64,000 nt of DNA from Candidatus Altimarinota bacterium (lineage in GTDB: Bacteria > Patescibacteriota > Gracilibacteria > JBDHUY01): the NCBI GenBank assembly GCA_039809385.1, contig JBDHUY010000007.1, positions 33,494 to 97,493 of the forward strand, written 5' to 3'. This document shows, one piece after another, positions 1 through 64,000 of the stretch; within the stretch, counting starts at the first letter, position 1; each line of letters starts with the position of its first letter. The translations under genes and the position numbers were made by a program. The notes below the pieces were generated by a model. The model saw only the letters and a program-made list of their open reading frames with translations. It searched no databases and was not told the origin of the DNA.

Positions 1-271
1 AGCATGGGCTCGTCAGGCATTCCAGATATTTTTCCGCTATTTTCTTGATATGTTCGATAAATAAGTATCTGGCAATACTTCGGTATGGACGATTATTTGC
101 GATTTTGGCCTGCCGAATGCCGATTCCCGTAGTACGTATTTTCTGCCCCGTCGAAGCTCCTTTGTTCCGGTTCTCCTATAAAAAAAGAAAAAACCTCTTG
201 TCTCTTTCTCAAAGTCATTTTATTATTAAGATTCCGCGTCTGCCGTTACTTTTTAATTATACCTAATTCTT

Positions 272-1015
272 ATGGATACATCCAAGGTAGAAAAACAGGG
301 TAGAATATTTCTCTTAGCCTATGATCAGGGACTCGAACACGGTCCGGCCGATTTTAACGAATGGAGTGCCGATCCGGCTAACATTATTAAAACTGGTTTG
401 GAAGGTGGAGCTACGTGTATTGCGTTTCAATACGGTATTGCTCGCCGATTCTATACGCCCGATCTCAAAGACAAACTTCCTTTGATTCTCAAAGTAAACG
501 GCAAGAGCAATCTGAATAAGAAAAATTATCTCGGGGCGCTTACCGCTTCGGTAGAGGACGCCGTCAAACTGGGTGCGGTCGGTATCGGTTTCACCATCAA
601 CCCCGGCCAGACCGACGAACATATTGCCTATGATCAATTTGTGCACCTGCGTCGCGAAGCCGAGAAGGCCGGTCTCTTTACCGCAGTCTGGTCGTATGCC
701 CGCGGACCTGAAATCGAGAACCAGTTTGATCCGAAAGTCGTAGCATATGCCGTTCGTATTGCCGTGGAACTGGGGGCCGATATGGTCAAGGTCAAATATC
801 CCGGTTCGGCCGAAACTTTTGCGTATGCGGTGCAAAATGCCGCCGGCGCCAAAGTGCTGGCTTCCGGAACCGATAATTTTCAAGGCGATTATATCGAAGC
901 CGTCGCCGAAATGCTGGAATCCGGTGCTCATGGTATCGCGGTGGGGCGCAAGGTCTGGCAGGACGAAAAGGCGGTGGACGTTGCGAAAGGACTTTCAAAA
1001 GTACTGTTTGGATAA
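272..1015 (+). CDS. Class I fructose-bisphosphate aldolase (DhnA/FbaB family)
   Basis: LAYDQGLEHGP motif, ILKVNGK, ELGADMVKVKY Schiff-base Lys region, GIAVGRKVWQ; clustered with pfkA. Confidence 0.88.
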   Translation: MDTSKVEKQGRIFLLAYDQGLEHGPADFNEWSADPANIIKTGLEGGATCIAFQYGIARRFYTPDLKDKLPLILKVNGKSNLNKKNYLGALTASVEDAVKLGAVGIGFTINPGQTDEHIAYDQFVHLRREAEKAGLFTAVWSYARGPEIENQFDPKVVAYAVRIAVELGADMVKVKYPGSAETFAYAVQNAAGAKVLASGTDNFQGDYIEAVAEMLESGAHGIAVGRKVWQDEKAVDVAKGLSKVLFG

Positions 1016-1016
1016 T

Positions 1017-1122
1017 AAATTCGAAATTCCAAATCTCAAACTGGAAACAGTTATAAGAAATTGGAATTTCTGATTTAGTGCTTGTGGTTTGTTTAGAAAG
1101 TAGATATTCGAATTTAGAATTT
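1017..1122. repeat. Heptamer-periodic intergenic palindrome (AAATTCC/AAATCTC ... GAATTTAGAATTT family)
   Basis: Imperfect inverted repeat made of 7-nt units; its reverse complement aligns by eye with the element at 2546-2687. Confidence 0.7.
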
Positions 1123-1149
1123 CATTCATAAATCATAAATAAATCTTCC

Positions 1150-2505
1150 ATGTACAAAGCCATTATCATCGGAGCCGGCCCCTCGGGCTATACCGCTGCT
1201 ATTCGTATTTCTCAGCTGGGGGGCAAAGCCCTGTTGATCGAACGGGATCTGGTAGGCGGCATTTGTGTCAACTGGGGTTGTACCCCGAGCAAGGCGATGA
1301 TTACTTCCGCGAAATATGTTAAAGCCGTTCAGAGCGCAGCTCACTATGGGGTACATCCGGGCGATGTAAAAATCGATTTCCCGCGAATTGCCGAACGGCG
1401 GGACGAAGTGATCAATCGTAGCCGTCTCGAAATTCGCGATCTGCTGGACCACTGGAACGTCGATGTGGTCGAAGGTAGTGCCCAAGTAGTAGATCCTACT
1501 CATGTCAAAGTTGGCGATACCGTCTACGAAGGCGAGCATATTATCTATGCCTCAGGATCCCAGCCGCTGGTTCCGAATTTGTTTGACGAGCAGGATCCGA
1601 GTATTTGTAACAGTAATAAACTGATTACGATCAAGGAACTACCAGAACAATTGACCATTATCGGCGGCGGCATTATCGGACTCGAATTTGCTACCATGTT
1701 CTGCCATTTCGGTTGCAAAGTGACGATCGTCGAATTTCTCGATCGATGTCTTTTTAGCATGGATCCCGAAATCTCGTTGGCCATTACCGACGAACTTACC
1801 AAGATCGGCGTCAAGATTTATACCGGACACAAAGTGCTGAAGGTCGAACAAGGAAAACTTACCATCGAAAACCAGCAAACCAAGGTAATCGAAACCCTCG
1901 ATTCTCCTTTTAATCTGATTGCTATCGGCCGTAAGGCCGTGATTAACAAAGAAGAGATGGAAAAAATGGGTATCCAGGCTACGGATAAAGGTATCGGCGT
2001 GAACGAATACTTACAGACATCTGTCCCGAATATCTATGCGGTAGGGGATGCTACGGGACAGAGTATTTTAGCCCATGTGGCTATCCAACAGGGCATTATC
2101 GCAGCGGAACATATCATGCAGCACGGGAACCGGGCGATGAATTACGACGTTATTCCGGCAGTGGTCTATACGTTACCCGAGGTGGCGACTGTCGGAAAGG
2201 TTCCGACAGATACCCATGGGGTGAAGATCGTTAAATTCCCCTTTTCTCACAACCTGCGCGCTACGATTGAAGAGCATAGCGCTGGTTTCGTGAAATTATG
2301 GATCGACCAGTCCACTCAACAACTTGTGGCAGCTCAAATCATCGGCGACATGGCTGGCGAGATTATTCAGGCCTATGCGAATATTATTCAGCTTAAAACA
2401 CCGATTGATCAAGTTGCCAATACGATTCATGCCCATCCGACCTATAACGAGATCGTGCGGAATTCACTGGAACACGCATTGGGAAGAGCGATAGAATACT
2501 TTTAG
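1150..2505 (+). CDS. lpdA: Dihydrolipoyl dehydrogenase / pyridine nucleotide-disulfide oxidoreductase
   Basis: GAGPSG FAD motif, redox-active GGICVNWGCTPSK, GGGIIGLE NAD motif, C-terminal HAHPTYNE. Confidence 0.85.
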   Translation: MYKAIIIGAGPSGYTAAIRISQLGGKALLIERDLVGGICVNWGCTPSKAMITSAKYVKAVQSAAHYGVHPGDVKIDFPRIAERRDEVINRSRLEIRDLLDHWNVDVVEGSAQVVDPTHVKVGDTVYEGEHIIYASGSQPLVPNLFDEQDPSICNSNKLITIKELPEQLTIIGGGIIGLEFATMFCHFGCKVTIVEFLDRCLFSMDPEISLAITDELTKIGVKIYTGHKVLKVEQGKLTIENQQTKVIETLDSPFNLIAIGRKAVINKEEMEKMGIQATDKGIGVNEYLQTSVPNIYAVGDATGQSILAHVAIQQGIIAAEHIMQHGNRAMNYDVIPAVVYTLPEVATVGKVPTDTHGVKIVKFPFSHNLRATIEEHSAGFVKLWIDQSTQQLVAAQIIGDMAGEIIQAYANIIQLKTPIDQVANTIHAHPTYNEIVRNSLEHALGRAIEYF

Positions 2506-2545
2506 TTAGTTATGGAACGCACAAGTTTGAAATACTTCCTTATTT

Positions 2546-2687
2546 GAAATTCCAAACTCGAATATCGAAATACGAAACAAATCACAAATACGAAACCAGA
2601 AATTCCAAACTTTCATTTTCCCGTTTGGAATTTGAAAATTAGAATTTAGAATTTGTTTAGTATTTATGATTTAGAATTTCGTATTTC
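2546..2687. repeat. Heptamer-periodic intergenic palindrome (same family as 1017-1122)
   Basis: GAAATTCCAAACTCGAATATCGAAATACGAAAC... paired with ...TTTGGAATTTGAAAATTAGAATTTAGAATTT...CGTATTTC. Confidence 0.7.
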
Positions 2688-2747
2688 TTCTCTCTTGCTC
2701 AGATAGAACTTCCACCTAAAACGTAATATATTCTAACAAAACAAGTT

Positions 2748-3830
2748 ATGCGAAAGATCGGTATTATCAACGGCGGTGGCGATTGCGCCGGCATCAATGC
2801 GGTTATTGCAGCCGCAGTTAAGTCGGGTAAGCCGTACGGTTATACCTATTACGGCTTTGAAAAAGGCTGGGGCGGCGTATTGGATATGAATTACCGGGTA
2901 TTGGACGAAGAAGCAGTGCGTGGGATTGCACACTTGGGCGGAACTATTTTAAAAACCACGAATAAAGGAAAATTTACCGCTATCGTAGGGGTAGGACAGA
3001 AGGCCACATATCCGCCGGAACTGATCCAGGCGGTTTTGACGAATCTGAAAAAACTCGACATCGATACGTTGCTAGTGATCGGCGGCGACGGGACCATGGC
3101 CGGTGCGCTGCAATTTGTTCCTCACGGGATCAATATGGTCGGAGTTCCGAAAACAATTGATAACGACCTCAAAAGCACCGATCGTACCTTCGGTTTCAAT
3201 ACCGCCGTCGACGTCGTAGTCGACGCACTGGATCGAATTCATACTACTGCCTACAGCCACGATCGCGTTATTATCGTTGAAACTATGGGGCGCTACACCG
3301 GCTGGATCGCCCTCTATGGAGGCCTGGCTGGCGGTGCTGATGTTATTCTCTTGCCGGAATTTCCGTTTAGTACCACGGGGGTGGTAGATTTTTTGCGTAA
3401 ACGCCGTTCCAACGACCGCAACTATTCGGTCATTGTGATTGCCGAAGGGGCTAAAGTCCAAGCCCAGGAAGTTCATGTACGTAAAGTTGACGATGCTCAT
3501 GGCGAATCAAAATTGGGAGGGGCAGCGGAACGTTTAATGTACCATATCGAAGAACTTGCTCCCGAAGAATTTGAAATGCGACACGTTGTCCTGGGACATA
3601 CCCAGCGTGGCGGAACTCCTAATGCGGATGATCGCATCCTGGCACTTTCCTATGGACACGCCGCTACGGAAGCCATTCACAACGAACAATTTGGTCATAT
3701 GATTGTTTTACATGAGGGACGAATTAAGACAGTTCCACTGGATGGTATGATTGAGGGACTCAAAGGGATAACTCGTCAGAATGACGCCTATCAAACGGCC
3801 AAATCGATCGGGATTTATATGGGGGAATGA
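2748..3830 (+). CDS. pfkA: 6-phosphofructokinase (group III type, probably ATP-dependent)
   Basis: GGGDCAGINA, GGDGT, VPKTIDNDL, ETMGR and LGHTQRGG motifs. Confidence 0.92.
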   Translation: MRKIGIINGGGDCAGINAVIAAAVKSGKPYGYTYYGFEKGWGGVLDMNYRVLDEEAVRGIAHLGGTILKTTNKGKFTAIVGVGQKATYPPELIQAVLTNLKKLDIDTLLVIGGDGTMAGALQFVPHGINMVGVPKTIDNDLKSTDRTFGFNTAVDVVVDALDRIHTTAYSHDRVIIVETMGRYTGWIALYGGLAGGADVILLPEFPFSTTGVVDFLRKRRSNDRNYSVIVIAEGAKVQAQEVHVRKVDDAHGESKLGGAAERLMYHIEELAPEEFEMRHVVLGHTQRGGTPNADDRILALSYGHAATEAIHNEQFGHMIVLHEGRIKTVPLDGMIEGLKGITRQNDAYQTAKSIGIYMGE

Positions 3831-4055
3831 AGCAAGAATCTAGAATCAAGAATAGAGGCAACGTCAATCAGGTTTCATTAGCCGTTTCAAAGTAGGTTCC
3901 TGTTTGCTTCTAATCTCCATCCAAGATTCTTTCTAAAGAAGTATCTTGAAGGTGTCGTTTTGCGGTCAAGCCACAAAATCTATACATTACAAGTCCATCG
4001 ATTCGTTCTCTATAACCCGGAAATGATATAATAAAACGATATCATCATTTTCCGT

Positions 4056-5381
4056 ATGTCCCAAAATTCGATCTCGCTCGAAAAAGCTCTGGAACTTTTA
4101 CAGACCTATCAACAAACTCGCCAGTACAAAAAAAGTATTGCGCTGGCCTCTACTATCTTGCGAACTGTTCCGGATAATGTCACCGTGCTGCGCTTCTTTC
4201 AGGAAGCCCGGCTTCAGTACGCGCTTAGCAAGAGCCAGATGCTGACCCGAGTATTTCAGGGAATCATGGCCGTTTTGCTCGTGCTGGCCGGGTTGTTTGC
4301 CTATCAGTGGTGGGCCGTATTTCCGACGTTTGAAAAAACTACAGCTTCGCACGAGGGAAAGCTGATCAGTTTGATCAAAGAGAACGGTACTTTGCGAGAA
4401 AAAAATGACCAACTAACTGGGCAAATTACGCTGTTTCAAAATCAAGTATCGCTGTTGACCACAGGCTTACATGAAGTCTCCGAAAAACTGCTGCGCAAGC
4501 GTGAAGAAAATCCGGATGAAAAATTACAACAAATCGCAGCCCTGCAAGTAAAGATAGACGAACAGAACAACCAGATTCAGCAACTGATCAAACTCAGTGT
4601 CGAGCAAGAGAAAAAGAAACCGACCGCTTTTACGTATGCGCAGGATATTCGTAATTTCTTGATCGTGGGCGATCATGGCGGTCTGACCGATACAATCATG
4701 ATCGCCTCGGTCAACCCGTCGCTCAAAACCATTTCGCTTATTTCGGTGCCGCGCGATCTGTATATCGACGGGCGGAAAGTGAATGAAATTTACAAAGCCT
4801 ACGGCCGCGACACGCTCCAAGTCTACTTGCACGACATTACCGGACTGACGATTCAGCATTATCTGAAAGTCGATCTGGAAGGTTTTGTGAAAGTTATTGA
4901 CTTAGTGGGAGGTATCGATGTGAATGTTCCGAAAGATATTGCAGACAAACAGTATCCCACCGGCGACGGCAATACCGAAGAACTTTTCATTGCCAAAGGC
5001 TGGCAGCATTTTGATGGAACGCAGGCGCTCAAATATGCCAGGACCCGCCACGGTGACAGCGATTTCGAGCGAGCTAAACGACAGCAGCAGGTAATCGAGA
5101 TTACGCTGGACAAGATCCGCGCCCTGGGAATCGCAGACGTAGCTCAGCAGCTCGAACTGGCCAAGACTATGCTTGCCAGTGTCGAAACCGACGTGAACGT
5201 GTTTCAAGCTCTCGGCTTCTATCAGGATTACCAGCAATTTACTATTGAACGCGGGAACGTCATTTCCACGTCCAATTTTTTGTATCCTTCCAAAACCGCG
5301 AATAACGACTATATCGCTTTGCCGACTGACACGACGTACGAAGCGATCCAAAAGTATGTGTATGATCTGGTTATGCGTTAG
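4056..5381 (+). CDS. LytR-CpsA-Psr (LCP) family protein with N-terminal TM helix and coiled coil
   Basis: TDTIMIASVN, ISVPRDLY, ALKYARTRH, DSDFERAKRQQQV; TM segment IMAVLLVLAGLFAYQWW followed by a heptad-rich stalk. Confidence 0.9.
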   Translation: MSQNSISLEKALELLQTYQQTRQYKKSIALASTILRTVPDNVTVLRFFQEARLQYALSKSQMLTRVFQGIMAVLLVLAGLFAYQWWAVFPTFEKTTASHEGKLISLIKENGTLREKNDQLTGQITLFQNQVSLLTTGLHEVSEKLLRKREENPDEKLQQIAALQVKIDEQNNQIQQLIKLSVEQEKKKPTAFTYAQDIRNFLIVGDHGGLTDTIMIASVNPSLKTISLISVPRDLYIDGRKVNEIYKAYGRDTLQVYLHDITGLTIQHYLKVDLEGFVKVIDLVGGIDVNVPKDIADKQYPTGDGNTEELFIAKGWQHFDGTQALKYARTRHGDSDFERAKRQQQVIEITLDKIRALGIADVAQQLELAKTMLASVETDVNVFQALGFYQDYQQFTIERGNVISTSNFLYPSKTANNDYIALPTDTTYEAIQKYVYDLVMR

Positions 5382-5398
5382 CTTCATTAATCGGTTTT

Positions 5399-6682
5399 AT
5401 GGCAAACGAAATCTCCTCTAGCGATACAAACGAGCAGTCACCCGCTTCTCCAGAAAAAGCAAAAAACCTCTTATTGCTGCGCCTAGAGCGTCAAATGCCG
5501 TATTTGAGAGAACTGGTTCGCTTGATCGAAGAAAAATCGAATATTGAAATGTCTCCATCCGAAATTGAATTTCAATTTCAGGAATTTTATCGTGATATGG
5601 AGCAACGGCTTGCTTCCGGTCAACTGCGGACTGAGCTTGAACTGTATCGTAACCTCTCGTTGGAACGGGTGCGGTTTAATGACAGCATTAAAAACGTTGT
5701 CTCCGAAGATCCGGATATTGATATCACAGATCTGTTTGAGGAGGATACCAAATTCGATCAGTTAAGTGACTTTGAGGCAAACCCAAGTATTCTTTTCTTT
5801 ACAAAGATAGAAAAGATGCTCGCAGTTCTGCTCGAAAAAAACAAACTTGTTTCCTCTCTCTATAGAAATCGCGACAGTCTCCCAGCAAAAATTTACGAAC
5901 TTGTGCCGACATGGAACGGTATAGATATATCCAGTTTCGAAACACACTTTTCAGCTTTCGGGGTGACATTTATCGTGCCGGAGGATATTTTTCGACGTAT
6001 TAAACCCGGCTCGGAAGGTACTCATTATCGCAATACGCCGTTTTCATTTGTGAAACAACGTCCCGATCTCGATTCTATGGCAAAAACGCAGAAACACGAA
6101 GAGTTGCATAACCTGATGGAAGGAATCTTCCAAAGTTCCGGCTATTCCATAGAGCATTTCAGTCATAAATTACAACATCTGATAATGTTGTATAAAAATT
6201 TTGGAAAGAGGATAATGTTTCGGAAAAACTATAAAGAATGTTTACAATATCTTAATCGGTTGCATGAAGAAATGGTAGCCAACCTGCCGGGCTTTTTGTC
6301 TGATATCACAGCGTCTGTCCCAGCAGTTCTTTTGGAGTTCTCTACAGCCAAGAATTACTTTGATCAGTCATGCGATATTTTTGACCGTGTTATAAAAGAT
6401 AATGGACAAAATCAAGATGTAAAAAGATTTTTGGAAGGGGGAAAAAGAACATTTGTGTCAAGATTTAGGCGTATAGAAAATAACGTACGAGCACTCTTTG
6501 ATCTAATAGGTATACTTCAGAAACTCTCGGCAGGTGATCAACATATTCAAGATATCTCGACCGACATATATATTCTCTTGTTCTATCTTCGGCCGCTCGA
6601 ATACCATTATATTATTCCTTATCTGCGGCATGCTTATCCGCATATTTTTGTGAGAAGCAGGCCTGTTCCCGATGTGGATTGA
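5399..6682 (+). CDS. Hypothetical protein with HExxH motif (possible Zn metalloprotease)
   Basis: 427-aa ORF with HEELH and a downstream LHEEMV; no family recognised. Confidence 0.6.
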   Translation: MANEISSSDTNEQSPASPEKAKNLLLLRLERQMPYLRELVRLIEEKSNIEMSPSEIEFQFQEFYRDMEQRLASGQLRTELELYRNLSLERVRFNDSIKNVVSEDPDIDITDLFEEDTKFDQLSDFEANPSILFFTKIEKMLAVLLEKNKLVSSLYRNRDSLPAKIYELVPTWNGIDISSFETHFSAFGVTFIVPEDIFRRIKPGSEGTHYRNTPFSFVKQRPDLDSMAKTQKHEELHNLMEGIFQSSGYSIEHFSHKLQHLIMLYKNFGKRIMFRKNYKECLQYLNRLHEEMVANLPGFLSDITASVPAVLLEFSTAKNYFDQSCDIFDRVIKDNGQNQDVKRFLEGGKRTFVSRFRRIENNVRALFDLIGILQKLSAGDQHIQDISTDIYILLFYLRPLEYHYIIPYLRHAYPHIFVRSRPVPDVD

Positions 6683-6973
6683 TGTCGGTTGAAAGTATGT
6701 CGTCAAATGCGTTTCGTAATGTGTGACAAACCCTTCGGAACACCACTCTGTAACTTTCTATATCGGAATGCGTTGATGCCATGTTTGCAGTATCTCCGGT
6801 TCACATAGTAACGGTACTATCCATTTTCTTTCGACAACTTCCGGATTTTCGTGTACAGTGTCTGGGCTTTAGAAAAAAAGTCCAAAATTAAAAAATGTAA
6901 AGTGATACGATCATTTTTCACTTGAGACTTTTTACTTTACATTTCAGATTTCATTTCCTGTCTAACCTTCCTT

Positions 6974-8746
6974 ATGTCATCCCTTCGCAATATCGCTATT
7001 ATCGCTCACGTCGATCACGGTAAAACTACACTGGTAGACGCACTTCTCCGCCAGTCCAAAACCAACCTCGGTAAACTCGAGGAGTCCAAAGATCTGATCC
7101 TGGATAACAACGACTTGGAACGCGAACGCGGGATTACCATATTTTCCAAAAACGCCGCGGTCCGCTACAACGAAGTAAAAGTCAATATCATCGACACTCC
7201 CGGACACGCCGATTTCGGTGGCGAAGTAGAGCGTGTCTTAAAGATGGCCGACGGCGCGTTACTCTTGATCGACGCCCAGGAAGGGCCGATGCCCCAGACC
7301 CGTTTCGTGCTCAAAAAAGCCCTGGAAAAGGGACTCAAGGTGATCGTTGTTATCAACAAAATCGACAAGCCCAATGCACGTATCGAGTGGGTGTTAGAAA
7401 AAACCTACGAACTCTTTATCGATCTGGGCGCTAACGACGAACAGATCAATTTTCCGGTCATTTACGCGGCGGCCAAATTGGGCAAAGCCGACACCCACAA
7501 AGATCTGGAAAAAATGCAGGATATTCGCCCTCTCTTTGATACCATCTTGCAGGAAATCCCGGCTCCGGAGCAAAAATTGGAACAGCCGTTCCAGATGCAT
7601 GTGGTAGCTCTTTCGTACGATAATTTCAAAGGAAAAATTGCCATTGGGCGAATCTATCAGGGGTCCGTAAAACAAGGCCAATCGGTGATGCATATCGACC
7701 GTCAAGGCAAACAGGCGGTGCAGAAAATCACGGCGCTGATGACGTTTGAAGGATTGGCCCGCATGGAAACCGAGACGATGGGCGGGGGCGACATTGCGGC
7801 TGTCGCCGGTTTTGACAGTGTCAATATCGGCGATACGTTGTGCGACAAAGACAATCCGCAACCCTTGCCGCCGATCGATATCGAACCGCCTACGGTAAAA
7901 ATGACATTCGGCGTAAATAGCTCCCCGTTTGCCGGTCGGGAAGGCCAGTGGTGCACCTCGCGCAACTTACGCGAACGCTTATATCGCGAATTGGATAAAG
8001 ACGTAGCTCTGAAAGTCGAAGACGGCAAAAGCGCCGACGAGTTCATCGTTTCGGGCCGCGGCGAACTTCATTTATCGATCCTGATCGAAACGATGCGCCG
8101 CGAGGGATATGAACTGCAGGTTTCGCGTCCGGAAGTTATTATGAAAGAGGAAGAAGGCGTCTCAAAAGAACCCTACGAAGAGATCTGGGTGGAAGTTCCC
8201 GAAACGTATTCGGGAATGGTGATTGAACAAATGGGCATGCGCAAGGGCGAAATGCTCAACATGCGTTCCGAAGGCGTGACCACCCATTTCCATTTTCTGA
8301 TCGCGACACGCGGACTGATCGGTTACCGCAATGAATTGCTTGTTTCTACCCGCGGTACTGGCATCCTAAACTCCTTATTTGCCGGCTACAAAGCCTTGGC
8401 GGTTGGTATCGGCAGTAACCCGCACGGATCGCTGGTGGCCTTCGAATCTGGCAAGACGAACACCTACGGTCTGTTAAATGCCCAGGAACGCGGTATTCTC
8501 TTCGTCGGCCCGGGCGAAGATGTGTATAAAGGTCAGGTGGTCGGCGAAAACGCCAAACCTGAGGATCTGAGTGTCAATGTCTGCAAAACCAAACAGTTGT
8601 CGAATATGCGTTCCAAAGGCGACGGGACGAGCGAAGCGCTGACACCTAAACGGCTCGTCAATCTCGAACAAGCGATCGAATATATCGGCGACGACGAGCT
8701 GGTTGAGGTCACGCCCAAAAGTATCCGGATGCGGAAAAGGGGATAG
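6974..8746 (+). CDS. typA: Translational GTPase TypA/BipA
   Basis: [41 protein letters not shown]-terminal [16 protein letters not shown]. Confidence 0.97.
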
Positions 8747-9050
8747 ATCCTACTAAAGAACACTTTGTAAAAAGTGAGATTTTTTTGAGAATAATTATAT
8801 TCCCGAATGCCTTCCTCCAAAAAGATGGTTTAAAGTTTGGCGAAGCATAATTTTTTTAGACGCTTTCCCCTTAACAAACCAATAAGTTGAGACGGTATAA
8901 AGACACACGTCTCAGTTTTTTTGATACCCCATTGTATCTTTAGAGCTATCTCTTAGGCTTTTGAACTTTATGGATTTAGATCGCATTACCTTGATTTTTA
9001 ACATAAAGTACTATAGTACTCACATAGTCATTATGATAAATTCGCTTCAT

Positions 9051-10412
9051 ATGATAAAAGACTTTAAAGGTAAAAAAATAATTATCTTTGGATTTGCCCG
9101 ACAAGGGCAGTCTTTGGCATCTTGGCTGCTTGATAAACAAGCCCATGTAACTGTCATAGACGAAAAGAGTATTGATCCCAATATTCAAGCTAAATACCAT
9201 TCTGTTAAATTCATCGCCGGTTCTTTAGAATTAGAGCAACTATCCGCAATGGATATTGTATTTGTTTCAGCCGGTGTTCCGCTTTCCAATCCTGTTGTAA
9301 ACGAAGCTCTCAACCGGGGTATCCCGGTTCATAATGATGCTGAACTTTTCTTAGATCGCTGTCCCGCCCCTGTCATTGGTATTACCGGAAGTGCTGGAAA
9401 AACTACAACAACTACTCTGGTGGGTGAGATGCTGAAGAGTTCTGGCTTTCAGACATGGGTAGGAGGCAACAATGGGCACGTTCTTCTCAATGACCTTGGA
9501 TCTGTTGGTCAGAAAGATAGGGTAGTAATCGAGCTATCCAGCTTTCAGTTGGAAATTATGAACAAAAGCCCGCAGATTGCTTGTATTTTGAATATAACTC
9601 CGAATCATCTCGATAGGCATATAAGTATGGAGAATTATTCAAGAGCTAAATCCCGGATTTTTTTATTTCCCCAGAGCAGGGAAAACTTGCTTGTATTGAA
9701 TCTCGACGACGAGGAGAGTTCCAAGCTGGATACAAAGAGTGTCGGCAAAGTGTATTATATAAGCATGCAAAAATCAGTTTCTCAAGGAGCTTTTTTATCT
9801 AACGAAGAAATTTTTGTAAATTTGTCCGTAGACAAACCAATTTTCATTTGTAACACTCGCGACATCCGATTACGAGGCCGTCATAATATTTATAATGTAA
9901 TGGCAGCTACATTGTTGAGTTTATTGGCCGGTGCTAAGGTTGAGCATATAAAATATGTTATTCATAATTTCAGTGGCGTGTCCCATCGACTTGAAGAGGT
10001 GAGAAGCATTAATGAAGTTCTATTTATTAATGATAGTATTGCAACGGCACCTGAAAGAGTTGTGGCAGCTATAAATTCTTTCGATGATCCGCTGATTATA
10101 TTGCTTGGAGGTAAAGATAAAAATCTTCCCTGGAAATATTTGATTGATCTATGTATGAAGAAGGCCAAATATGTTATTGTATTTGGCACGCTATTCGAAA
10201 AACTTTCCCCGCTACTTGATACTTATACGGGAGAGTTAAAGACTAAAATACGTCATTGCAAGAATCTTGATCAAGCTACTCAACTAAGTTATGAATTAGC
10301 GAGCCCGGGAGATATTGTCCTCCTTTCGCCGGGAGGGACAGCCTTTGATTGCTATAACAACTTTGAAGAGCGCGGAGATCATTTTCGTATACTCGTTCAT
10401 AACCTCAAATGA
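9051..10412 (+). CDS. murD: UDP-N-acetylmuramoyl-L-alanine--D-glutamate ligase (start could be 9033)
   Basis: GITGSAGKTTTT P-loop, ELSSFQLE, NITPNHLDRH, NDSIAT, LLGGKDK, LLSPGGTAFD..NFEERGDHF. Confidence 0.92.
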   Translation: MIKDFKGKKIIIFGFARQGQSLASWLLDKQAHVTVIDEKSIDPNIQAKYHSVKFIAGSLELEQLSAMDIVFVSAGVPLSNPVVNEALNRGIPVHNDAELFLDRCPAPVIGITGSAGKTTTTTLVGEMLKSSGFQTWVGGNNGHVLLNDLGSVGQKDRVVIELSSFQLEIMNKSPQIACILNITPNHLDRHISMENYSRAKSRIFLFPQSRENLLVLNLDDEESSKLDTKSVGKVYYISMQKSVSQGAFLSNEEIFVNLSVDKPIFICNTRDIRLRGRHNIYNVMAATLLSLLAGAKVEHIKYVIHNFSGVSHRLEEVRSINEVLFINDSIATAPERVVAAINSFDDPLIILLGGKDKNLPWKYLIDLCMKKAKYVIVFGTLFEKLSPLLDTYTGELKTKIRHCKNLDQATQLSYELASPGDIVLLSPGGTAFDCYNNFEERGDHFRILVHNLK

Positions 10413-11287
10413 ATCGAAAAAATCCATACCTGATTTATGTGACGGCCTATGGAGAGGAAGCTTTTTACGGGATGGCAGTTGAGTTCTTTCGTATGATTCG
10501 TTTTTTCCATGTTCCTGCAGATCTTTTGTTAATTTGCACAGAATCATTGGATGCATATCCTGCCCTAGCTGAAACAAGTAAGGATCTAGATATTGCAGTT
10601 GAGGTCTTGCCAAAAGCGTATTATTACGATGATATTGTTTGCCGATCGATGAGGTTACAATTGTTTGAACAAAAGGCGATACGGAATATTCATTCCTACC
10701 AGCGCATTGCTTACTTCGATACCGATATCTTTTTTTATACATCACCTCTAGCACTTTTTGAAAAAAGCCTCAAGAGTGATGCCGTAATATTTACCTCGCA
10801 TGATCGAGGAGATCAAAGAACGCACCTCTTTTTCTTGTCACACTATGTCGGACACCCTGAATATGAAGAATTTCAAAAGCGTTTTGTTAATTCCGGCTTC
10901 TTTATTGGCCCGCCATTAAAACTTAAGATTCTTTTGAAAATATGGAGAAATGAATACCTGAAAAGAATAGATGTGATTAGAGAAATGTGGAGCCTCTATA
11001 AAAAAACTGGTCGATTTGAGTATGCAATCTGTAAAGATCAAAACGTTCTTCATTATCTCTTGTGTACTAAGAAAGCTAGGATCGATTTTTTCCCCAGCGA
11101 TCTCATTGTTTTTCGGGATCGATTCCGTTCGGACTCTTCTGTCGGTTGTCATTTATGTGCCTTAAATAAAGATCCTGGATCAATGCTGCAAGAGATCCGT
11201 TTGCGATTCATGTTAGCTCAGAAAATCATAACAAAAGAGTCTTTTGACGCAAAAATATCGATGCTGACTCACGTAATTGATAAATGA
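10409..11287 (+). CDS. GT-A fold glycosyltransferase (DxD)
   Basis: IAYFDTDIFF, VNSGFFIG and KDQNVLHYLL motifs typical of GT8-like nucleotide-sugar transferases; ATGA overlap with murD. Confidence 0.65.
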   Translation: MNRKNPYLIYVTAYGEEAFYGMAVEFFRMIRFFHVPADLLLICTESLDAYPALAETSKDLDIAVEVLPKAYYYDDIVCRSMRLQLFEQKAIRNIHSYQRIAYFDTDIFFYTSPLALFEKSLKSDAVIFTSHDRGDQRTHLFFLSHYVGHPEYEEFQKRFVNSGFFIGPPLKLKILLKIWRNEYLKRIDVIREMWSLYKKTGRFEYAICKDQNVLHYLLCTKKARIDFFPSDLIVFRDRFRSDSSVGCHLCALNKDPGSMLQEIRLRFMLAQKIITKESFDAKISMLTHVIDK

Positions 11288-11320
11288 TAACTGGCTTTTG
11301 ATACTTCTCTTCCTCATAAA

Positions 11321-13711
11321 ATGAGTGGCTATATTGATGAATGGGATTTACTAGAGCCTATTCATATAAGTATTTCACCCCAAGAATCCGAGCATTTTTC
11401 CTCTAGAAATTGGCTTAATCTTATTCAAGCAATTGATGGGAAGATTGACTTGATGAAAAAGCTGAAAAAGCTGCAAACTGGTAACTTGCTCGATGATCCG
11501 ATGTACACATGGCGTAAAATCCAGTGCGGTTCGGACCATTTTGTAAACCTCACACAGTTTTTTCCATTCAAGACACTAGTCGCTTATACACTCCATAGTA
11601 AATTCAAACTCCTTTCAGATCTTGGTGCCATACTTCTTACATTACGAGCAAATCGTCCATTACGCGTTTGGATTGATGGAAAGCTTGTTTTTACTTTACA
11701 AGATTCTCATCATCAGGTTTCAGGAAAATATAAATTCCCGTGCTATTTATTAGCTGGATGGCACAGTGTTTTGATTGTAGTAGCAAATATAGCCGAGCGA
11801 GAGAACCCGAATAGTATCAGTCTTCGACTGTCTTATCCTGGCGGAGGGGACGATGGTATCGCAGTTTTTCAATCGGAAAGTACCCTGGAATATATAACGT
11901 TACAGAGTTTTTATCTGGAGCAAGAGTCTTTTCATCATTTAAGCGACGTGAAGGTTTTCATTCCTCGATCACCCCCCATAGATATAGCTGTTATGCTCCT
12001 GGACGGCTTAACAGGGAAGACTTTGGAACATGCCGTAATCAAAAAAAAATCGTCCGGATATTTTACCTTTAAAAGAATTCGACCTTCACGGATCGGGAAG
12101 TTTGTTATTGATTTTAGAGTTAAAAGTCATACAAAAACTCATATAGAACGGCTTTCACGCCAAGTAAATTTCTTTGTATATCCGCAGAATTATAAGAATT
12201 CGATTCAGGGTTTCAAGACAAGAAAACGTCTGATCCTTGCTCATGCTGCACATACATTGAATGACTCAATCTTCTCTGAGATCGCCAGGCTTGAGTTAGG
12301 GACAGAAAGTATTAACCAAAGAAATGTTCTGTCGTGTGCGAGTAACGTATCTTCTCGAAGGGATTGCAGTGATTTTAATCTCGCGGGTCTTTTACGTTTT
12401 CAATATCTTCTCTCAAGACAGAAAGAAAACCATTTGTCCTTGAAAACCCAGAAAACAGTACGCAATACGATACTTCAATTTCGGTACTGGGAAACCGAAC
12501 CTGGGAATGATGCGATGTGTTTTCGGTCCGAGAATCATCAGATCCTGTTTTATAGTAATGAGCTACTTGCCTCACAACTATTCCCAAATGCTGTATTTTC
12601 CAATGATCGTCGTCTGTCTAAGCTGCATCGCAATGATGCAAGCGGTCGAATAATGAAATGGTTCTCGAATCGTGAGGGTGGAGCTTTTTATGAATGGTTG
12701 TCGAATGTTTATTTTGAACAAGATATTCTTGCATTGATGAATCTCGTCGATTTTTCAGAAAATAAAAGAATCGTAGATCTTGCAATCGATTTTATAGCTC
12801 GTATTCTCGAACAGATATCGATATGTTCATTCAAAGGCGTATTCGGAACAACACATGGGAGAACCTATTCGATATATCTAAAAAATCCATCTCTGGAACC
12901 GACATCTTTAATATCCTATCTACTTTCAGGGAAAGGTTGCTTTAATGATAATGTAATGGGAGTAACGGCATTACTGACCAGTTCTTCGTTCCCAAAGATA
13001 TCAGGCAATTCTGCCAACTTATTGGTCGGAGATAAGCAAATATCTTATGCAGGAAAAAATGACTTTATTGGATCCTCTTGGAACAGGAGTATTAAAATTC
13101 AAAAAAGATCATCGTATATGTTAAGTTCAATTGAAAATCATAAACCGGGACAACAAGGGCACCATGAGCATGTTTGGCAAGCCACTTTCGATCATGAGAC
13201 ATTTGTTTTTACAAATTCACCTTACTGTATCAGTGAACAAAGATCTCATCGTCCAGGTTATTGGCATGGAAATCTCGTACTACCCAAAGTTGTTCACTAT
13301 AATAGTACTATTGTTCTAGTATATCCCTCCTCTCTAAACCATTCAGCGGCATTGAATTATACGCATGCCTTTTTCCCTATAAAAAAATTCGATTGTTATT
13401 ATATGGATACAAATTCTATTTTAGCGAAGAAAGGCAGGGCCGTTATTCACCTATATTCTCACAGACCATTGACCGTAACTATCGAAGGCCCCAACGCTTA
13501 TCGAGAACTTATTGCGGTTGGAGAATCTAATATTTGGATATGCCAATTGTATGAATTACCCCATGCGGACTCAATAAACAATATTAGTGATTTGATGCAT
13601 ACTCCCCAACTTGTCACAGATTCCGCCTGTATTGAATTCCATAGTATCGAGAACGATTTATTCCAAGTTTCGATGGACAATATATTGATTAATGGTTCCA
13701 TCCTAAAATAG
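11321..13711 (+). CDS. Large uncharacterised protein, possibly a heparinase/polysaccharide-lyase-like carbohydrate-active enzyme
   Basis: 796 aa; beta-rich N-terminus, helical core with RRDCSDF, SENHQIL, EWLSNVY and THGRTY, beta-rich C-terminus; sits between two glycosyltransferase genes; function is inference. Confidence 0.5.
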   Translation: MSGYIDEWDLLEPIHISISPQESEHFSSRNWLNLIQAIDGKIDLMKKLKKLQTGNLLDDPMYTWRKIQCGSDHFVNLTQFFPFKTLVAYTLHSKFKLLSDLGAILLTLRANRPLRVWIDGKLVFTLQDSHHQVSGKYKFPCYLLAGWHSVLIVVANIAERENPNSISLRLSYPGGGDDGIAVFQSESTLEYITLQSFYLEQESFHHLSDVKVFIPRSPPIDIAVMLLDGLTGKTLEHAVIKKKSSGYFTFKRIRPSRIGKFVIDFRVKSHTKTHIERLSRQVNFFVYPQNYKNSIQGFKTRKRLILAHAAHTLNDSIFSEIARLELGTESINQRNVLSCASNVSSRRDCSDFNLAGLLRFQYLLSRQKENHLSLKTQKTVRNTILQFRYWETEPGNDAMCFRSENHQILFYSNELLASQLFPNAVFSNDRRLSKLHRNDASGRIMKWFSNREGGAFYEWLSNVYFEQDILALMNLVDFSENKRIVDLAIDFIARILEQISICSFKGVFGTTHGRTYSIYLKNPSLEPTSLISYLLSGKGCFNDNVMGVTALLTSSSFPKISGNSANLLVGDKQISYAGKNDFIGSSWNRSIKIQKRSSYMLSSIENHKPGQQGHHEHVWQATFDHETFVFTNSPYCISEQRSHRPGYWHGNLVLPKVVHYNSTIVLVYPSSLNHSAALNYTHAFFPIKKFDCYYMDTNSILAKKGRAVIHLYSHRPLTVTIEGPNAYRELIAVGESNIWICQLYELPHADSINNISDLMHTPQLVTDSACIEFHSIENDLFQVSMDNILINGSILK

Positions 13712-13719
13712 GAAAGCAT

Positions 13720-14865
13720 ATGCACATACTTATTACTTGGTTGGTTACCTCTTATGGTGGAGCAGAAAAGTCCATTGAGTACCTGGCAAATCATATCGTG
13801 GAGCATGTTCAAAAAGTGACACTTGTTATATGCGATCTGTCAGAGTTACCCGCTGTCGTAAGTCAGTTAAATCTGGTTCGATCGATAGAAGTCCATTGGA
13901 CCTATTCTTTAAACGAATACATGAGTGTATTGCAACAAGTGCTTTATGATAAACAAAAAACATTTATTCAAAGAGTAATCACAAATCATAGAACTTATGC
14001 AGTCGATATCCCTATTGCGCATAAAAATAATATTCCAACCATCACTGTTTTTCGCGCTATCCTTTTCAAGGATAAAAAAATCAGAACACTTGTTATTAAG
14101 GATGATATATTGTGCTTTATAGGTGTAAGACCATCTGATTTTTATTGGGATACCTTGTTGCTCGGTAAGAACTTTTGCGTTGGCGTTAGTGAATGTGTAA
14201 CAAATTCATTACAGCGATACCTTCGAGAAGGGAGAAATAGTATGTCCATTTATCACGGACTTCCTTTGAAGCTATTTTCTGAAAACGACCGACAGTCATA
14301 TTCTGGAAAATCAGAGTATTTTAAGGTACTTGTTCTCAGCAGGCTTATTAAATGGAAAAGAGTTGATGTTGCCATAAAAGCCTTAAAAATAGCTGTTCGA
14401 GAAATACCTAAAGTGCAATTAACTATCATTGGAGATGGTGAAGAAATGAGAACTCTCCTACAACTAGTGGATAAATACTCGTTAAATAAGTATGTTAAAT
14501 TCTATGGTTGGCAAAATATAACTTCTCCATGGTTTCTACAGCATGATGTTTACTTTCAAACCTCTCCTATGGAGAGCTTTGGATTTACAGTTGCTGAAGC
14601 TGCTGCAGCACGAACTATCATTCTTGCTCCCAATAGTGGAGCAATGCCGGAATTAATTAAGCATGGAAATACTGGGTATTTGTTCAGATCGAATAATTAT
14701 AAAGATGCGGCTGCTCTTTTGGTCAAAATTAGTCAAATGTCGAGTATAAAAAGACAGAAAATTGTGAACCGTAATTACGATTATTTCTTCAAGTACTTCA
14801 ATGCAGTATACGAATCTCGGCAATATTTGAAATTGATGAGAACTCTCCCGAGTGAGTTAAAATAA
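13720..14865 (+). CDS. Glycosyltransferase family 4 (GT-B)
   Basis: N-terminal YGGAEK, SRLIKWKRVD, IIGDGE, ESFGFTVAEA (EX7E). Confidence 0.9.
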   Translation: MHILITWLVTSYGGAEKSIEYLANHIVEHVQKVTLVICDLSELPAVVSQLNLVRSIEVHWTYSLNEYMSVLQQVLYDKQKTFIQRVITNHRTYAVDIPIAHKNNIPTITVFRAILFKDKKIRTLVIKDDILCFIGVRPSDFYWDTLLLGKNFCVGVSECVTNSLQRYLREGRNSMSIYHGLPLKLFSENDRQSYSGKSEYFKVLVLSRLIKWKRVDVAIKALKIAVREIPKVQLTIIGDGEEMRTLLQLVDKYSLNKYVKFYGWQNITSPWFLQHDVYFQTSPMESFGFTVAEAAAARTIILAPNSGAMPELIKHGNTGYLFRSNNYKDAAALLVKISQMSSIKRQKIVNRNYDYFFKYFNAVYESRQYLKLMRTLPSELK

Positions 14866-14980
14866 GGAGTGTTGTGAACGACCTGGCGTTGGATTTATCG
14901 TGATTAATCTATCCTCCTTATGTATTTCGGTATATTATACGCTCTGTCAGACTAATACTTTTCCTGCTTTTCTTCTTCCT

Positions 14981-15166
14981 ATGGTCAACATGGACAGCGG
15001 GTTGCCGCCGGTGCGTCGTTTCAAGCCCACGAAAAAAGACCTGGAGCGACTCAAAAAGGGTGGCAAGGAGGCCCAAAAAATTCACAATATGGCTGAAGAA
15101 CAGCATCGTAGTCAAGAAATCCCCGAAGCTGAAAAAAACCTTGAAAACGAACTGAAAGAGGTATAA
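14981..15166 (+). CDS. Small charged hypothetical protein
   Basis: ~60-aa ORF with an ATG after a pyrimidine tract, like other genes in this window; K/E-rich helical composition. Confidence 0.5.
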   Translation: MVNMDSGLPPVRRFKPTKKDLERLKKGGKEAQKIHNMAEEQHRSQEIPEAEKNLENELKEV

Positions 15167-15202
15167 AAGAGAGGGGATATTTTTTTCTTCTCACTGACTT
15201 GT

Positions 15203-15799
15203 ATGCCGCTTTCAGAAAATCATGAAACTACAGTTCCAACGGTTAATGCTACTAATCGTAGGCTCTTTCCAGTTGTGCCGGCTCTTACCCTTGCGCTTAC
15301 GTTTTTTGCTCATGCTACCTTGGCTCATGCTGGTATTATTCAGAACTCACAAGAACCATCCGATCAAAAAGCCCCGCTTGCCGCGGTTGAAAAAAACAAG
15401 ATATCGGAGTTTGATGAGTTCTTGCATAAAATCGGTCCTCAAGGCAAGTACCTTGTGTATGTCAAACAACGTGTTGATCGTCTCCAAAAAGCTATGCAGG
15501 AAATTCAAGATACCCTGCAATATTCGGAGACTGAGAGAAAGTTGCGCTTAAATCCCTATGTTCAGGCACTTGAAGAACAGAAAGCGGTTCTGGAATTGTA
15601 TAAACAAGCACAGCAATTATTTCAGAACGGTCAAGCAGAGGCTGCCACAAAACGTATACAATCTTTCAATATCGACCAATCAACAAAGGTACCCAAGCCC
15701 AAATCGATGAGGAGTAGTGATCGTCGAAAGAATATTCCACCGCATGAAGAGTATCGCGGTCCCTTTCGTGCCGTAAATGCCATCAAGAAGTATCCTTGA
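15203..15799 (+). CDS. Hypothetical exported helical protein
   Basis: Hydrophobic stretch ending in AHATLAHA (AxA cleavage-like), followed by a coiled coil. Confidence 0.6.
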   Translation: MPLSENHETTVPTVNATNRRLFPVVPALTLALTFFAHATLAHAGIIQNSQEPSDQKAPLAAVEKNKISEFDEFLHKIGPQGKYLVYVKQRVDRLQKAMQEIQDTLQYSETERKLRLNPYVQALEEQKAVLELYKQAQQLFQNGQAEAATKRIQSFNIDQSTKVPKPKSMRSSDRRKNIPPHEEYRGPFRAVNAIKKYP

Positions 15800-15896
15800 T
15801 CTGTTCATTGTTGTACCTTTGGAGAAACTCATGACTTTTTTCTGCATATCGGTATAATACGACCGATAGTCTTTACTTTTGTACCATTCTTTCCCT

Positions 15897-17636
15897 ATGC
15901 GTGTGCGATTTTCCAAATTTTTGGCCCTGTTTCTGGCCTTCTCCCTCTTACTGGCTTCTCTCTCTGTTTCGACGGTGAGGGCCGATTTTCTCGATATCCC
16001 GGCCAATAGCGATATATATCCTGCCGCAAATTATTACCAGAAAACCGGTATTATCACCGGAAAGCCAGACGGACTTTTTCACCCCGAACTTCCGGTAACC
16101 CGGGCCGAGTTTCTCAAAATTCTGATCGGTAATATCGATGAGGATGAAGACCTTAGTTATATTTCGGTGCTTTTCCCCGATGTCCCCAAGGGATCTTGGT
16201 TTGAGCCTTTTGTCAAAGTTGCGCTCAAAAGAGCTATCCTCAAAAGCAGCACCGAAAATTTCAATCCCCAGGGGCCGATTACCTGGCTCGAAGCGGTCCA
16301 ATATCTGTACCGAACCTATTATCGTGTGCCTCTACCCAAAGTAGTCACCTCGGTATTTCAGTACTCCGATTTTAATAAAAATTTGCAGCCATCCGAGCAC
16401 GCCAAAGTAGCGCAGGCTCTGGAGGACGGTTTGCTTCTGCCCGTTTCATCCGATCAGCTGGGCCTCTACCGGTCACCCACGCGCGGAGAAACATTGGGAT
16501 TTCTCTATAAAGCTCGCGGGTTGTATCAATACACGCTCAAGGGCGACGTCGGCGAACTGGAACAAGAACTTTTTAACAAAGTCGATCCCAAGCTAAAACA
16601 AATCCTCCTGGACGTCTATGATCTGGTGCATAGCGAATATTTGCGACAAGAGGACATTGATGACGAAGCTCTTATTTATAATGCTATTCGCGGATACGTC
16701 GAAGGTCTCGAGGATCCCTACTCCGGTTTCTATCCGCCTGTGGCGGCCGAAGAGTTGCAGAACCATCTTGACGGTGATGACTTCGAAGGTATTGGTGCCA
16801 CTATCGACACGTATGCCGGTCAAATCCGCGTAATTGCTCCGATCAAAGACTCTCCCGCCGATAAAGCCGGCATGCGCGAGGGGGATGTCATTGTCGCGAT
16901 CGACGGCGAGGAAACCCTCTATCTCTCCTTGCAAGAAGTAGTCCATAAGATCCGCGGTCCTAAAGGAACGACGGTCAAGATAACCGTGCAACGTATCGGT
17001 ACTTCCGACCCCATTGAACTTTCGATCGTCCGCGATGTCATTAGCGTGGCACCAGTAGAATTTATGTCTTATCCCGGCAATGTCGCCTATTTCCGGCTGA
17101 CCCAGTTCGTCCCCGATCTTCCCGACCAATTTAAAAAAGTCTACGACCAGAATATTCAGACGAAACCTGCGGGACTGGTCTTGGATGTTCGCAATAACCC
17201 GGGTGGCTCGCTAAATGCCGTGGCACAAATGTGTTCCTTTATTGCTCAAAAGGATGATATTCTCTTATCTCTGCGTGATCATGATGAACGTGAAATCGTA
17301 CAAGTGCATGAAGACGGATTTCTAGCCGGTATTCCGCTGGTTGTTTTGGTAAATAAAGGCAGCGCTTCTGCTTCTGAGATCTTGGCCGCTTGTGTTCAGG
17401 ATAATCAGCGTGGAACAATCATTGGAGAAAGAACGTATGGCAAAGGAGTAGTACAGCGAGTATACGATCTCGATAATAACTCGATCCTGAAGCTGACGAT
17501 CAGCGAATGGCTTACTCCCAAAGGCAACTCGGTCCATAAAAAAGGAGTTATGCCAGATAAGGAAGTCAAAGCCGACCCCAACGACAGAAATAACGATCTG
17601 CCCCTTAAGGAAGCTCTACGGACGTTGGGGTACTAA
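15897..17636 (+). CDS. S41A C-terminal processing protease with N-terminal SLH domains and PDZ
   Basis: Signal peptide; SLH motifs (GIITGKPDGLFHPELPVTRAE, FPDVPKGSWF); PDZ FEGIGA..SPADKAGMREGD; DVRNNPGG, SASASEI, TYGKG. Confidence 0.92.
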   Translation: MRVRFSKFLALFLAFSLLLASLSVSTVRADFLDIPANSDIYPAANYYQKTGIITGKPDGLFHPELPVTRAEFLKILIGNIDEDEDLSYISVLFPDVPKGSWFEPFVKVALKRAILKSSTENFNPQGPITWLEAVQYLYRTYYRVPLPKVVTSVFQYSDFNKNLQPSEHAKVAQALEDGLLLPVSSDQLGLYRSPTRGETLGFLYKARGLYQYTLKGDVGELEQELFNKVDPKLKQILLDVYDLVHSEYLRQEDIDDEALIYNAIRGYVEGLEDPYSGFYPPVAAEELQNHLDGDDFEGIGATIDTYAGQIRVIAPIKDSPADKAGMREGDVIVAIDGEETLYLSLQEVVHKIRGPKGTTVKITVQRIGTSDPIELSIVRDVISVAPVEFMSYPGNVAYFRLTQFVPDLPDQFKKVYDQNIQTKPAGLVLDVRNNPGGSLNAVAQMCSFIAQKDDILLSLRDHDEREIVQVHEDGFLAGIPLVVLVNKGSASASEILAACVQDNQRGTIIGERTYGKGVVQRVYDLDNNSILKLTISEWLTPKGNSVHKKGVMPDKEVKADPNDRNNDLPLKEALRTLGY

Positions 17637-17692
17637 CGTATATGGAAAAAATTGAATGATTCTTTAGGCTGACCGTATTTGTTAGTACGTTA

Positions 17693-17733
17693 AACAATAA
17701 ACCCGTATCGAGTTTAGATACGGGTTTATTGTT
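17693..17733. terminator. Bidirectional intrinsic terminator
   Basis: AACAATAAACCCGTATC-7 nt-GATACGGGTTTATTGTT perfect stem between convergent genes. Confidence 0.75.
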
Positions 17734-18172
17734 CAGTTTCGTTCCCGAATAATTCTTCCATACGCGCCTGTTTCTTGTTTTCCTTGAAGCGCTCGACAAA
17801 GCTGTTACCGACCCGTACCGCAAAATCGGGCTCTATCTGGATCAGCTCGCTAAATAACTTCTGATCGATTACCAATAGGTGACAATCGGTTAGAGCTGTA
17901 GCGGTGGCGTTACGCTTTTCGGTATGCAACAGCGCCATCTCTCCGAAAAAATCGTACCGGTCCAGGATCGAAGTCTGAATTCCCTGTTCTTCGTTGATGA
18001 TTTCTACCTGCCCGCTCAGGATGATATACATGGCATCCACCGGATCGTTTTGACGAAAGATCATGGTGTGTGCCGGGACTGCGTTTTCGCGACTTCTGCT
18101 TTGTATCGCATCAAGGGTGGCAGGGGTAAATCCGGCAAATAAGGGAATTTCGGGAAAAGGGATGGCAGTCAT
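17726..18172 (-). CDS. Stand-alone cyclic-nucleotide-binding domain protein
   Basis: IFRQNDPVDAMYIILSGQVEI, FFGEMALL, RNATATA phosphate-binding cassette; no HTH. Confidence 0.9.
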   Translation of the reverse strand: MTAIPFPEIPLFAGFTPATLDAIQSRSRENAVPAHTMIFRQNDPVDAMYIILSGQVEIINEEQGIQTSILDRYDFFGEMALLHTEKRNATATALTDCHLLVIDQKLFSELIQIEPDFAVRVGNSFVERFKENKKQARMEELFGNETEQ

Positions 18173-18338
18173 GGAAAATGGACGAAGAGATGAATACTTG
18201 CTTTATTGTAACAAAATGGCAGGATTTGACAACCATGGGTTTTGACCCCCATTTTCCACATGGGAAAAAAGATTTTGAGACAGCAAAGTATGTCCCTTAT
18301 ACTGCAAACAGGCTTTTCCCTCACTCCCATACTTTATT

Positions 18339-20051
18339 ATGCGCAAACATGTTTTTCTGCTCTTGATAGGGATATCATTGCTTCTTCCTTTTCTTTCCGT
18401 ACAAGCGGCCGGACCCGAGCGTATCGAAAGCTTTACCAGCGATATAACACTTTCTCCCGATAGCAGCTATGTAGTAGAAGAAACGATCGTGTATAATTTC
18501 GGAGTTTTGAGCCGTCACGGTATGTATCGCGATATTCCGGTGTCGTATCGTCGCCCCGAAGGAAACTTCCGGGTTCGTTTGCAAATTCTTGAGGTAAAAA
18601 ATAAATTTGCGACTCCGTACCCCTACGAAACTTCCAGTGAAGGCGATAGTCTCAGGATTAAAATCGGCGATCCCGACACGACCGTTTCGGGAGAGCAAAC
18701 GTATGTGATTCGCTATCGTATCGAACGCGGTATAAACTTCTTTGGGGCAACAGATGAACTCTACTGGAATGTTACCGGAAACAAATGGGATATTCCGATC
18801 GAACAAGCCAAAGCGGTCATTCACATCCCGGATCGCAGTATGACCGCTTCCTTACAGAAAGCCTGTTTTCTTGGTAGGGAAGGCGACAATGACGATAGTT
18901 CTTGCTTATTTGTTCCCATATCCGCAGGATTTGAAGTGTCTGCCAAGCGGCCACTGGGGGCCGGAGAAGGTTTGACCTTTGTCCTGGGACTTCCCAAGGG
19001 ATTTCTCGTGCAACCACCCTGGTATCAGCATCTTTGGTGGACAATTCAGGATAACTGGATCGTTTTTATTCCCGTACTCGTATTTTTGTTTTTATTCTGG
19101 CGTTGGCGGACTACGGGGCGCGATCCCGAAACCCACAAACATATTGCCCCGATGTACGGTCCGCCCGATCAGCTGTCGCCGGCGGAAGTGGGTGTAGTCT
19201 ACGACGAGACTGCCGATATGACCGATATCTCGGCGGCGCTGATCCACCTGGCAGTAAGGGGGTATATACGGATCGTGCAGCAGGGAAAAGAGGAAAAAAA
19301 ATCCGATTATCAGTTCATTCGACTCAAGGCGGCTGATCAATCCCTGACATCCTTTGAAAAAAGCCTGTTAGCGGCAATTTTTTCAGGATCGATAAACGAT
19401 GTAAAGCTTAGCGAACTGAAGAACAAGTTTTACAAACACTTGGCCGCCCTGAAAAACGATTTGTACGATACACTTACCGGTAACGACTATTTCCCTAAAA
19501 ATCCCGACAAGGTTCGCAGTACGTATATCGTATGGGGCGTGCTCGTACTGATCGCCGCATTCGTGGTTGGCGGTATTGTCGGCGGTTTGGGAATCGCGGC
19601 GCTGGCAGTCACAGGTATTCTTATCTGTATTTTCGCACCGCTTATGCCCCGCAAAACGCGTAAAGGGGCCGAAGCCTTTATCCATATTCTGGGGTTACGG
19701 TTATACCTGAACCGTGCCGAGAAGAAGCAAATCGATTTTTTGAACGCACCCGAAAAAAATCCCGAGCTCTTCGAAAAACTTCTGCCCTATGCCATGGTAC
19801 TGGGGGTGGAAACAGCCTGGGCCAATGAATTTAAAGATATTTATACAACTCCGCCGGAATGGTTCTCTACTGGTACCGCAAACAACTTTTCAACCGGGTT
19901 TCTGCTAGGAGCATTACATGATTTTTCCACGGCCAGCAACGCCTCTTTTGTCTCGACGCCTGCGAGTAGTAGTGCTGGCAGCGGTGGCAGCGGTTTTTCG
20001 GGCGGATTCTCGGGGGGCGGCTTTGGGGGCGGGGGCGGCGGAAGCTGGTAG
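18339..20051 (+). CDS. DUF2207 membrane protein
   Basis: Signal peptide, DELYWNVTG, LSPAEVG, LLPYAMVLGV, Gly-rich C-terminus GFSGGGFGGGGGGSW. Confidence 0.92.
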   Translation: MRKHVFLLLIGISLLLPFLSVQAAGPERIESFTSDITLSPDSSYVVEETIVYNFGVLSRHGMYRDIPVSYRRPEGNFRVRLQILEVKNKFATPYPYETSSEGDSLRIKIGDPDTTVSGEQTYVIRYRIERGINFFGATDELYWNVTGNKWDIPIEQAKAVIHIPDRSMTASLQKACFLGREGDNDDSSCLFVPISAGFEVSAKRPLGAGEGLTFVLGLPKGFLVQPPWYQHLWWTIQDNWIVFIPVLVFLFLFWRWRTTGRDPETHKHIAPMYGPPDQLSPAEVGVVYDETADMTDISAALIHLAVRGYIRIVQQGKEEKKSDYQFIRLKAADQSLTSFEKSLLAAIFSGSINDVKLSELKNKFYKHLAALKNDLYDTLTGNDYFPKNPDKVRSTYIVWGVLVLIAAFVVGGIVGGLGIAALAVTGILICIFAPLMPRKTRKGAEAFIHILGLRLYLNRAEKKQIDFLNAPEKNPELFEKLLPYAMVLGVETAWANEFKDIYTTPPEWFSTGTANNFSTGFLLGALHDFSTASNASFVSTPASSSAGSGGSGFSGGFSGGGFGGGGGGSW

Positions 20052-20513
20052 GGAAGAAGTTTGGAGATTGGAGAGGGGAGTTGGCAGGGGCAGCCTGACA
20101 GCCTGTTTGCAGTGGGATCGTCTTCCTTCTTCTTGGCGGGGCTGGTTTCTTAAACCGCCATCCCGCCCATAAAGCGAGCCCATTGAGGCTTGTCCGGAAC
20201 CTCTTCATTTACCTGGAACTTTGTGAGCGTTTTTTATGATGCTTCACCAATACCAATTCCATTTCAAACTAACATGTTGTATTTTTCGTGTACTACAATG
20301 TTTTTGTCACCCTGGCTGGCTTGTTCTGCCAAGGGCGGTGTTCCAGAATCCGTAATATCACTCAGATTTTCGAAATTCGGCGCAATAAACATGTCCGAAC
20401 GTTTACCGATCCCGGGCGAGCCGGGATGACCATTGATGATTGATGTGTGCCTTTGTAGCAGATTGATTTTGAACTGGTACGGTATCCTGTTAACCACATA
20501 GGAGGAATATACA

Positions 20514-20547
20514 AAAAAACCGCTGTCCGCAGTGACAACGGTTTTTT
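20514..20547 (-). terminator. Intrinsic terminator of the SLH protein gene
   Basis: AAAAAACCGCTGTC..GACAACGGTTTTTT stem flanked by A/T runs, just downstream of the 20576 stop. Confidence 0.65.
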
Positions 20548-20575
20548 CATTATATTCGATAACTCTTTACATGAA

Positions 20576-22045
20576 CTAGGGTTGCCCGAAAAGAATTCGT
20601 GCTACCAATGTCGCTCCGTGTGCTCGCAAGAGTTTGTCGGCAGGACCAAACTTCCCAGTTGGTTTTCCAGTGCTATCTAGGTACCCGGTGACAAAACCTT
20701 TCAGTTGGGCAAAAGCTACATATTTCTCATACCATTGCCCTTTGATCGTATCCGTAAAATCCATACTGCCTCCGATAATCTTGGATGCCAGAAATTTCTT
20801 CAGCAGAATCATTTTCAATCCTTCCACACGGATAATCGTTTGATCCGGTTTAAAGGTACCATCGGGATACCCGCTGATGAATCCCAGTCTTTTCGCTTCG
20901 GCAATATATCCGGCGGCAAAATGGGTTACCGGTACGTCCGAGAATGGAGGAGTAGCAGGTGTTGATATATCTGTTCCGCCCTCGCAGGCGATCAATATTT
21001 TTACTAACTGAGCGCGAGTCATCTCCTGGTTCGGACGAAACTCCCTTGTTCCGTTTATGCCCGGAAACCCCTCGATACAACCTTTTTCTGCCAAGTATTT
21101 GATATAACGTTCAGCCCAATGCCCGGCAATATCGGTAAAGTTGGTACCGCTGTTGCCAGTAGTACTATTTGAATTGCCGTTGACGATACCGTTTGTATTC
21201 GTGTTGTTGCTACTTCCTCCGCCGCTCCCGCTGCCTCCGCCCGAGGATGAACCACCGGAAGATCCGTTCGAGTTAGACCCGTTCAGGTTCGTATTATTGC
21301 CGTTCTGGTTAGCATTCCCATTGTTATTGGTATTCGTGTTCGAATTGGTAACTGGGCTACCGCCACCACCGCCGCCGCCACCACCACCACCGCTGCGGCG
21401 TACTGTAAAGCTGGTTGTGGCATAGGCTATATTTCCGGTAAACGAATCGGTACAGCGTACGATGACCGTATGTACCGCTTCCAATACATTATTCATAACG
21501 GCCGTATGTGTCGGCGTTCCGTTGCCGTTCATGTTCATATATTGTCCTTTGTCCAGGCTGAACAAACAACTGGCATTGACGTTCGTATTGACGTTCAAGT
21601 TTACATTGACGTTATTCCCGTTAATGGGTGTTCCCGAAACCGGAGCGGTAATTGTAACCGCAAACGGATCAGCGCTACAATTGACCACGACCGTGTGAGC
21701 CGCGTTGACACTTGCGATCACATAACTTAAGAAAACGTCGGTTCCGTTGGTACTGGCCTGTAGTTGGCTGGTGACATCGGTGCTATTGTCGATAATCGAA
21801 GAAACCTGATTTCCGGGCTTAATGAAGATCTGAATAATCGCGTCGCTGTTTAGGTCAACGTCCTGGCTTGCAGGCGAAACCGTACAGCGATTTGTGTCGC
21901 TCGATGAAGCCGTAATAGTAAAAGACGGCCCTACCGCCAGAGTAGGAGCGGGAATCATGGTGGCAATCAGAGAAAGCGCCATTACCACTAACAGCGTTTT
22001 TCCGATTATCCCAAGTTTTCCCAGAGATCGCTTGAACGATGTCAT
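20576..22045 (-). CDS. Secreted S-layer homology (SLH) protein with Ig-like domains and a Gly/Asn low-complexity linker
   Basis: Signal peptide; three SLH repeats (FTDIAGHWAE..FRPNQEMTRAQ, FSDV..GYPDGTFKPD, FTD..WYEKYV); poly-G and NxN tract. Confidence 0.88.
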   Translation of the reverse strand: MTSFKRSLGKLGIIGKTLLVVMALSLIATMIPAPTLAVGPSFTITASSSDTNRCTVSPASQDVDLNSDAIIQIFIKPGNQVSSIIDNSTDVTSQLQASTNGTDVFLSYVIASVNAAHTVVVNCSADPFAVTITAPVSGTPINGNNVNVNLNVNTNVNASCLFSLDKGQYMNMNGNGTPTHTAVMNNVLEAVHTVIVRCTDSFTGNIAYATTSFTVRRSGGGGGGGGGGGSPVTNSNTNTNNNGNANQNGNNTNLNGSNSNGSSGGSSSGGGSGSGGGSSNNTNTNGIVNGNSNSTTGNSGTNFTDIAGHWAERYIKYLAEKGCIEGFPGINGTREFRPNQEMTRAQLVKILIACEGGTDISTPATPPFSDVPVTHFAAGYIAEAKRLGFISGYPDGTFKPDQTIIRVEGLKMILLKKFLASKIIGGSMDFTDTIKGQWYEKYVAFAQLKGFVTGYLDSTGKPTGKFGPADKLLRAHGATLVARILFGQP

Positions 22046-22522
22046 AAGGGAGGAAAGATAAAAATGTTAAAGTACTTTTACATTCTAATAATTGAGTCCG
22101 CGCAGGTCAAGGTTAAACGCGGAGAGGTTTTGGATTTTTTTTGACGAATCAAAATATTCGGTTTGCAAGAAGACGGTTTGATTTTGAGAATGTCCTGTCG
22201 CCGCAGCCCCGTTGTCTCTTATTCCTTGAGATTTTTATAGGTATTTACATACAAAGTCTTGTCTTGACTATGTTGTCGTTTTCTTATTGAGACGTCAACT
22301 TTACCGGCGGCTTTCGTATATGATTATCCTTGATTTTTTTCGATATGTTCCTGCATCGATTGGTTTTACGTTTTGTTCTGTACGATCATTCCGTATTTTC
22401 ATCGTCCGCAATGTGACGTATGTATGGCAAGTCTTCCTGACCATTATGCTCTAATTTATGAAGAATCCGATTATTAAAACAGTATCTTTTCCAAGTTTCT
22501 CCCGTGAATTAGAACTTTTGTC

Positions 22523-22551
22523 TTGCCAGCTTTTTTTTTGCTCGGTATAAT
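22523..22551 (+). promoter_or_regulatory. Sigma70-type promoter of the DUF4331 gene
   Basis: TTGCCA-17 nt-TATAAT, about 48 nt upstream of the ATG. Confidence 0.6.
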
Positions 22552-22598
22552 GTCAACGTTACTTTACATACTTTATTTATCTAATCTTCAAGCAAAGT

Positions 22599-24356
22599 AT
22601 GTTCTCCATACCTAAAAAGCGCAAAGGAGCACTTATGGCTCTTTTTGCCGCTGTTGCGCTTAGCCTGCTTCCCGCCGGGGCCCTGCAGGTACACGGATCT
22701 TCCCACTACGAAGCTCCGCTGACTTCTGGAATCTATCGTCCGTACGATATTTCCGACGTCTATTCTTTCCGCTGCCCGGACAACACCAACAGTATTTGTT
22801 TCGTTGTCGACGTTGCTCCGCTCCTCCAGCAGCCAGCCGGCGGACCGAATTTCTATCCGTTTTCCGACGATGCTCTGTACGATATCAAAATCGATAACAA
22901 CGGAGACGCCGTAGAAGACGTTACTTTCCGGTTTGACTTTAGCCGAAGCTACGCTATTAACAATACATTTCTGTATAACGTCGGACCGATCACGTCGCTG
23001 AACGATTCCGATCTGAATTTTCATCAGACCTATAATCTGGATATGATCAAGAATGGCGTAACGACTCGTATTCTTACGGGTGCTCCTGTTCCTCCACACA
23101 ATATCGGCGATAACCATAACGGACTTGTATCAACTCAAAACTATGGCGCTCTATCGAGTGCCGCCATTCAGAGTGCTAACTTTAATGGAGCTATAGGCAA
23201 GGCTTTTGCCGGTCAGCGCGACGACCCCTTCTTCGTCGATCTGGGAGCGACCTTCGACCTTCTTCAGGAGCGTCCGCCTTTTTTCAACGCCAATACCGGC
23301 CGCGATGGAGTTGCGGGCTATAACGTAAACGTTTTGGCTCTCCAGGTACCTGCTACTGTCTTGACGAATAACGGAGCTGTTCCCAACGCCAATTCGGGGA
23401 ACCATATTATCGGTGTCTGGGCTACCACTTCGATTCCGCGCTTGATCGTTTCCAACCAGAATGCCAGCGCTCTGCCGGTAAAAACGCAATACCGCCAGGT
23501 TTCCCGTCTGGGACAGCCATTAGTCAACGAGGTCGTTATTCCGATACAGACAAACCTGAATGGTACGCTTATCGGTGTAAAAGACGCTTTTAACAGTCTC
23601 GAACCCAAAGACGATCTGGCCACCTTTAGCGCCGTATTCCCCACTCCGGTCAATCATCCAGTCCTCGATCCGGAAGTCGGTAAACTGCTTGCCGGTCTCT
23701 ACAATATCAATGTTCCTCCGCAGCCAAGCAGAAATTATAACAGTTCGGTCAGTGCCAACGTCAATGTAAACGGTACTGTTTATTGCCAGAATCTGACTAA
23801 TAATTCCGGTCGTAGCGATTTACTTACGATCTTCCTGACCGGTATTCCCGGTATCAATCAGCCTGCTAGCGTCGCTCCTTCGGAAATGCTGCGTCTGAAT
23901 ATGACTACTCCGGTCAGCAGCGCTTGTCCGATCGACGCTACCACGCATTCCGATCGCTGCCGCGCCGGTCTGCTGGGAGGTTTGGGCTTTGGCGATCTGG
24001 AAGGATATCCCAACGGACGCCGTCTCTTTGACGACGTGACCGATATTTCTCTCCAGGCTGTAGCCGGTGCTGCTTACAATGTTATTCTCGGTGGCGGAGT
24101 CGCCAGCTGTATTACCCCGGATCCTTTGGCAGGTCAACTGGGAGACGCCGTTCCTCAGAACGATCGTCCGTTCATGGATACTTTCCCGTACGTAGCATTG
24201 CCTTTTGACGGTTATAACAGCACCCCGGGTGAGATGATCACCTCCGTGGTACGTACCTTTGCTCTGGAATATCCCGTGCTCTCCGTGGTGGATCAACTGC
24301 CATCCGCAATGAGCAAAGTAAGTGATCTGCTGTCTCAGGTAGGCGCTCGCGGATAA
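22599..24356 (+). CDS. DUF4331 family secreted protein
   Basis: Signal peptide then SSHYEAP, DISDVYSF, FAGQRDDPFFVDLG, QVSRLGQPLVNEV, GYPNGRRLFDDVTDI. Confidence 0.9.
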   Translation: MFSIPKKRKGALMALFAAVALSLLPAGALQVHGSSHYEAPLTSGIYRPYDISDVYSFRCPDNTNSICFVVDVAPLLQQPAGGPNFYPFSDDALYDIKIDNNGDAVEDVTFRFDFSRSYAINNTFLYNVGPITSLNDSDLNFHQTYNLDMIKNGVTTRILTGAPVPPHNIGDNHNGLVSTQNYGALSSAAIQSANFNGAIGKAFAGQRDDPFFVDLGATFDLLQERPPFFNANTGRDGVAGYNVNVLALQVPATVLTNNGAVPNANSGNHIIGVWATTSIPRLIVSNQNASALPVKTQYRQVSRLGQPLVNEVVIPIQTNLNGTLIGVKDAFNSLEPKDDLATFSAVFPTPVNHPVLDPEVGKLLAGLYNINVPPQPSRNYNSSVSANVNVNGTVYCQNLTNNSGRSDLLTIFLTGIPGINQPASVAPSEMLRLNMTTPVSSACPIDATTHSDRCRAGLLGGLGFGDLEGYPNGRRLFDDVTDISLQAVAGAAYNVILGGGVASCITPDPLAGQLGDAVPQNDRPFMDTFPYVALPFDGYNSTPGEMITSVVRTFALEYPVLSVVDQLPSAMSKVSDLLSQVGARG

Positions 24357-24382
24357 TTTCGGATTTGACTACGCTTTGAATG

Positions 24383-24415
24383 AAAAGGCGGTTTCCCTCG
24401 GGAATCGCCTTTTTT
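24383..24415 (+). terminator. Intrinsic terminator
   Basis: AAAAGGCGGTTTCCC..GGGAATCGCCTTTTTT hairpin with a U-tract after the DUF4331 stop. Confidence 0.7.
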
Positions 24416-24505
24416 GTATCTTTTTCACTTCTGCTAACATTAAAAAAAACTAAACTTTGATAAAAAACGTATTGCTCTATTGCTTTTGGTTGTGGCGGTC
24501 TTAGA

Positions 24506-27500
24506 ATGAAAATTGAATTTTCGCGTATGACCTTTTTCAAAAGAATATTTCCGGTCTTGTTGTTGCCGATTTTATTGATCTCGTTTTTGGTATATCCTGC
24601 GCGTCTTTTACGAGCCTCTACCGCGCGCGTCGTTATTAACGAGATCATGTACAATCCGGTCGGGACCGATACCAATCGCGAGTGGATAGAACTCTATAAT
24701 ACTTCCACCGACTCTGTGGATTTGACCGGCTGGAAATTTCTCGAATCGGGTGTGGCGCACGGCTTGCATGCTGTCCAGGGCGGAACGCTCTTGCCGGCTG
24801 AGGGCTATGCCGTGGTAACCGGCAGCGGAGCTTTGTTTTTACAAGAGTACCCCACATTTTCGGGATTGCTTTTTGATACTTCTTTTTCACTGGTCAATAC
24901 CGGTGAACCCTTGACGATCAAAAACGACGAAGGCGGTGTGAGCGATACCCTTTCCTATACCAATCTTGCAGCTGACGGGAATGGAAAAACATGGGAACGG
25001 AACCTTCAAGACGCTTTGACGGAAAGTATTGTCATCGGCGGCACGCCCGGTCAGAGAAACAGCATAGTTCCGGTTCCCGCGGGTAACGCGAACCAGAATA
25101 TCGATCAAGGTAACGCGAATATGTCCTCTCAAAATACCAACACTAACAGTCCTGAACCTAATACCAACGAGAATGATGGACAGGGGAACCACAACTCTAA
25201 TGCCAATACTCCCGTTTCCGAGCCAATATTCAATGTGAATAGCAACGATTCTCCCCTTCCTGCGAACCAGAATGTTAATTTTTCTCTTCCCAATGCCAAT
25301 AGTGATGGGGACACGAATCAAAACTCCCAGGAAAATGCCAATGTTTCTTTTGGGAACGACAATCAAAATTTTGCAAATTCTAATGCAAATATCTCTTCCA
25401 ACCAGAATGTCTCGATAACCCCTGTACTCACGCGCGGTACATTGCTTATCAACGAAATTCTCATACAACCCGAAAGCGGCGCTAAAGAGTGGATCGAGCT
25501 TTATAATACGAGCGGAGAACCGGTCGATCTCGCGCAGGTCACGCTGCGCGATAAGGGCGGTACTGCTAAAGTGCTCTCCGGAATCATCGAGGGAGAATCA
25601 TACTTTGTTCTCGAACCTGCCCCTGTTTCGCTGAATAATGACGGCGATCAAATCTTTCTCGAAAATAAGATTTCCGGAACTCTCATCGATACGGTAGCGT
25701 ATGGAAGCGGTACTTCCCTGATGCCTTCGGCTATAGGTAAAAGTCTGGGACGCTATCCGGATCATGCCGATTCGCAAGTGTCGTCAGCAGATTTTCACAG
25801 CTTCTCTATCCCTACCAAAGGGATGCCCAATATAGTAAATAATGCTTCTCCCGTGGCCGTTATTACTCTGCAATCGCCTTTCAAAACTAGCGGAGTTGCC
25901 CCTTTTTCGCTCAACGCTACCGGAGAGGAAAGTTCCGACCCCGACCAGGATCCCCTTTCGTTTCGCTGGGAATTTGGCGACGGTACCGAAAATAACGAAG
26001 AAAATCCCGCTGCCAAGCGTTACGAAACTCCCGGGACGTATACGCTTCGTCTTACGGTTACCGATACCTGGGGAGAGAGCAATACCGCCGAACAGGTGGT
26101 AACGGTTTTCAGCAAATCGCCGTCGAATACCGGAAGCAGTACAGGGGCGTCGAGTTCTTCTTCCTCACCGGTCGCTACCGCCTGTACTCCCCGTGACACC
26201 AGCGGAAAAATCCGTATAACCGAAGTGCTCCCCAATCCTGTCGGGATCGATACGAATAACGAATTTATCGAAATCGCCAATCTGGATACCCGTTCGATCA
26301 ATCTGTGCGGATGGCAAGTTGACGATGCCGAAGGAGGTAGTGCTCCGTATTCGATTTCTTACGATCTTGAGCTTGAACCGGGAGAATATCTGGCTTTATA
26401 CGCGCAGCAGACCAAATTGTCGTTGGGCAATACGTCTGATGCGGTACGACTCTTCACTCCGCAAAAAATCGTAATCGATTCTGTAACCTACACCAATCCG
26501 CCCGAAGGCAAAAGCTGGTCTCTAAAAAGAGTACTGGCGCGCCATTCTTCCAGACTCGTGGCTTCCACCAACCTGCTGATCGGCATGGAAACGAACGATA
26601 ATGGTAACTCGGACTGGGAATGGGTAACTCCCAGTCCGGGACAGCCGACTCCCGTGTCGGTACAAATGTCCGTTTCGGACGGAGTTATCATTTCCGAGCT
26701 TTTTACCGACCCCGACGGTGCCGATGAGGAAGCTGAATTTATCGAATTACAGAATATCTCGGAGCATGAAATAGATCTTACCGGTTGGCAGCTCTCCGAC
26801 GGATCGTCTAGTTATACCTTTCCGGAAGAAACTATTCTCGAGGCTCAGGCTCTGCGTGCTTTTTATCGTCCCGTGACCCACATTTCTCTCAATAATACAA
26901 CAGATGCCATCGAACTGTTCAACCCCAATCACGAGGTTATCGACAAAATTATGTATGAAAAGTCCGAACCGGCCAAAAGTTTTAGTAGGTTTGTCAATGA
27001 TCTATCCTATGTCCAAGATTCGGTCTGGGAATGGTCTCTCCCGACTCCGGACCTGCCCAATGTCAGAATCCCTCTCTCGGTAACTCCCGACCCTCCTGCG
27101 GGAACATACCGTGAACCGGTACGTGTCTCTTTTTCATCTAATAAAACCGGAACAAAAATATTCTATGCTTTTTCAGGTGATACTACTCCCGACGACTATT
27201 TCGAATATACGACTCCTTTCCTGCTCGAAGCCAGTACCGAACTCTGGTTTTTCGGACTCACGAGCGAAAATGACCGTACGGGTTTGGTGATGGCGGAATA
27301 TCGTATTGATCCGTCTCTTAGTGCAGGGACAGGGTCTCTTATTACCACTTTGGGGGATCTGGCGGTCAGCGAAATCTTTCCAGATCCCGGCGGTAAAGAT
27401 GCCGGTCGGGAATGGATCGAAGTATATAACCGTTCCGATACTGCGGTTGATCTGAACAATTTTACTTTTACGAATAAAAAGAAACAGCGTTATACGGTTG

Positions 27501-28582
27501 ATGATTCTTTGACTATCGAGCCGGGCCGATATGCTGCGGTTTTTATCGATTCCGAAAGCTTCTCGCTCACCAATACCGAAGATACGATAACCCTGCTGGA
27601 TGCAGCCGGCGATGAGCTCGACCGCGTTCATTATCGGGACGTCCGTACCGATCGCAGCTTTGTTCGGGGAGAAGATTTTTCTCCCGAACTTTTTCCGAGC
27701 GATTTTCCAACTCCCGGTGAATCTAATATCCGGTTTGTTCTGATACCCCTCGAACAGGATCGCGACCGCGATCTCATTAAAGACGATCTGGAGCGGGAGC
27801 TGCGAACCGATACGGCACGTTTTGACACCGACGGCGATCATATTGCCGACTTCTTTGAATTTCTAATAGGTTCCGATCCTCTGGTCAGTGATGCCGACGA
27901 TGCCAAAACTGACCGTTACGAGGAGTATTTGAAAAATTTTGTGACGCTTACCTCTTCCACGACGAAAAGCGGACTTTTTTTACAGGGAAAAAGTTTGCCG
28001 AATAGCTCTTTGCTGCTAAAAATCTTTTCCGCGCTTGAGCCGCAGGAAACTTTTACCATCAAGACCAGTGTAAAAAGTGACGGTACCTACAGTGCTAAAC
28101 TGACACGCGCGTTGCCGTCAGGACTTTTCGATGTACAGGCGATTATTACCGATCCGGAGGGCGTGAAAAGCCACCAAAGTCGGGCGGTTTCGTTTGTGCT
28201 GGAAGATGATTATGTTCCTCCTGTTGCCGCTACCAAGACCAAAGCCGCTTCCTCAAAAACGAAGCCTTCAACCGGGAATCAGAATACAAACGTAAACGGT
28301 CTTGCTTTAGGGAATGAAAATCAAAACTCGCCCCTGAACGGCAATGAAAACCTGAATACGAATGCTTCCCTCAACTTTTTGGAGGAAACTATGCTTATGG
28401 GTACTGATCAGGAAAACGACAATACTAACGCCTCTGTGCAGACGGCGTTGGCGGCGGATCTGAAAACCGATTTACCCGATAGTTCCGGTATTCCCTTGTG
28501 GTACTGGATTCTGGGGGGAGTGTTGCTGGCGGGGGGAGTAGGAGCGGTATTCTTCTGGTGGAAACCCGGTAAAGAATCATGA
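24506..28582 (+). CDS. Large surface protein: five lamin-tail domains, PKD, chitobiase/Fn3-like, Ca-binding DxDxD repeats, C-terminal TM anchor
   Basis: Repeated (I/V)(N/T/S)E...P......E(W/F)IE(L/I/V).N motif x5; PKD WEFGDG..YETPGTYTLRLTVTD; DTDGDHIAD; Asn-rich linkers; C-terminal LWYWILGGVLLAGG. Confidence 0.88.
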   Translation: MKIEFSRMTFFKRIFPVLLLPILLISFLVYPARLLRASTARVVINEIMYNPVGTDTNREWIELYNTSTDSVDLTGWKFLESGVAHGLHAVQGGTLLPAEGYAVVTGSGALFLQEYPTFSGLLFDTSFSLVNTGEPLTIKNDEGGVSDTLSYTNLAADGNGKTWERNLQDALTESIVIGGTPGQRNSIVPVPAGNANQNIDQGNANMSSQNTNTNSPEPNTNENDGQGNHNSNANTPVSEPIFNVNSNDSPLPANQNVNFSLPNANSDGDTNQNSQENANVSFGNDNQNFANSNANISSNQNVSITPVLTRGTLLINEILIQPESGAKEWIELYNTSGEPVDLAQVTLRDKGGTAKVLSGIIEGESYFVLEPAPVSLNNDGDQIFLENKISGTLIDTVAYGSGTSLMPSAIGKSLGRYPDHADSQVSSADFHSFSIPTKGMPNIVNNASPVAVITLQSPFKTSGVAPFSLNATGEESSDPDQDPLSFRWEFGDGTENNEENPAAKRYETPGTYTLRLTVTDTWGESNTAEQVVTVFSKSPSNTGSSTGASSSSSSPVATACTPRDTSGKIRITEVLPNPVGIDTNNEFIEIANLDTRSINLCGWQVDDAEGGSAPYSISYDLELEPGEYLALYAQQTKLSLGNTSDAVRLFTPQKIVIDSVTYTNPPEGKSWSLKRVLARHSSRLVASTNLLIGMETNDNGNSDWEWVTPSPGQPTPVSVQMSVSDGVIISELFTDPDGADEEAEFIELQNISEHEIDLTGWQLSDGSSSYTFPEETILEAQALRAFYRPVTHISLNNTTDAIELFNPNHEVIDKIMYEKSEPAKSFSRFVNDLSYVQDSVWEWSLPTPDLPNVRIPLSVTPDPPAGTYREPVRVSFSSNKTGTKIFYAFSGDTTPDDYFEYTTPFLLEASTELWFFGLTSENDRTGLVMAEYRIDPSLSAGTGSLITTLGDLAVSEIFPDPGGKDAGREWIEVYNRSDTAVDLNNFTFTNKKKQRYTVDDSLTIEPGRYAAVFIDSESFSLTNTEDTITLLDAAGDELDRVHYRDVRTDRSFVRGEDFSPELFPSDFPTPGESNIRFVLIPLEQDRDRDLIKDDLERELRTDTARFDTDGDHIADFFEFLIGSDPLVSDADDAKTDRYEEYLKNFVTLTSSTTKSGLFLQGKSLPNSSLLLKIFSALEPQETFTIKTSVKSDGTYSAKLTRALPSGLFDVQAIITDPEGVKSHQSRAVSFVLEDDYVPPVAATKTKAASSKTKPSTGNQNTNVNGLALGNENQNSPLNGNENLNTNASLNFLEETMLMGTDQENDNTNASVQTALAADLKTDLPDSSGIPLWYWILGGVLLAGGVGAVFFWWKPGKES

Positions 28583-28665
28583 ACTTAGAACGATCCGAGG
28601 GGGTAACTGCCTTGATCTCATAGGTACATCGTGTATACTATAAGTACTTTATATAACGCTTTTTC

Positions 28666-29175
28666 ATGCCTACGACTACCGCAAAACCTGACTACGAGCG
28701 TGCCAAAAAGAAAGCCGAAGAACTTCTGGCGAATTTTAAAATCGAGGAACCGATCGTACCTGTTTTTGAAATTGCCAAGACACTTGGGCTAGAAGTCAAA
28801 ATTGTAAGAATGCCAGAAAAATTGCTCAGCGTTTCTGGATTTATCGATATACCGCATAAGATTATTTATGTTAACTCGGATGATTCTCCTGCCAGAAGGC
28901 TCTTTACTGTTGCGCATGAATTGGGGCATTATTTATTGAACCATAAGCCGGGGGAGATTGAGGTGCTGTTGAGACTCACGACGGTTGAAACGACTCCTAT
29001 TGAGAAAGAGGCGAACTGTTTTGCGGCCAACCTTCTTGTTCCTGAAAAAAAATTGCTGAATGTCATGAATACCTATCATCTGACACGTAAGGAATCTGAA
29101 ATTCTGGCAAAACTCTTTGGTGTATCAAATGAGGTCATCATTAATAGATTACATCATCTTTCATGGAAGAGATAA
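28666..29175 (+). CDS. ImmA/IrrE family metallo-endopeptidase (copy 1)
   Basis: RLFTVAHELGH and EKEANCFAANLLVP motifs. Confidence 0.9.
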   Translation: MPTTTAKPDYERAKKKAEELLANFKIEEPIVPVFEIAKTLGLEVKIVRMPEKLLSVSGFIDIPHKIIYVNSDDSPARRLFTVAHELGHYLLNHKPGEIEVLLRLTTVETTPIEKEANCFAANLLVPEKKLLNVMNTYHLTRKESEILAKLFGVSNEVIINRLHHLSWKR

Positions 29176-29531
29176 CTAGGCAGAGACCCGACCTTCAAGA
29201 TGCGCTATCTCTTATTGAGAATGTCAAACCTGTGGCAAGCCCTTCTCTGGAAGGGTCGAATCTTGAATTTGATAAAGCAAGAATCGAGCTTTTGATACGA
29301 GAAAAAGATGAGATTATCAGAATGCGAAGAATGTGGTCCATAACTATACTTGTAGCCATTATTGGCATTACGGTCTTCGATATTATCGTTATAACTTTGT
29401 TGGGTATTGGCCTTATGAGATTTTCCGAAGGTTATATCGTTCCGGCATTTATCGCAGAGAGTTTGCTAAAAACACTCGGTTTGGCTGCGATTGTAGTAAA
29501 CTTTTTGTTTGATCATAAATCTTTGAGGTAA
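29163..29531 (+). CDS. Small two-TM membrane protein, partner of ImmA/IrrE copy 1
   Basis: Overlaps the peptidase 3' end by 13 nt; charged N-terminus, two hydrophobic helices, ends IVVNFLF. Confidence 0.75.
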   Translation: MEEITRQRPDLQDALSLIENVKPVASPSLEGSNLEFDKARIELLIREKDEIIRMRRMWSITILVAIIGITVFDIIVITLLGIGLMRFSEGYIVPAFIAESLLKTLGLAAIVVNFLFDHKSLR

Positions 29532-29550
29532 TAGTGTTCATGCTTCGCCT

Positions 29551-30012
29551 ATGAACTCATTTGGCGCCTTTGCGATTATCTTTGACGATGCGGGACGAGT
29601 TCTTTTCGCTCGTCGTCGAGACTACGATTTGTGGAACCTGCCGGGCGGAGGCAGCGAAGAAGGCGAGGCGCCCGAGGAAACGGCAGTACGAGAAGTACGA
29701 GAGGAAGTCGGTTTAGAAGTGGAGATAGACAGACTCGTCAGTCGCGATTTCCATCGTAAAGAGCATAAACCGGTTTATACTTTTTTGTGTCGCATCATAA
29801 GGGGTGTTCCGGTCGAAACCGACGAATCGCGGGAGGTAAGGTATTTTACGTATACAGAAATTCCGCCCAATGCCGCTATTTCGCATGTCTGGCGCGTGCA
29901 TAAGGTTTTGTCCAATATATCCGTAGCAGAGCCTCCTCCGCGCTCCTTTCCCTCTGCGATTGAACTTCTGCAACAGGGAGAGGCGGTGAACTGGCATCTC
30001 TACCTCGATTGA
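29551..30012 (+). CDS. NUDIX hydrolase
   Basis: Nudix box GGSEEGEAPEETAVREVREEVGL. Confidence 0.92.
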   Translation: MNSFGAFAIIFDDAGRVLFARRRDYDLWNLPGGGSEEGEAPEETAVREVREEVGLEVEIDRLVSRDFHRKEHKPVYTFLCRIIRGVPVETDESREVRYFTYTEIPPNAAISHVWRVHKVLSNISVAEPPPRSFPSAIELLQQGEAVNWHLYLD

Positions 30013-30116
30013 ATCTTTGTTTCCCTAAAGTCTTGTCCTATTCATTCTTTTCATAATCTCCTCTGGCTCAGGGACGAATCTTGGTTATAATAGGCACGAT
30101 TCTTCCCTTTTTGCCC

Positions 30117-31172
30117 ATGCAAAGTCTTTCGGACCTGGTGTTTATCGGTGTCTATTCGATTCTCTCGTGTATTCTGGCGTTTATGCTGGCGCCTGCGTTT
30201 ATCCGTCTTCTGCTCAAGTACCGGCTGGGTAAACAGCTGAGAGAACACGCGGTGGACGGTAAAGCGGCTACGATCTTTAATCAACTGCATGGCAAGAAGA
30301 AAGGGACCCCGACGATGGGCGGAGTGCTGGTGTGGGGGACAACGCTTATGGTAGTGTTGTTATCGCGCATTGCTTCGGCACTTGACTGGATTCCTCAGTC
30401 CCTTCTGCAACGAAGTGAGACGTACTTACCGTTGGCAACATTGATCGCTACAGCGGTGCTGGGGTTGATCGACGATTTTTATAATATCCGGGGGGTTGGA
30501 AAAGCCAAAGGGATCGATGTGAAACCGAAATTTCTGTGGCTGATTTTATTTTCGGCGATCGGGGCGTGGTGGTTTCATTACAAGCTAGAGTATAGTTCGA
30601 TTCATATTCCGGCGGTGGGGGATTTTGATATCGGGTTCTGGTATATTCCGCTGTTTATGCTGGTGATTATCTCGACCGCGAATGCGGTAAATATCACCGA
30701 CGGTTTGGACGGTCTGGCGGGGGGGTTGCTGATGATTGCCTTCGGGGCGTTCGGAATTATCGCGTATGCGCACGGCATGGTTTTTCTGACGGCTCTGTGC
30801 GGGGTAATCTGCGGGGCGCTAGCGTCTTTTCTATGGTTTAACATTTCGCCGGCGCGCTTCTATATGGGCGATACGGGTGCGCTCTCGTTGGGGGCGACGC
30901 TGGGGGTGATTGCGCTGCTGACGAACTCGATCTTTGTGTTGGTGATTATCGCCGGGGTGTTTGTGATAGAAACGTTATCCGATATTATTCAGATCGCGTC
31001 TAAGAAGTTTCGCAAGAAAAAGGTCTTTCTGATCGCGCCGCTGCACCATCATTTCGAAGCGCTGGGCTGGCCTGAGCATACGGTGGTGTTTCGGTTCTGG
31101 ATCATCGGCGGTTTGCTGGCGGTGATGGGCGTAGTGATCGGGGTGGTGGGAATGGGGGTTGGAGTGTTTTAG
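30117..31172 (+). CDS. mraY: Phospho-N-acetylmuramoyl-pentapeptide transferase
   Basis: KKGTPTMGG, GLIDD, NAVNITDGLDGL, YMGDTG, APLHHHFE. Confidence 0.96.
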   Translation: MQSLSDLVFIGVYSILSCILAFMLAPAFIRLLLKYRLGKQLREHAVDGKAATIFNQLHGKKKGTPTMGGVLVWGTTLMVVLLSRIASALDWIPQSLLQRSETYLPLATLIATAVLGLIDDFYNIRGVGKAKGIDVKPKFLWLILFSAIGAWWFHYKLEYSSIHIPAVGDFDIGFWYIPLFMLVIISTANAVNITDGLDGLAGGLLMIAFGAFGIIAYAHGMVFLTALCGVICGALASFLWFNISPARFYMGDTGALSLGATLGVIALLTNSIFVLVIIAGVFVIETLSDIIQIASKKFRKKKVFLIAPLHHHFEALGWPEHTVVFRFWIIGGLLAVMGVVIGVVGMGVGVF

Positions 31173-31268
31173 GCCAAATTCAAAGCTTAAAAGTCAAATA
31201 TCAAAATTTTATTGGGTGCTGGAATTGGTGGAAATTAGGAGAAATTTATAGATAAATGCGAAACCCTC

Positions 31269-31415
31269 CGTCATTGCGAGGAAGTGTGTACTTGCTTTCC
31301 AGCAAGTTATTGACCAGACGAAGCAATCTTTGTCCTCTGCCAGCCGGCGCATGAGATTGCTTCGTCTATAGATTTCGTTGCTTTCAAGGGATCTACTTGA
31401 TTCCTCGCAATGACG
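31269..31415. repeat. Palindromic MITE/RPE-like element
   Basis: Perfect 15-bp terminal inverted repeat CGTCATTGCGAGGAA/TTCCTCGCAATGACG plus an inner 14-bp IR AGACGAAGCAATCT/AGATTGCTTCGTCT. Confidence 0.8.
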
Positions 31416-31503
31416 AAGCGGATCGTTCTTGAGCCGGAACGACAAAAACAAGGTTGTGGCACATGTGCCTACTACCTTTTGATAAATGACAGTAAAGAAG
31501 AAA

Positions 31504-31532
31504 GTCGACCCGGATTAAAAACCCGGGTCGAC
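31504..31532 (-). terminator. Terminator-like hairpin
   Basis: GTCGACCCGG..CCGGGTCGAC stem, followed on the minus strand by TTTCTTCTTT. Confidence 0.55.
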
Positions 31533-32512
31533 ATTGTTAGGGGCCCGTTGAAGGCTGTTTTTTTGAGGAGTATGAAACAGAGAATCAAGTTTAATTGTTA
31601 CGACTTCATGTCGTTTTACCCTCTCAGGATGAGAGGATATTTACGCCGGTTTTCTTTGTCAGCTGTTGTTGTGACGATTTGCCGGGAATTCACGATTGTT
31701 GTTTCCAGTATTGGCATTGATTGGAACGCCATTGTAATCGACGAAATCGGTCGCATTGTTTCGATCTTTCATGAGGATATTCTCCTTATTTCTCTCACAG
31801 CTGATGATCAAGGAATGAACACTCTGGGATACAGATCGCTCAAAAACTTTCAGGTCTCTGTACAATGTACGAGCCGTATTCATTCTTGAACTAACGAATG
31901 TTCATTAATAATAGATGCATGCTTATCGAAGCAAGCAAATTATAAGGTTTGAAACCTTGGCTGCCTTGGTTGGCGTGAGAGTTTTTTTCAATCACTCTCA
32001 TTTATTACTCTCGTTACCAACAAGAGCAGCGCTCTGCCTGTTTTTATTATCTAACAAGCACAACGCCGCCCTGGTTGGACGATGATACATAGTTCATTCC
32101 TTTTGAAAAACATTCCTCCTACAGACTCAAAGATCAAATCCAAAATACGGTTTGAACCGGATCTATCCCGCTAAAGGCGGGAAAACCCGACTACATTAAT
32201 TCTGAATTTAGATCGTTTTTCTCCTTTGTAATATAAATGTCAACATTTTTTATTGTCATTTTTAAAAAACACTAAGAATATTTACAATAAGCCTTAAAAT
32301 CTACTTAAAAGGTATATGTCTTTCTTTCGTCGCAGTCATGCCGCGGCTCTTGTTTAGGGCACTTGATGTAGGAAAAGCCCGATGCGAAACAGTTCCACTT
32401 CTTTCCCGGAGAATACAAGGAACACCGCCCTCACGTACAATGGGACCAACCGTACCCGGATCCACCCCGGCGGATGACAAATGCTATCTCCTGAAGAACT
32501 TTCAGATACTTC

Positions 32513-33190
32513 TTACGCCGTACTTCTCAGCACTTCGACATAACGCCCCACGAAATACTCAATCCGCGGTCGCGCATACTGCATCACCCAACGCGGATGC
32601 GGCAAGGATAGAATATCTTTAAAAAAATGGTGTTCTTCATTCAACTTAGACAAAAAAACATAATTCTTCCCTTCTCCCAAGCAGACCGCCGTCGGACGGT
32701 GCAGACCCCAGGTTAGCTGTGCTTTGATCGAATCTACGATATACGAAGTAAGTGTTTTTAGCGTATGGGGATCATCGTAATAATTGTAATTTTTGCCGTG
32801 TTTCGTAAACCCCAGCGGGCAGACAGCCGTAATATAGTGCTGCCGAAAGAAGTTTTCCGGTCCACCCAGCTGCCCGATAACCTGATAGACAAACTCCGAC
32901 GAAAGTTCCGCCTTTTTCTGATAGGGATTTTCTATTCCACACATTGTTTCCAGTCTTACTGGATCAGTAAAACCGATCGCCGTTATTCCTGAACCGAACC
33001 GGCCCGGATTGATCCCGAAAATAAAGGTACGTTTGGCCGTATCACTGTAATATTTTTCATAAAATAATGCGGCAGTTGTCCGAACCTCCTCTTTTATCCA
33101 TGGATTCAGGACAGCAATTTCAGAGGCCAGTCCATTAGGTGCGATCAGTGCATGGTGAAATGCCAAAATGTGTGTTGATAATTTCTGCAT
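32513..33190 (-). CDS. SMUG2-like / DUF4918 uracil-DNA glycosylase family protein
   Basis: FGINPGRFGSG..GFTDP, ELSSEFVY, NYNYYD, LPHPRWVMQY. Confidence 0.85.
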   Translation of the reverse strand: MQKLSTHILAFHHALIAPNGLASEIAVLNPWIKEEVRTTAALFYEKYYSDTAKRTFIFGINPGRFGSGITAIGFTDPVRLETMCGIENPYQKKAELSSEFVYQVIGQLGGPENFFRQHYITAVCPLGFTKHGKNYNYYDDPHTLKTLTSYIVDSIKAQLTWGLHRPTAVCLGEGKNYVFLSKLNEEHHFFKDILSLPHPRWVMQYARPRIEYFVGRYVEVLRSTA

Positions 33191-33308
33191 AAAAAAACGG
33201 ATGAAAACACCTTCTAGCATACGGCAAGCGACCTGAACCGACAATACTTGTGTTTTTCTTCGCGAATAGGCACAATAGACCTGTTCATTTATCGTTAACT
33301 TTTTTTCT

Positions 33309-33818
33309 ATGCTCCAAAAAGATCAATTTTTGGGTCTGGTACAGCAGGAGTTCAAAATCTTGCGCCACCTGGGCACCAAGGTTACCACTGAATCCGTTGA
33401 ATACAAGCCAACGGAGAAACAACGCACGACCCGCGAACTAATGGCTTTTTTGACCTTTGGTCCGCATCGGGCAGCTCAGGCAATCGTAACGGGTGATATG
33501 AGTTTGTGGAGCGATTTTGAGGCCAAAGAAAAAGAGGCCGAGGCTTCTATGCGCGTCGAAGACTTTGCTTCCAAGTTAGATATGGCAGAGAAAGATATTC
33601 TGGAATGGGTCGGTGGTATGACGGATGAACAGTTCCAGGAACTGTATGAGGTTCCATTTATGCCAGGTATGAAAATGCCCAAGGTCTTGTTTTTAATGAC
33701 ACTTTTGCTGGAACAACTGGTCGCCTACCGTATGCAGTTTTTCTTGTATCTAAAGGCTTCCGGACGAACTGAACTGAATACAAACAATTTGTGGCAGGGC
33801 GAAGATGGCTCGATGTAG
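33309..33818 (+). CDS. DinB-like four-helix protein
   Basis: YKPTEKQRTTRELM and AYRMQFFLYLK..G...LNTNNLW pattern. Confidence 0.65.
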   Translation: MLQKDQFLGLVQQEFKILRHLGTKVTTESVEYKPTEKQRTTRELMAFLTFGPHRAAQAIVTGDMSLWSDFEAKEKEAEASMRVEDFASKLDMAEKDILEWVGGMTDEQFQELYEVPFMPGMKMPKVLFLMTLLLEQLVAYRMQFFLYLKASGRTELNTNNLWQGEDGSM

Positions 33819-33928
33819 ACCGTTCTTCCTATTTTGCCGCAGCGGCCGAAATGGTCTCCTTTTTGGAGGGCTAGTCTTTCGATACATGTATTTCCGCCAA
33901 ATCTCTACTTTAACCGACTCTCTTTTTT

Positions 33929-34612
33929 ATGCATAAAGAACAACACAAGCAGGGTGAAAACCTGAGCGATATTATTTTGGGCGGACAGGACGGTATCGTC
34001 AACACGCTGGGCGTGATCTTGGGTATCGCGACCGCTTCTTCGGATATCCGCATCATTCTGGCAGGAGGCTTGGCAGCGGCGTTGGCCCAATCTATTTCGA
34101 TGGGGGCCGTGGCTTATACTTCCACGCTGGCCGAAGCCGAGTACTACGAAAGCGAGCGGCAGCGCGAGGATTACGAAATCGAACATTTTCCGGATGCCGA
34201 AAAGGAGGAAATTCGCGAGATCTATGCAGCCAAGGGGCTGAAAGGCAAATTACTGGATGATGTGACCGAGGTCGTTGTTTCGGATCGGAAGATGTGGCTG
34301 GAAACCATGATGCGGGACGAATTGGGGTTGACGCCGGTTTCCAAAAACGGCGCGTATAAATCGGCAGGCATTGTATTTCTCTCTTCGTTTGTCGGTTCTT
34401 TGATTCCACTGATTCCCTTCTTTCTGCCGCTGGATCTGGGTTTGAAAAAGATCCTTTCGATCCTGTTTGCCGCGGCGGTACTTTTTGGCTTTGGCGCGTA
34501 TAAGGCTCAGGTAACGGTCGGTCACTGGCTGAGAAGTGGTCTACAGTTAATGCTGATTGGGGTGGTGTCGGCCCTGGCGGGCTATCTGGTCGGCGCGGCG
34601 TTTAGTTTGTAA
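33929..34612 (+). CDS. VIT1/CCC1 family Fe/Mn transporter
   Basis: DIILGGQDGIV, ISMG, E-rich cytoplasmic loop, MMRDELGL, several TM helices. Confidence 0.92.
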   Translation: MHKEQHKQGENLSDIILGGQDGIVNTLGVILGIATASSDIRIILAGGLAAALAQSISMGAVAYTSTLAEAEYYESERQREDYEIEHFPDAEKEEIREIYAAKGLKGKLLDDVTEVVVSDRKMWLETMMRDELGLTPVSKNGAYKSAGIVFLSSFVGSLIPLIPFFLPLDLGLKKILSILFAAAVLFGFGAYKAQVTVGHWLRSGLQLMLIGVVSALAGYLVGAAFSL

Positions 34613-34646
34613 TAACTTAATCGGAAACTTTCCTACTGCTTCTTGG

Positions 34647-35015
34647 TCAAGATTGGGAGGCAGTGGATTGAGAGAAACGCATTATAAGCGCATGAATTCT
34701 TTCATCTACAAACAGAGGTCCTGAATAACCGATTTCTTTTGCAAATGGATCAGGAAGCGCTGAGGCTTTTCCCACAATATCTACTGTTATAGGACCTTGG
34801 ATATTATAGTGCTGGCAGTATTCGATACTTTTATCTTTGGAGGAGAATGTAACAGGCTCTCCAGTTTGACGATCCCGGATAAATTGATCTGTTCTTTGAT
34901 CTATCAGAAATAGTTTTCCTTGATGTTTTTCAAACCAGTCCGGATGTTTTGTACACCAATCTAGCAAGCTCGGATGAATTTCTTGGGTCTCGGAAGTTCT
35001 TTCTATCATGCTCAT
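34647..35015 (-). CDS. Hypothetical protein
   Basis: 122-aa ORF filling the gap between the VIT1 gene and uvrC; no confident family. Confidence 0.55.
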   Translation of the reverse strand: MSMIERTSETQEIHPSLLDWCTKHPDWFEKHQGKLFLIDQRTDQFIRDRQTGEPVTFSSKDKSIEYCQHYNIQGPITVDIVGKASALPDPFAKEIGYSGPLFVDERIHALIMRFSQSTASQS

Positions 35016-35141
35016 AAAGAAGGAATAAGGTAAGAAATAAAGATTGGTAAAAGACCAAAAGAGTACGACATTCTACTTTCTTATTTTATAATGTCAACAA
35101 CATTATGTTGTTCTGAGAGGTATTATTTTTTCGAGAGTCCC

Positions 35142-36986
35142 CTACCAAGTCTCCCGCAATCTCTCGGCCATTTTTTTCCCTACGATTTTTTCCAGTTCTT
35201 CCGGCGAGGCCGCCTTGGCCTGTTTGATGCTTCCAAAACGTTCGATCAGTTTTTTGCGGGTAGCTCCGCCAACCCCTTTGATCCGGTCCACTTGTGACAC
35301 AACCGCTTCTTTGTCGCGCAGGCGCCGGTTAAACGAGTTGGCAAACCGATGCGCTTCGTCACGGATGCGTTCGAACAGGTATTGCGCCTGCGAGGTTTTA
35401 TCTACGATCAGCGGACGCTCCTGGTGTGGCAGAAAAATATCTTCCTGTTCTTTGGCCAGACCGGCCAAAGCAATTTTGCCGGTCAGTTTCAGCTGTGCAA
35501 GCACCTCCACGGCGACACCCAGCTGCCCTTTGCCGCCATCCACGATCAAGAGATCGGGTTTTTCCAGAAACGACTCTTTCTTGTTTTTGGTGAGTTTCCG
35601 CAACGTTTTGTTTACCAGATATTTCAAACGACGCTCCAGCGTCTCGCGCATCGAAGCATAGTCGTCGATCTGGTCGCCGATCGTATTCATTTTGAAATGC
35701 CGATAGTGGTCTTTGGCCGGTTCGCCGTTTTTCATCACCACCATCGACGCGACGGTAAACTTACCTCCCAAGTGCGAAATATCATAACATTCGATCCGTT
35801 TCGGGATCTTTTTCAGTTTGAACAACTCCTTCAGCTCTTCCAATCCGACTTCGGGATGAATGCCCTGACTGGTTGCATCTTTCAGGATCTCTTTATCCGC
35901 AAAAGCCTGGGCGTTCTTTTCGCACAGCTCCAGCAAATAGTGCTTCTTGCCTCGTTCGGGCACCAGCAGCTCAACTTTGTTGCCTACAGTCCCCGACAGC
36001 CAGCCTTCCAGTAACTCCTTATCTGTCACCAAATGCTGCAGTATGATCTGACGCGGAATGTCGACAGTAGAAGTATAGTACTCTTTGACGATCGTGGCTA
36101 GCATCTCTTCGCTGCTGCCCTCGTACGCCGTTGGGACCGAATAGCGAAAGTTTAGTCGTTCCAGCAGTTTACCGTTGCGGATCTTAAACAAGGTTACAAA
36201 GATACGGTCTTTGGAAAGAATGTAGGCCAGCACGTCTTGCTGCAGCGTACTGTTGGGATCCGAGACATACTGTTTTTCCAGTACTGCCTTCAGGTTCATT
36301 AAGGTATCCCGGGTTTTGGCGGCCCGTTCAAAGTTGCGAGTCCCGGCTTCGCGTTTCATTTTCTCTTCCAGATCGCGTAAAACCTCTTCGGTATCTCCAC
36401 GTAAAAATCGTGCAATCCTCTGCATGATTGCCCGGTACTCGCTCTGACCGACGGACCCGATACACAGACCGGGGCAGCGCTGGATATGGTAGTTGAAGCA
36501 CGGAATCGTCCCGACACCGGTTTTAAAGAATTTGAGACATTCGTGCGGAAAGATCTTGTTGATCAGTTCCATTGTTTGCCGGATCGCTCCCGCATTGGTG
36601 TACGGGCCGAAATACGTGCTTTTGTGCTCGGTCATGCGGCGAACGAAAAAGATGCGCGGGTACTCGTCGCCGAAGGTTATCTTCACGTATAAAAAATTCG
36701 CGTCGTCGCGCAATAAAATGTTGTATTTGGGATGATGCTCCTTGATCAGAGTACTTTCCAGAATCAGTGCCTCGATCTCGTTACCGGTCTCGATACAGGT
36801 AATCGTTTCGACCAGGGTGAGCATCTTCTTGTTCTTGGCCGGAGCGTTTTTACTCCCCTGAAAATGCTGGGTTACCCGTTTTTTGATATCTTTGGCTTTG
36901 CCGATATAAACGATGCGGCCATCTTTGTCCAAAAATTGGTAAACGCCGGGTTTGGCGGGTAGCTTTTTTATCTGGTCTTTAATCAT
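35142..36986 (-). CDS. uvrC: Excinuclease ABC subunit C
   Basis: PGVYQF..YIGKAK GIY-YIG domain, UVR motif FERAAKTRD, RIECYDISH, DGGKGQL, RDEAHRFA, C-terminal HhH. Confidence 0.97.
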   Translation of the reverse strand: MIKDQIKKLPAKPGVYQFLDKDGRIVYIGKAKDIKKRVTQHFQGSKNAPAKNKKMLTLVETITCIETGNEIEALILESTLIKEHHPKYNILLRDDANFLYVKITFGDEYPRIFFVRRMTEHKSTYFGPYTNAGAIRQTMELINKIFPHECLKFFKTGVGTIPCFNYHIQRCPGLCIGSVGQSEYRAIMQRIARFLRGDTEEVLRDLEEKMKREAGTRNFERAAKTRDTLMNLKAVLEKQYVSDPNSTLQQDVLAYILSKDRIFVTLFKIRNGKLLERLNFRYSVPTAYEGSSEEMLATIVKEYYTSTVDIPRQIILQHLVTDKELLEGWLSGTVGNKVELLVPERGKKHYLLELCEKNAQAFADKEILKDATSQGIHPEVGLEELKELFKLKKIPKRIECYDISHLGGKFTVASMVVMKNGEPAKDHYRHFKMNTIGDQIDDYASMRETLERRLKYLVNKTLRKLTKNKKESFLEKPDLLIVDGGKGQLGVAVEVLAQLKLTGKIALAGLAKEQEDIFLPHQERPLIVDKTSQAQYLFERIRDEAHRFANSFNRRLRDKEAVVSQVDRIKGVGGATRKKLIERFGSIKQAKAASPEELEKIVGKKMAERLRETW

Positions 36987-37061
36987 GGCGGATAGTGAAC
37001 GTATAAGCAGCATAGCGTAGTATAGCACAATTTTAAAATCTCAAAGTTCATCTGCCGCGGA

Positions 37062-37187
37062 CCAAATATCAAATGAAGCTCAAATGCCCAATAACAAAAG
37101 CGGAAGACATACATTGCAATTTCTTATCGCGGCTATTGGAGTTTTGATATGTATCATTCTTTTGGTATTTGAACTTTGTCATTTGAG
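37062..37187 (+). repeat. ~125-bp dispersed palindromic element, copy 1
   Basis: Aligns over its whole length with the reverse complement of 40544-40669. Confidence 0.8.
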
Positions 37188-37257
37188 ATGAGAACAAAGA
37201 GTCGCGACATTGAAAGGAGCGTATTTTTATGGTATTATAGAAAGAACATGTTCTATT

Positions 37258-38040
37258 ATGAAAGTTTTGTCCGATGTCACCAAACTTCTCGAAGGACGCG
37301 TGCACAATGAAGATCTGGAAAAGGCCAAACATCAGCTTTTGGCCGAACTGAAAGGTCTTGCACCCGAGAGTTACGAAAACCGGGGAACACTCTACTACTA
37401 TCTGTTGCGTATCATGCTGCAGGGAGATGTTCATTTCGAGAGTCCGGTATTGCGGGATTATTTTGAAAAAATGCAGCATAATTTTCGCGAACAAGAATTG
37501 CTGTACCGCCAGGAGGTTAAACACCTCAAACGCAAAAAGGATATTGAATATAAGGTGAAGTTGATGCAGTCGAAAGCTTTCTATAAAATCATCGAAAAAT
37601 ACTTCGCTTCGCTGGAACTCTTATACCACAAACACGATTTGCACGAGGCCAAAGAGCGGTCGTACTTGGCGAAAATGTATTTTCGCAAACACTCCTTTCA
37701 CGTTCGTCGAAAGTATTCCAGCCATTTGGGCTACATCTTACTGGAAAAAACTTCCAATTACGGTACCAGTTTTCTGCGCTGGGGGGCCACGACGGTTCTC
37801 TTCATCATGATGTTCGGCTGGATATTTCTGATCGTGGATACGCTTCAAACCGGCGGGCAAATGGCCAGAGGCGGCGGATGGTATGATTATTTCTATTTCA
37901 GCGTGGTGGCGTTTACGACCGTCGGATTCGGCGATATTACCCCGGTGACTATCTTACAAAAAGGGCTGGTAGCGGCCGAAGTGTTGTTTGGTTATCTGAT
38001 GCTGGGAATGTTGATCAATCTGATTCAAAAGAAGCTGTAG
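37258..38040 (+). CDS. Potassium channel family protein (2TM-1P) with a helical N-terminal cytoplasmic domain
   Basis: YFYFSVVAFTTVGFGDITP pore/selectivity filter flanked by two TM helices. Confidence 0.88.
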   Translation: MKVLSDVTKLLEGRVHNEDLEKAKHQLLAELKGLAPESYENRGTLYYYLLRIMLQGDVHFESPVLRDYFEKMQHNFREQELLYRQEVKHLKRKKDIEYKVKLMQSKAFYKIIEKYFASLELLYHKHDLHEAKERSYLAKMYFRKHSFHVRRKYSSHLGYILLEKTSNYGTSFLRWGATTVLFIMMFGWIFLIVDTLQTGGQMARGGGWYDYFYFSVVAFTTVGFGDITPVTILQKGLVAAEVLFGYLMLGMLINLIQKKL

Positions 38041-38047
38041 AAAATCG

Positions 38048-38725
38048 TTATTGCTTCTTTTCGACGCAGTCTTCGCAGTTGAGCATGATCTTGCCGTCGG
38101 GAGTAATGATGATCTTTTCTTCTTTTTTTAAATCGTTGATCGCGCGGGTGACGGTTTCGCGGGTGAGTCCGGTATATTGGGCCAGTTTTTCGTGGGTGAC
38201 GCGGGCCATGCGGCTCATGATAGTGCCAACCAGAAACATTTTCATATAGCGATGTTTACGTCCTTCCAAAATTTCCAGATGGTGTAGAATCTTTTCTTTG
38301 GCGTCAAAGACCAGGCTTTTGATCTTTTCTTCGTAGTGCCGCAGCCGGTCGTGCAGAAAATTGATCATGGTCAGCATCAGCTCGGGGCTTTGTTTCACCA
38401 GCTTCCAGAACTCTTCCGATGATATTTTCCACGCTATGCTGTCCTCGGTCGCAACGGCTTCGTAGCTGGGTTTTGTCTCCTGTTCGTCGAGTTTGCCAAA
38501 CAGGATGCCGGGCTGAATGGCTTCGATCAGCAAATCTTTAGTGTAGTGTTTATAGGACAATTGGACTTCGCCACTCTTTAACAAATATACAAAATCATTC
38601 GAGTGTGCGGGAGAAAACAGGATGGTTCCTTTTTTGACTTCTTCTTCGCGGAAAGCTTCTACCAGTTTTGAACGGATATCCGGCGGAGAGTTACGGAAGA
38701 CTTCAATTGTTTCGAGGCTAATCAT
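38048..38725 (-). CDS. Crp/Fnr family transcriptional regulator
   Basis: cNMP-like domain VYLLKSGEV; HTH THEKLAQYTGLTRETVTRAINDL. Confidence 0.9.
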   Translation of the reverse strand: MISLETIEVFRNSPPDIRSKLVEAFREEEVKKGTILFSPAHSNDFVYLLKSGEVQLSYKHYTKDLLIEAIQPGILFGKLDEQETKPSYEAVATEDSIAWKISSEEFWKLVKQSPELMLTMINFLHDRLRHYEEKIKSLVFDAKEKILHHLEILEGRKHRYMKMFLVGTIMSRMARVTHEKLAQYTGLTRETVTRAINDLKKEEKIIITPDGKIMLNCEDCVEKKQ

Positions 38726-38891
38726 AGAGAAAATAGCATGAAAAGATCAAGGTATAGTACTTGTATTCTAAAGCACGGTGGCTTTTTTTCAATCTTTTAA
38801 GCTTGTAAGGATTCGTCAAAAATGCCCAATAGGGTTTCTGGGAACAATTAGAAACTAAGGTGGAAAGGATGCGTTCTCTCCAGGATAGGCT

Positions 38892-40418
38892 TTATAGCAA
38901 CCCTGCTCCCATCTCGGGTGGAATCGGCAATTCCATGAGTTGGAGCACTGTCGGAGCTATTGAAGAAAGCCCCTGCCCCTCTTTCAGCTTCATCGAAGTT
39001 TTTTCAGGTGTCGCGATCACGCATCGTACCAGATTCAAGGTATGCGACGGATTTTGCGAACCGTCAGGGTTCGTCATATATTCGGCATTTCCATGGTCGG
39101 CGGTCATGATCACCGCGTATCCGTTTTCCAGCGCGGCGGTAATCGTTTGTTTTACAGCCCCGTCGATCGTTTCCATCGCCAGCTTGGCCGCCGTATAAAC
39201 GCCGCTATGGCCCACCAGATCTCCGTTAGCAAAATTAACCAGAATAAAATCGTACGTACCGCTTTTGAGAGCTTCGACCGTACTATCTGCTACTCCTTGG
39301 GCATTCATCTGTGGGGCTTCGGCGTATGACGCTACTTTGGGTGAAGGTACCATGACCCGGTCTTCTCCCACTTCCGGAGCTTCTATTTGCGAATTGAAAA
39401 AATAGGTTACGTGGGCGTATTTTTCGGTCTCGGCGATCCGGATCTGCTTTTTTCCCAAACCGCTTAACCAGCTACCCAAATTATTCTTCACCTCTTGCGG
39501 CGGAAAAGCCACCGGCAGCGTATCCGAATAGGGTCCGGTACAGGCAAAGAAAATGGAGCCGTGAATCAGCTCTTTTTGCCGTTCAAAATGTGTAAAGTCC
39601 TCGGGACTGAAGCAACTGCTCAGCTGCCGGGCCCGGTCGGAACGGAAGTTGAAAAATATAACCCCGTCGCCCTCCCGGATGGTTGAGTCTTCGATCAGTC
39701 GCGTCGGCGGAAGGTAGTAATCGGTCACTGGGTCTTTTGAAGGTGCGGCATAAAATTCCTCTAGGGCTCGAAAAGGCGACTCGTAAAAACTACCGGCTCC
39801 TTGGGTATACAGATCATAGGCCTTTCGGGTGCGGTCGAAATTCGTATCCCGATCCATGGCATAGTAACGTCCGATCAGCGTGGCCAGTCTCCCCGTTCCC
39901 AACCTATTCATTGTTTCTAAGATCTGCTCAATATAGGGTGCCGCGCTTTGTTCGGGTACATCCCGGCCGTCGGTGATACCGTGCACCAGCACTTTCTGAA
40001 TACCAGCGTTTTTAGCTGCCTGCAAAAGCGCCAAAAGATGGTCGATATGGGAATGAACGCCGCCGTCCGAAATCATGCCGATCAGGTGGAGCGTACTATC
40101 GTGCTTTTTGATGAAATCAAACGTCTGTTGGTATACCGGGTTGTTTTCAAACCGGCCATGCTGGATGGCCTGATTGATCTCTTCCAGTGGCTGAAATACC
40201 ACTCTTCCAGCGCCCATGATCAAATGTCCGGGCTCGGATGCGCCCTGTACTCCCTCGGGAACTCCTACCGCGTTACCCGACGCTTTCAAAAGAGTCCACG
40301 GATAATTGGCATACAGAGAATCAAAAAAGGGCATGACAGCTTGGGTAACGGCATTTCCCGGATAATCCCGGTATTCGCCGACTCCGTCCAGAACGATCAG
40401 CAGCACTTTGTGCGACAT
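38892..40418 (-). CDS. gpmI: 2,3-bisphosphoglycerate-independent phosphoglycerate mutase
   Basis: LIVLDG, SDGGVHSH, TDGRD, GRYYAMDRD, AETEKYAHVT, DLVGH, TADHGNAE. Confidence 0.96.
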   Translation of the reverse strand: MSHKVLLIVLDGVGEYRDYPGNAVTQAVMPFFDSLYANYPWTLLKASGNAVGVPEGVQGASEPGHLIMGAGRVVFQPLEEINQAIQHGRFENNPVYQQTFDFIKKHDSTLHLIGMISDGGVHSHIDHLLALLQAAKNAGIQKVLVHGITDGRDVPEQSAAPYIEQILETMNRLGTGRLATLIGRYYAMDRDTNFDRTRKAYDLYTQGAGSFYESPFRALEEFYAAPSKDPVTDYYLPPTRLIEDSTIREGDGVIFFNFRSDRARQLSSCFSPEDFTHFERQKELIHGSIFFACTGPYSDTLPVAFPPQEVKNNLGSWLSGLGKKQIRIAETEKYAHVTYFFNSQIEAPEVGEDRVMVPSPKVASYAEAPQMNAQGVADSTVEALKSGTYDFILVNFANGDLVGHSGVYTAAKLAMETIDGAVKQTITAALENGYAVIMTADHGNAEYMTNPDGSQNPSHTLNLVRCVIATPEKTSMKLKEGQGLSSIAPTVLQLMELPIPPEMGAGLL

Positions 40419-40543
40419 GAGACAGTAAAAGGTAAAAAAGTTTAAAGTACTTGAATCAAGAATCTAGAAGTAAGAATCAAGGGAAAGCTGGGGAAAATTA
40501 TGTTCAAATCACAAAGCTCATTCGCCGCGACGAACAAAATAAG

Positions 40544-40669
40544 CTAAAATCACAAAGTTCAAACACCAAAAGAATGACAAATATCAAAACTCAAATAACT
40601 GCGGTAAGAAATTGTAATGTAGGTTTTCTGCTTTTGTTATTGAACATTTGAACTTCATTTGATATTTGG
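40544..40669 (-). repeat. ~125-bp dispersed palindromic element, copy 2 (inverted)
   Basis: Reverse complement CCAAATATCAAATGAAGTTCAAATGTTCAATAACAAAAGC... matches 37062 onward. Confidence 0.8.
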
Positions 40670-40756
40670 ATTTTGAACTTAGGTATTTCATACTCTTTTA
40701 TAGGATATCCAAGGCTCTGTCTTGCTGTTGGCTGTAAACTGTGAGCTGTAAGTCCC

Positions 40757-43183
40757 TTACTCTCCCCGCAACTTCCCACCCACGGTAGCGATACTTTCCA
40801 GAATCTTGGCGGTAATCGTCTGAATATCCTTATCGTTGAGCGTCTTTTCGGGATCGAGATAGGTGATGTTGTAGGTGAGGCTGCGTTTGTTTTCGCCGAG
40901 TTTCGGATCCTCGAAAATATCGAACAGTTCGACCCGTGCTACTGCCGGATGGGCTTGTCTGATCTTTTCTTCCAAACTTGCGGCGGGGGTAGTTTTATCG
41001 ACGATAATGGCCAGATCCCGTATCACGGGCGGAAATTTTGGCAGAGGCATATACTCTCGTCCGGTCTGTTTATGATGTAGCAATAAAGTTTGATCCAGCT
41101 CAAATGCCGCTACATCGTGTTTCTCAAGGTCGAATTTTGCCGCCAGATCGCTTTTTATTTCGCCTATCCATCCTACGTCCGTTCCTCCGATTCGGATATT
41201 GGCCGCAGCTCCAGGTTCCACGAAGCTGTATCCTTCGGAGGATGTATAGGCGCGGGGGGCAACATCCAGATATGTAAAAAATTCCTCCAAAGCCGCTTTG
41301 AGGCCAAAAAAGAGGCGGTCTGCCGGATGAGACGAATCGGTGCGGGGACGGACCACAATGCCGGAGATCTTTTTCTGTTCCTGTATCTCTTGAGCTTTTG
41401 GGAGGTAAATTCGCCCTAGTTCAAACAGACCGAACGTGTCATGTTCGTGAATATTTTTATGCGCATCCGAGAGCAGGTCGGGCAGCATCGACGTTTTGAG
41501 ATGGGTGTATTCCTGCGAAATCGGGTTCTGGATGGCCAAGGGATTTTGATCTAGCCCAAATTCTTGCTGGGTTTTCTCGTTTGTAAACGGGTAGTTCATC
41601 ACTTCATACCACCTCAACCGATGGGAGAGTAGAAAACGGGTCTGGCGTTCGAAATTTTTCTCGTGGCTGATAAGCGGTTCCAACGAACCTTCCGGAACGG
41701 TCAATGGGATACGGTGATAGCCGTACACGCGTCCTACTTCTTCAATTAAATCGTCTTCGTTCAACAGATCCTTCGTAGAACGCCAACTTGGGATTTCTAC
41801 TGTAAAGGTTTTGTCGTCCGATGGAGAGACGGTACATCCCAGGTCGGTCAGGATGCTTTGAATGGTGGCAGTTTCTATCTCGGTTCCCAGCTTTTGACTT
41901 ACCCTGTTCGATCGTAGAGCTATTTCCGCTCCGGGAATATGGATCTTATACGTATCGTAGATTTTTGACGCAGTGGTTGCCGTAGGACAGAGTTCTTTGA
42001 GTAATGCAATGGCGCGATAGACGGCCCATACGCTTTGCTCCGGATCGAGATTTTTCTCGAAGCGGGTCGAGGCTTCGGAACGTAAAGAAAGTCGCTGGGC
42101 AGTTTTGCGGATCATAATCGGATCCCAGCTGGCTGCTTCGAATATGACTTCGGTTGTATCGGCATGAATCCCCGAACCTTCGCCACCCATGATCCCGGCA
42201 ATGCTCGACGGTTTTTCGCCGTCATAGACCACCATATCCTGCGCGGTGAGCCGGTATTTTTTCCCGTCCAACGCGATGATCTCTTCGCCCTCTTTACCCT
42301 GCGCAATAACCATTTTCTTCCCGGAAATTTCGCGGGCGTCGAACGCGTGCATGGGATGTCCCAGATCGTACATGACGTAGTTGGTGATATCGACGACATT
42401 GTTGATCGGGCGGACTCCCACATTCATCAGTCTGGTTTGGAGCCACTTGGGGGATGGTTCTATCTGTACGTTGGTCATCTTGACCGCGACGAAACGGCGA
42501 CAGCCGGAAGTCCGGATATCGATATCCAATTCTTCGTTTCCCTGATCAGGCAGTGGTGCAGGATATGGTTTGAGCGTCAAAGGCAGCTCTTTTTGTTGTT
42601 TTAGGACTGCGTACAGGTCGCGGGCGAGACCGTAGTGTCCGAAGAGATCCGGGCGGTGGGTGAGCGATTTGTTTTCGATTTCTAAAACAACGTCCCGTAT
42701 CTTCAGGAGATCGAAAACGTTTTTGTCTAGATCGGCATCCGTGGCATAGTCGGTCAGGTCGGTGATGCCGCCGTCGGGACAGGGGAGCGGCAGTTCGACT
42801 TCTTCGCTGGCCAGGATCATGCCGGCGCTTTCGATGCCGCGGATCTTTGCTTTTTCGAGCGTGATCCAGTCGCCTTCGCCGTGCCATTTAGCTTGGATGC
42901 CTACTTTACCGAACGCTATGAGCATTCCTTCGCGTAAATTGTTGCCGCCGCAGACGACATGGTGGGTTTCGTCGCCGGTATCGACTTCTACGAGTTTGAG
43001 TTTATCGGCGTTAGGGTGTTTTTCCAATTTGACTACTTTGCCTACGACTACGCCTTCCTGGCCTATGTTGCGAATACTTTCCACTTCGGCGATGGAGGTG
43101 GTGATGATGGTTTCAAGTTCTGCAGGGGTCAGGGTAGCGGGGAGTTCCAGATAATCTCTGAGCCAGTTGAGCGAAAGGTACAT
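40757..43183 (-). CDS. pheT: Phenylalanine--tRNA ligase beta subunit
   Basis: SLNWLRDY, KHPNADKL, RPINNVVDITNYVM, RFEK, DLIEEVGRVYGY, FPPVIRDLA. Confidence 0.96.
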   Translation of the reverse strand: MYLSLNWLRDYLELPATLTPAELETIITTSIAEVESIRNIGQEGVVVGKVVKLEKHPNADKLKLVEVDTGDETHHVVCGGNNLREGMLIAFGKVGIQAKWHGEGDWITLEKAKIRGIESAGMILASEEVELPLPCPDGGITDLTDYATDADLDKNVFDLLKIRDVVLEIENKSLTHRPDLFGHYGLARDLYAVLKQQKELPLTLKPYPAPLPDQGNEELDIDIRTSGCRRFVAVKMTNVQIEPSPKWLQTRLMNVGVRPINNVVDITNYVMYDLGHPMHAFDAREISGKKMVIAQGKEGEEIIALDGKKYRLTAQDMVVYDGEKPSSIAGIMGGEGSGIHADTTEVIFEAASWDPIMIRKTAQRLSLRSEASTRFEKNLDPEQSVWAVYRAIALLKELCPTATTASKIYDTYKIHIPGAEIALRSNRVSQKLGTEIETATIQSILTDLGCTVSPSDDKTFTVEIPSWRSTKDLLNEDDLIEEVGRVYGYHRIPLTVPEGSLEPLISHEKNFERQTRFLLSHRLRWYEVMNYPFTNEKTQQEFGLDQNPLAIQNPISQEYTHLKTSMLPDLLSDAHKNIHEHDTFGLFELGRIYLPKAQEIQEQKKISGIVVRPRTDSSHPADRLFFGLKAALEEFFTYLDVAPRAYTSSEGYSFVEPGAAANIRIGGTDVGWIGEIKSDLAAKFDLEKHDVAAFELDQTLLLHHKQTGREYMPLPKFPPVIRDLAIIVDKTTPAASLEEKIRQAHPAVARVELFDIFEDPKLGENKRSLTYNITYLDPEKTLNDKDIQTITAKILESIATVGGKLRGE

Positions 43184-43483
43184 GGGAATGGACGAAAGGT
43201 AGTATTTTTTGTCACAGTATGCCCCTGAAGGACACGACAAGCATTCTACCAAACATGGCTGTTTATGCAATAAGAGGATGGAGGGCAGGCTTTTGAGACA
43301 TCCTTTTGAAGAGAATAATGTGAATCTGTCACAAATTACGGCTTTGACTATTGAAAAGTACAATACCAGAATACTGTTTTAAAAAGCCATAAACTCTGAT
43401 TTCCTTTACTGCCTCTTCTTTTCAACCAACCCGAAAGGGGGTATGATTTTTGTGAGGATAATTTATCCTTTTTTTATACAGCT

Positions 43484-44641
43484 ATGGGCGAGTCTTCCTT
43501 GAAAGAGACGCCTATACCAGCTCCATTTGATGTGGTTGATCGCCAGGATACTCCTCCTGTCCATGCTCCTATTGCAATCAATAAAAAGGATCATCTTTTA
43601 CCTGTTGAAATATTTTCATCTCCAGAGCAGGCGTCTAAGTTGGCGTTTCTCACAAGGCGGACTGTGGCTTTAATGTTTAACTATATTAAGCGAGCCTCCA
43701 ATATGGAAGTTCCTACACGTTTACGGTCGGTGCGTTTTTCTGTGAACACTGATACTAGCGAAATTGAAAAGATATCCCGTAGTAAACCTTCTCACAATGC
43801 GTCCGAATCAAATCAGTATAAAACTATTGTCATGGATGGAGACTTTTTTTCTAAACGTATTGAGGAATATCAAGGTCTCCTGAAAAAGAAAGGTCAGATC
43901 ATACTTATGGTACCTTTTGAGGATGACAGATATAAATCAGATTTTCTCGCCGGTCTCCTGCATGCAGAAATAGTCGAGAACATAGTTCTTATTCGAAGTT
44001 ATTATGTGTCATTTAGCGATGTGGGAAGAAATGTTACCGAGAGTCTCTTGCGTGCTCTTATACAACATCCTGAAGTTGGCAACAAAACCATTATAGGTTA
44101 TATAACTCAAGGGTTGATTCGGGAGGCAGCTCAAGGTTGTAGTCGTCAGAACTACAGCGAGCGTATGGAGACTTCATTTAAAAAATACGACTTCTATGGA
44201 ATGGGACCAATTTTAGATATGTCAGAATATAAGTGGGTAGAGCTTATTAATAAAGAAAGGGGCAGCTTTATGCTTCAACTTGAACCGTTCATCCGGTTCG
44301 CAGATCCAGAACATCGAAAGATTGCAGAAACCTTTCTACAGAAAAAAATAGAACAGCATTTGCAAGCCTCTCTACAAGAGGTAAAAGTACAAACCTTCAA
44401 TGCAATAACGGAAAGTAGTGAAATAATTCTTCCAGATCCTGTAAATTCTGAAGATGGTTTACCAGACCTACCTTCCCTCAATCAAGTTGATGAAGTTACT
44501 GCTCAGTCTCCCGGCAGCACTGCTTCTACTACAGTAAATTCTTTGAAACATGTGGCTAATCGTATTACAGCTGCTATAAAAAAAATTACTGGCTCTCTTC
44601 CCAATCCTTTTACCAATGACGATAGTAATAGTAGTACCTAA
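43484..44641 (+). CDS. Hypothetical protein (AT-rich, orphan-like)
   Basis: 385-aa ORF opposite in orientation to its neighbours; no motif recognised. Confidence 0.6.
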   Translation: MGESSLKETPIPAPFDVVDRQDTPPVHAPIAINKKDHLLPVEIFSSPEQASKLAFLTRRTVALMFNYIKRASNMEVPTRLRSVRFSVNTDTSEIEKISRSKPSHNASESNQYKTIVMDGDFFSKRIEEYQGLLKKKGQIILMVPFEDDRYKSDFLAGLLHAEIVENIVLIRSYYVSFSDVGRNVTESLLRALIQHPEVGNKTIIGYITQGLIREAAQGCSRQNYSERMETSFKKYDFYGMGPILDMSEYKWVELINKERGSFMLQLEPFIRFADPEHRKIAETFLQKKIEQHLQASLQEVKVQTFNAITESSEIILPDPVNSEDGLPDLPSLNQVDEVTAQSPGSTASTTVNSLKHVANRITAAIKKITGSLPNPFTNDDSNSST

Positions 44642-44653
44642 ATGTGATAGCCT

Positions 44654-45811
44654 TTACTGACGAGTAATAATTCGCCTGATCCCCGGCTGAATTCGTACCA
44701 GTACCTCATACGGAATGGTTTCTTCTTCTTTTGCGAGCCCTACAATCGAATTCTTTTCTTTTGAAAGAGGAGAAATTACTTCAACCAGATCTCCGACTGC
44801 TACACGGTCATTCCCCACATCCAAACAGGTCAGATTCATACAGACTCGCCCGACGATGCTTGCCTTGATCTCCTTATCGCCCTGCCGAATCCGCAATATT
44901 CCCTTCCCCGAAAGTCGCCGATCCAGCCCTTCCGCATACCCGAACGGAATAACCGCGATCGTTGAGGCTCTCCTCGCGGTAAACGTTTCGTTATAGGAAA
45001 CGCTTTCTCCCACCTTGAGCTTCTGTATTGCTACCACCCGCGACGTCACCCGTAAAGCCGGTTGCAACTTCCGGGTTTTTGTATACAACGGACTCTGCGC
45101 ATCGAACGGCGAGTATCCGTAGAAGGCCAGCCCGGTACGAAAGGCGGTAAGACGGCTATCTTTCAGCCAAAACGCCGCTGCAGAATTCCCCAGGTGTACG
45201 AAAGGCAGTTCGTACCCCTGTTGTTTCAGCCAGTCGAACGCTTCAAAAAACCGTTCCACTTGTTCCCGGTTCAAATCCGAAACTTGTTCAGCTGAAGCCA
45301 GATGAGAACATATCCCGACAATATCGCACCGCCGAAGCAGCGCTTTATTCTCTTGAAAAAAGTAGGCAAGATCCTGAATACCCTCCCGATGCATCCCGGT
45401 ATTGAGAAAAAGGTGTACTTTCGGTTTGCGGTGAAACGAGAGTAGCGCTTCTAGTGTCATTCGGTTGTACACGCAAAACTGAGTCCGCCACGCGCGGAAA
45501 AACTTGTACGATGACAGAGCCGCCTCTCCCAGCACCAGCACGTCTTTTGATCCCCGATCATACACCTTCTGAGCTTCAGGCAAAGAATCCACTACCAGCA
45601 GAGGCACGTTACTTTTTTCCAGAATCTCGACGACCGGCTCGATCCCGTGGCCATACGCGTTCGATTTAAGCACCGGCAATATGGCGGCGTGTGGCTGGAG
45701 AGACTGAAGATAACGTAGGTTTTCCAGCAACGCAGTCCCGTTGATCTCAACCAGATTAAGCGGCGTATAGCTCAATGTTCTTTTTTGACGAAACCACCGG
45801 AATAGTTTCAT
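44654..45811 (-). CDS. alr: Alanine racemase
   Basis: VLKSNAYGHG PLP-Lys motif, NTGMHREG, GYAEG, GRVCMN, TIPYEVL. Confidence 0.95.
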   Translation of the reverse strand: MKLFRWFRQKRTLSYTPLNLVEINGTALLENLRYLQSLQPHAAILPVLKSNAYGHGIEPVVEILEKSNVPLLVVDSLPEAQKVYDRGSKDVLVLGEAALSSYKFFRAWRTQFCVYNRMTLEALLSFHRKPKVHLFLNTGMHREGIQDLAYFFQENKALLRRCDIVGICSHLASAEQVSDLNREQVERFFEAFDWLKQQGYELPFVHLGNSAAAFWLKDSRLTAFRTGLAFYGYSPFDAQSPLYTKTRKLQPALRVTSRVVAIQKLKVGESVSYNETFTARRASTIAVIPFGYAEGLDRRLSGKGILRIRQGDKEIKASIVGRVCMNLTCLDVGNDRVAVGDLVEVISPLSKEKNSIVGLAKEEETIPYEVLVRIQPGIRRIITRQ

Positions 45812-45824
45812 GGGGCAGAAAAGT

Positions 45825-46160
45825 TTAATACAAGCGGGCGCCTCGCTCCACGATCTCGGCATTTTCGGGATGAATTAGCACACATTCCCCATCCGATCCG
45901 GGAACACCCAGGGTCAACACTTCCGACATATTTTTGCCAATCTGTTTGGGAGGAAAGTTCGTGACGGCCAGAATCTTTTTTCCGATCAACTCTTCCGGCA
46001 TATAGCGTACCAGCCGGGCGCAAGATTGTTTCGTACCGGTCTCTTCTCCGAAATCGATTTTTAATTTGTGCGTCGAGTATTTTGCATCTTCCAGCAGACT
46101 GGCTTCCACGATAATACCGGTACGTATCTCGATTTTTTCAAAATCCGACCAGGTGGCCAT
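45825..46160 (-). CDS. csaA: CsaA/Trbp111-like tRNA-binding OB-fold protein
   Basis: DFEKIEIRTG, LKIDFG, NFPPKQIG..MSEVLTLG. Confidence 0.88.
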   Translation of the reverse strand: MATWSDFEKIEIRTGIIVEASLLEDAKYSTHKLKIDFGEETGTKQSCARLVRYMPEELIGKKILAVTNFPPKQIGKNMSEVLTLGVPGSDGECVLIHPENAEIVERGARLY

Positions 46161-46191
46161 AGTTCGTATTTGCTATATAGTAAAATTATTC

Positions 46192-46563
46192 TTACTTCGG
46201 CGTAGGAAAAAGGTGTTTTACGGCTATACTCAGCATAACACTTATTTGTGTTAGTGTTGCGGTGACCAAAATACGAAAATTCCATTCTTCCAACAAAAAT
46301 CCCCAGAGACGAAACCCCTGGAATGCAGAAAACATGAAAATGATGATAGTTTCGCCAACCAGCAAAAAAAATAATCGATTCAGGGTAGTCTTTTTGAGCT
46401 TGATATCTTGCTGTAACGCTTCGTTCTGAAGTCGTCTTCTCTCCGCAATCACGTCCGGAATCCGTAATGGAGCACCGCGTTGAGGAGTCACGTTGGCCGG
46501 AGTTGCCTTTTCTACTATACTTCTGAGCTCTGAGATAATATGCTCTTTTTTAGGGTCTTGCAT
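46192..46563 (-). CDS. Small two-TM membrane protein, partner of ImmA/IrrE copy 2
   Basis: 10 nt downstream of the peptidase; charged N-terminus, two hydrophobic helices, ends IAVKHLFP. Confidence 0.75.
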   Translation of the reverse strand: MQDPKKEHIISELRSIVEKATPANVTPQRGAPLRIPDVIAERRRLQNEALQQDIKLKKTTLNRLFFLLVGETIIIFMFSAFQGFRLWGFLLEEWNFRILVTATLTQISVMLSIAVKHLFPTPK

Positions 46564-46573
46564 ATCGCAGAAT

Positions 46574-47101
46574 TTAGGCAGTTATAAGATTCAATTTTTC
46601 TAAGCGTATACTCATGGCAACGATCGATACGTTAAAAATTCGGGCGCATTCTTCCACACTTCGAAATGTCTCCCAAGCTTGCTTTACCAGCTCAGACGGC
46701 ATAATAAGTTCCGCAGCAAAATTATTCGCTTCGGTTTCAATGCGGGAGTACTCCTGATTGTCCAATCGAAACAGGATCTTGGATTCAAAGTTCGTATCTT
46801 TATCGATCAGTGCCTCTTCCTGCTTTATCGTGTCTGCATGCATAAAATAGTGCCCCAATTCATGTGCTATTGTAAAATATTGTCTTGTTCTTGGCTTGGT
46901 TTCATCTACCAATATAGAAAAAATATTCGTATTTTTATCAAAAAGAATAGCACCGGAAACTCCTTCAGGTAATTTCAAAACCGATATCTGCAAGTCGGGG
47001 CACGCGGATGATATTTTTTCAAATGGAAAGGGTGATAATCTTTCGGAGTTATATTTCTGACGTACTTCCTCGGCTTTGAGAAGAATGTCTGTAAATTGCA
47101 T
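46574..47101 (-). CDS. ImmA/IrrE family metallo-endopeptidase (copy 2)
   Basis: RQYFTIAHELGH and ETEANNFAAELIMP motifs. Confidence 0.9.
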   Translation of the reverse strand: MQFTDILLKAEEVRQKYNSERLSPFPFEKISSACPDLQISVLKLPEGVSGAILFDKNTNIFSILVDETKPRTRQYFTIAHELGHYFMHADTIKQEEALIDKDTNFESKILFRLDNQEYSRIETEANNFAAELIMPSELVKQAWETFRSVEECARIFNVSIVAMSIRLEKLNLITA

Positions 47102-47213
47102 AGTTTTTACACGAGGTTAACCAGTATTGTTAATACTACTATATCAATCTTAAAAAAAGATAAAATAGTAAAAATTTACCTGTTTTTCAGCTTCGGAAAG
47201 GACTACGATTACC

Positions 47214-47264
47214 GCTATCGCGGGATGTCGAGTCCCGTGTGTCTGCCAGTTCCACCATGACGGC
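47214..47264 (-). pseudogene. Degenerate partial copy of tRNA-Leu (5' 51 nt)
   Basis: 47/51 identity to 48133-48183; anticodon loop changed (CTCAAAA to CTCGACA); no T-arm or 3' acceptor strand. Confidence 0.8.
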
Positions 47265-47313
47265 TTGGGTATCTTCGAGGAAAGTTTGATACTTGATTTT
47301 TAACCTGCGATTT

Positions 47314-48048
47314 CTACCCGGCAATCCAGATCAGGCTGGCTTGCTCGCCCTGATGTCGCTTCTTCTCGCGATAGGACGAGAAAAAATCGTTCGTACATCC
47401 GGTGCACGGGGCTTCAAGCTTAATCTTTTCTGGTCTAACTCCGCACTGTTTCAATTGAGTGCGGAGCGCAAACCTGAGATCGAGAAATCCTTCATTTTGT
47501 ACTTGCGGACCATATCGTTCTACAAATTGGTCGATGCGCTTGTCGGGCGTTTGATCCACCCGGTAGCAGCATTTGTTGATCGAAGGCCCCAGCCGGATCT
47601 CGATATCGGCAGGAGCGCTTCCGTATGTCGTCTTGAATACCTCCACCATAGCTACCGGGAGTTCGGCTAACGTACCTTTCCAGCCGCTGTGCGCCAGTCC
47701 CACGACGCTTTTTATCGGATCATAGAAAAAAACCGGCAGGCAATCCGCGGTCAGAATAGTTAATACGATCCCGGCTTGATCCGTTATCAGACCGTCTAGC
47801 CCGCTCTCATGGAATAATTTCGTAGATCCCAAATAGTTCAAGCACTGGTCTTTTTGCGAGGCTACTTTTATAGTATTTGAATGTGTCTGATTGGCAAAGA
47901 CTAGATTATTAACTTCAATTCCCAGCCTTGCGCATCCATGTTTACGGTTTTGGATCGCTTCATCCTCCGGGACAAAACGCTCGTCCCACGAACCGTCGGA
48001 GTGGTCGGTAAAAGCAATGGCGATATTTCCAAAATTTTGCAGAAACAT
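47314..48048 (-). CDS. pgeF: PgeF/YfiH family (laccase-domain purine nucleoside phosphorylase)
   Basis: NQTHS, DGLIT, TADCLPV, AHSGWKG, GPSI..CCY, FFSSYR. Confidence 0.92.
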   Translation of the reverse strand: MFLQNFGNIAIAFTDHSDGSWDERFVPEDEAIQNRKHGCARLGIEVNNLVFANQTHSNTIKVASQKDQCLNYLGSTKLFHESGLDGLITDQAGIVLTILTADCLPVFFYDPIKSVVGLAHSGWKGTLAELPVAMVEVFKTTYGSAPADIEIRLGPSINKCCYRVDQTPDKRIDQFVERYGPQVQNEGFLDLRFALRTQLKQCGVRPEKIKLEAPCTGCTNDFFSSYREKKRHQGEQASLIWIAG

Positions 48049-48096
48049 GACAAAAAGACCGTTTACAGGACGCGAAGCTTATAATCCTCAAATTCA

Positions 48097-48183
48097 TGGT
48101 GCCGTCGGAGAGAGTCGAACTCTCATGATATTGCTATCGCGGGATTTTGAGTCCCGTGTGTCTACCAGTTCCACCACGACGGC
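48097..48183 (-). tRNA. tRNA-Leu(CAA)
   Basis: GCCGTCG/CGACGGC acceptor stem, anticodon arm CGGGA-CTCAAAA-TCCCG, long variable arm, GTTCGACTC T-loop, encoded CCA. Confidence 0.95.
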
Positions 48184-48286
48184 ATACAGTTTCTTGAAGA
48201 AAGTCTGTAACTCTCTATTTTCTCCAAGCAGACAAATACTAGTCAAAACTCACAAAATCGTCAAACCGAAAAAAAGTATTTGGATA

Positions 48287-48316
48287 CAAAAAGATCCGCC
48301 GCGGCGGATCTTTTTG
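48287..48316. terminator. Perfect 30-bp palindrome / terminator downstream of rpmE
   Basis: CAAAAAGATCCGCCGCGGCGGATCTTTTTG. Confidence 0.75.
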
Positions 48317-48332
48317 ATAAATAACTTGTTAC

Positions 48333-48764
48333 TCAGGCTTTTTTCTTGGCCGGTGCTTTCTTGGCTTTGGCCGCGGCAGGTTTCTTTTCTTTCTTTGCGG
48401 CTGTTACCTCTTCGGACGTCTCGGCCTCGGAGGTATTTTCAGTTTCGATTTCTTCGACAGCAGCCGTTTCCTCAGACAGAACCGAAGACGTTTCTTCTTC
48501 TTCGGCTTCGTCGGTCATATGCTTTTTCTTGGCCGATTTTTTCTTCAAAAGTTCGATCTCTTTGGCGATCTCGGTGCGGCGGCGGAAAGAATCCACGCGT
48601 CCGGCGCTGTCGATCAGTTTTTGTTTGCCGGTATAGAAAGGATGGCAATTAAAACATACTTCCACCTTGATGGTTTTGTTCATGGTGGAACCAACCGTAA
48701 AGTTTTTGCCGCAGGCGCAGGCTACTTCGGTCTGTTGGTAAGAAGGGTGGATACCGTTTTTCAT
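48333..48764 (-). CDS. rpmE: 50S ribosomal protein L31 (Zn-binding type) with a long C-terminal tail
   Basis: [30 protein letters not shown]. Confidence 0.95.
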
Positions 48765-48793
48765 AAAACACGAGAGAAATGAGTAGAAATATA

Positions 48794-51700
48794 CTAGTGC
48801 TGCGAGGGGCGGTTGGATTTTTCTTTATACGTCTGGCCGGCCGGGATCAACCGTCCGATAATCACATTTTCCTTCAATCCTTCCAAAAAGTCCACTTTTT
48901 TGGTAACAGACGCTTCGACCAGAACCCGGATAGTCTCCTGGAAGGAGGCGGCCGACAGCCAGCTGTCGGTATAGAGAGAAACTTTGGTAATTCCCAGGAG
49001 TAATCGTTCGCCGTAAGATTCTTTTTTGCCTTCCTCGCGCATCTGGTGGTTTACTTTTTCATAGCGAACTATATTGGTAATCTCTCCGGGCAGGAAGCTG
49101 CTTTCTCCCGGATCGAGAATGCGTATTTTCGAGAGCATTTGTTTCACGATGATTTCAATGTGTTTGTCGTTAATCGTCTGTCCCTGCGAGGCATAAATAC
49201 TTTGTACCTCGTTGACCACATACGACTGGAGCGAACCTACGCCTTTGATCTGCATCAGCGATTTCAGATCCATATGTCCGATCGTCATCGGATCGCCGGC
49301 TTTTACTTTGTCTCCCTCGCGCACGATCAGGGTCATACGAGTAGGAATGCGGTATAAACGCTCCTGTTTCACATCGTGCTTGATGGTGAGAGTCTTTCCC
49401 GAAATATCTTCCACCACTCCGCTGTTGGTAGCGCGAATGATCGTATTTTTGTCGCCTTTGGAGCGAATGATCGTTTGTTTGATGCGTACGGTATCTCCGA
49501 CTTTGACCAGCGGCTGAAGATCTCCGTACAGTACATATTCGTCCCGTCCCAGTTCGTCGCTTTTCAGATAGGCTTCCACCATATCTTTCTTCTTTTTAAT
49601 AGTGACCGTTCCGTCGATTTCGGCAATGGTCGCCGGAGTTTTGGGAGTGCGGGCTTCGAAGAGTTCTTCGACGCGGGTCAAACCCTGGGTAATGTCGGCC
49701 CCTTCGGCGACACCTCCCATGTGGAACGTTCGCATAGTCAGCTGGGTACCGGGTTCGCCGATACTCTGCGCCGCAATGATACCCACCGGCGTACCGATCT
49801 CGACCGGATGATTGAAACCGAGATCCAGTCCGTAACATTTCTGGCAAACCCCGTCTTCGGTGAGACAGTCGGCGACCGATGCGATCGACAGTTCGTCGAC
49901 ATTATGATCTTTGAACGCCTTCAGCATAGCGTCGGTAACATATTGGCCCTGATTTGCCAGAATTTCGCCCGTGGCAGGATCGGCTACGTCGGCCATGATC
50001 GTTCGTCCGAATACGCGTTGTTCGAATGCGAGTCCTACTCGTTGACTCTCGCTGCGGGAGATGACCACGCCTTTTTCATTCCCGCAATCGTACTCGCGTA
50101 CGATCACGCGCTGGACCGAGTCTACCAATTTGCGGGTCAGATAACCGGCTTCGGAAGTTTTCAGAGCGGTGTCGGATTTTCCTTTTCGTCCCGAGTGCGT
50201 GTTAATGAAATATTCCAGAATCGATAATCCTTCTTTGTAATTGGCTTTTACCGGCAGCTCGATGGTTTTTCCCGAAGGATTGGCTACCAGACCTTTCATT
50301 CCCGACAGCTGGGTAACGTTTCCCCAGTCTCCGCGGGCGCCGGAATCCACCATGATAAAAATATGGTTAAACTTTTCGTACGACTTGATCATCAGGTCGG
50401 CAATCTTGCGCTTGGCTTCGTTCCAGATACGTACCTGAGCGTTATGGCGTTCGTCGGCGGTGATCCAGCCTTTCCAGTATTTGTTAATGATCTGTTTGAC
50501 GTTTTCGGATGATTCTTCGATGATCTTTTCTTTTCCTTCCGGCACTACCATATCGTCGTAGCCGATCGAGAGACCCGAAAGCGTGGCGTACTTGTAACCG
50601 ATCGACTTAATACTGTCCGAGATAAGTACTGTCATTTCTTTCCCGTATTTTTCGAACGTATACGCAATCAGGCGCTTCAGTTCTTTCTTGTTCATGGTTC
50701 TATTCACATACCACAGTTCTTTGGGCAGACAATCCCGGTTGAAAATCAGGCGGCCGATAGTGGTTTCCAACAGCTCGCCGTTAAAGCGAACCCGGATCTT
50801 TTCCTGAAGACCGACATACTTGTTGCCAAAAGCGCGCATGGCCTCGTCGATATCGGTAAATGACATTTTGGGCTCGGCCGATTCGTCCTTCATGCGGGTC
50901 AGATAGTAGGACCCCAACACGATGTCCTGGGCTGCGGTAATGATCGGTTCACCCGAGGAAGGTTTGAGCAGATTGCTGCTGCTCGACATGATGCTTTTCG
51001 CTTCTCTTTGAGCTTGTTCAGACAAAGGAATATGAACAGCCATCTGGTCACCGTCGAAGTCCGCGTTATAGGCCGCGCAGACGAGCGGATGAATTTGGAT
51101 CGCTTTTCCTTCGATCAGTACCGGCTGAAACGCCTGGATACCGAGACGGTGCAGCGTAGGCGCGCGGTTAAGCAGTACATAATGTTCGGCAGTAACATTC
51201 TCCAGAATATCCCAGACTTCTTTACGATTGCTGGCGATAACCCGTTCGGCGTTTTTGACGTTATACGCCAGTCCGTCCCGGATCAAATGTCCGATCACGA
51301 ACGGTTTGAACAATTTCAAAGCCATTTCTTTGGGAATACCGCATTGATGGAGCTGTAAATTCGGTCCTACCACGATGACCGAACGACCGGAATAGTCGAC
51401 GCGTTTTCCCAGCAGATTCTGGCGGAAACGTCCCTGCTTTCCTTTGAGCATATCCGAGAGACTGCGCAGTTTGCGGCGTTCGTTGACGTTAAACGTAGCT
51501 TTGCTGACGCGTGCGTCGCTGTTTAACAGTGTATCGACGGCTTCCTGCAGCATACGTTTTTCGTTACGGCAGATGACTTCGGGGGCTCCGATCTCGATCA
51601 GCCGTTTTAAACGGTTGTTCCGGTTGATCACACGACGGTACAGATCATTGAGATCCGAAGCGGCAAACCGTCCTCCGTCCAGCTGTACCATGGGACGAAG

Positions 51701-52642
51701 ATCGGGGGGCAAGACCGGCAGAACGGTTAGTACCATCCAGGCCGGATTGATCGAAGCTTTCAGCAAGCTGCTGGCCAGTTTCAGCCGTTTCATGATCTTT
51801 TTCTGTTTTTGCCCCGAAGTTTTTTTCAGGTCTTCTTTGCGCTCTTCGATGAATTTGGCCAAGTCCATATTCGTGATAATCTGACGAATCGCTTCGGAAC
51901 CGATGCCGGCCTGAAACACATGGCCGAACTGCATCGACAGATCGCGATAGATCACTTCGGAAATGACTTTGCCTACTTCCAGCACTTTGAGTTGGTCCCG
52001 TGCTTTGACGAAGCTGTCGTCGAGCGTCTTTACTTTTTCGTTAAAATCCTCTTCTTGCATATCGCTCTCGCCGGATTTCTTGGTCTTTTTGGTGTCGGCG
52101 GTATCTTTATCTTTTTGCAGTTTTTGATATTCCATCTGGATCTCCTTCTTCTTCTGCTTATAGGTATTTTCGAGTTCGAGCAAAGCTTCTTCTTTGGCTT
52201 TTTCGTCTACGTCGGTAATCACGTAGGCCGCAAAGTAGACTACTTGCTCGATCTGTTTTACCGGTAAATCCAGAATAAGTCCGATACGGCTCGGCGTAGA
52301 CCTAAGATACCAGGTATGCATGACCGGCACGGCCAGTTTGATATGTCCCATTCGCTCTCTGCGTACGATCGAACGGGTTACTTCGACGCCGCACTTTTCG
52401 CAGACTACTCCTTTGTAACGAATACGTTTGTATTTTCCGCAGTAACATTCCCAGTTTTTGGTCGGACCGAAAATGCGTTCGCAGAATAAACCGCCGCGTT
52501 CGGGTTTTTGCGTACGATAGTTGATGGTTTCGGGTTTGTTTACTTCCCCGTGCGACCATCCCATGATGTCGTCGGGAGACGCCACAGACACGGCGATCGC
52601 TTCAAAGTCCGGTATATTCGTATTTTTTGAGACCTGAGGCAT
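48794..52642 (-). CDS. rpoC: DNA-directed RNA polymerase beta' subunit
   Basis: [57 protein letters not shown]. Confidence 0.99.
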
Positions 52643-52880
52643 AAAAACAAGGTCAAAGGGTAAAAAACAGTCGAATCAGGAATTAAGAACCTGGAGTCAA
52701 GGAAAGAAGGAGTTGAAATGGTATTCCATGCAAAAGAAATTTGTGCTTAAAATCCCAAGTGCCAAACCAAAATCACAAATAAATCTCAAAACTCAAATGT
52801 CAAAAATTCAACTCTTACCCCTCAATACATAACGATTCTAAAAGATACTGGCTGGGGGCAATTGGAAGTGATTATTTAGT

Positions 52881-53318
52881 CTAAAATAGATTGTCCAGAT
52901 CGTCCGGAGCGCTGTCGTCGGCTCCTTCCATCGGAGCGTGTTCTTCGGTTGCGCCGCCCATATCTTCATCTTTTCCATGAGCCCGTTTGTCCCGATCCAA
53001 CAAGATTACATCTGTAGCGATAATTTCAGTACGAAAAGATTTTGTCCCGTTTTCGTTATCCCAGCTACGAGTTTTGAGGTATCCTTCGATATAGACCAGT
53101 TTGCCTTTGCGTAAGAGTTGTGCGCAGATATCTCCGAGTTTGCCCCAGGCTACGATACTGTGAAATTCGGTCATCGAATTGCGTTCCCCCTGGCTGGTAA
53201 CCCAATCGCGGTTGGTAGCAACCCCGAAGGTGGTAATCGTCTGACCTCCCGGAGTAGATTTTTTTTCGGGATCGCGGGTCACGTTGCCCACCAGAATCAC
53301 TTTGTTGATGCTTTTCAT
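52881..53318 (-). CDS. ssb: Single-stranded DNA-binding protein
   Basis: NKVILVGNVTRDPE, VAWGKL, KGKLVYIEG..TRSW, acidic tail ending DDLDNLF. Confidence 0.92.
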   Translation of the reverse strand: MKSINKVILVGNVTRDPEKKSTPGGQTITTFGVATNRDWVTSQGERNSMTEFHSIVAWGKLGDICAQLLRKGKLVYIEGYLKTRSWDNENGTKSFRTEIIATDVILLDRDKRAHGKDEDMGGATEEHAPMEGADDSAPDDLDNLF

Positions 53319-53371
53319 AAAGGTGTAAACAATAAATAAATAACGGAATAAAATGTAAAAAAAGAAAGATC

Positions 53372-56300
53372 TTAGGCATCGTCGTATTCTTTGTCATCCT
53401 CGTCGTCCCCTTCTTCGTGGAGAGCAACGGCTTCGGATTCATCGTCATCGCCATCGTGGTCGGAATCCTTGGAGCTGTCAGAAGCATCTCTTTCTTCTTC
53501 CAGACCAAATCCTTCCGGTATTGATTCCTCGTCAACGACAACCTCTTTTTTCTTGGGATGATCATGTTCCTCTTCTTCCAGTTCGCCTTCGATGAATCCG
53601 GTTAACCCGAAACCTTCGTCCTCAAAGTTGATCGAGGCCAGTTCTTCTTTGTTGAAAAGGTCGACCCTGAGACACAAGCTTTGTAATTCTTTCACCAGCA
53701 CGTTAAAGCTTTCGGGAATGTTGGGCGATTTGGTCGCTTCGCCTTTGACGATCGATTCGTAAGCGCGCGAACGTCCGCGGACGTCATCGGATTTGATCGT
53801 GAGCATCTCCTGCAGCATATTCGAAGCGCCATACGCTTCCAGTGCCCACACTTCCATTTCTCCGAAACGCTGTCCGCCGTGCTGGGCTTTTCCTCCCAGC
53901 GGTTGTTGTGTGACCAGGCTGTAGGGGCCGACACTGCGGGCGTGGATTTTGTCTTCGACCAAGTGATGCAGCTTCATCATATAGGTAATTCCCACGGTGG
54001 TTTTTTCTTCAAATGCCTCTCCGGTAAATCCGTCAAACAGTTGTACTTTACCATCCTCCGGCATACCCGAAGCGATCACCATTGATTTGATCTGATCGGT
54101 ATTGATTCCGTTTAGCGCCGGTGTGGCTATTCGAATGCCGAATTTGGAAGCCGCCCAACCCAGATGGGTTTCCAGAATCTGTCCGATATTCATACGGCTG
54201 ATAACACCGAGCGGATTCAAAATGATATCCACAGGAGTTCCATCTTCCAGATAGGGCATGTTTTCAACTGGCACAATATTGGAAATAATCCCTTTGTTCC
54301 CGTGACGTCCGGCCATTTTATCGCCGACTTCGATCTTACGGGTCTGAGCCACATAAACTTTTATCTGTTTTATCACGCCGGTAGGAAGTTCATCGCTGTT
54401 CTCCCGTGTCAGAATATTGACATCGACGACTTTACCGCCTTCGCCGCCGGGCAGGCGTAGCGAGGTGTCTTTCACGTCTTTGGCTTTCTCTCCGAAGATA
54501 GCCTGAAGCAACCGCTCCTCTGCTGTCAGTTCGGCTTCGCCTTTAGGCGTAATTTTCCCAACGAGAATATCGCCTTCGTTGACCGTGGCGCCGATCCGCA
54601 CAATACCGTCGGCATCGAGATCTTTTAGCCGATTTTCGCCGACGTTGGGAATATCCCGCGTCACGATTTCCGGCCCCAGTTTGGTGTCGCGGACATCAAT
54701 CGAGAAATCTTCGATATGGATCGAGCTATACCAGTCGCGCTGGAATACCCGTTCTGAAATGATGATAGCGTCCTCGTAGTTATATCCGTACCAGGGCATG
54801 TAGGCTACCAGCAGATTCCTTCCCAGTGCTAATTCTCCCCGGTCGATCGACTGACCGTCGACGAGCGGATCGCCTCGTTTGAACTGTTGTCCTTTATCGA
54901 CAATTACGCGCTGATGGATGACGGTTCCCTGATTGCTGCGACTGAATACTTCCAGATCATAGCTTACTTTGCGGCCGCTGCGATACATAACCGTCAGCAT
55001 TTTTGCTTCCGCCCCAACTACTTCTCCGTCGTCTTCTGCTACGACCACATAGCCGGTATTTTCAGCGGCGATCCGTTCCATACCCGTTCCGATGACCGGA
55101 GCCTGGGCGTTTAACAGCGGGACTGCCTGGCGTTGCATGTTGGTTCCCATCGAAGCGCGGGTACTGTCGTCGTGTTCGACGAACGGAATCAGCGCTGTGG
55201 TGACGCTCAAAATCTGTTTGGGAGAGATATCGATGTGGGTTACGTCGTTGATGTGAGCCAATCCCGGTTCTCCGTCTTTCCGGGCCGAGACGCGCGATGT
55301 ATTGAAGTTTCCGAACTCATCGAGATCGGAACTGGCTTCGGCGATCACCAGATTCCGCTCGGTCTCCGCATCGAAATACTTTATTTCTTTGGTGATATAG
55401 GCGCGTACCGGAATTTCTTTGTCGGTTATTTTTTTGCTGATCTCTTCAGCCTTTTCCTTGGTTATTCTCTCGTTGTCTTCCACAATCACTTTTTTCGTTT
55501 TGGGATCGATAACTCCGCCGCTGCGCACGACACGGTTGACCAGGTCTTTTGGTGTATTGGGAGCCGTGTTCCGTACCTGACGATACGGTGTTTCGATAAA
55601 TCCGTACTTGTTTACTTTTCCGTACGAAGCCAGATGAACGACCAAACCGATGTTGGGTCCTTCCGGCGTGGCGATCGGACAAATGCGTCCGTAGTGGCTG
55701 CTGTGCACGTCTCGAACTTCAAACGAAGCCCGCTCCCGCGACAGTCCGCCAGGTCCCATGGCCGAGACGCGACGCTTGTGCTCGAGTTCGGAAAGCGGAT
55801 TGGTCTGATCCATGAATTGCGACAGCTGGGAGTTCGAGAAAAATTCTTTCAGCGAGGCTGTGATCGGGCGGCTGTTGATCAACTGTGTGGGCGTCACCGA
55901 TTCCAGATCCATGACCGTCATACGGTCTTTGGCGATACGCTCCATACGCAGCAGTCCGACCCGCATTTTGTTCTGGATCAGCTCTCCGACACAGCGGATG
56001 CGGCGATTGGACAAATGATCGATATCGTCGCTGTTGCCTTCTCCGTTATTCAATTTGATTAAATGCCGCAGGATTTTTACCAGATCCTCAACCTGAAAAA
56101 TCCGGTTCTCTTTGTCAAACGGGGCATTGACCCCGAAGCGCGTATTCAGCTTATAGCGGGCCACATGACCCATATCGTATTTTTTAAAATCGAAAAACAT
56201 CGAATCGATGAGATTTTTGGCGTTTTCGGGGGTAGCCAGATCGCCGGGACGAATACGCTTGTAGATTTGCTGACAAGCTTCGTCCATATTCTTGGCCGGA

Positions 56301-57208
56301 TCTTTGTCGAGCGTCAGCATCATATAATCCTGTGCCGGTTCGGTGACCAGATCGGCAAAAGGGCTCAAAATGTCTTTATCTTTCTGGAATCCGAATGCGC
56401 GCAACAGCGACGTAACCGGAGCTTTGCGTTTGCGATCGATTTTTACCCAGATTATTCCCTTTTTATCCGTCTCTATTTCGAGCCAGGCGCCCCGTTTGGG
56501 AATGATTTTTGCATTGAAATAGCCCGGAGCGCTCATATTTTCGGAAAAGAACACACCCGGCGAACGTACGATCTGATTGACCACGACCCGTTCGATTCCG
56601 TTGATAATGAAACTGCCCCGCGGTGTCATGAGCGGCATACCGCCGAGGTATACGTCTTGTTCTTTGATTTCCCCGGTTTCTTTGTTGACTAGTTGCACAT
56701 GTGCTTTGAGCGGAATTTCGTAGTTGAGATTTTTTCGCTTAGCCTCCTGTCCGGTGTATTTTGGCTCGTCAAACGAATGTCCCAGAAAATGCAGTTCGAT
56801 CTTTTTTCCCGAGAAATCGGTGATCGGCGATATTTCGCTCAACAGCTCGTCGATACCTTCTTCCATAAACCAGCGAAAAGAATCGAGCTGAACTTCGAGC
56901 AGATTCGGGATCGGAAAATCTTCGATCTCGGATGTGAAAAAATAGCGGTTACGGTACATTTTGGTCGCTTCGATCGGCAGGTCTTTGCGGTTGATCTGTT
57001 CGTACCGGTTCTCGACCGAAACTTCCGGGGTGACCGGTACCAGATTCGGTTTCGAAGCAGAAGTTGCCGCCGGTTTGGCGGAAACGGCTTTGACCGGAAC
57101 CTTTGCGGTCTTGGGGATCTTTTTAGACGCCTTGGCCGCTGCCGGAGCTTTCTTTGCCGCTTGTTCTTTGGCCGGAGCTTTCTTGGTCGTTTTCTTGGCA
57201 ATGCCCAT
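53372..57208 (-). CDS. rpoB: DNA-directed RNA polymerase beta subunit
   Basis: SQFMDQTNPL, GPGGL, TPEGPNIGL, GDKMAGRHGNKG, GGQRFGEMEVWALEAY. Confidence 0.99.
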   Translation of the reverse strand: MGIAKKTTKKAPAKEQAAKKAPAAAKASKKIPKTAKVPVKAVSAKPAATSASKPNLVPVTPEVSVENRYEQINRKDLPIEATKMYRNRYFFTSEIEDFPIPNLLEVQLDSFRWFMEEGIDELLSEISPITDFSGKKIELHFLGHSFDEPKYTGQEAKRKNLNYEIPLKAHVQLVNKETGEIKEQDVYLGGMPLMTPRGSFIINGIERVVVNQIVRSPGVFFSENMSAPGYFNAKIIPKRGAWLEIETDKKGIIWVKIDRKRKAPVTSLLRAFGFQKDKDILSPFADLVTEPAQDYMMLTLDKDPAKNMDEACQQIYKRIRPGDLATPENAKNLIDSMFFDFKKYDMGHVARYKLNTRFGVNAPFDKENRIFQVEDLVKILRHLIKLNNGEGNSDDIDHLSNRRIRCVGELIQNKMRVGLLRMERIAKDRMTVMDLESVTPTQLINSRPITASLKEFFSNSQLSQFMDQTNPLSELEHKRRVSAMGPGGLSRERASFEVRDVHSSHYGRICPIATPEGPNIGLVVHLASYGKVNKYGFIETPYRQVRNTAPNTPKDLVNRVVRSGGVIDPKTKKVIVEDNERITKEKAEEISKKITDKEIPVRAYITKEIKYFDAETERNLVIAEASSDLDEFGNFNTSRVSARKDGEPGLAHINDVTHIDISPKQILSVTTALIPFVEHDDSTRASMGTNMQRQAVPLLNAQAPVIGTGMERIAAENTGYVVVAEDDGEVVGAEAKMLTVMYRSGRKVSYDLEVFSRSNQGTVIHQRVIVDKGQQFKRGDPLVDGQSIDRGELALGRNLLVAYMPWYGYNYEDAIIISERVFQRDWYSSIHIEDFSIDVRDTKLGPEIVTRDIPNVGENRLKDLDADGIVRIGATVNEGDILVGKITPKGEAELTAEERLLQAIFGEKAKDVKDTSLRLPGGEGGKVVDVNILTRENSDELPTGVIKQIKVYVAQTRKIEVGDKMAGRHGNKGIISNIVPVENMPYLEDGTPVDIILNPLGVISRMNIGQILETHLGWAASKFGIRIATPALNGINTDQIKSMVIASGMPEDGKVQLFDGFTGEAFEEKTTVGITYMMKLHHLVEDKIHARSVGPYSLVTQQPLGGKAQHGGQRFGEMEVWALEAYGASNMLQEMLTIKSDDVRGRSRAYESIVKGEATKSPNIPESFNVLVKELQSLCLRVDLFNKEELASINFEDEGFGLTGFIEGELEEEEHDHPKKKEVVVDEESIPEGFGLEEERDASDSSKDSDHDGDDDESEAVALHEEGDDEDDKEYDDA

Positions 57209-57329
57209 AGAAAAAAATCAGGAGAAATAAAGTACCGTAAAAAGAGAGCGAGTCTCTTTTTAAAACAGCGGTGTGTATTTTTCCGTAACGCAATCGTGGT
57301 ATCGACACCGAAAAAGAATTGTCCCTTTT

Positions 57330-57357
57330 ATTTTACTCTTTCAAAGAGTCGAGTCAA
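57330..57357 (-). promoter_or_regulatory. Putative rpoB promoter with a palindrome in the spacer
   Basis: Minus strand TTGACT-16 nt-TAAAAT; spacer region holds ACTCTTT-C-AAAGAGT. Confidence 0.5.
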
Positions 57358-57749
57358 TCTTTTTTTGCAGAACGGACGTGATTTTGCCGTTTTATTTTTT
57401 CGATAAGCTTCAATACTTGTTGTACTTGGTTCTTGTTCAAGCCGTTTTTGACAAGCTGTTCCTCGATCGATCCGCTTTCGTAGGCGACCTTCGGCTGAGC
57501 CAGATCGTGTATGCCGTAGTGTTCCTGTACTTCTTCCAGACGCCACTGGGCCAGTTGTTCCTGAGCCTGGGCTTTGGACATCTGGTAACCGCGCGTCAAA
57601 ATTCTGAGCAGCGTAGGATCCTTTGCCTGCAGTTTTCCGTTTTCGTAGCTCGACAGATTGCCCGTGCCGTAACCGATCTTGGAGGACAGTTCTTTGAGTG
57701 TCAGGTTGTGGTGGCGGCGCAATTTTTTTAGCTGCTCAAAAACGCGCAT
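57354..57749 (-). CDS. XRE-family helix-turn-helix regulator
   Basis: LKKLRRHHNLTLKELSSKIGYGTGNLSSYENGK. Confidence 0.88.
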   Translation of the reverse strand: MRVFEQLKKLRRHHNLTLKELSSKIGYGTGNLSSYENGKLQAKDPTLLRILTRGYQMSKAQAQEQLAQWRLEEVQEHYGIHDLAQPKVAYESGSIEEQLVKNGLNKNQVQQVLKLIEKIKRQNHVRSAKKD

Positions 57750-57894
57750 GCAAATATAAAAAATAGATAAACACCGAATCGCATAAATATAAAAAAATAC
57801 TATACTGTCTTTTGGAGAGGCAACAAGCAAAAAGCGGTTGCATTTTCTTTATGATGTATATAGCATAGAGAAGAAATTCCGTGACCTTTCTGAT

Positions 57895-58242
57895 ATGGAC
57901 CCACTGGCGGTACAGCAAAAAATGATCCGTTCCCTGCAGACGCTCAAGAACCTGCTCGGGTCTTCGTCCGACGGACTCTTGGGAAGGGCGGATATGATAA
58001 GACAGCATGCCGATCGTACAATCGGTCTGATTAATCTCTATTTCTTGCAACATCAGCGGCAGAAGGGCGAGCAACTGGCCATGCACGAGGTTGCGATAAC
58101 ATTCGATATCCGCGATACCTTGACAACGATTATCGGCTATTCCGAATTTTTACTCGAACGCAAAGTCAGCCTGCGGGATCGTAAAAAGATGCTTCAGGGG
58201 CTGGTCAGTGCGGCTTGGACGCTGAAAAAACAGCTGGAGTAG
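57895..58242 (+). CDS. Small protein with a degenerate HisKA/DHp-like helix
   Basis: AITFDIRDTLTTIIGYSEFLL resembles the H-box consensus but has Phe in place of His; no HATPase domain. Confidence 0.55.
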   Translation: MDPLAVQQKMIRSLQTLKNLLGSSSDGLLGRADMIRQHADRTIGLINLYFLQHQRQKGEQLAMHEVAITFDIRDTLTTIIGYSEFLLERKVSLRDRKKMLQGLVSAAWTLKKQLE

Positions 58243-58406
58243 AAGGGTAATTTTTTATAAATGAACGTCCAATGCTTTTTGTTGGCATTCTTTTTATGCA
58301 GTGGTATGTTTCATTCAGATCATTATTATCTATCTCGCAGTATTTATATGGCTCGGCGTAATCCTCGTAATAATTCTGAAGAATCTTCTGCTCCAGGTCG
58401 TAGGAG

Positions 58407-59052
58407 ATGGTTCCGGAACAGGCAGATTTGACTAATGATGAAATCAAGCTTCAGCAGGCTACACTTTTTTTGCAACTTGGTGATACATATTATGAACTGA
58501 AAGATTATCCCGAGGCGTTGAATCACTATCAGAAAGCTCTGGAATTGGGTGGTGACCCGTCCGAGGTTCTCTTTAAAATTGGAACCATATATTGTAGGCA
58601 AGACTTATACCAGGAAGCTCTTCAATTTTTTGAAAGGGCTATACAACTAGACGCTGATAATGATTGTACCTGGAATAACATTGCCATATGTTACGCCTCC
58701 CTTGGGAAATTTCGAGAAGCGGTGGATGCTCAAGATCGCTCCATTTCGATGTTTCCAGAAAGCATATATCTTGTCTGAATTGAAGCAATATGATGAAGCA
58801 ATTTTAGAATATAGACGTGGGTTGGAGATAATGCCTGATCACACCGGAGCCCGGGATAATTTGATTTCCATACTTATAGGACTTCAATGTTTTGAAGAGG
58901 CTCTTGAGATAGTACGCAGAGCTTTTCATAAATCTCCAAATGCGGAAATAAAAGAACTATATTTCTCCCTTTTGGGTCATCTACGACGGTCAAAGGAGCT
59001 TTTTTCAGTATTTGGAGTGGTTTCTCTTGTGATCGATCCTAAAAAGACTTGA
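58407..59052 (+). pseudogene. Frameshifted TPR-repeat protein
   Basis: Three TPRs in 58407..58778 continue as two more TPRs in another frame (FQKAYILSELKQYDEA...); switch at ~58752-58763. Confidence 0.75.
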
Positions 59053-59135
59053 ACCACGCTGCTACCCCACCTGAGTAAAAGAATAAAATTGTCTTTACAG
59101 TAAGGATCTACCCATTCCATTATCAAAGCTGGTGT

Positions 59136-59435
59136 TTATGTGTTTTCTAGATCATGAGGTTTCTGTGGTCTATTCCTTTTCCACCGCCCCAGGTTCGGAA
59201 TAACCGCGTGAGCCAGTTCTGTTGCTTTCTCGCGGGTAAAATGCAGTTCTTTCATCATATGCTCGATCGAAATTTCGAGCATCTCTTGCAGTGTTCTCTC
59301 GGGATCGGTAAAAGCTCCATTCTTATAGCAGAAGCTACAATACGTGGTGTTCTGGGTGCCGTCTTTTTCGGTGCCGTACCATCCTTGGTTCAAGGGCATT
59401 CCGCAGCTTTGACAGCGCTTTTTTTCAGGTTCCAT
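59136..59435 (-). CDS. Zinc-ribbon domain protein
   Basis: CQSCGMP..GTEKDG..YCSFCY..G.FT and C-terminal PNLGRW. Confidence 0.88.
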   Translation of the reverse strand: MEPEKKRCQSCGMPLNQGWYGTEKDGTQNTTYCSFCYKNGAFTDPERTLQEMLEISIEHMMKELHFTREKATELAHAVIPNLGRWKRNRPQKPHDLENT

Positions 59436-59576
59436 GAGGTATGTCCGTTATTGAGATTTCTCCGCCGGTATTATACCGGGTACTAGTCCTTTTTCAATGA
59501 AACCGTGCGTATGTCTTTGTCGGGACTGTCTTTTTTGGTCCCGGTTTGATATACTGATACGAAACATATACATATT

Positions 59577-59930
59577 ATGGTACAACTTGCCCGTCTTCAA
59601 ACCGCGCAGGTCGATCTCGTGGCGTTGATCGAAAATTCTGTCTCGCTTTCTGCCGAACAAAAAGCCTATTGGAAAAACAAGCTTCCTGTGCTGAGTCGCG
59701 AGCAGCAGGGTGAACTGGCCCGCATCTTTTTGGACGAAGCAGCCCAGATGGAACAAGCCAAAGGGCAACAAAAGCAATCGCTTGTAACGGCGGTGCAGGA
59801 CTTTGTCGTGGATGCCGAAACTGCCTACAACCGCGAGAAGCAGCAACTCTGGCATGGCGCCGAAGAAATGGTCAAACACAGCGAAGTCCAAGAACAAGAA
59901 GCGTTGCTACATCTTTTACAGCCTTTGTAA
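59577..59930 (+). CDS. Small helical hypothetical protein, paralog A1
   Basis: ALIENSVSLSAEQKAYW...LARIF aligns with the product of 62738..63079. Confidence 0.75.
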   Translation: MVQLARLQTAQVDLVALIENSVSLSAEQKAYWKNKLPVLSREQQGELARIFLDEAAQMEQAKGQQKQSLVTAVQDFVVDAETAYNREKQQLWHGAEEMVKHSEVQEQEALLHLLQPL

Positions 59931-59945
59931 ATTTTCTTACCAGCT

Positions 59946-61844
59946 ATGCGATTCTTACAGGATATCTCACGATCGTTATTTTTTCTGTCCCGCTGGCGCG
60001 GTCCAGCCCAAAATCCGGTCGAAAGTTCTATTTACAGCGCGGCGGAGCTTGAGAATGCCGGACAAAAAACCGGCAAGTCGGTCGATTTTCTGAATGTCAA
60101 AACTGCCGAAGGCAAGGAGCTCATGGATGCCGTTACGGCTTTGGGGAGCAAGAGTTCTGAAAACGAGATTGCCAGCGTAGAAGCAGGCGCCCGCACTTTT
60201 TTAAACAAAACCGACGCGCTTCTCGCTCGCAACGAGATTCCCAAAATTCAGAATACGCTCAAAAGTACTTCTATCGATCAGGCTGTCCTTACGCGTTTTA
60301 CCGACGCGCTTACTACTTTTCGCGCCTTTCTCAAAGAACTCTACACGAAACTAGTTGAAAAGATCGCCGGAATACAAAAAACCTTTCAGGAGCGAGTAAG
60401 AACGATTCAGACTTCGGTACAAAGCCGGCTGGATATTTTCGATAAGCGGTTGTTTCCATCTCCCGGGCTCGACTCGAAAGAGGCGAAAATTCCCAAAAAA
60501 TACCTGGAAGAGATTATTGCGTCGCCGGATGTTAAGAACAAACTGCCAGGTTTGGCCGCCGAGTGTGACCCCAAAGCGTTTAAAGGAGGAAACCAGTGGA
60601 ACGAGGGGGTGCTCAAACTTTTTCCTCCCGATACCAATATTCAGGAGGTGCAGCGGATCGTCGGAACCAAATTGGACGGGAAATTTGGTCCGCATTCTCT
60701 GTTATCTTTGCTGCTCTTTGCCGGTTTAGCCAAAGAAGGTCAAGAGTATGCGCACAAAATAGACGCCTGGAAAGCCGGTTTCCGGGCCCGGTTCGACTCG
60801 GCCAGCGATGCCGAAGCGGCCTATAAATCAAATGTGTTGAAAGTTGATCCGGGAGTCGATAAAGATAAAAATCCGACTGGGAAACCAGCCTACAAGTTTT
60901 TGAAAGAGGCTGTTCACGACCAAATGGCTGCTCAATTTACCGATGCTTCGGCGCCGCTCGTGGGCGATATCCTCCAGCAAGGAGGCTCCTTTATCTTTAC
61001 GCTGAAGCTGAATAACCGGGTGTTTAAGATCTCCAAAGATATGGATGCGGCTCAGGATGATACAGCCTGTCTGGTCTATGAGGTGTATAGCACTGAAAAC
61101 CTGCGTACCAAACAGTACTTGGGTTTGCATACCGAGCCGAAAAGTATGGCTGAGGCGCTAAAGAAAGCACCTGAGCCCAGAAGTATTCCCAGCGAGTTGC
61201 CAAAACAGTCTGATCCCAAACCCATTTCCAATCCCGACGCTTCAAAGCGTGATCATGTTGAAAAAGGTGAAACGATCGGCGATGCGATTATCGACAGTAA
61301 TATGACCCGCGAACAAGCTCTGGCTGACGTTTCAAAAAAATGTCCCCGGGAAATTTTAGACAATCAAGCCTTGGTAGATGTTACGTATATAAGCTTTGAC
61401 GGCAAGTATCACCGCGGACAGCTGGTGGTGGATAAACGTTTACAATCGGACGTTGAAGAGGTGTTTCAGGTTATGCTGGATACGAAGTTTCCCATCCATA
61501 AAGTTATTCCTATCACCAAATATGGCTGGAGCGATGACGCTTCTATGAAGGACAACAATACCTCGGGTTTTAATTATCGCACGATTGCCGGGGGTGAAAA
61601 ACTTTCTAATCACGCGAAAGGCTTTTCCATCGATATAAATCCGCTACAAAATCCGGAAGTACAAAACGGAAAAAATAATCCGCCCACCGGAAAATATGAA
61701 AAGAATACTCCGGGTACCCTTACCGCAGACCATCCGGTTGTGCAGAAATTCAAAGAGCTGGGGTGGACCTGGGGTGGGACCTGGGAGAGTAAGCAGGATT
61801 ATCAGCATTTCGAAAAGCCGCTTAAAAAAACTTCAGGTAAGTAA
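59946..61844 (+). CDS. Peptidoglycan-binding M15 family metallopeptidase with a long helical N-terminus
   Basis: PG-binding-like IQEVQRIVGTKLDGKFGPHS; C-terminal NTSGFNYR, SNHAKGFSIDINP, GWTWGGTW, DYQHFE. Confidence 0.85.
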   Translation: MRFLQDISRSLFFLSRWRGPAQNPVESSIYSAAELENAGQKTGKSVDFLNVKTAEGKELMDAVTALGSKSSENEIASVEAGARTFLNKTDALLARNEIPKIQNTLKSTSIDQAVLTRFTDALTTFRAFLKELYTKLVEKIAGIQKTFQERVRTIQTSVQSRLDIFDKRLFPSPGLDSKEAKIPKKYLEEIIASPDVKNKLPGLAAECDPKAFKGGNQWNEGVLKLFPPDTNIQEVQRIVGTKLDGKFGPHSLLSLLLFAGLAKEGQEYAHKIDAWKAGFRARFDSASDAEAAYKSNVLKVDPGVDKDKNPTGKPAYKFLKEAVHDQMAAQFTDASAPLVGDILQQGGSFIFTLKLNNRVFKISKDMDAAQDDTACLVYEVYSTENLRTKQYLGLHTEPKSMAEALKKAPEPRSIPSELPKQSDPKPISNPDASKRDHVEKGETIGDAIIDSNMTREQALADVSKKCPREILDNQALVDVTYISFDGKYHRGQLVVDKRLQSDVEEVFQVMLDTKFPIHKVIPITKYGWSDDASMKDNNTSGFNYRTIAGGEKLSNHAKGFSIDINPLQNPEVQNGKNNPPTGKYEKNTPGTLTADHPVVQKFKELGWTWGGTWESKQDYQHFEKPLKKTSGK

Positions 61845-61970
61845 AAGCGTTGTACCTGAATGCTGAGGTTTATTTGAAGTCAGGGGAATCGGAGGAGATC
61901 CAAGAGCTTCTTTAAGCGGCATAGGTGCAAACTCTCGTTCACCATTGTGCTAGCCGACCTTGGACTCTTC
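61834..61970 (+). pseudogene. 3' relic of a third paralog-A gene plus its downstream sequence
   Basis: Ungapped 137-nt match to 62989-63125; translates VKALYLNAEVYLKSGESEEIQELL* versus VKTLYRKAEVYLKSGESEEMAALL. Confidence 0.85.
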
Positions 61971-62004
61971 GCGTGCGCTCGGTGTGACATAATGGAACTC
62001 CCTA

Positions 62005-62265
62005 CTACCCGTACAACTGACTATGCGTCCCAATATCAACAAACTCGACGATATTTTCGTCTCGATACACAAAATGTGCCCGCTAGTCACCTGTAACATT
62101 CATACTGATTCTCCCGGCCAAATTTCCTTTTAATGAGTGAATATTGAGGAGAGGATGTCTTTGGTTCAGAGCAAAAAGGTCCAGTCTCTCTGCCAGTTGT
62201 TGTTGAACAGGATGGGGAACCTTCTTGAACTTTTTCTTAAACCGCTCTGAAAAATAAATATCCAT
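62005..62265 (-). pseudogene. RelE/YafQ-type mRNA interferase toxin with an internal TAG
   Basis: MDIYFSERFKK..HSLKGNLAG..NVTGD*RAHF...DIGTHSQLYG; in-frame TAG at 62083-62085. Confidence 0.85.
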
Positions 62266-62269
62266 GCTC

Positions 62270-62539
62270 CTATTCTGCAATCAAACTTCTCACATAATCA
62301 CCGGCCTTGCTCGCCTCAACACTCGTGTACCGCCCGGCCTTAAAGTCCTCTTCGGCTTCCAGAAAAGCCCGTTCAGCCTCTGGGGTTAGTTCATATGGCC
62401 AAACCGGAAGTTGATCGGTTTTAACGAGTGTTTCCAGGGAAGCGGTAATGAACGAATCAATGGACACTTGTCGTTCTTTCGCTCTGCGGGCAATGGCGCG
62501 CTTGAGCTTTGAGTCAATCTCAATGGTAATCGTAGCCAT
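62270..62539 (-). CDS. Ribbon-helix-helix antitoxin
   Basis: MATITIEIDSKLK..A...QVSID RHH pattern, acidic C-terminus, immediately upstream of the toxin. Confidence 0.75.
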   Translation of the reverse strand: MATITIEIDSKLKRAIARRAKERQVSIDSFITASLETLVKTDQLPVWPYELTPEAERAFLEAEEDFKAGRYTSVEASKAGDYVRSLIAE

Positions 62540-62665
62540 AAGAAATCGGATTAAAAGCTACCCCGACTATATCGTAGGAATACTGAAATGGCAATAGTCA
62601 GGCTTCTAGAGATTCGTGAAAATTAACCTCTGCGATGGGCGGAAAGTCAACGGTACGGCTCTTAT

Positions 62666-62694
62666 TTGCCCAAATTGTCGTAATTTGCTATAAT
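62666..62694 (+). promoter_or_regulatory. Sigma70-type promoter of paralog A2
   Basis: TTGCCC-17 nt-TATAAT with an extended -10 TG. Confidence 0.55.
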
Positions 62695-62737
62695 AGTCTG
62701 AATTTCAAAACATAACCTGACAAGCAGTTTCGTTGCT

Positions 62738-63079
62738 ATGCCTATCTCGAAAAAACAGTCTGTTTCTCTCGATATTCACGCGCTGATCGATGCCTCTCCT
62801 TCGCTGGACGATGGAGCGAAAGCCTATTGGCATGAGCGGGTGGAGCAAATGGACGAAGACCACATACGTCAGGTGGCGGATATCTTTTTGCGGGAGCAGG
62901 AGCGGTACGGTCAGATTATGCAAGACCGTAATCGCAAGATTCAATCCGCGTATGCGACGTATGTGGAAAGGCTGGATCGGGAAACTACCAGGCAGGTAAA
63001 AACGTTATACCGGAAAGCTGAGGTCTATTTGAAGTCCGGGGAATCGGAAGAGATGGCAGCGCTGCTGAACGAGGCATAG
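62738..63079 (+). CDS. Small helical hypothetical protein, paralog A2
   Basis: ALIDASPSLDDGAKAYW...VADIF aligns with the product of 59577..59930. Confidence 0.75.
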   Translation: MPISKKQSVSLDIHALIDASPSLDDGAKAYWHERVEQMDEDHIRQVADIFLREQERYGQIMQDRNRKIQSAYATYVERLDRETTRQVKTLYRKAEVYLKSGESEEMAALLNEA

Positions 63080-63117
63080 ATACAAACGCTCGTTCACCAT
63101 TGTCCTCGCCGACCCTA

Positions 63118-63335
63118 GACTCTTCCTCTTTGCTCTCGTTCAGAGTCAGAGTGACAATGAATAAGAGAAAATTCCCCAATCTGGTCATGCTGGCCCCGTC
63201 CAGCATCCGGGGACGCACGGAACGTATAAATTGCACTCAGTGAGGATCGATTGCATGAAAACCCTTACAGTTCACGATCATTGAATCGGTTAAACGGGAC
63301 TCTTCCTCTTCGCTCTCGCTCAGAGTCAGAGTGAC
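63118..63335 (+). repeat. Two 38-nt direct repeats 180 nt apart (REP-like)
   Basis: GACTCTTCCTCTT(T/C)GCTCTCG(T/C)TCAGAGTCAGAGTGAC at 63118-63155 and 63298-63335, 2 mismatches; a degenerate relative lies at ~61963-61988. Confidence 0.8.
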
Positions 63336-63357
63336 TATAAACAAACATACACATACC

Positions 63358-64000
63358 ATGAGACTTCTTAAAAACTTTCAACTGACCCTCTTTGCTCGCC
63401 CGATCCGAATGGTGGTGTGGGAAGAGGCTAACAATGACTATCAAAAGGCTGCTACTGCGGTGAAGGAGGCTAAGAATACGTTTGAAACGAATAAAAATGA
63501 ATTATTGACTCTTTCGGATAAAGATAATGGTTTACAAGGGGATGCTCTCATTAATGAAGCTGAAAAAAAGGCTACTCAAGCCTTGAATGAAAAATTATCT
63601 GCTATTCAAAAAAATACTGAGAAAGTTCAGGATTTAATGAAAGGCGTAAAAAATGGAAATGCTAGTATCGATAACGATACTATCGCAGCCGGAGCTACCT
63701 TAAGAGCGTATCTGGTTATATTAAATAGCGAATTGCAAAAGCTGAAATCTGATACCGATCAACGGATTGCACAAGAAGTTGCTCAACCTCTTTTCGATTC
63801 CCTGAATGCTCTGGACACCGTTGAGTTCTCAAACAACCAAAGTACCTTAAAGTTGGATGGAACCAAGATCGTTCGGTCGGTTGAACCTGCACAACTCGGC
63901 AACGAGTTTACCATCCTGGGACAAAAGTATGAACTTCAAAGCGGTGTTACCATTGAAAACCTCTTTACCAATGCGCAGGGATTTGAAGTGTTGGTTTTAA
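63358..64000 (+). CDS. Large hypothetical protein, N-terminal part (runs off the window)
   Basis: Open frame from ATG 63358 to the window end: MRLLKNFQLTLFARPIRMVVWEEANND..., helical then beta-rich; absent from the supplied ORF track. Confidence 0.75.
   Translation, partial: MRLLKNFQLTLFARPIRMVVWEEANNDYQKAATAVKEAKNTFETNKNELLTLSDKDNGLQGDALINEAEKKATQALNEKLSAIQKNTEKVQDLMKGVKNGNASIDNDTIAAGATLRAYLVILNSELQKLKSDTDQRIAQEVAQPLFDSLNALDTVEFSNNQSTLKLDGTKIVRSVEPAQLGNEFTILGQKYELQSGVTIENLFTNAQGFEVLVL

Follow-up and report, generated by a model that had tools for sequence, protein, structure and literature searches.

Two copies of a stand-alone ImmA/IrrE-type peptidase paired with a two-helix membrane protein in a Candidatus Altimarinota genome: a probable RosmerTA-related module found mostly in Patescibacteria

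M78 peptidases have two described roles: they act as switches through the cleavage of repressors and, within the RosmerTA system, they serve as antitoxin domains. The switches include ImmA/ImmR of ICEBs1, IrrE/DdrO of Deinococcus and CapP/CapH of CBASS and other defence operons, whose peptidases have the PF06114 domain in common with those reported here and whose partner is a soluble XRE-HTH repressor encoded upstream. Where Makarova et al. (2009, PMC2701414) deal with COG2856, this group is treated only with Xre partners or as fusions. The sensing of single-stranded DNA by IrrE and CapP depends, according to the 2026 CapP preprint (PMC13228613), on a groove between the peptidase and GAF domains. 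As for the antitoxin domains, in the NetFlax analysis (PMC10440598) the ImmA-protease domain, node D25, acts as a hub among antitoxins and is connected to numerous families of toxins. It shows enrichment in phage defence, is the same as RmrA of RosmerTA and is often accompanied by an HTH at the N-terminus of the protein. The same source reports that RmrT-D5 of Gordonia phage Kita, whose C-terminus is membrane-localised, depolarises membranes, and PanT-D11 is also described there as membrane-depolarising. Deletion mutants without rmrA proved impossible to transform, possibly because of toxicity (bioRxiv 10.1101/2022.05.11.491447). The NetFlax supplement includes at least seven Saccharibacteria genomes, with no D25 pair among those listed.

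This work concerns a window of 64,000 nucleotides from the genome of a Candidatus Altimarinota bacterium, in which two gene pairs each associate an M78 zinc peptidase carrying an AHELGH motif with a small membrane protein. In pair 1, on the forward strand, pep1 (28666-29175, 169 aa) overlaps TM1 (29163-29531, 122 aa) by 13 nt, and in pair 2, on the reverse strand, pep2 (46574-47101, 175 aa) is separated from TM2 (46192-46563, 123 aa) by a gap of 10 nt. The first-pass annotation had proposed this two-gene architecture for both loci, had described the genes as richer in AT than their flanks and had noticed that neither locus has an XRE/HTH partner. All three statements hold: (i) the ORFs were confirmed, (ii) GC is about 0.40 in both modules compared to about 0.50 in the flanks, with 0.405 and 0.398 in pair 1 versus 0.47-0.52 alongside, and 0.405, 0.438 and 0.343 in pair 2 versus about 0.50 alongside, and (iii) no HTH was found in the peptidases or in any of the ORFs flanking pair 1 or pair 2, nor was any defence operon or repressor found among these flanking ORFs. 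Pair 1 is flanked on one side by the gene for a 1358-aa LTD/PKD surface protein and on the other by NUDIX and MraY genes. Pair 2 is bordered by genes for a tRNA-binding protein and an alanine racemase, with a gene of the Cu-oxidase_4 family at its opposite end. No M78 match other than pep1 and pep2 was detected in the source genome (1.87 Mb, 26 contigs). With small co-directional genes that overlap or lie close together, a conserved pair, varying contexts and a patchy distribution, the layout is that of generic type II toxin-antitoxin (TA) modules.

Both peptidases match PF06114 (Peptidase_M78) far above its cut-off of 22 bits, pep1 over residues 38-163 of 169 (84.6 bits, 6.3e-24) and pep2 over residues 55-167 of 175 (73.8 bits, 1.4e-20), and they share 31% identity (E = 8e-15). 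The top PADLOC match is CapP, restricted to model positions 3-151 of 242 for pep1 (5.6e-26) and 9-152 of 242 for pep2 (1.6e-30); the PADLOC RmrA models match them at 1e-15 to 1e-4, again over the peptidase part only (e.g. positions 137-267 of 380). Likewise, their closest solved relatives, CapP (7t5t, 5.9e-12) and IrrE (3dte, 3.7e-10), are matched over the peptidase domain only, the match covering residues 81-174 of the solved 291-aa CapP. IrrE and CapP, with about 290-300 aa, also possess HTH and GAF domains, whereas pep1 and pep2 have neither, and no XRE-HTH is adjacent or fused to the peptidase in the window pairs or in the loci of their relatives. By their domain content, pep1 and pep2 are bare, stand-alone ImmA/IrrE-type peptidase domains. 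An alignment of 27 unfused peptidases shows no variation at H84, E85, H88, E113, N117 or F119, and at least 90% of its sequences keep E115 and A116. The glutamate downstream of HExxH is presumably the third zinc ligand, as in IrrE structures. The window peptidases have the same HExxH and E..EAN zinc site as ImmA, IrrE and CapP, and in pep2 some 15 additional residues are inserted behind HExxH; the catalytic site is intact and, judging from residue conservation, the peptidase looks active. A partner encoded next door is another feature in common with ImmA, IrrE and CapP. However, this partner is a two-helix (2-TM) membrane protein encoded downstream instead of a soluble repressor encoded upstream, and the window modules are devoid of a regulated downstream operon.

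In both TM1 and TM2, hydropathy analysis places two hydrophobic segments after a charged N-terminus that spans some 55 residues. The AlphaFold2 models contain helices 11-19, 28-81 and 92-115 for TM1 (pLDDT 87.9) and 5-19, 35-83 and 93-118 for TM2 (pLDDT 71.2), and both have the same layout: a short helix comes first, a long one then extends from the cytoplasmic part into the first span, and the second membrane helix follows after a short loop. The proteins carry similar C-terminal motifs, IVVNFLF in TM1 and IAVKHLF in TM2 (which ends in IAVKHLFP), so that the charged N-terminus, the two membrane helices and the similar C-termini described in the first-pass annotation were all recovered. Basic residues before span 1 and after span 2 suggest, by the positive-inside rule, an N-in/C-in hairpin. 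Two alignments of the TM1 family show a conserved core, with a variable N-terminus and a conserved juxtamembrane helix, and the core of the TM2 family is strongly conserved as well.

A search for word-sharing relatives of TM1 gave none, and an exhaustive HMMER search retrieved 187 cluster representatives at E<=1e-3; eight relatives of TM2 were found by sequence search. BLASTP did not link TM1 to TM2, and the HMM of each family misses the other copy in the source genome. Profile-profile comparison with hhalign gave 83% with nine TM2 sequences and, with 30, 91.6% (E = 8e-7) over 86 colinear columns spanning the juxtamembrane helix, both spans and the C-terminal [IV]V.[FH]LF motif, compared to 0.3-0.5% when either alignment was reversed and at most 0.8% in 24 column shuffles. 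The two families are thus likely remotely homologous, as the first-pass annotation had supposed, with a kinship visible at the level of profile-profile comparison only. Neither family reached the cut-off of any Pfam, PADLOC, PHROG or NCBIfam model, no PADLOC family (RmrT models included) matched TM1 or TM2 at E<=1, and a fold search of the PDB with the TM1 model returned no match. Three named families were considered and set aside: DUF5510 for TM1 (20.8 bits, below the cut-off of 27) and DUF3671 for TM2 relatives (7 of 30, below cut-off) were taken as chance matches among 2-TM proteins, and DUF2335 (PF10097), the nearest named cluster family in the Protein Atlas (0.79-0.80), matched no member of the TM1 and TM2 family alignments (A2 and A5). 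The nearest Protein Atlas clusters are unnamed.

The association of the two genes is conserved well outside the window. In a scan of one genome per species, a peptidase sequence lies directly upstream of the membrane protein gene in all 22 loci of the TM2 family (21 intact, one split). In 18 of them, a Pfam-confirmed PF06114 ORF ends between -8 and +8 nt from the TM gene; three others (L011, L019 and L023) have intact HExxH ORFs of 176-206 aa according to tblastn and ORF listing, and in the last one (L030) the upstream peptidase is split over two frames. An additional pair of peptidase and TM2-family genes was found in genome G073, and a TM1-type pair is also present in genome G022. The metagenome scan for the TM1 family yielded 21 loci, of which 17 were assessable after exclusion of three weak partial matches devoid of a credible ORF (L053, L055 and L056) and one locus at a contig end (L047). 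An M78 ORF is located directly upstream in 16 of these 17 loci with gaps of -31 to +14 nt (14 confirmed by Pfam; L038 and L052 counted as near-copies of L037 and L051). The exception, L043, is a 1-kb contig on which ribosomal protein S6 is continued in frame by a TM1-like domain. Overall, about 40 independent loci display the same gene order and spacing and, as judged from these sequences, the pairing of the peptidase with the 2-TM protein far exceeds chance. Conservation of the pairing elsewhere, on which the first-pass annotation had made its proposal depend, is therefore established for both families.

A maximum-likelihood tree of 32 peptidases, built with no outgroup M78, separates a T1 clade (12 sequences, including pep1) from a T2 clade (20 sequences, including pep2) with support of 100/100. 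All partners in the T1 clade are of the TM1 type and all those in the T2 clade of the TM2 type; since the peptidase clades match the partner families, the pair diverged as a unit. It should be emphasized that the tree has a single split, within which kin share their labels, and therefore reflects one ancient divergence of the whole module and not repeated co-evolution.

Among 401 sampled genomes of the phylum to which the window belongs (0.7-2.1 Mb), 39 have a match to the peptidase HMM at E<=1e-10, and the top-scoring peptidases are those with TM partners. Examination of 27 further M78 loci from this sample (L061-L087) revealed a 2-TM ORF of 112-148 aa directly downstream in eight and an 87-aa ORF with one TM segment downstream in one; in 13 the ORF immediately upstream encodes an XRE-HTH protein, with 11 of these matches exceeding the Pfam cut-offs and two being weak. 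None of the 27 has both an upstream XRE-HTH and a downstream 2-TM ORF, and the remainder have neither partner; in L083 no peptidase ORF was found. This mutual exclusion suggests that the membrane protein takes the place that the repressor has in classical ImmA, IrrE and CapP systems, on the opposite side of the gene. The partner family of L061 and L062 is related to the TM1 family (hhalign 90.6%, HMM E = 3e-5), and the other extra 2-TM partners have only their architecture in common with it. In total, about 11 of the 401 sampled genomes contain any pair of M78 and 2-TM genes. The range of the module lies mostly within Patescibacteria.

Strong matches to each TM family are restricted to two of the 401 sampled genomes, the source genome included. 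In G001, a genome from the same family with 86% completeness, the neighbourhood from the LTD-protein to MraY persists without pep1, TM1 and the NUDIX gene, and a different ORF of 212 aa is found there between the LTD-protein and MraY. Flanking genes vary from one locus to another and many are housekeeping genes. Some are of defence or mobile types: DNA methylases, a Type ISP R-M enzyme, an OLD-like AAA_21/TOPRIM protein, DUF3800, HNH and DUF2726 proteins, and also a replication protein, a T4SS coupling protein and a superinfection-immunity protein. Low GC, patchy occurrence, the indel revealed by G001 and varying flanks show that the module is accessory.

One natural fusion bears on the relationship between the two proteins. 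P0160 (323 aa), a single record on a 2.3-kb contig, joins an M78 domain (residues 10-173, 41% identity to pep2, E = 2e-38) to a TM2-like domain (residues 239-317, 56% identity to TM2, E = 2e-27). In this protein, the first zinc-binding histidine is replaced by arginine and the glutamate of E.EAN, presumably the third zinc ligand, by glutamine; since these catalytic residues are lost, its M78 domain would be incapable of proteolysis. Although it is a single record, the fusion supports a direct functional link between the peptidase and the TM protein, and the two are probably physically linked. Complex prediction for pep1 and TM1 from their family alignments (A4 and A2), run with no controls, gave scores of 0.32, 0.26 and 0.27 against a mark of 0.32.

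Of the described systems, the modules are most like RosmerTA, although the RmrA architecture and the known RmrT families are both lacking. Like the window modules, RosmerTA is a two-gene operon in which the partner of an M78/ImmA-type zinc-peptidase protein is small, unrelated to it and drawn from varying families, has a patchy accessory distribution and includes at least one RmrT that is membrane-localised and depolarising. It differs in that the RmrA models have 357-400 positions comprising an HTH and a peptidase, compared to peptidases of 169 and 175 aa and no HTH in the module for the window pairs, and in that TM1 and TM2 fall outside the RmrT families of PADLOC. Since RmrT families are diverse, the lack of an RmrT match leaves room for an undescribed RmrT family. 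Furthermore, the window modules have a fixed peptidase-first order and occur mostly in Patescibacteria, which NetFlax barely sampled. Panacea (PanA/PanT) toxins and small hairpin toxins or holins likewise combine one or two TM helices with a cytoplasmic neutraliser, but no sequence relation of TM1 or TM2 to them was found and their antitoxin family is another one. Concerning holins, the TM families have no phage or viral matches, no endolysin adjoins either pair in the window and the context is not that of a lysis cassette. No description of an HTH-less M78 peptidase with a small 2-TM protein was found in the literature covered, which included few subscription journals. The module had been called unnamed in the first-pass annotation: this holds for the membrane protein families, which no Pfam, PADLOC, PHROG or NCBIfam model represents, and does not hold for the design, because the principle of an ImmA-domain antitoxin associated with a toxin is already published (RosmerTA and the NetFlax hub). 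What is new is the minimal, HTH-less form with an unannotated membrane partner.

The unit is probably a TA-like or anti-phage module related to RosmerTA, and the earlier proposal that the TM protein is the partner or substrate of the peptidase in a TA or abortive-infection module is plausible. The anatomy of the module, its conserved pairing, the co-divergence of its genes, the intact catalytic site, the mutual exclusion with HTH partners and the accessory character come from the sequences themselves; that the small protein is toxic to membranes, that the peptidase directly recognises or cuts it, which way control runs and whether phage defence is involved are points that we infer. We tentatively favour, with a little less than even confidence, a RosmerTA-like arrangement in which the hairpin is a membrane toxin restrained by its cognate peptidase, most likely via cleavage. 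Each pair would then be a self-contained, horizontally movable two-gene module of RosmerTA type. The peptidase, synthesised first from a shared message and probably translationally coupled to its neighbour, would be the controlling partner, and the small protein, a helical hairpin lodged in the cytoplasmic membrane with both ends inside (N-in/C-in), would be the effector, i.e. a permeabilising or depolarising toxin. The peptidase would recognise the cytoplasmic juxtamembrane helix or the N-terminal region of its own membrane protein and would keep it harmless, most likely by cutting it; the CapP preprint (PMC13228613) offers a plausible route by which an amphipathic juxtamembrane helix might be recognised. 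If the supply or activity of the peptidase failed, because of phage infection, module loss or stress, the intact membrane protein would build up and the cell would stop. Against this reading stand the substituted M78 domain of P0160, which could not cut, the missing HTH and RmrT matches, and the features of context and distribution considered below for a non-toxic function. The genome analysed here would carry one module from each of two anciently diverged and probably non-cross-reacting subfamilies.

Control could also run in the opposite direction, the peptidase being a triggered activator that clips the N-terminal cytoplasmic part and frees a pore-forming hairpin in an abortive-infection or suicide module. 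ImmA, IrrE and CapP are indeed signal-activated, site-specific cutters of a protein encoded next to them (PMC13228613, PMC2701414), the TM protein holds the partner role that HTH substrates have elsewhere, the 27 unfused peptidases show little or no variation at their catalytic positions, and a variable N-terminus followed by a conserved juxtamembrane helix fits a removable pro-region with a fixed cutting or docking site. We nevertheless consider such activation rather improbable. The GAF domain and the interdomain groove that binds single-stranded DNA are missing, so that the trigger cannot be named, and P0160, with its substituted zinc ligands, could never be activated. Furthermore, peptidase-first genes that overlap or lie close together correspond to the commoner antitoxin-first order of TA modules (PMC10440598), and the peptidase protein of RosmerTA acts as the antitoxin (bioRxiv 10.1101/2022.05.11.491447).

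Alternatively, there may be no toxin at all. The pair could be a membrane-linked device for regulation or quality control, in which the small protein anchors or regulates the peptidase or is a tethered signalling substrate, and the targets of the peptidase could lie elsewhere, perhaps related to the export systems that adjoin it in one clade. In this Saccharimonadia-type clade, the module always lies directly behind an ABC-2 exporter (six loci) or an HlyD+MFS pair (one locus) on the same strand, a fixed place that looks like that of a stable chromosomal function. The numerous housekeeping flanks point the same way, as does the absence of both TM families from 50,697 phage records, 72,556 plasmid records and a viral contig collection, which one would not usually expect of a defence or TA gene that is mobile; the fused and catalytically substituted P0160 also suggests a structural role of the M78 domain. 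However, a housekeeping device should be more widely and more steadily distributed than a pair found in so few genomes of the phylum sample, and neither the low GC, the indel between conserved flanks, the two diverged copies in one genome nor the changing context outside that single clade is expected of it. A non-toxic function is, in our opinion, unlikely. By contrast, it is scarcely credible that the adjacency is meaningless or that the small ORFs are not real genes, given the constant order and spacing in so many independent loci, the number of cluster representatives with strongly conserved cores, the co-divergence seen in the tree and the existence of a fused form.

If the RosmerTA-like reading is correct, a bare peptidase combined with a membrane hairpin of 120 residues, and devoid of any DNA-binding part, would be the simplest available system in which to study whether ImmA-type peptidases control toxins by binding them, by cutting them constantly or by cutting them on a trigger. 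A further module for defence or addiction would thereby be known from the Patescibacteria, which are episymbiotic, have tiny genomes and have a poorly charted immune and TA repertoire. Since no models exist for the membrane partners, annotation pipelines register just an "orphan ImmA/IrrE peptidase" at such loci. A bolder possibility, speculative and in our estimation improbable, is that the modules of Patescibacteria are protease-gated membrane pores and that membrane hairpins, not repressors, form a second class of cognate substrates of ImmA/IrrE-type peptidases. In that event, juxtamembrane cleavage would switch a membrane effector directly, without any transcription step, and the related partner families, at least three in number (T1, T2 and T3), would make up a superfamily that serves these ultra-small bacteria as one of their main devices for suicide or against phages.

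Some minor observations complete this analysis. A second module in tandem was considered at locus L010 and rejected, its upstream "HExxH" ORF being a DUF6585 membrane protein with a chance HELWH. Scans for promoters and terminators returned site counts no higher than in shuffled sequences. A single metatranscriptome contig matched the window, and it covers only the NUDIX gene next to pair 1 (29592-29793).

One clade of TM2-type modules, i.e., those related to the pep2/TM2 pair of the window (an M78 zinc peptidase gene and a gene encoding a small protein with two transmembrane helices), carries an export system directly upstream and on the same strand. This system comprises ABC_tran and ABC2_membrane genes at loci L015, L020, L023, L025, L027 and L028, and HlyD and MFS genes at L018. 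This arrangement could reflect shared synteny, or else the module could be functionally connected with export. At another locus, L013, the TM2-type module is adjoined by a different, second M78 system (5035-7385, minus strand), which consists of a Beta_protein (PF14350) gene and a gene encoding an M78 protein of 398 aa.

The public protein collection also includes a single record (P0160, 323 aa) in which an M78 domain and a TM2-like domain are naturally fused. The histidine that comes first in the zinc site is replaced in this protein (ARELGH), as is the glutamate of the E.EAN motif (EQQAN). Furthermore, on a metagenome contig of 1 kb (L043), a ribosomal protein S6 domain is followed in frame by a TM1-like domain (411-905), and no peptidase lies upstream of the latter; this arrangement could be a chimera, could have arisen by loss of a stop codon or could be a genuine fusion.

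Four TM2-type loci (L011, L019, L023 and L024) belong to MAGs whose record titles name Pseudomonadales, Gammaproteobacteria, Nevskiaceae and Bdellovibrionales. The gene order at L023 (ABC, ABC-2, peptidase, TM, Dus), however, matches that of the Saccharimonadales locus L027, which suggests mis-binning, wrong labels or transfer.

In the window itself, a stretch of 80 nt (47214-47293) lies a short distance upstream of pep2, which starts at 47101. It shows 79% identity over 80 nt with positions 48133-48212, which correspond to the 5′ half of a tRNA-Leu(CAA) gene (48097-48183, minus strand) and to the 29 nt upstream of this gene. Neither ARAGORN nor Rfam called a tRNA in 47214-47293; this stretch may be what is left of a tRNA gene or a scar of integration, or it may serve the pep2-TM2 operon as a borrowed promoter. 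The window also includes a second low-GC stretch (about 0.395; 43200-44800) containing an ORF of 385 aa (43484-44641) that matched no Pfam family.

Upstream of pep1, the peptidase gene of the other module, a gene (24506-28582) encodes a protein of 1358 aa that combines five lamin-tail domains with a PKD domain and has a membrane anchor at its C-terminus. In the related genome G001, the homologue of this protein occupies the corresponding position near MraY. DNA nearly identical to the 28400-30100 part of the window was found in public metagenome runs whose recorded sources are activated sludge, hot spring, soil and aquaculture, and one contig from a public run spans the end of this lamin-tail gene, pep1 and TM1.
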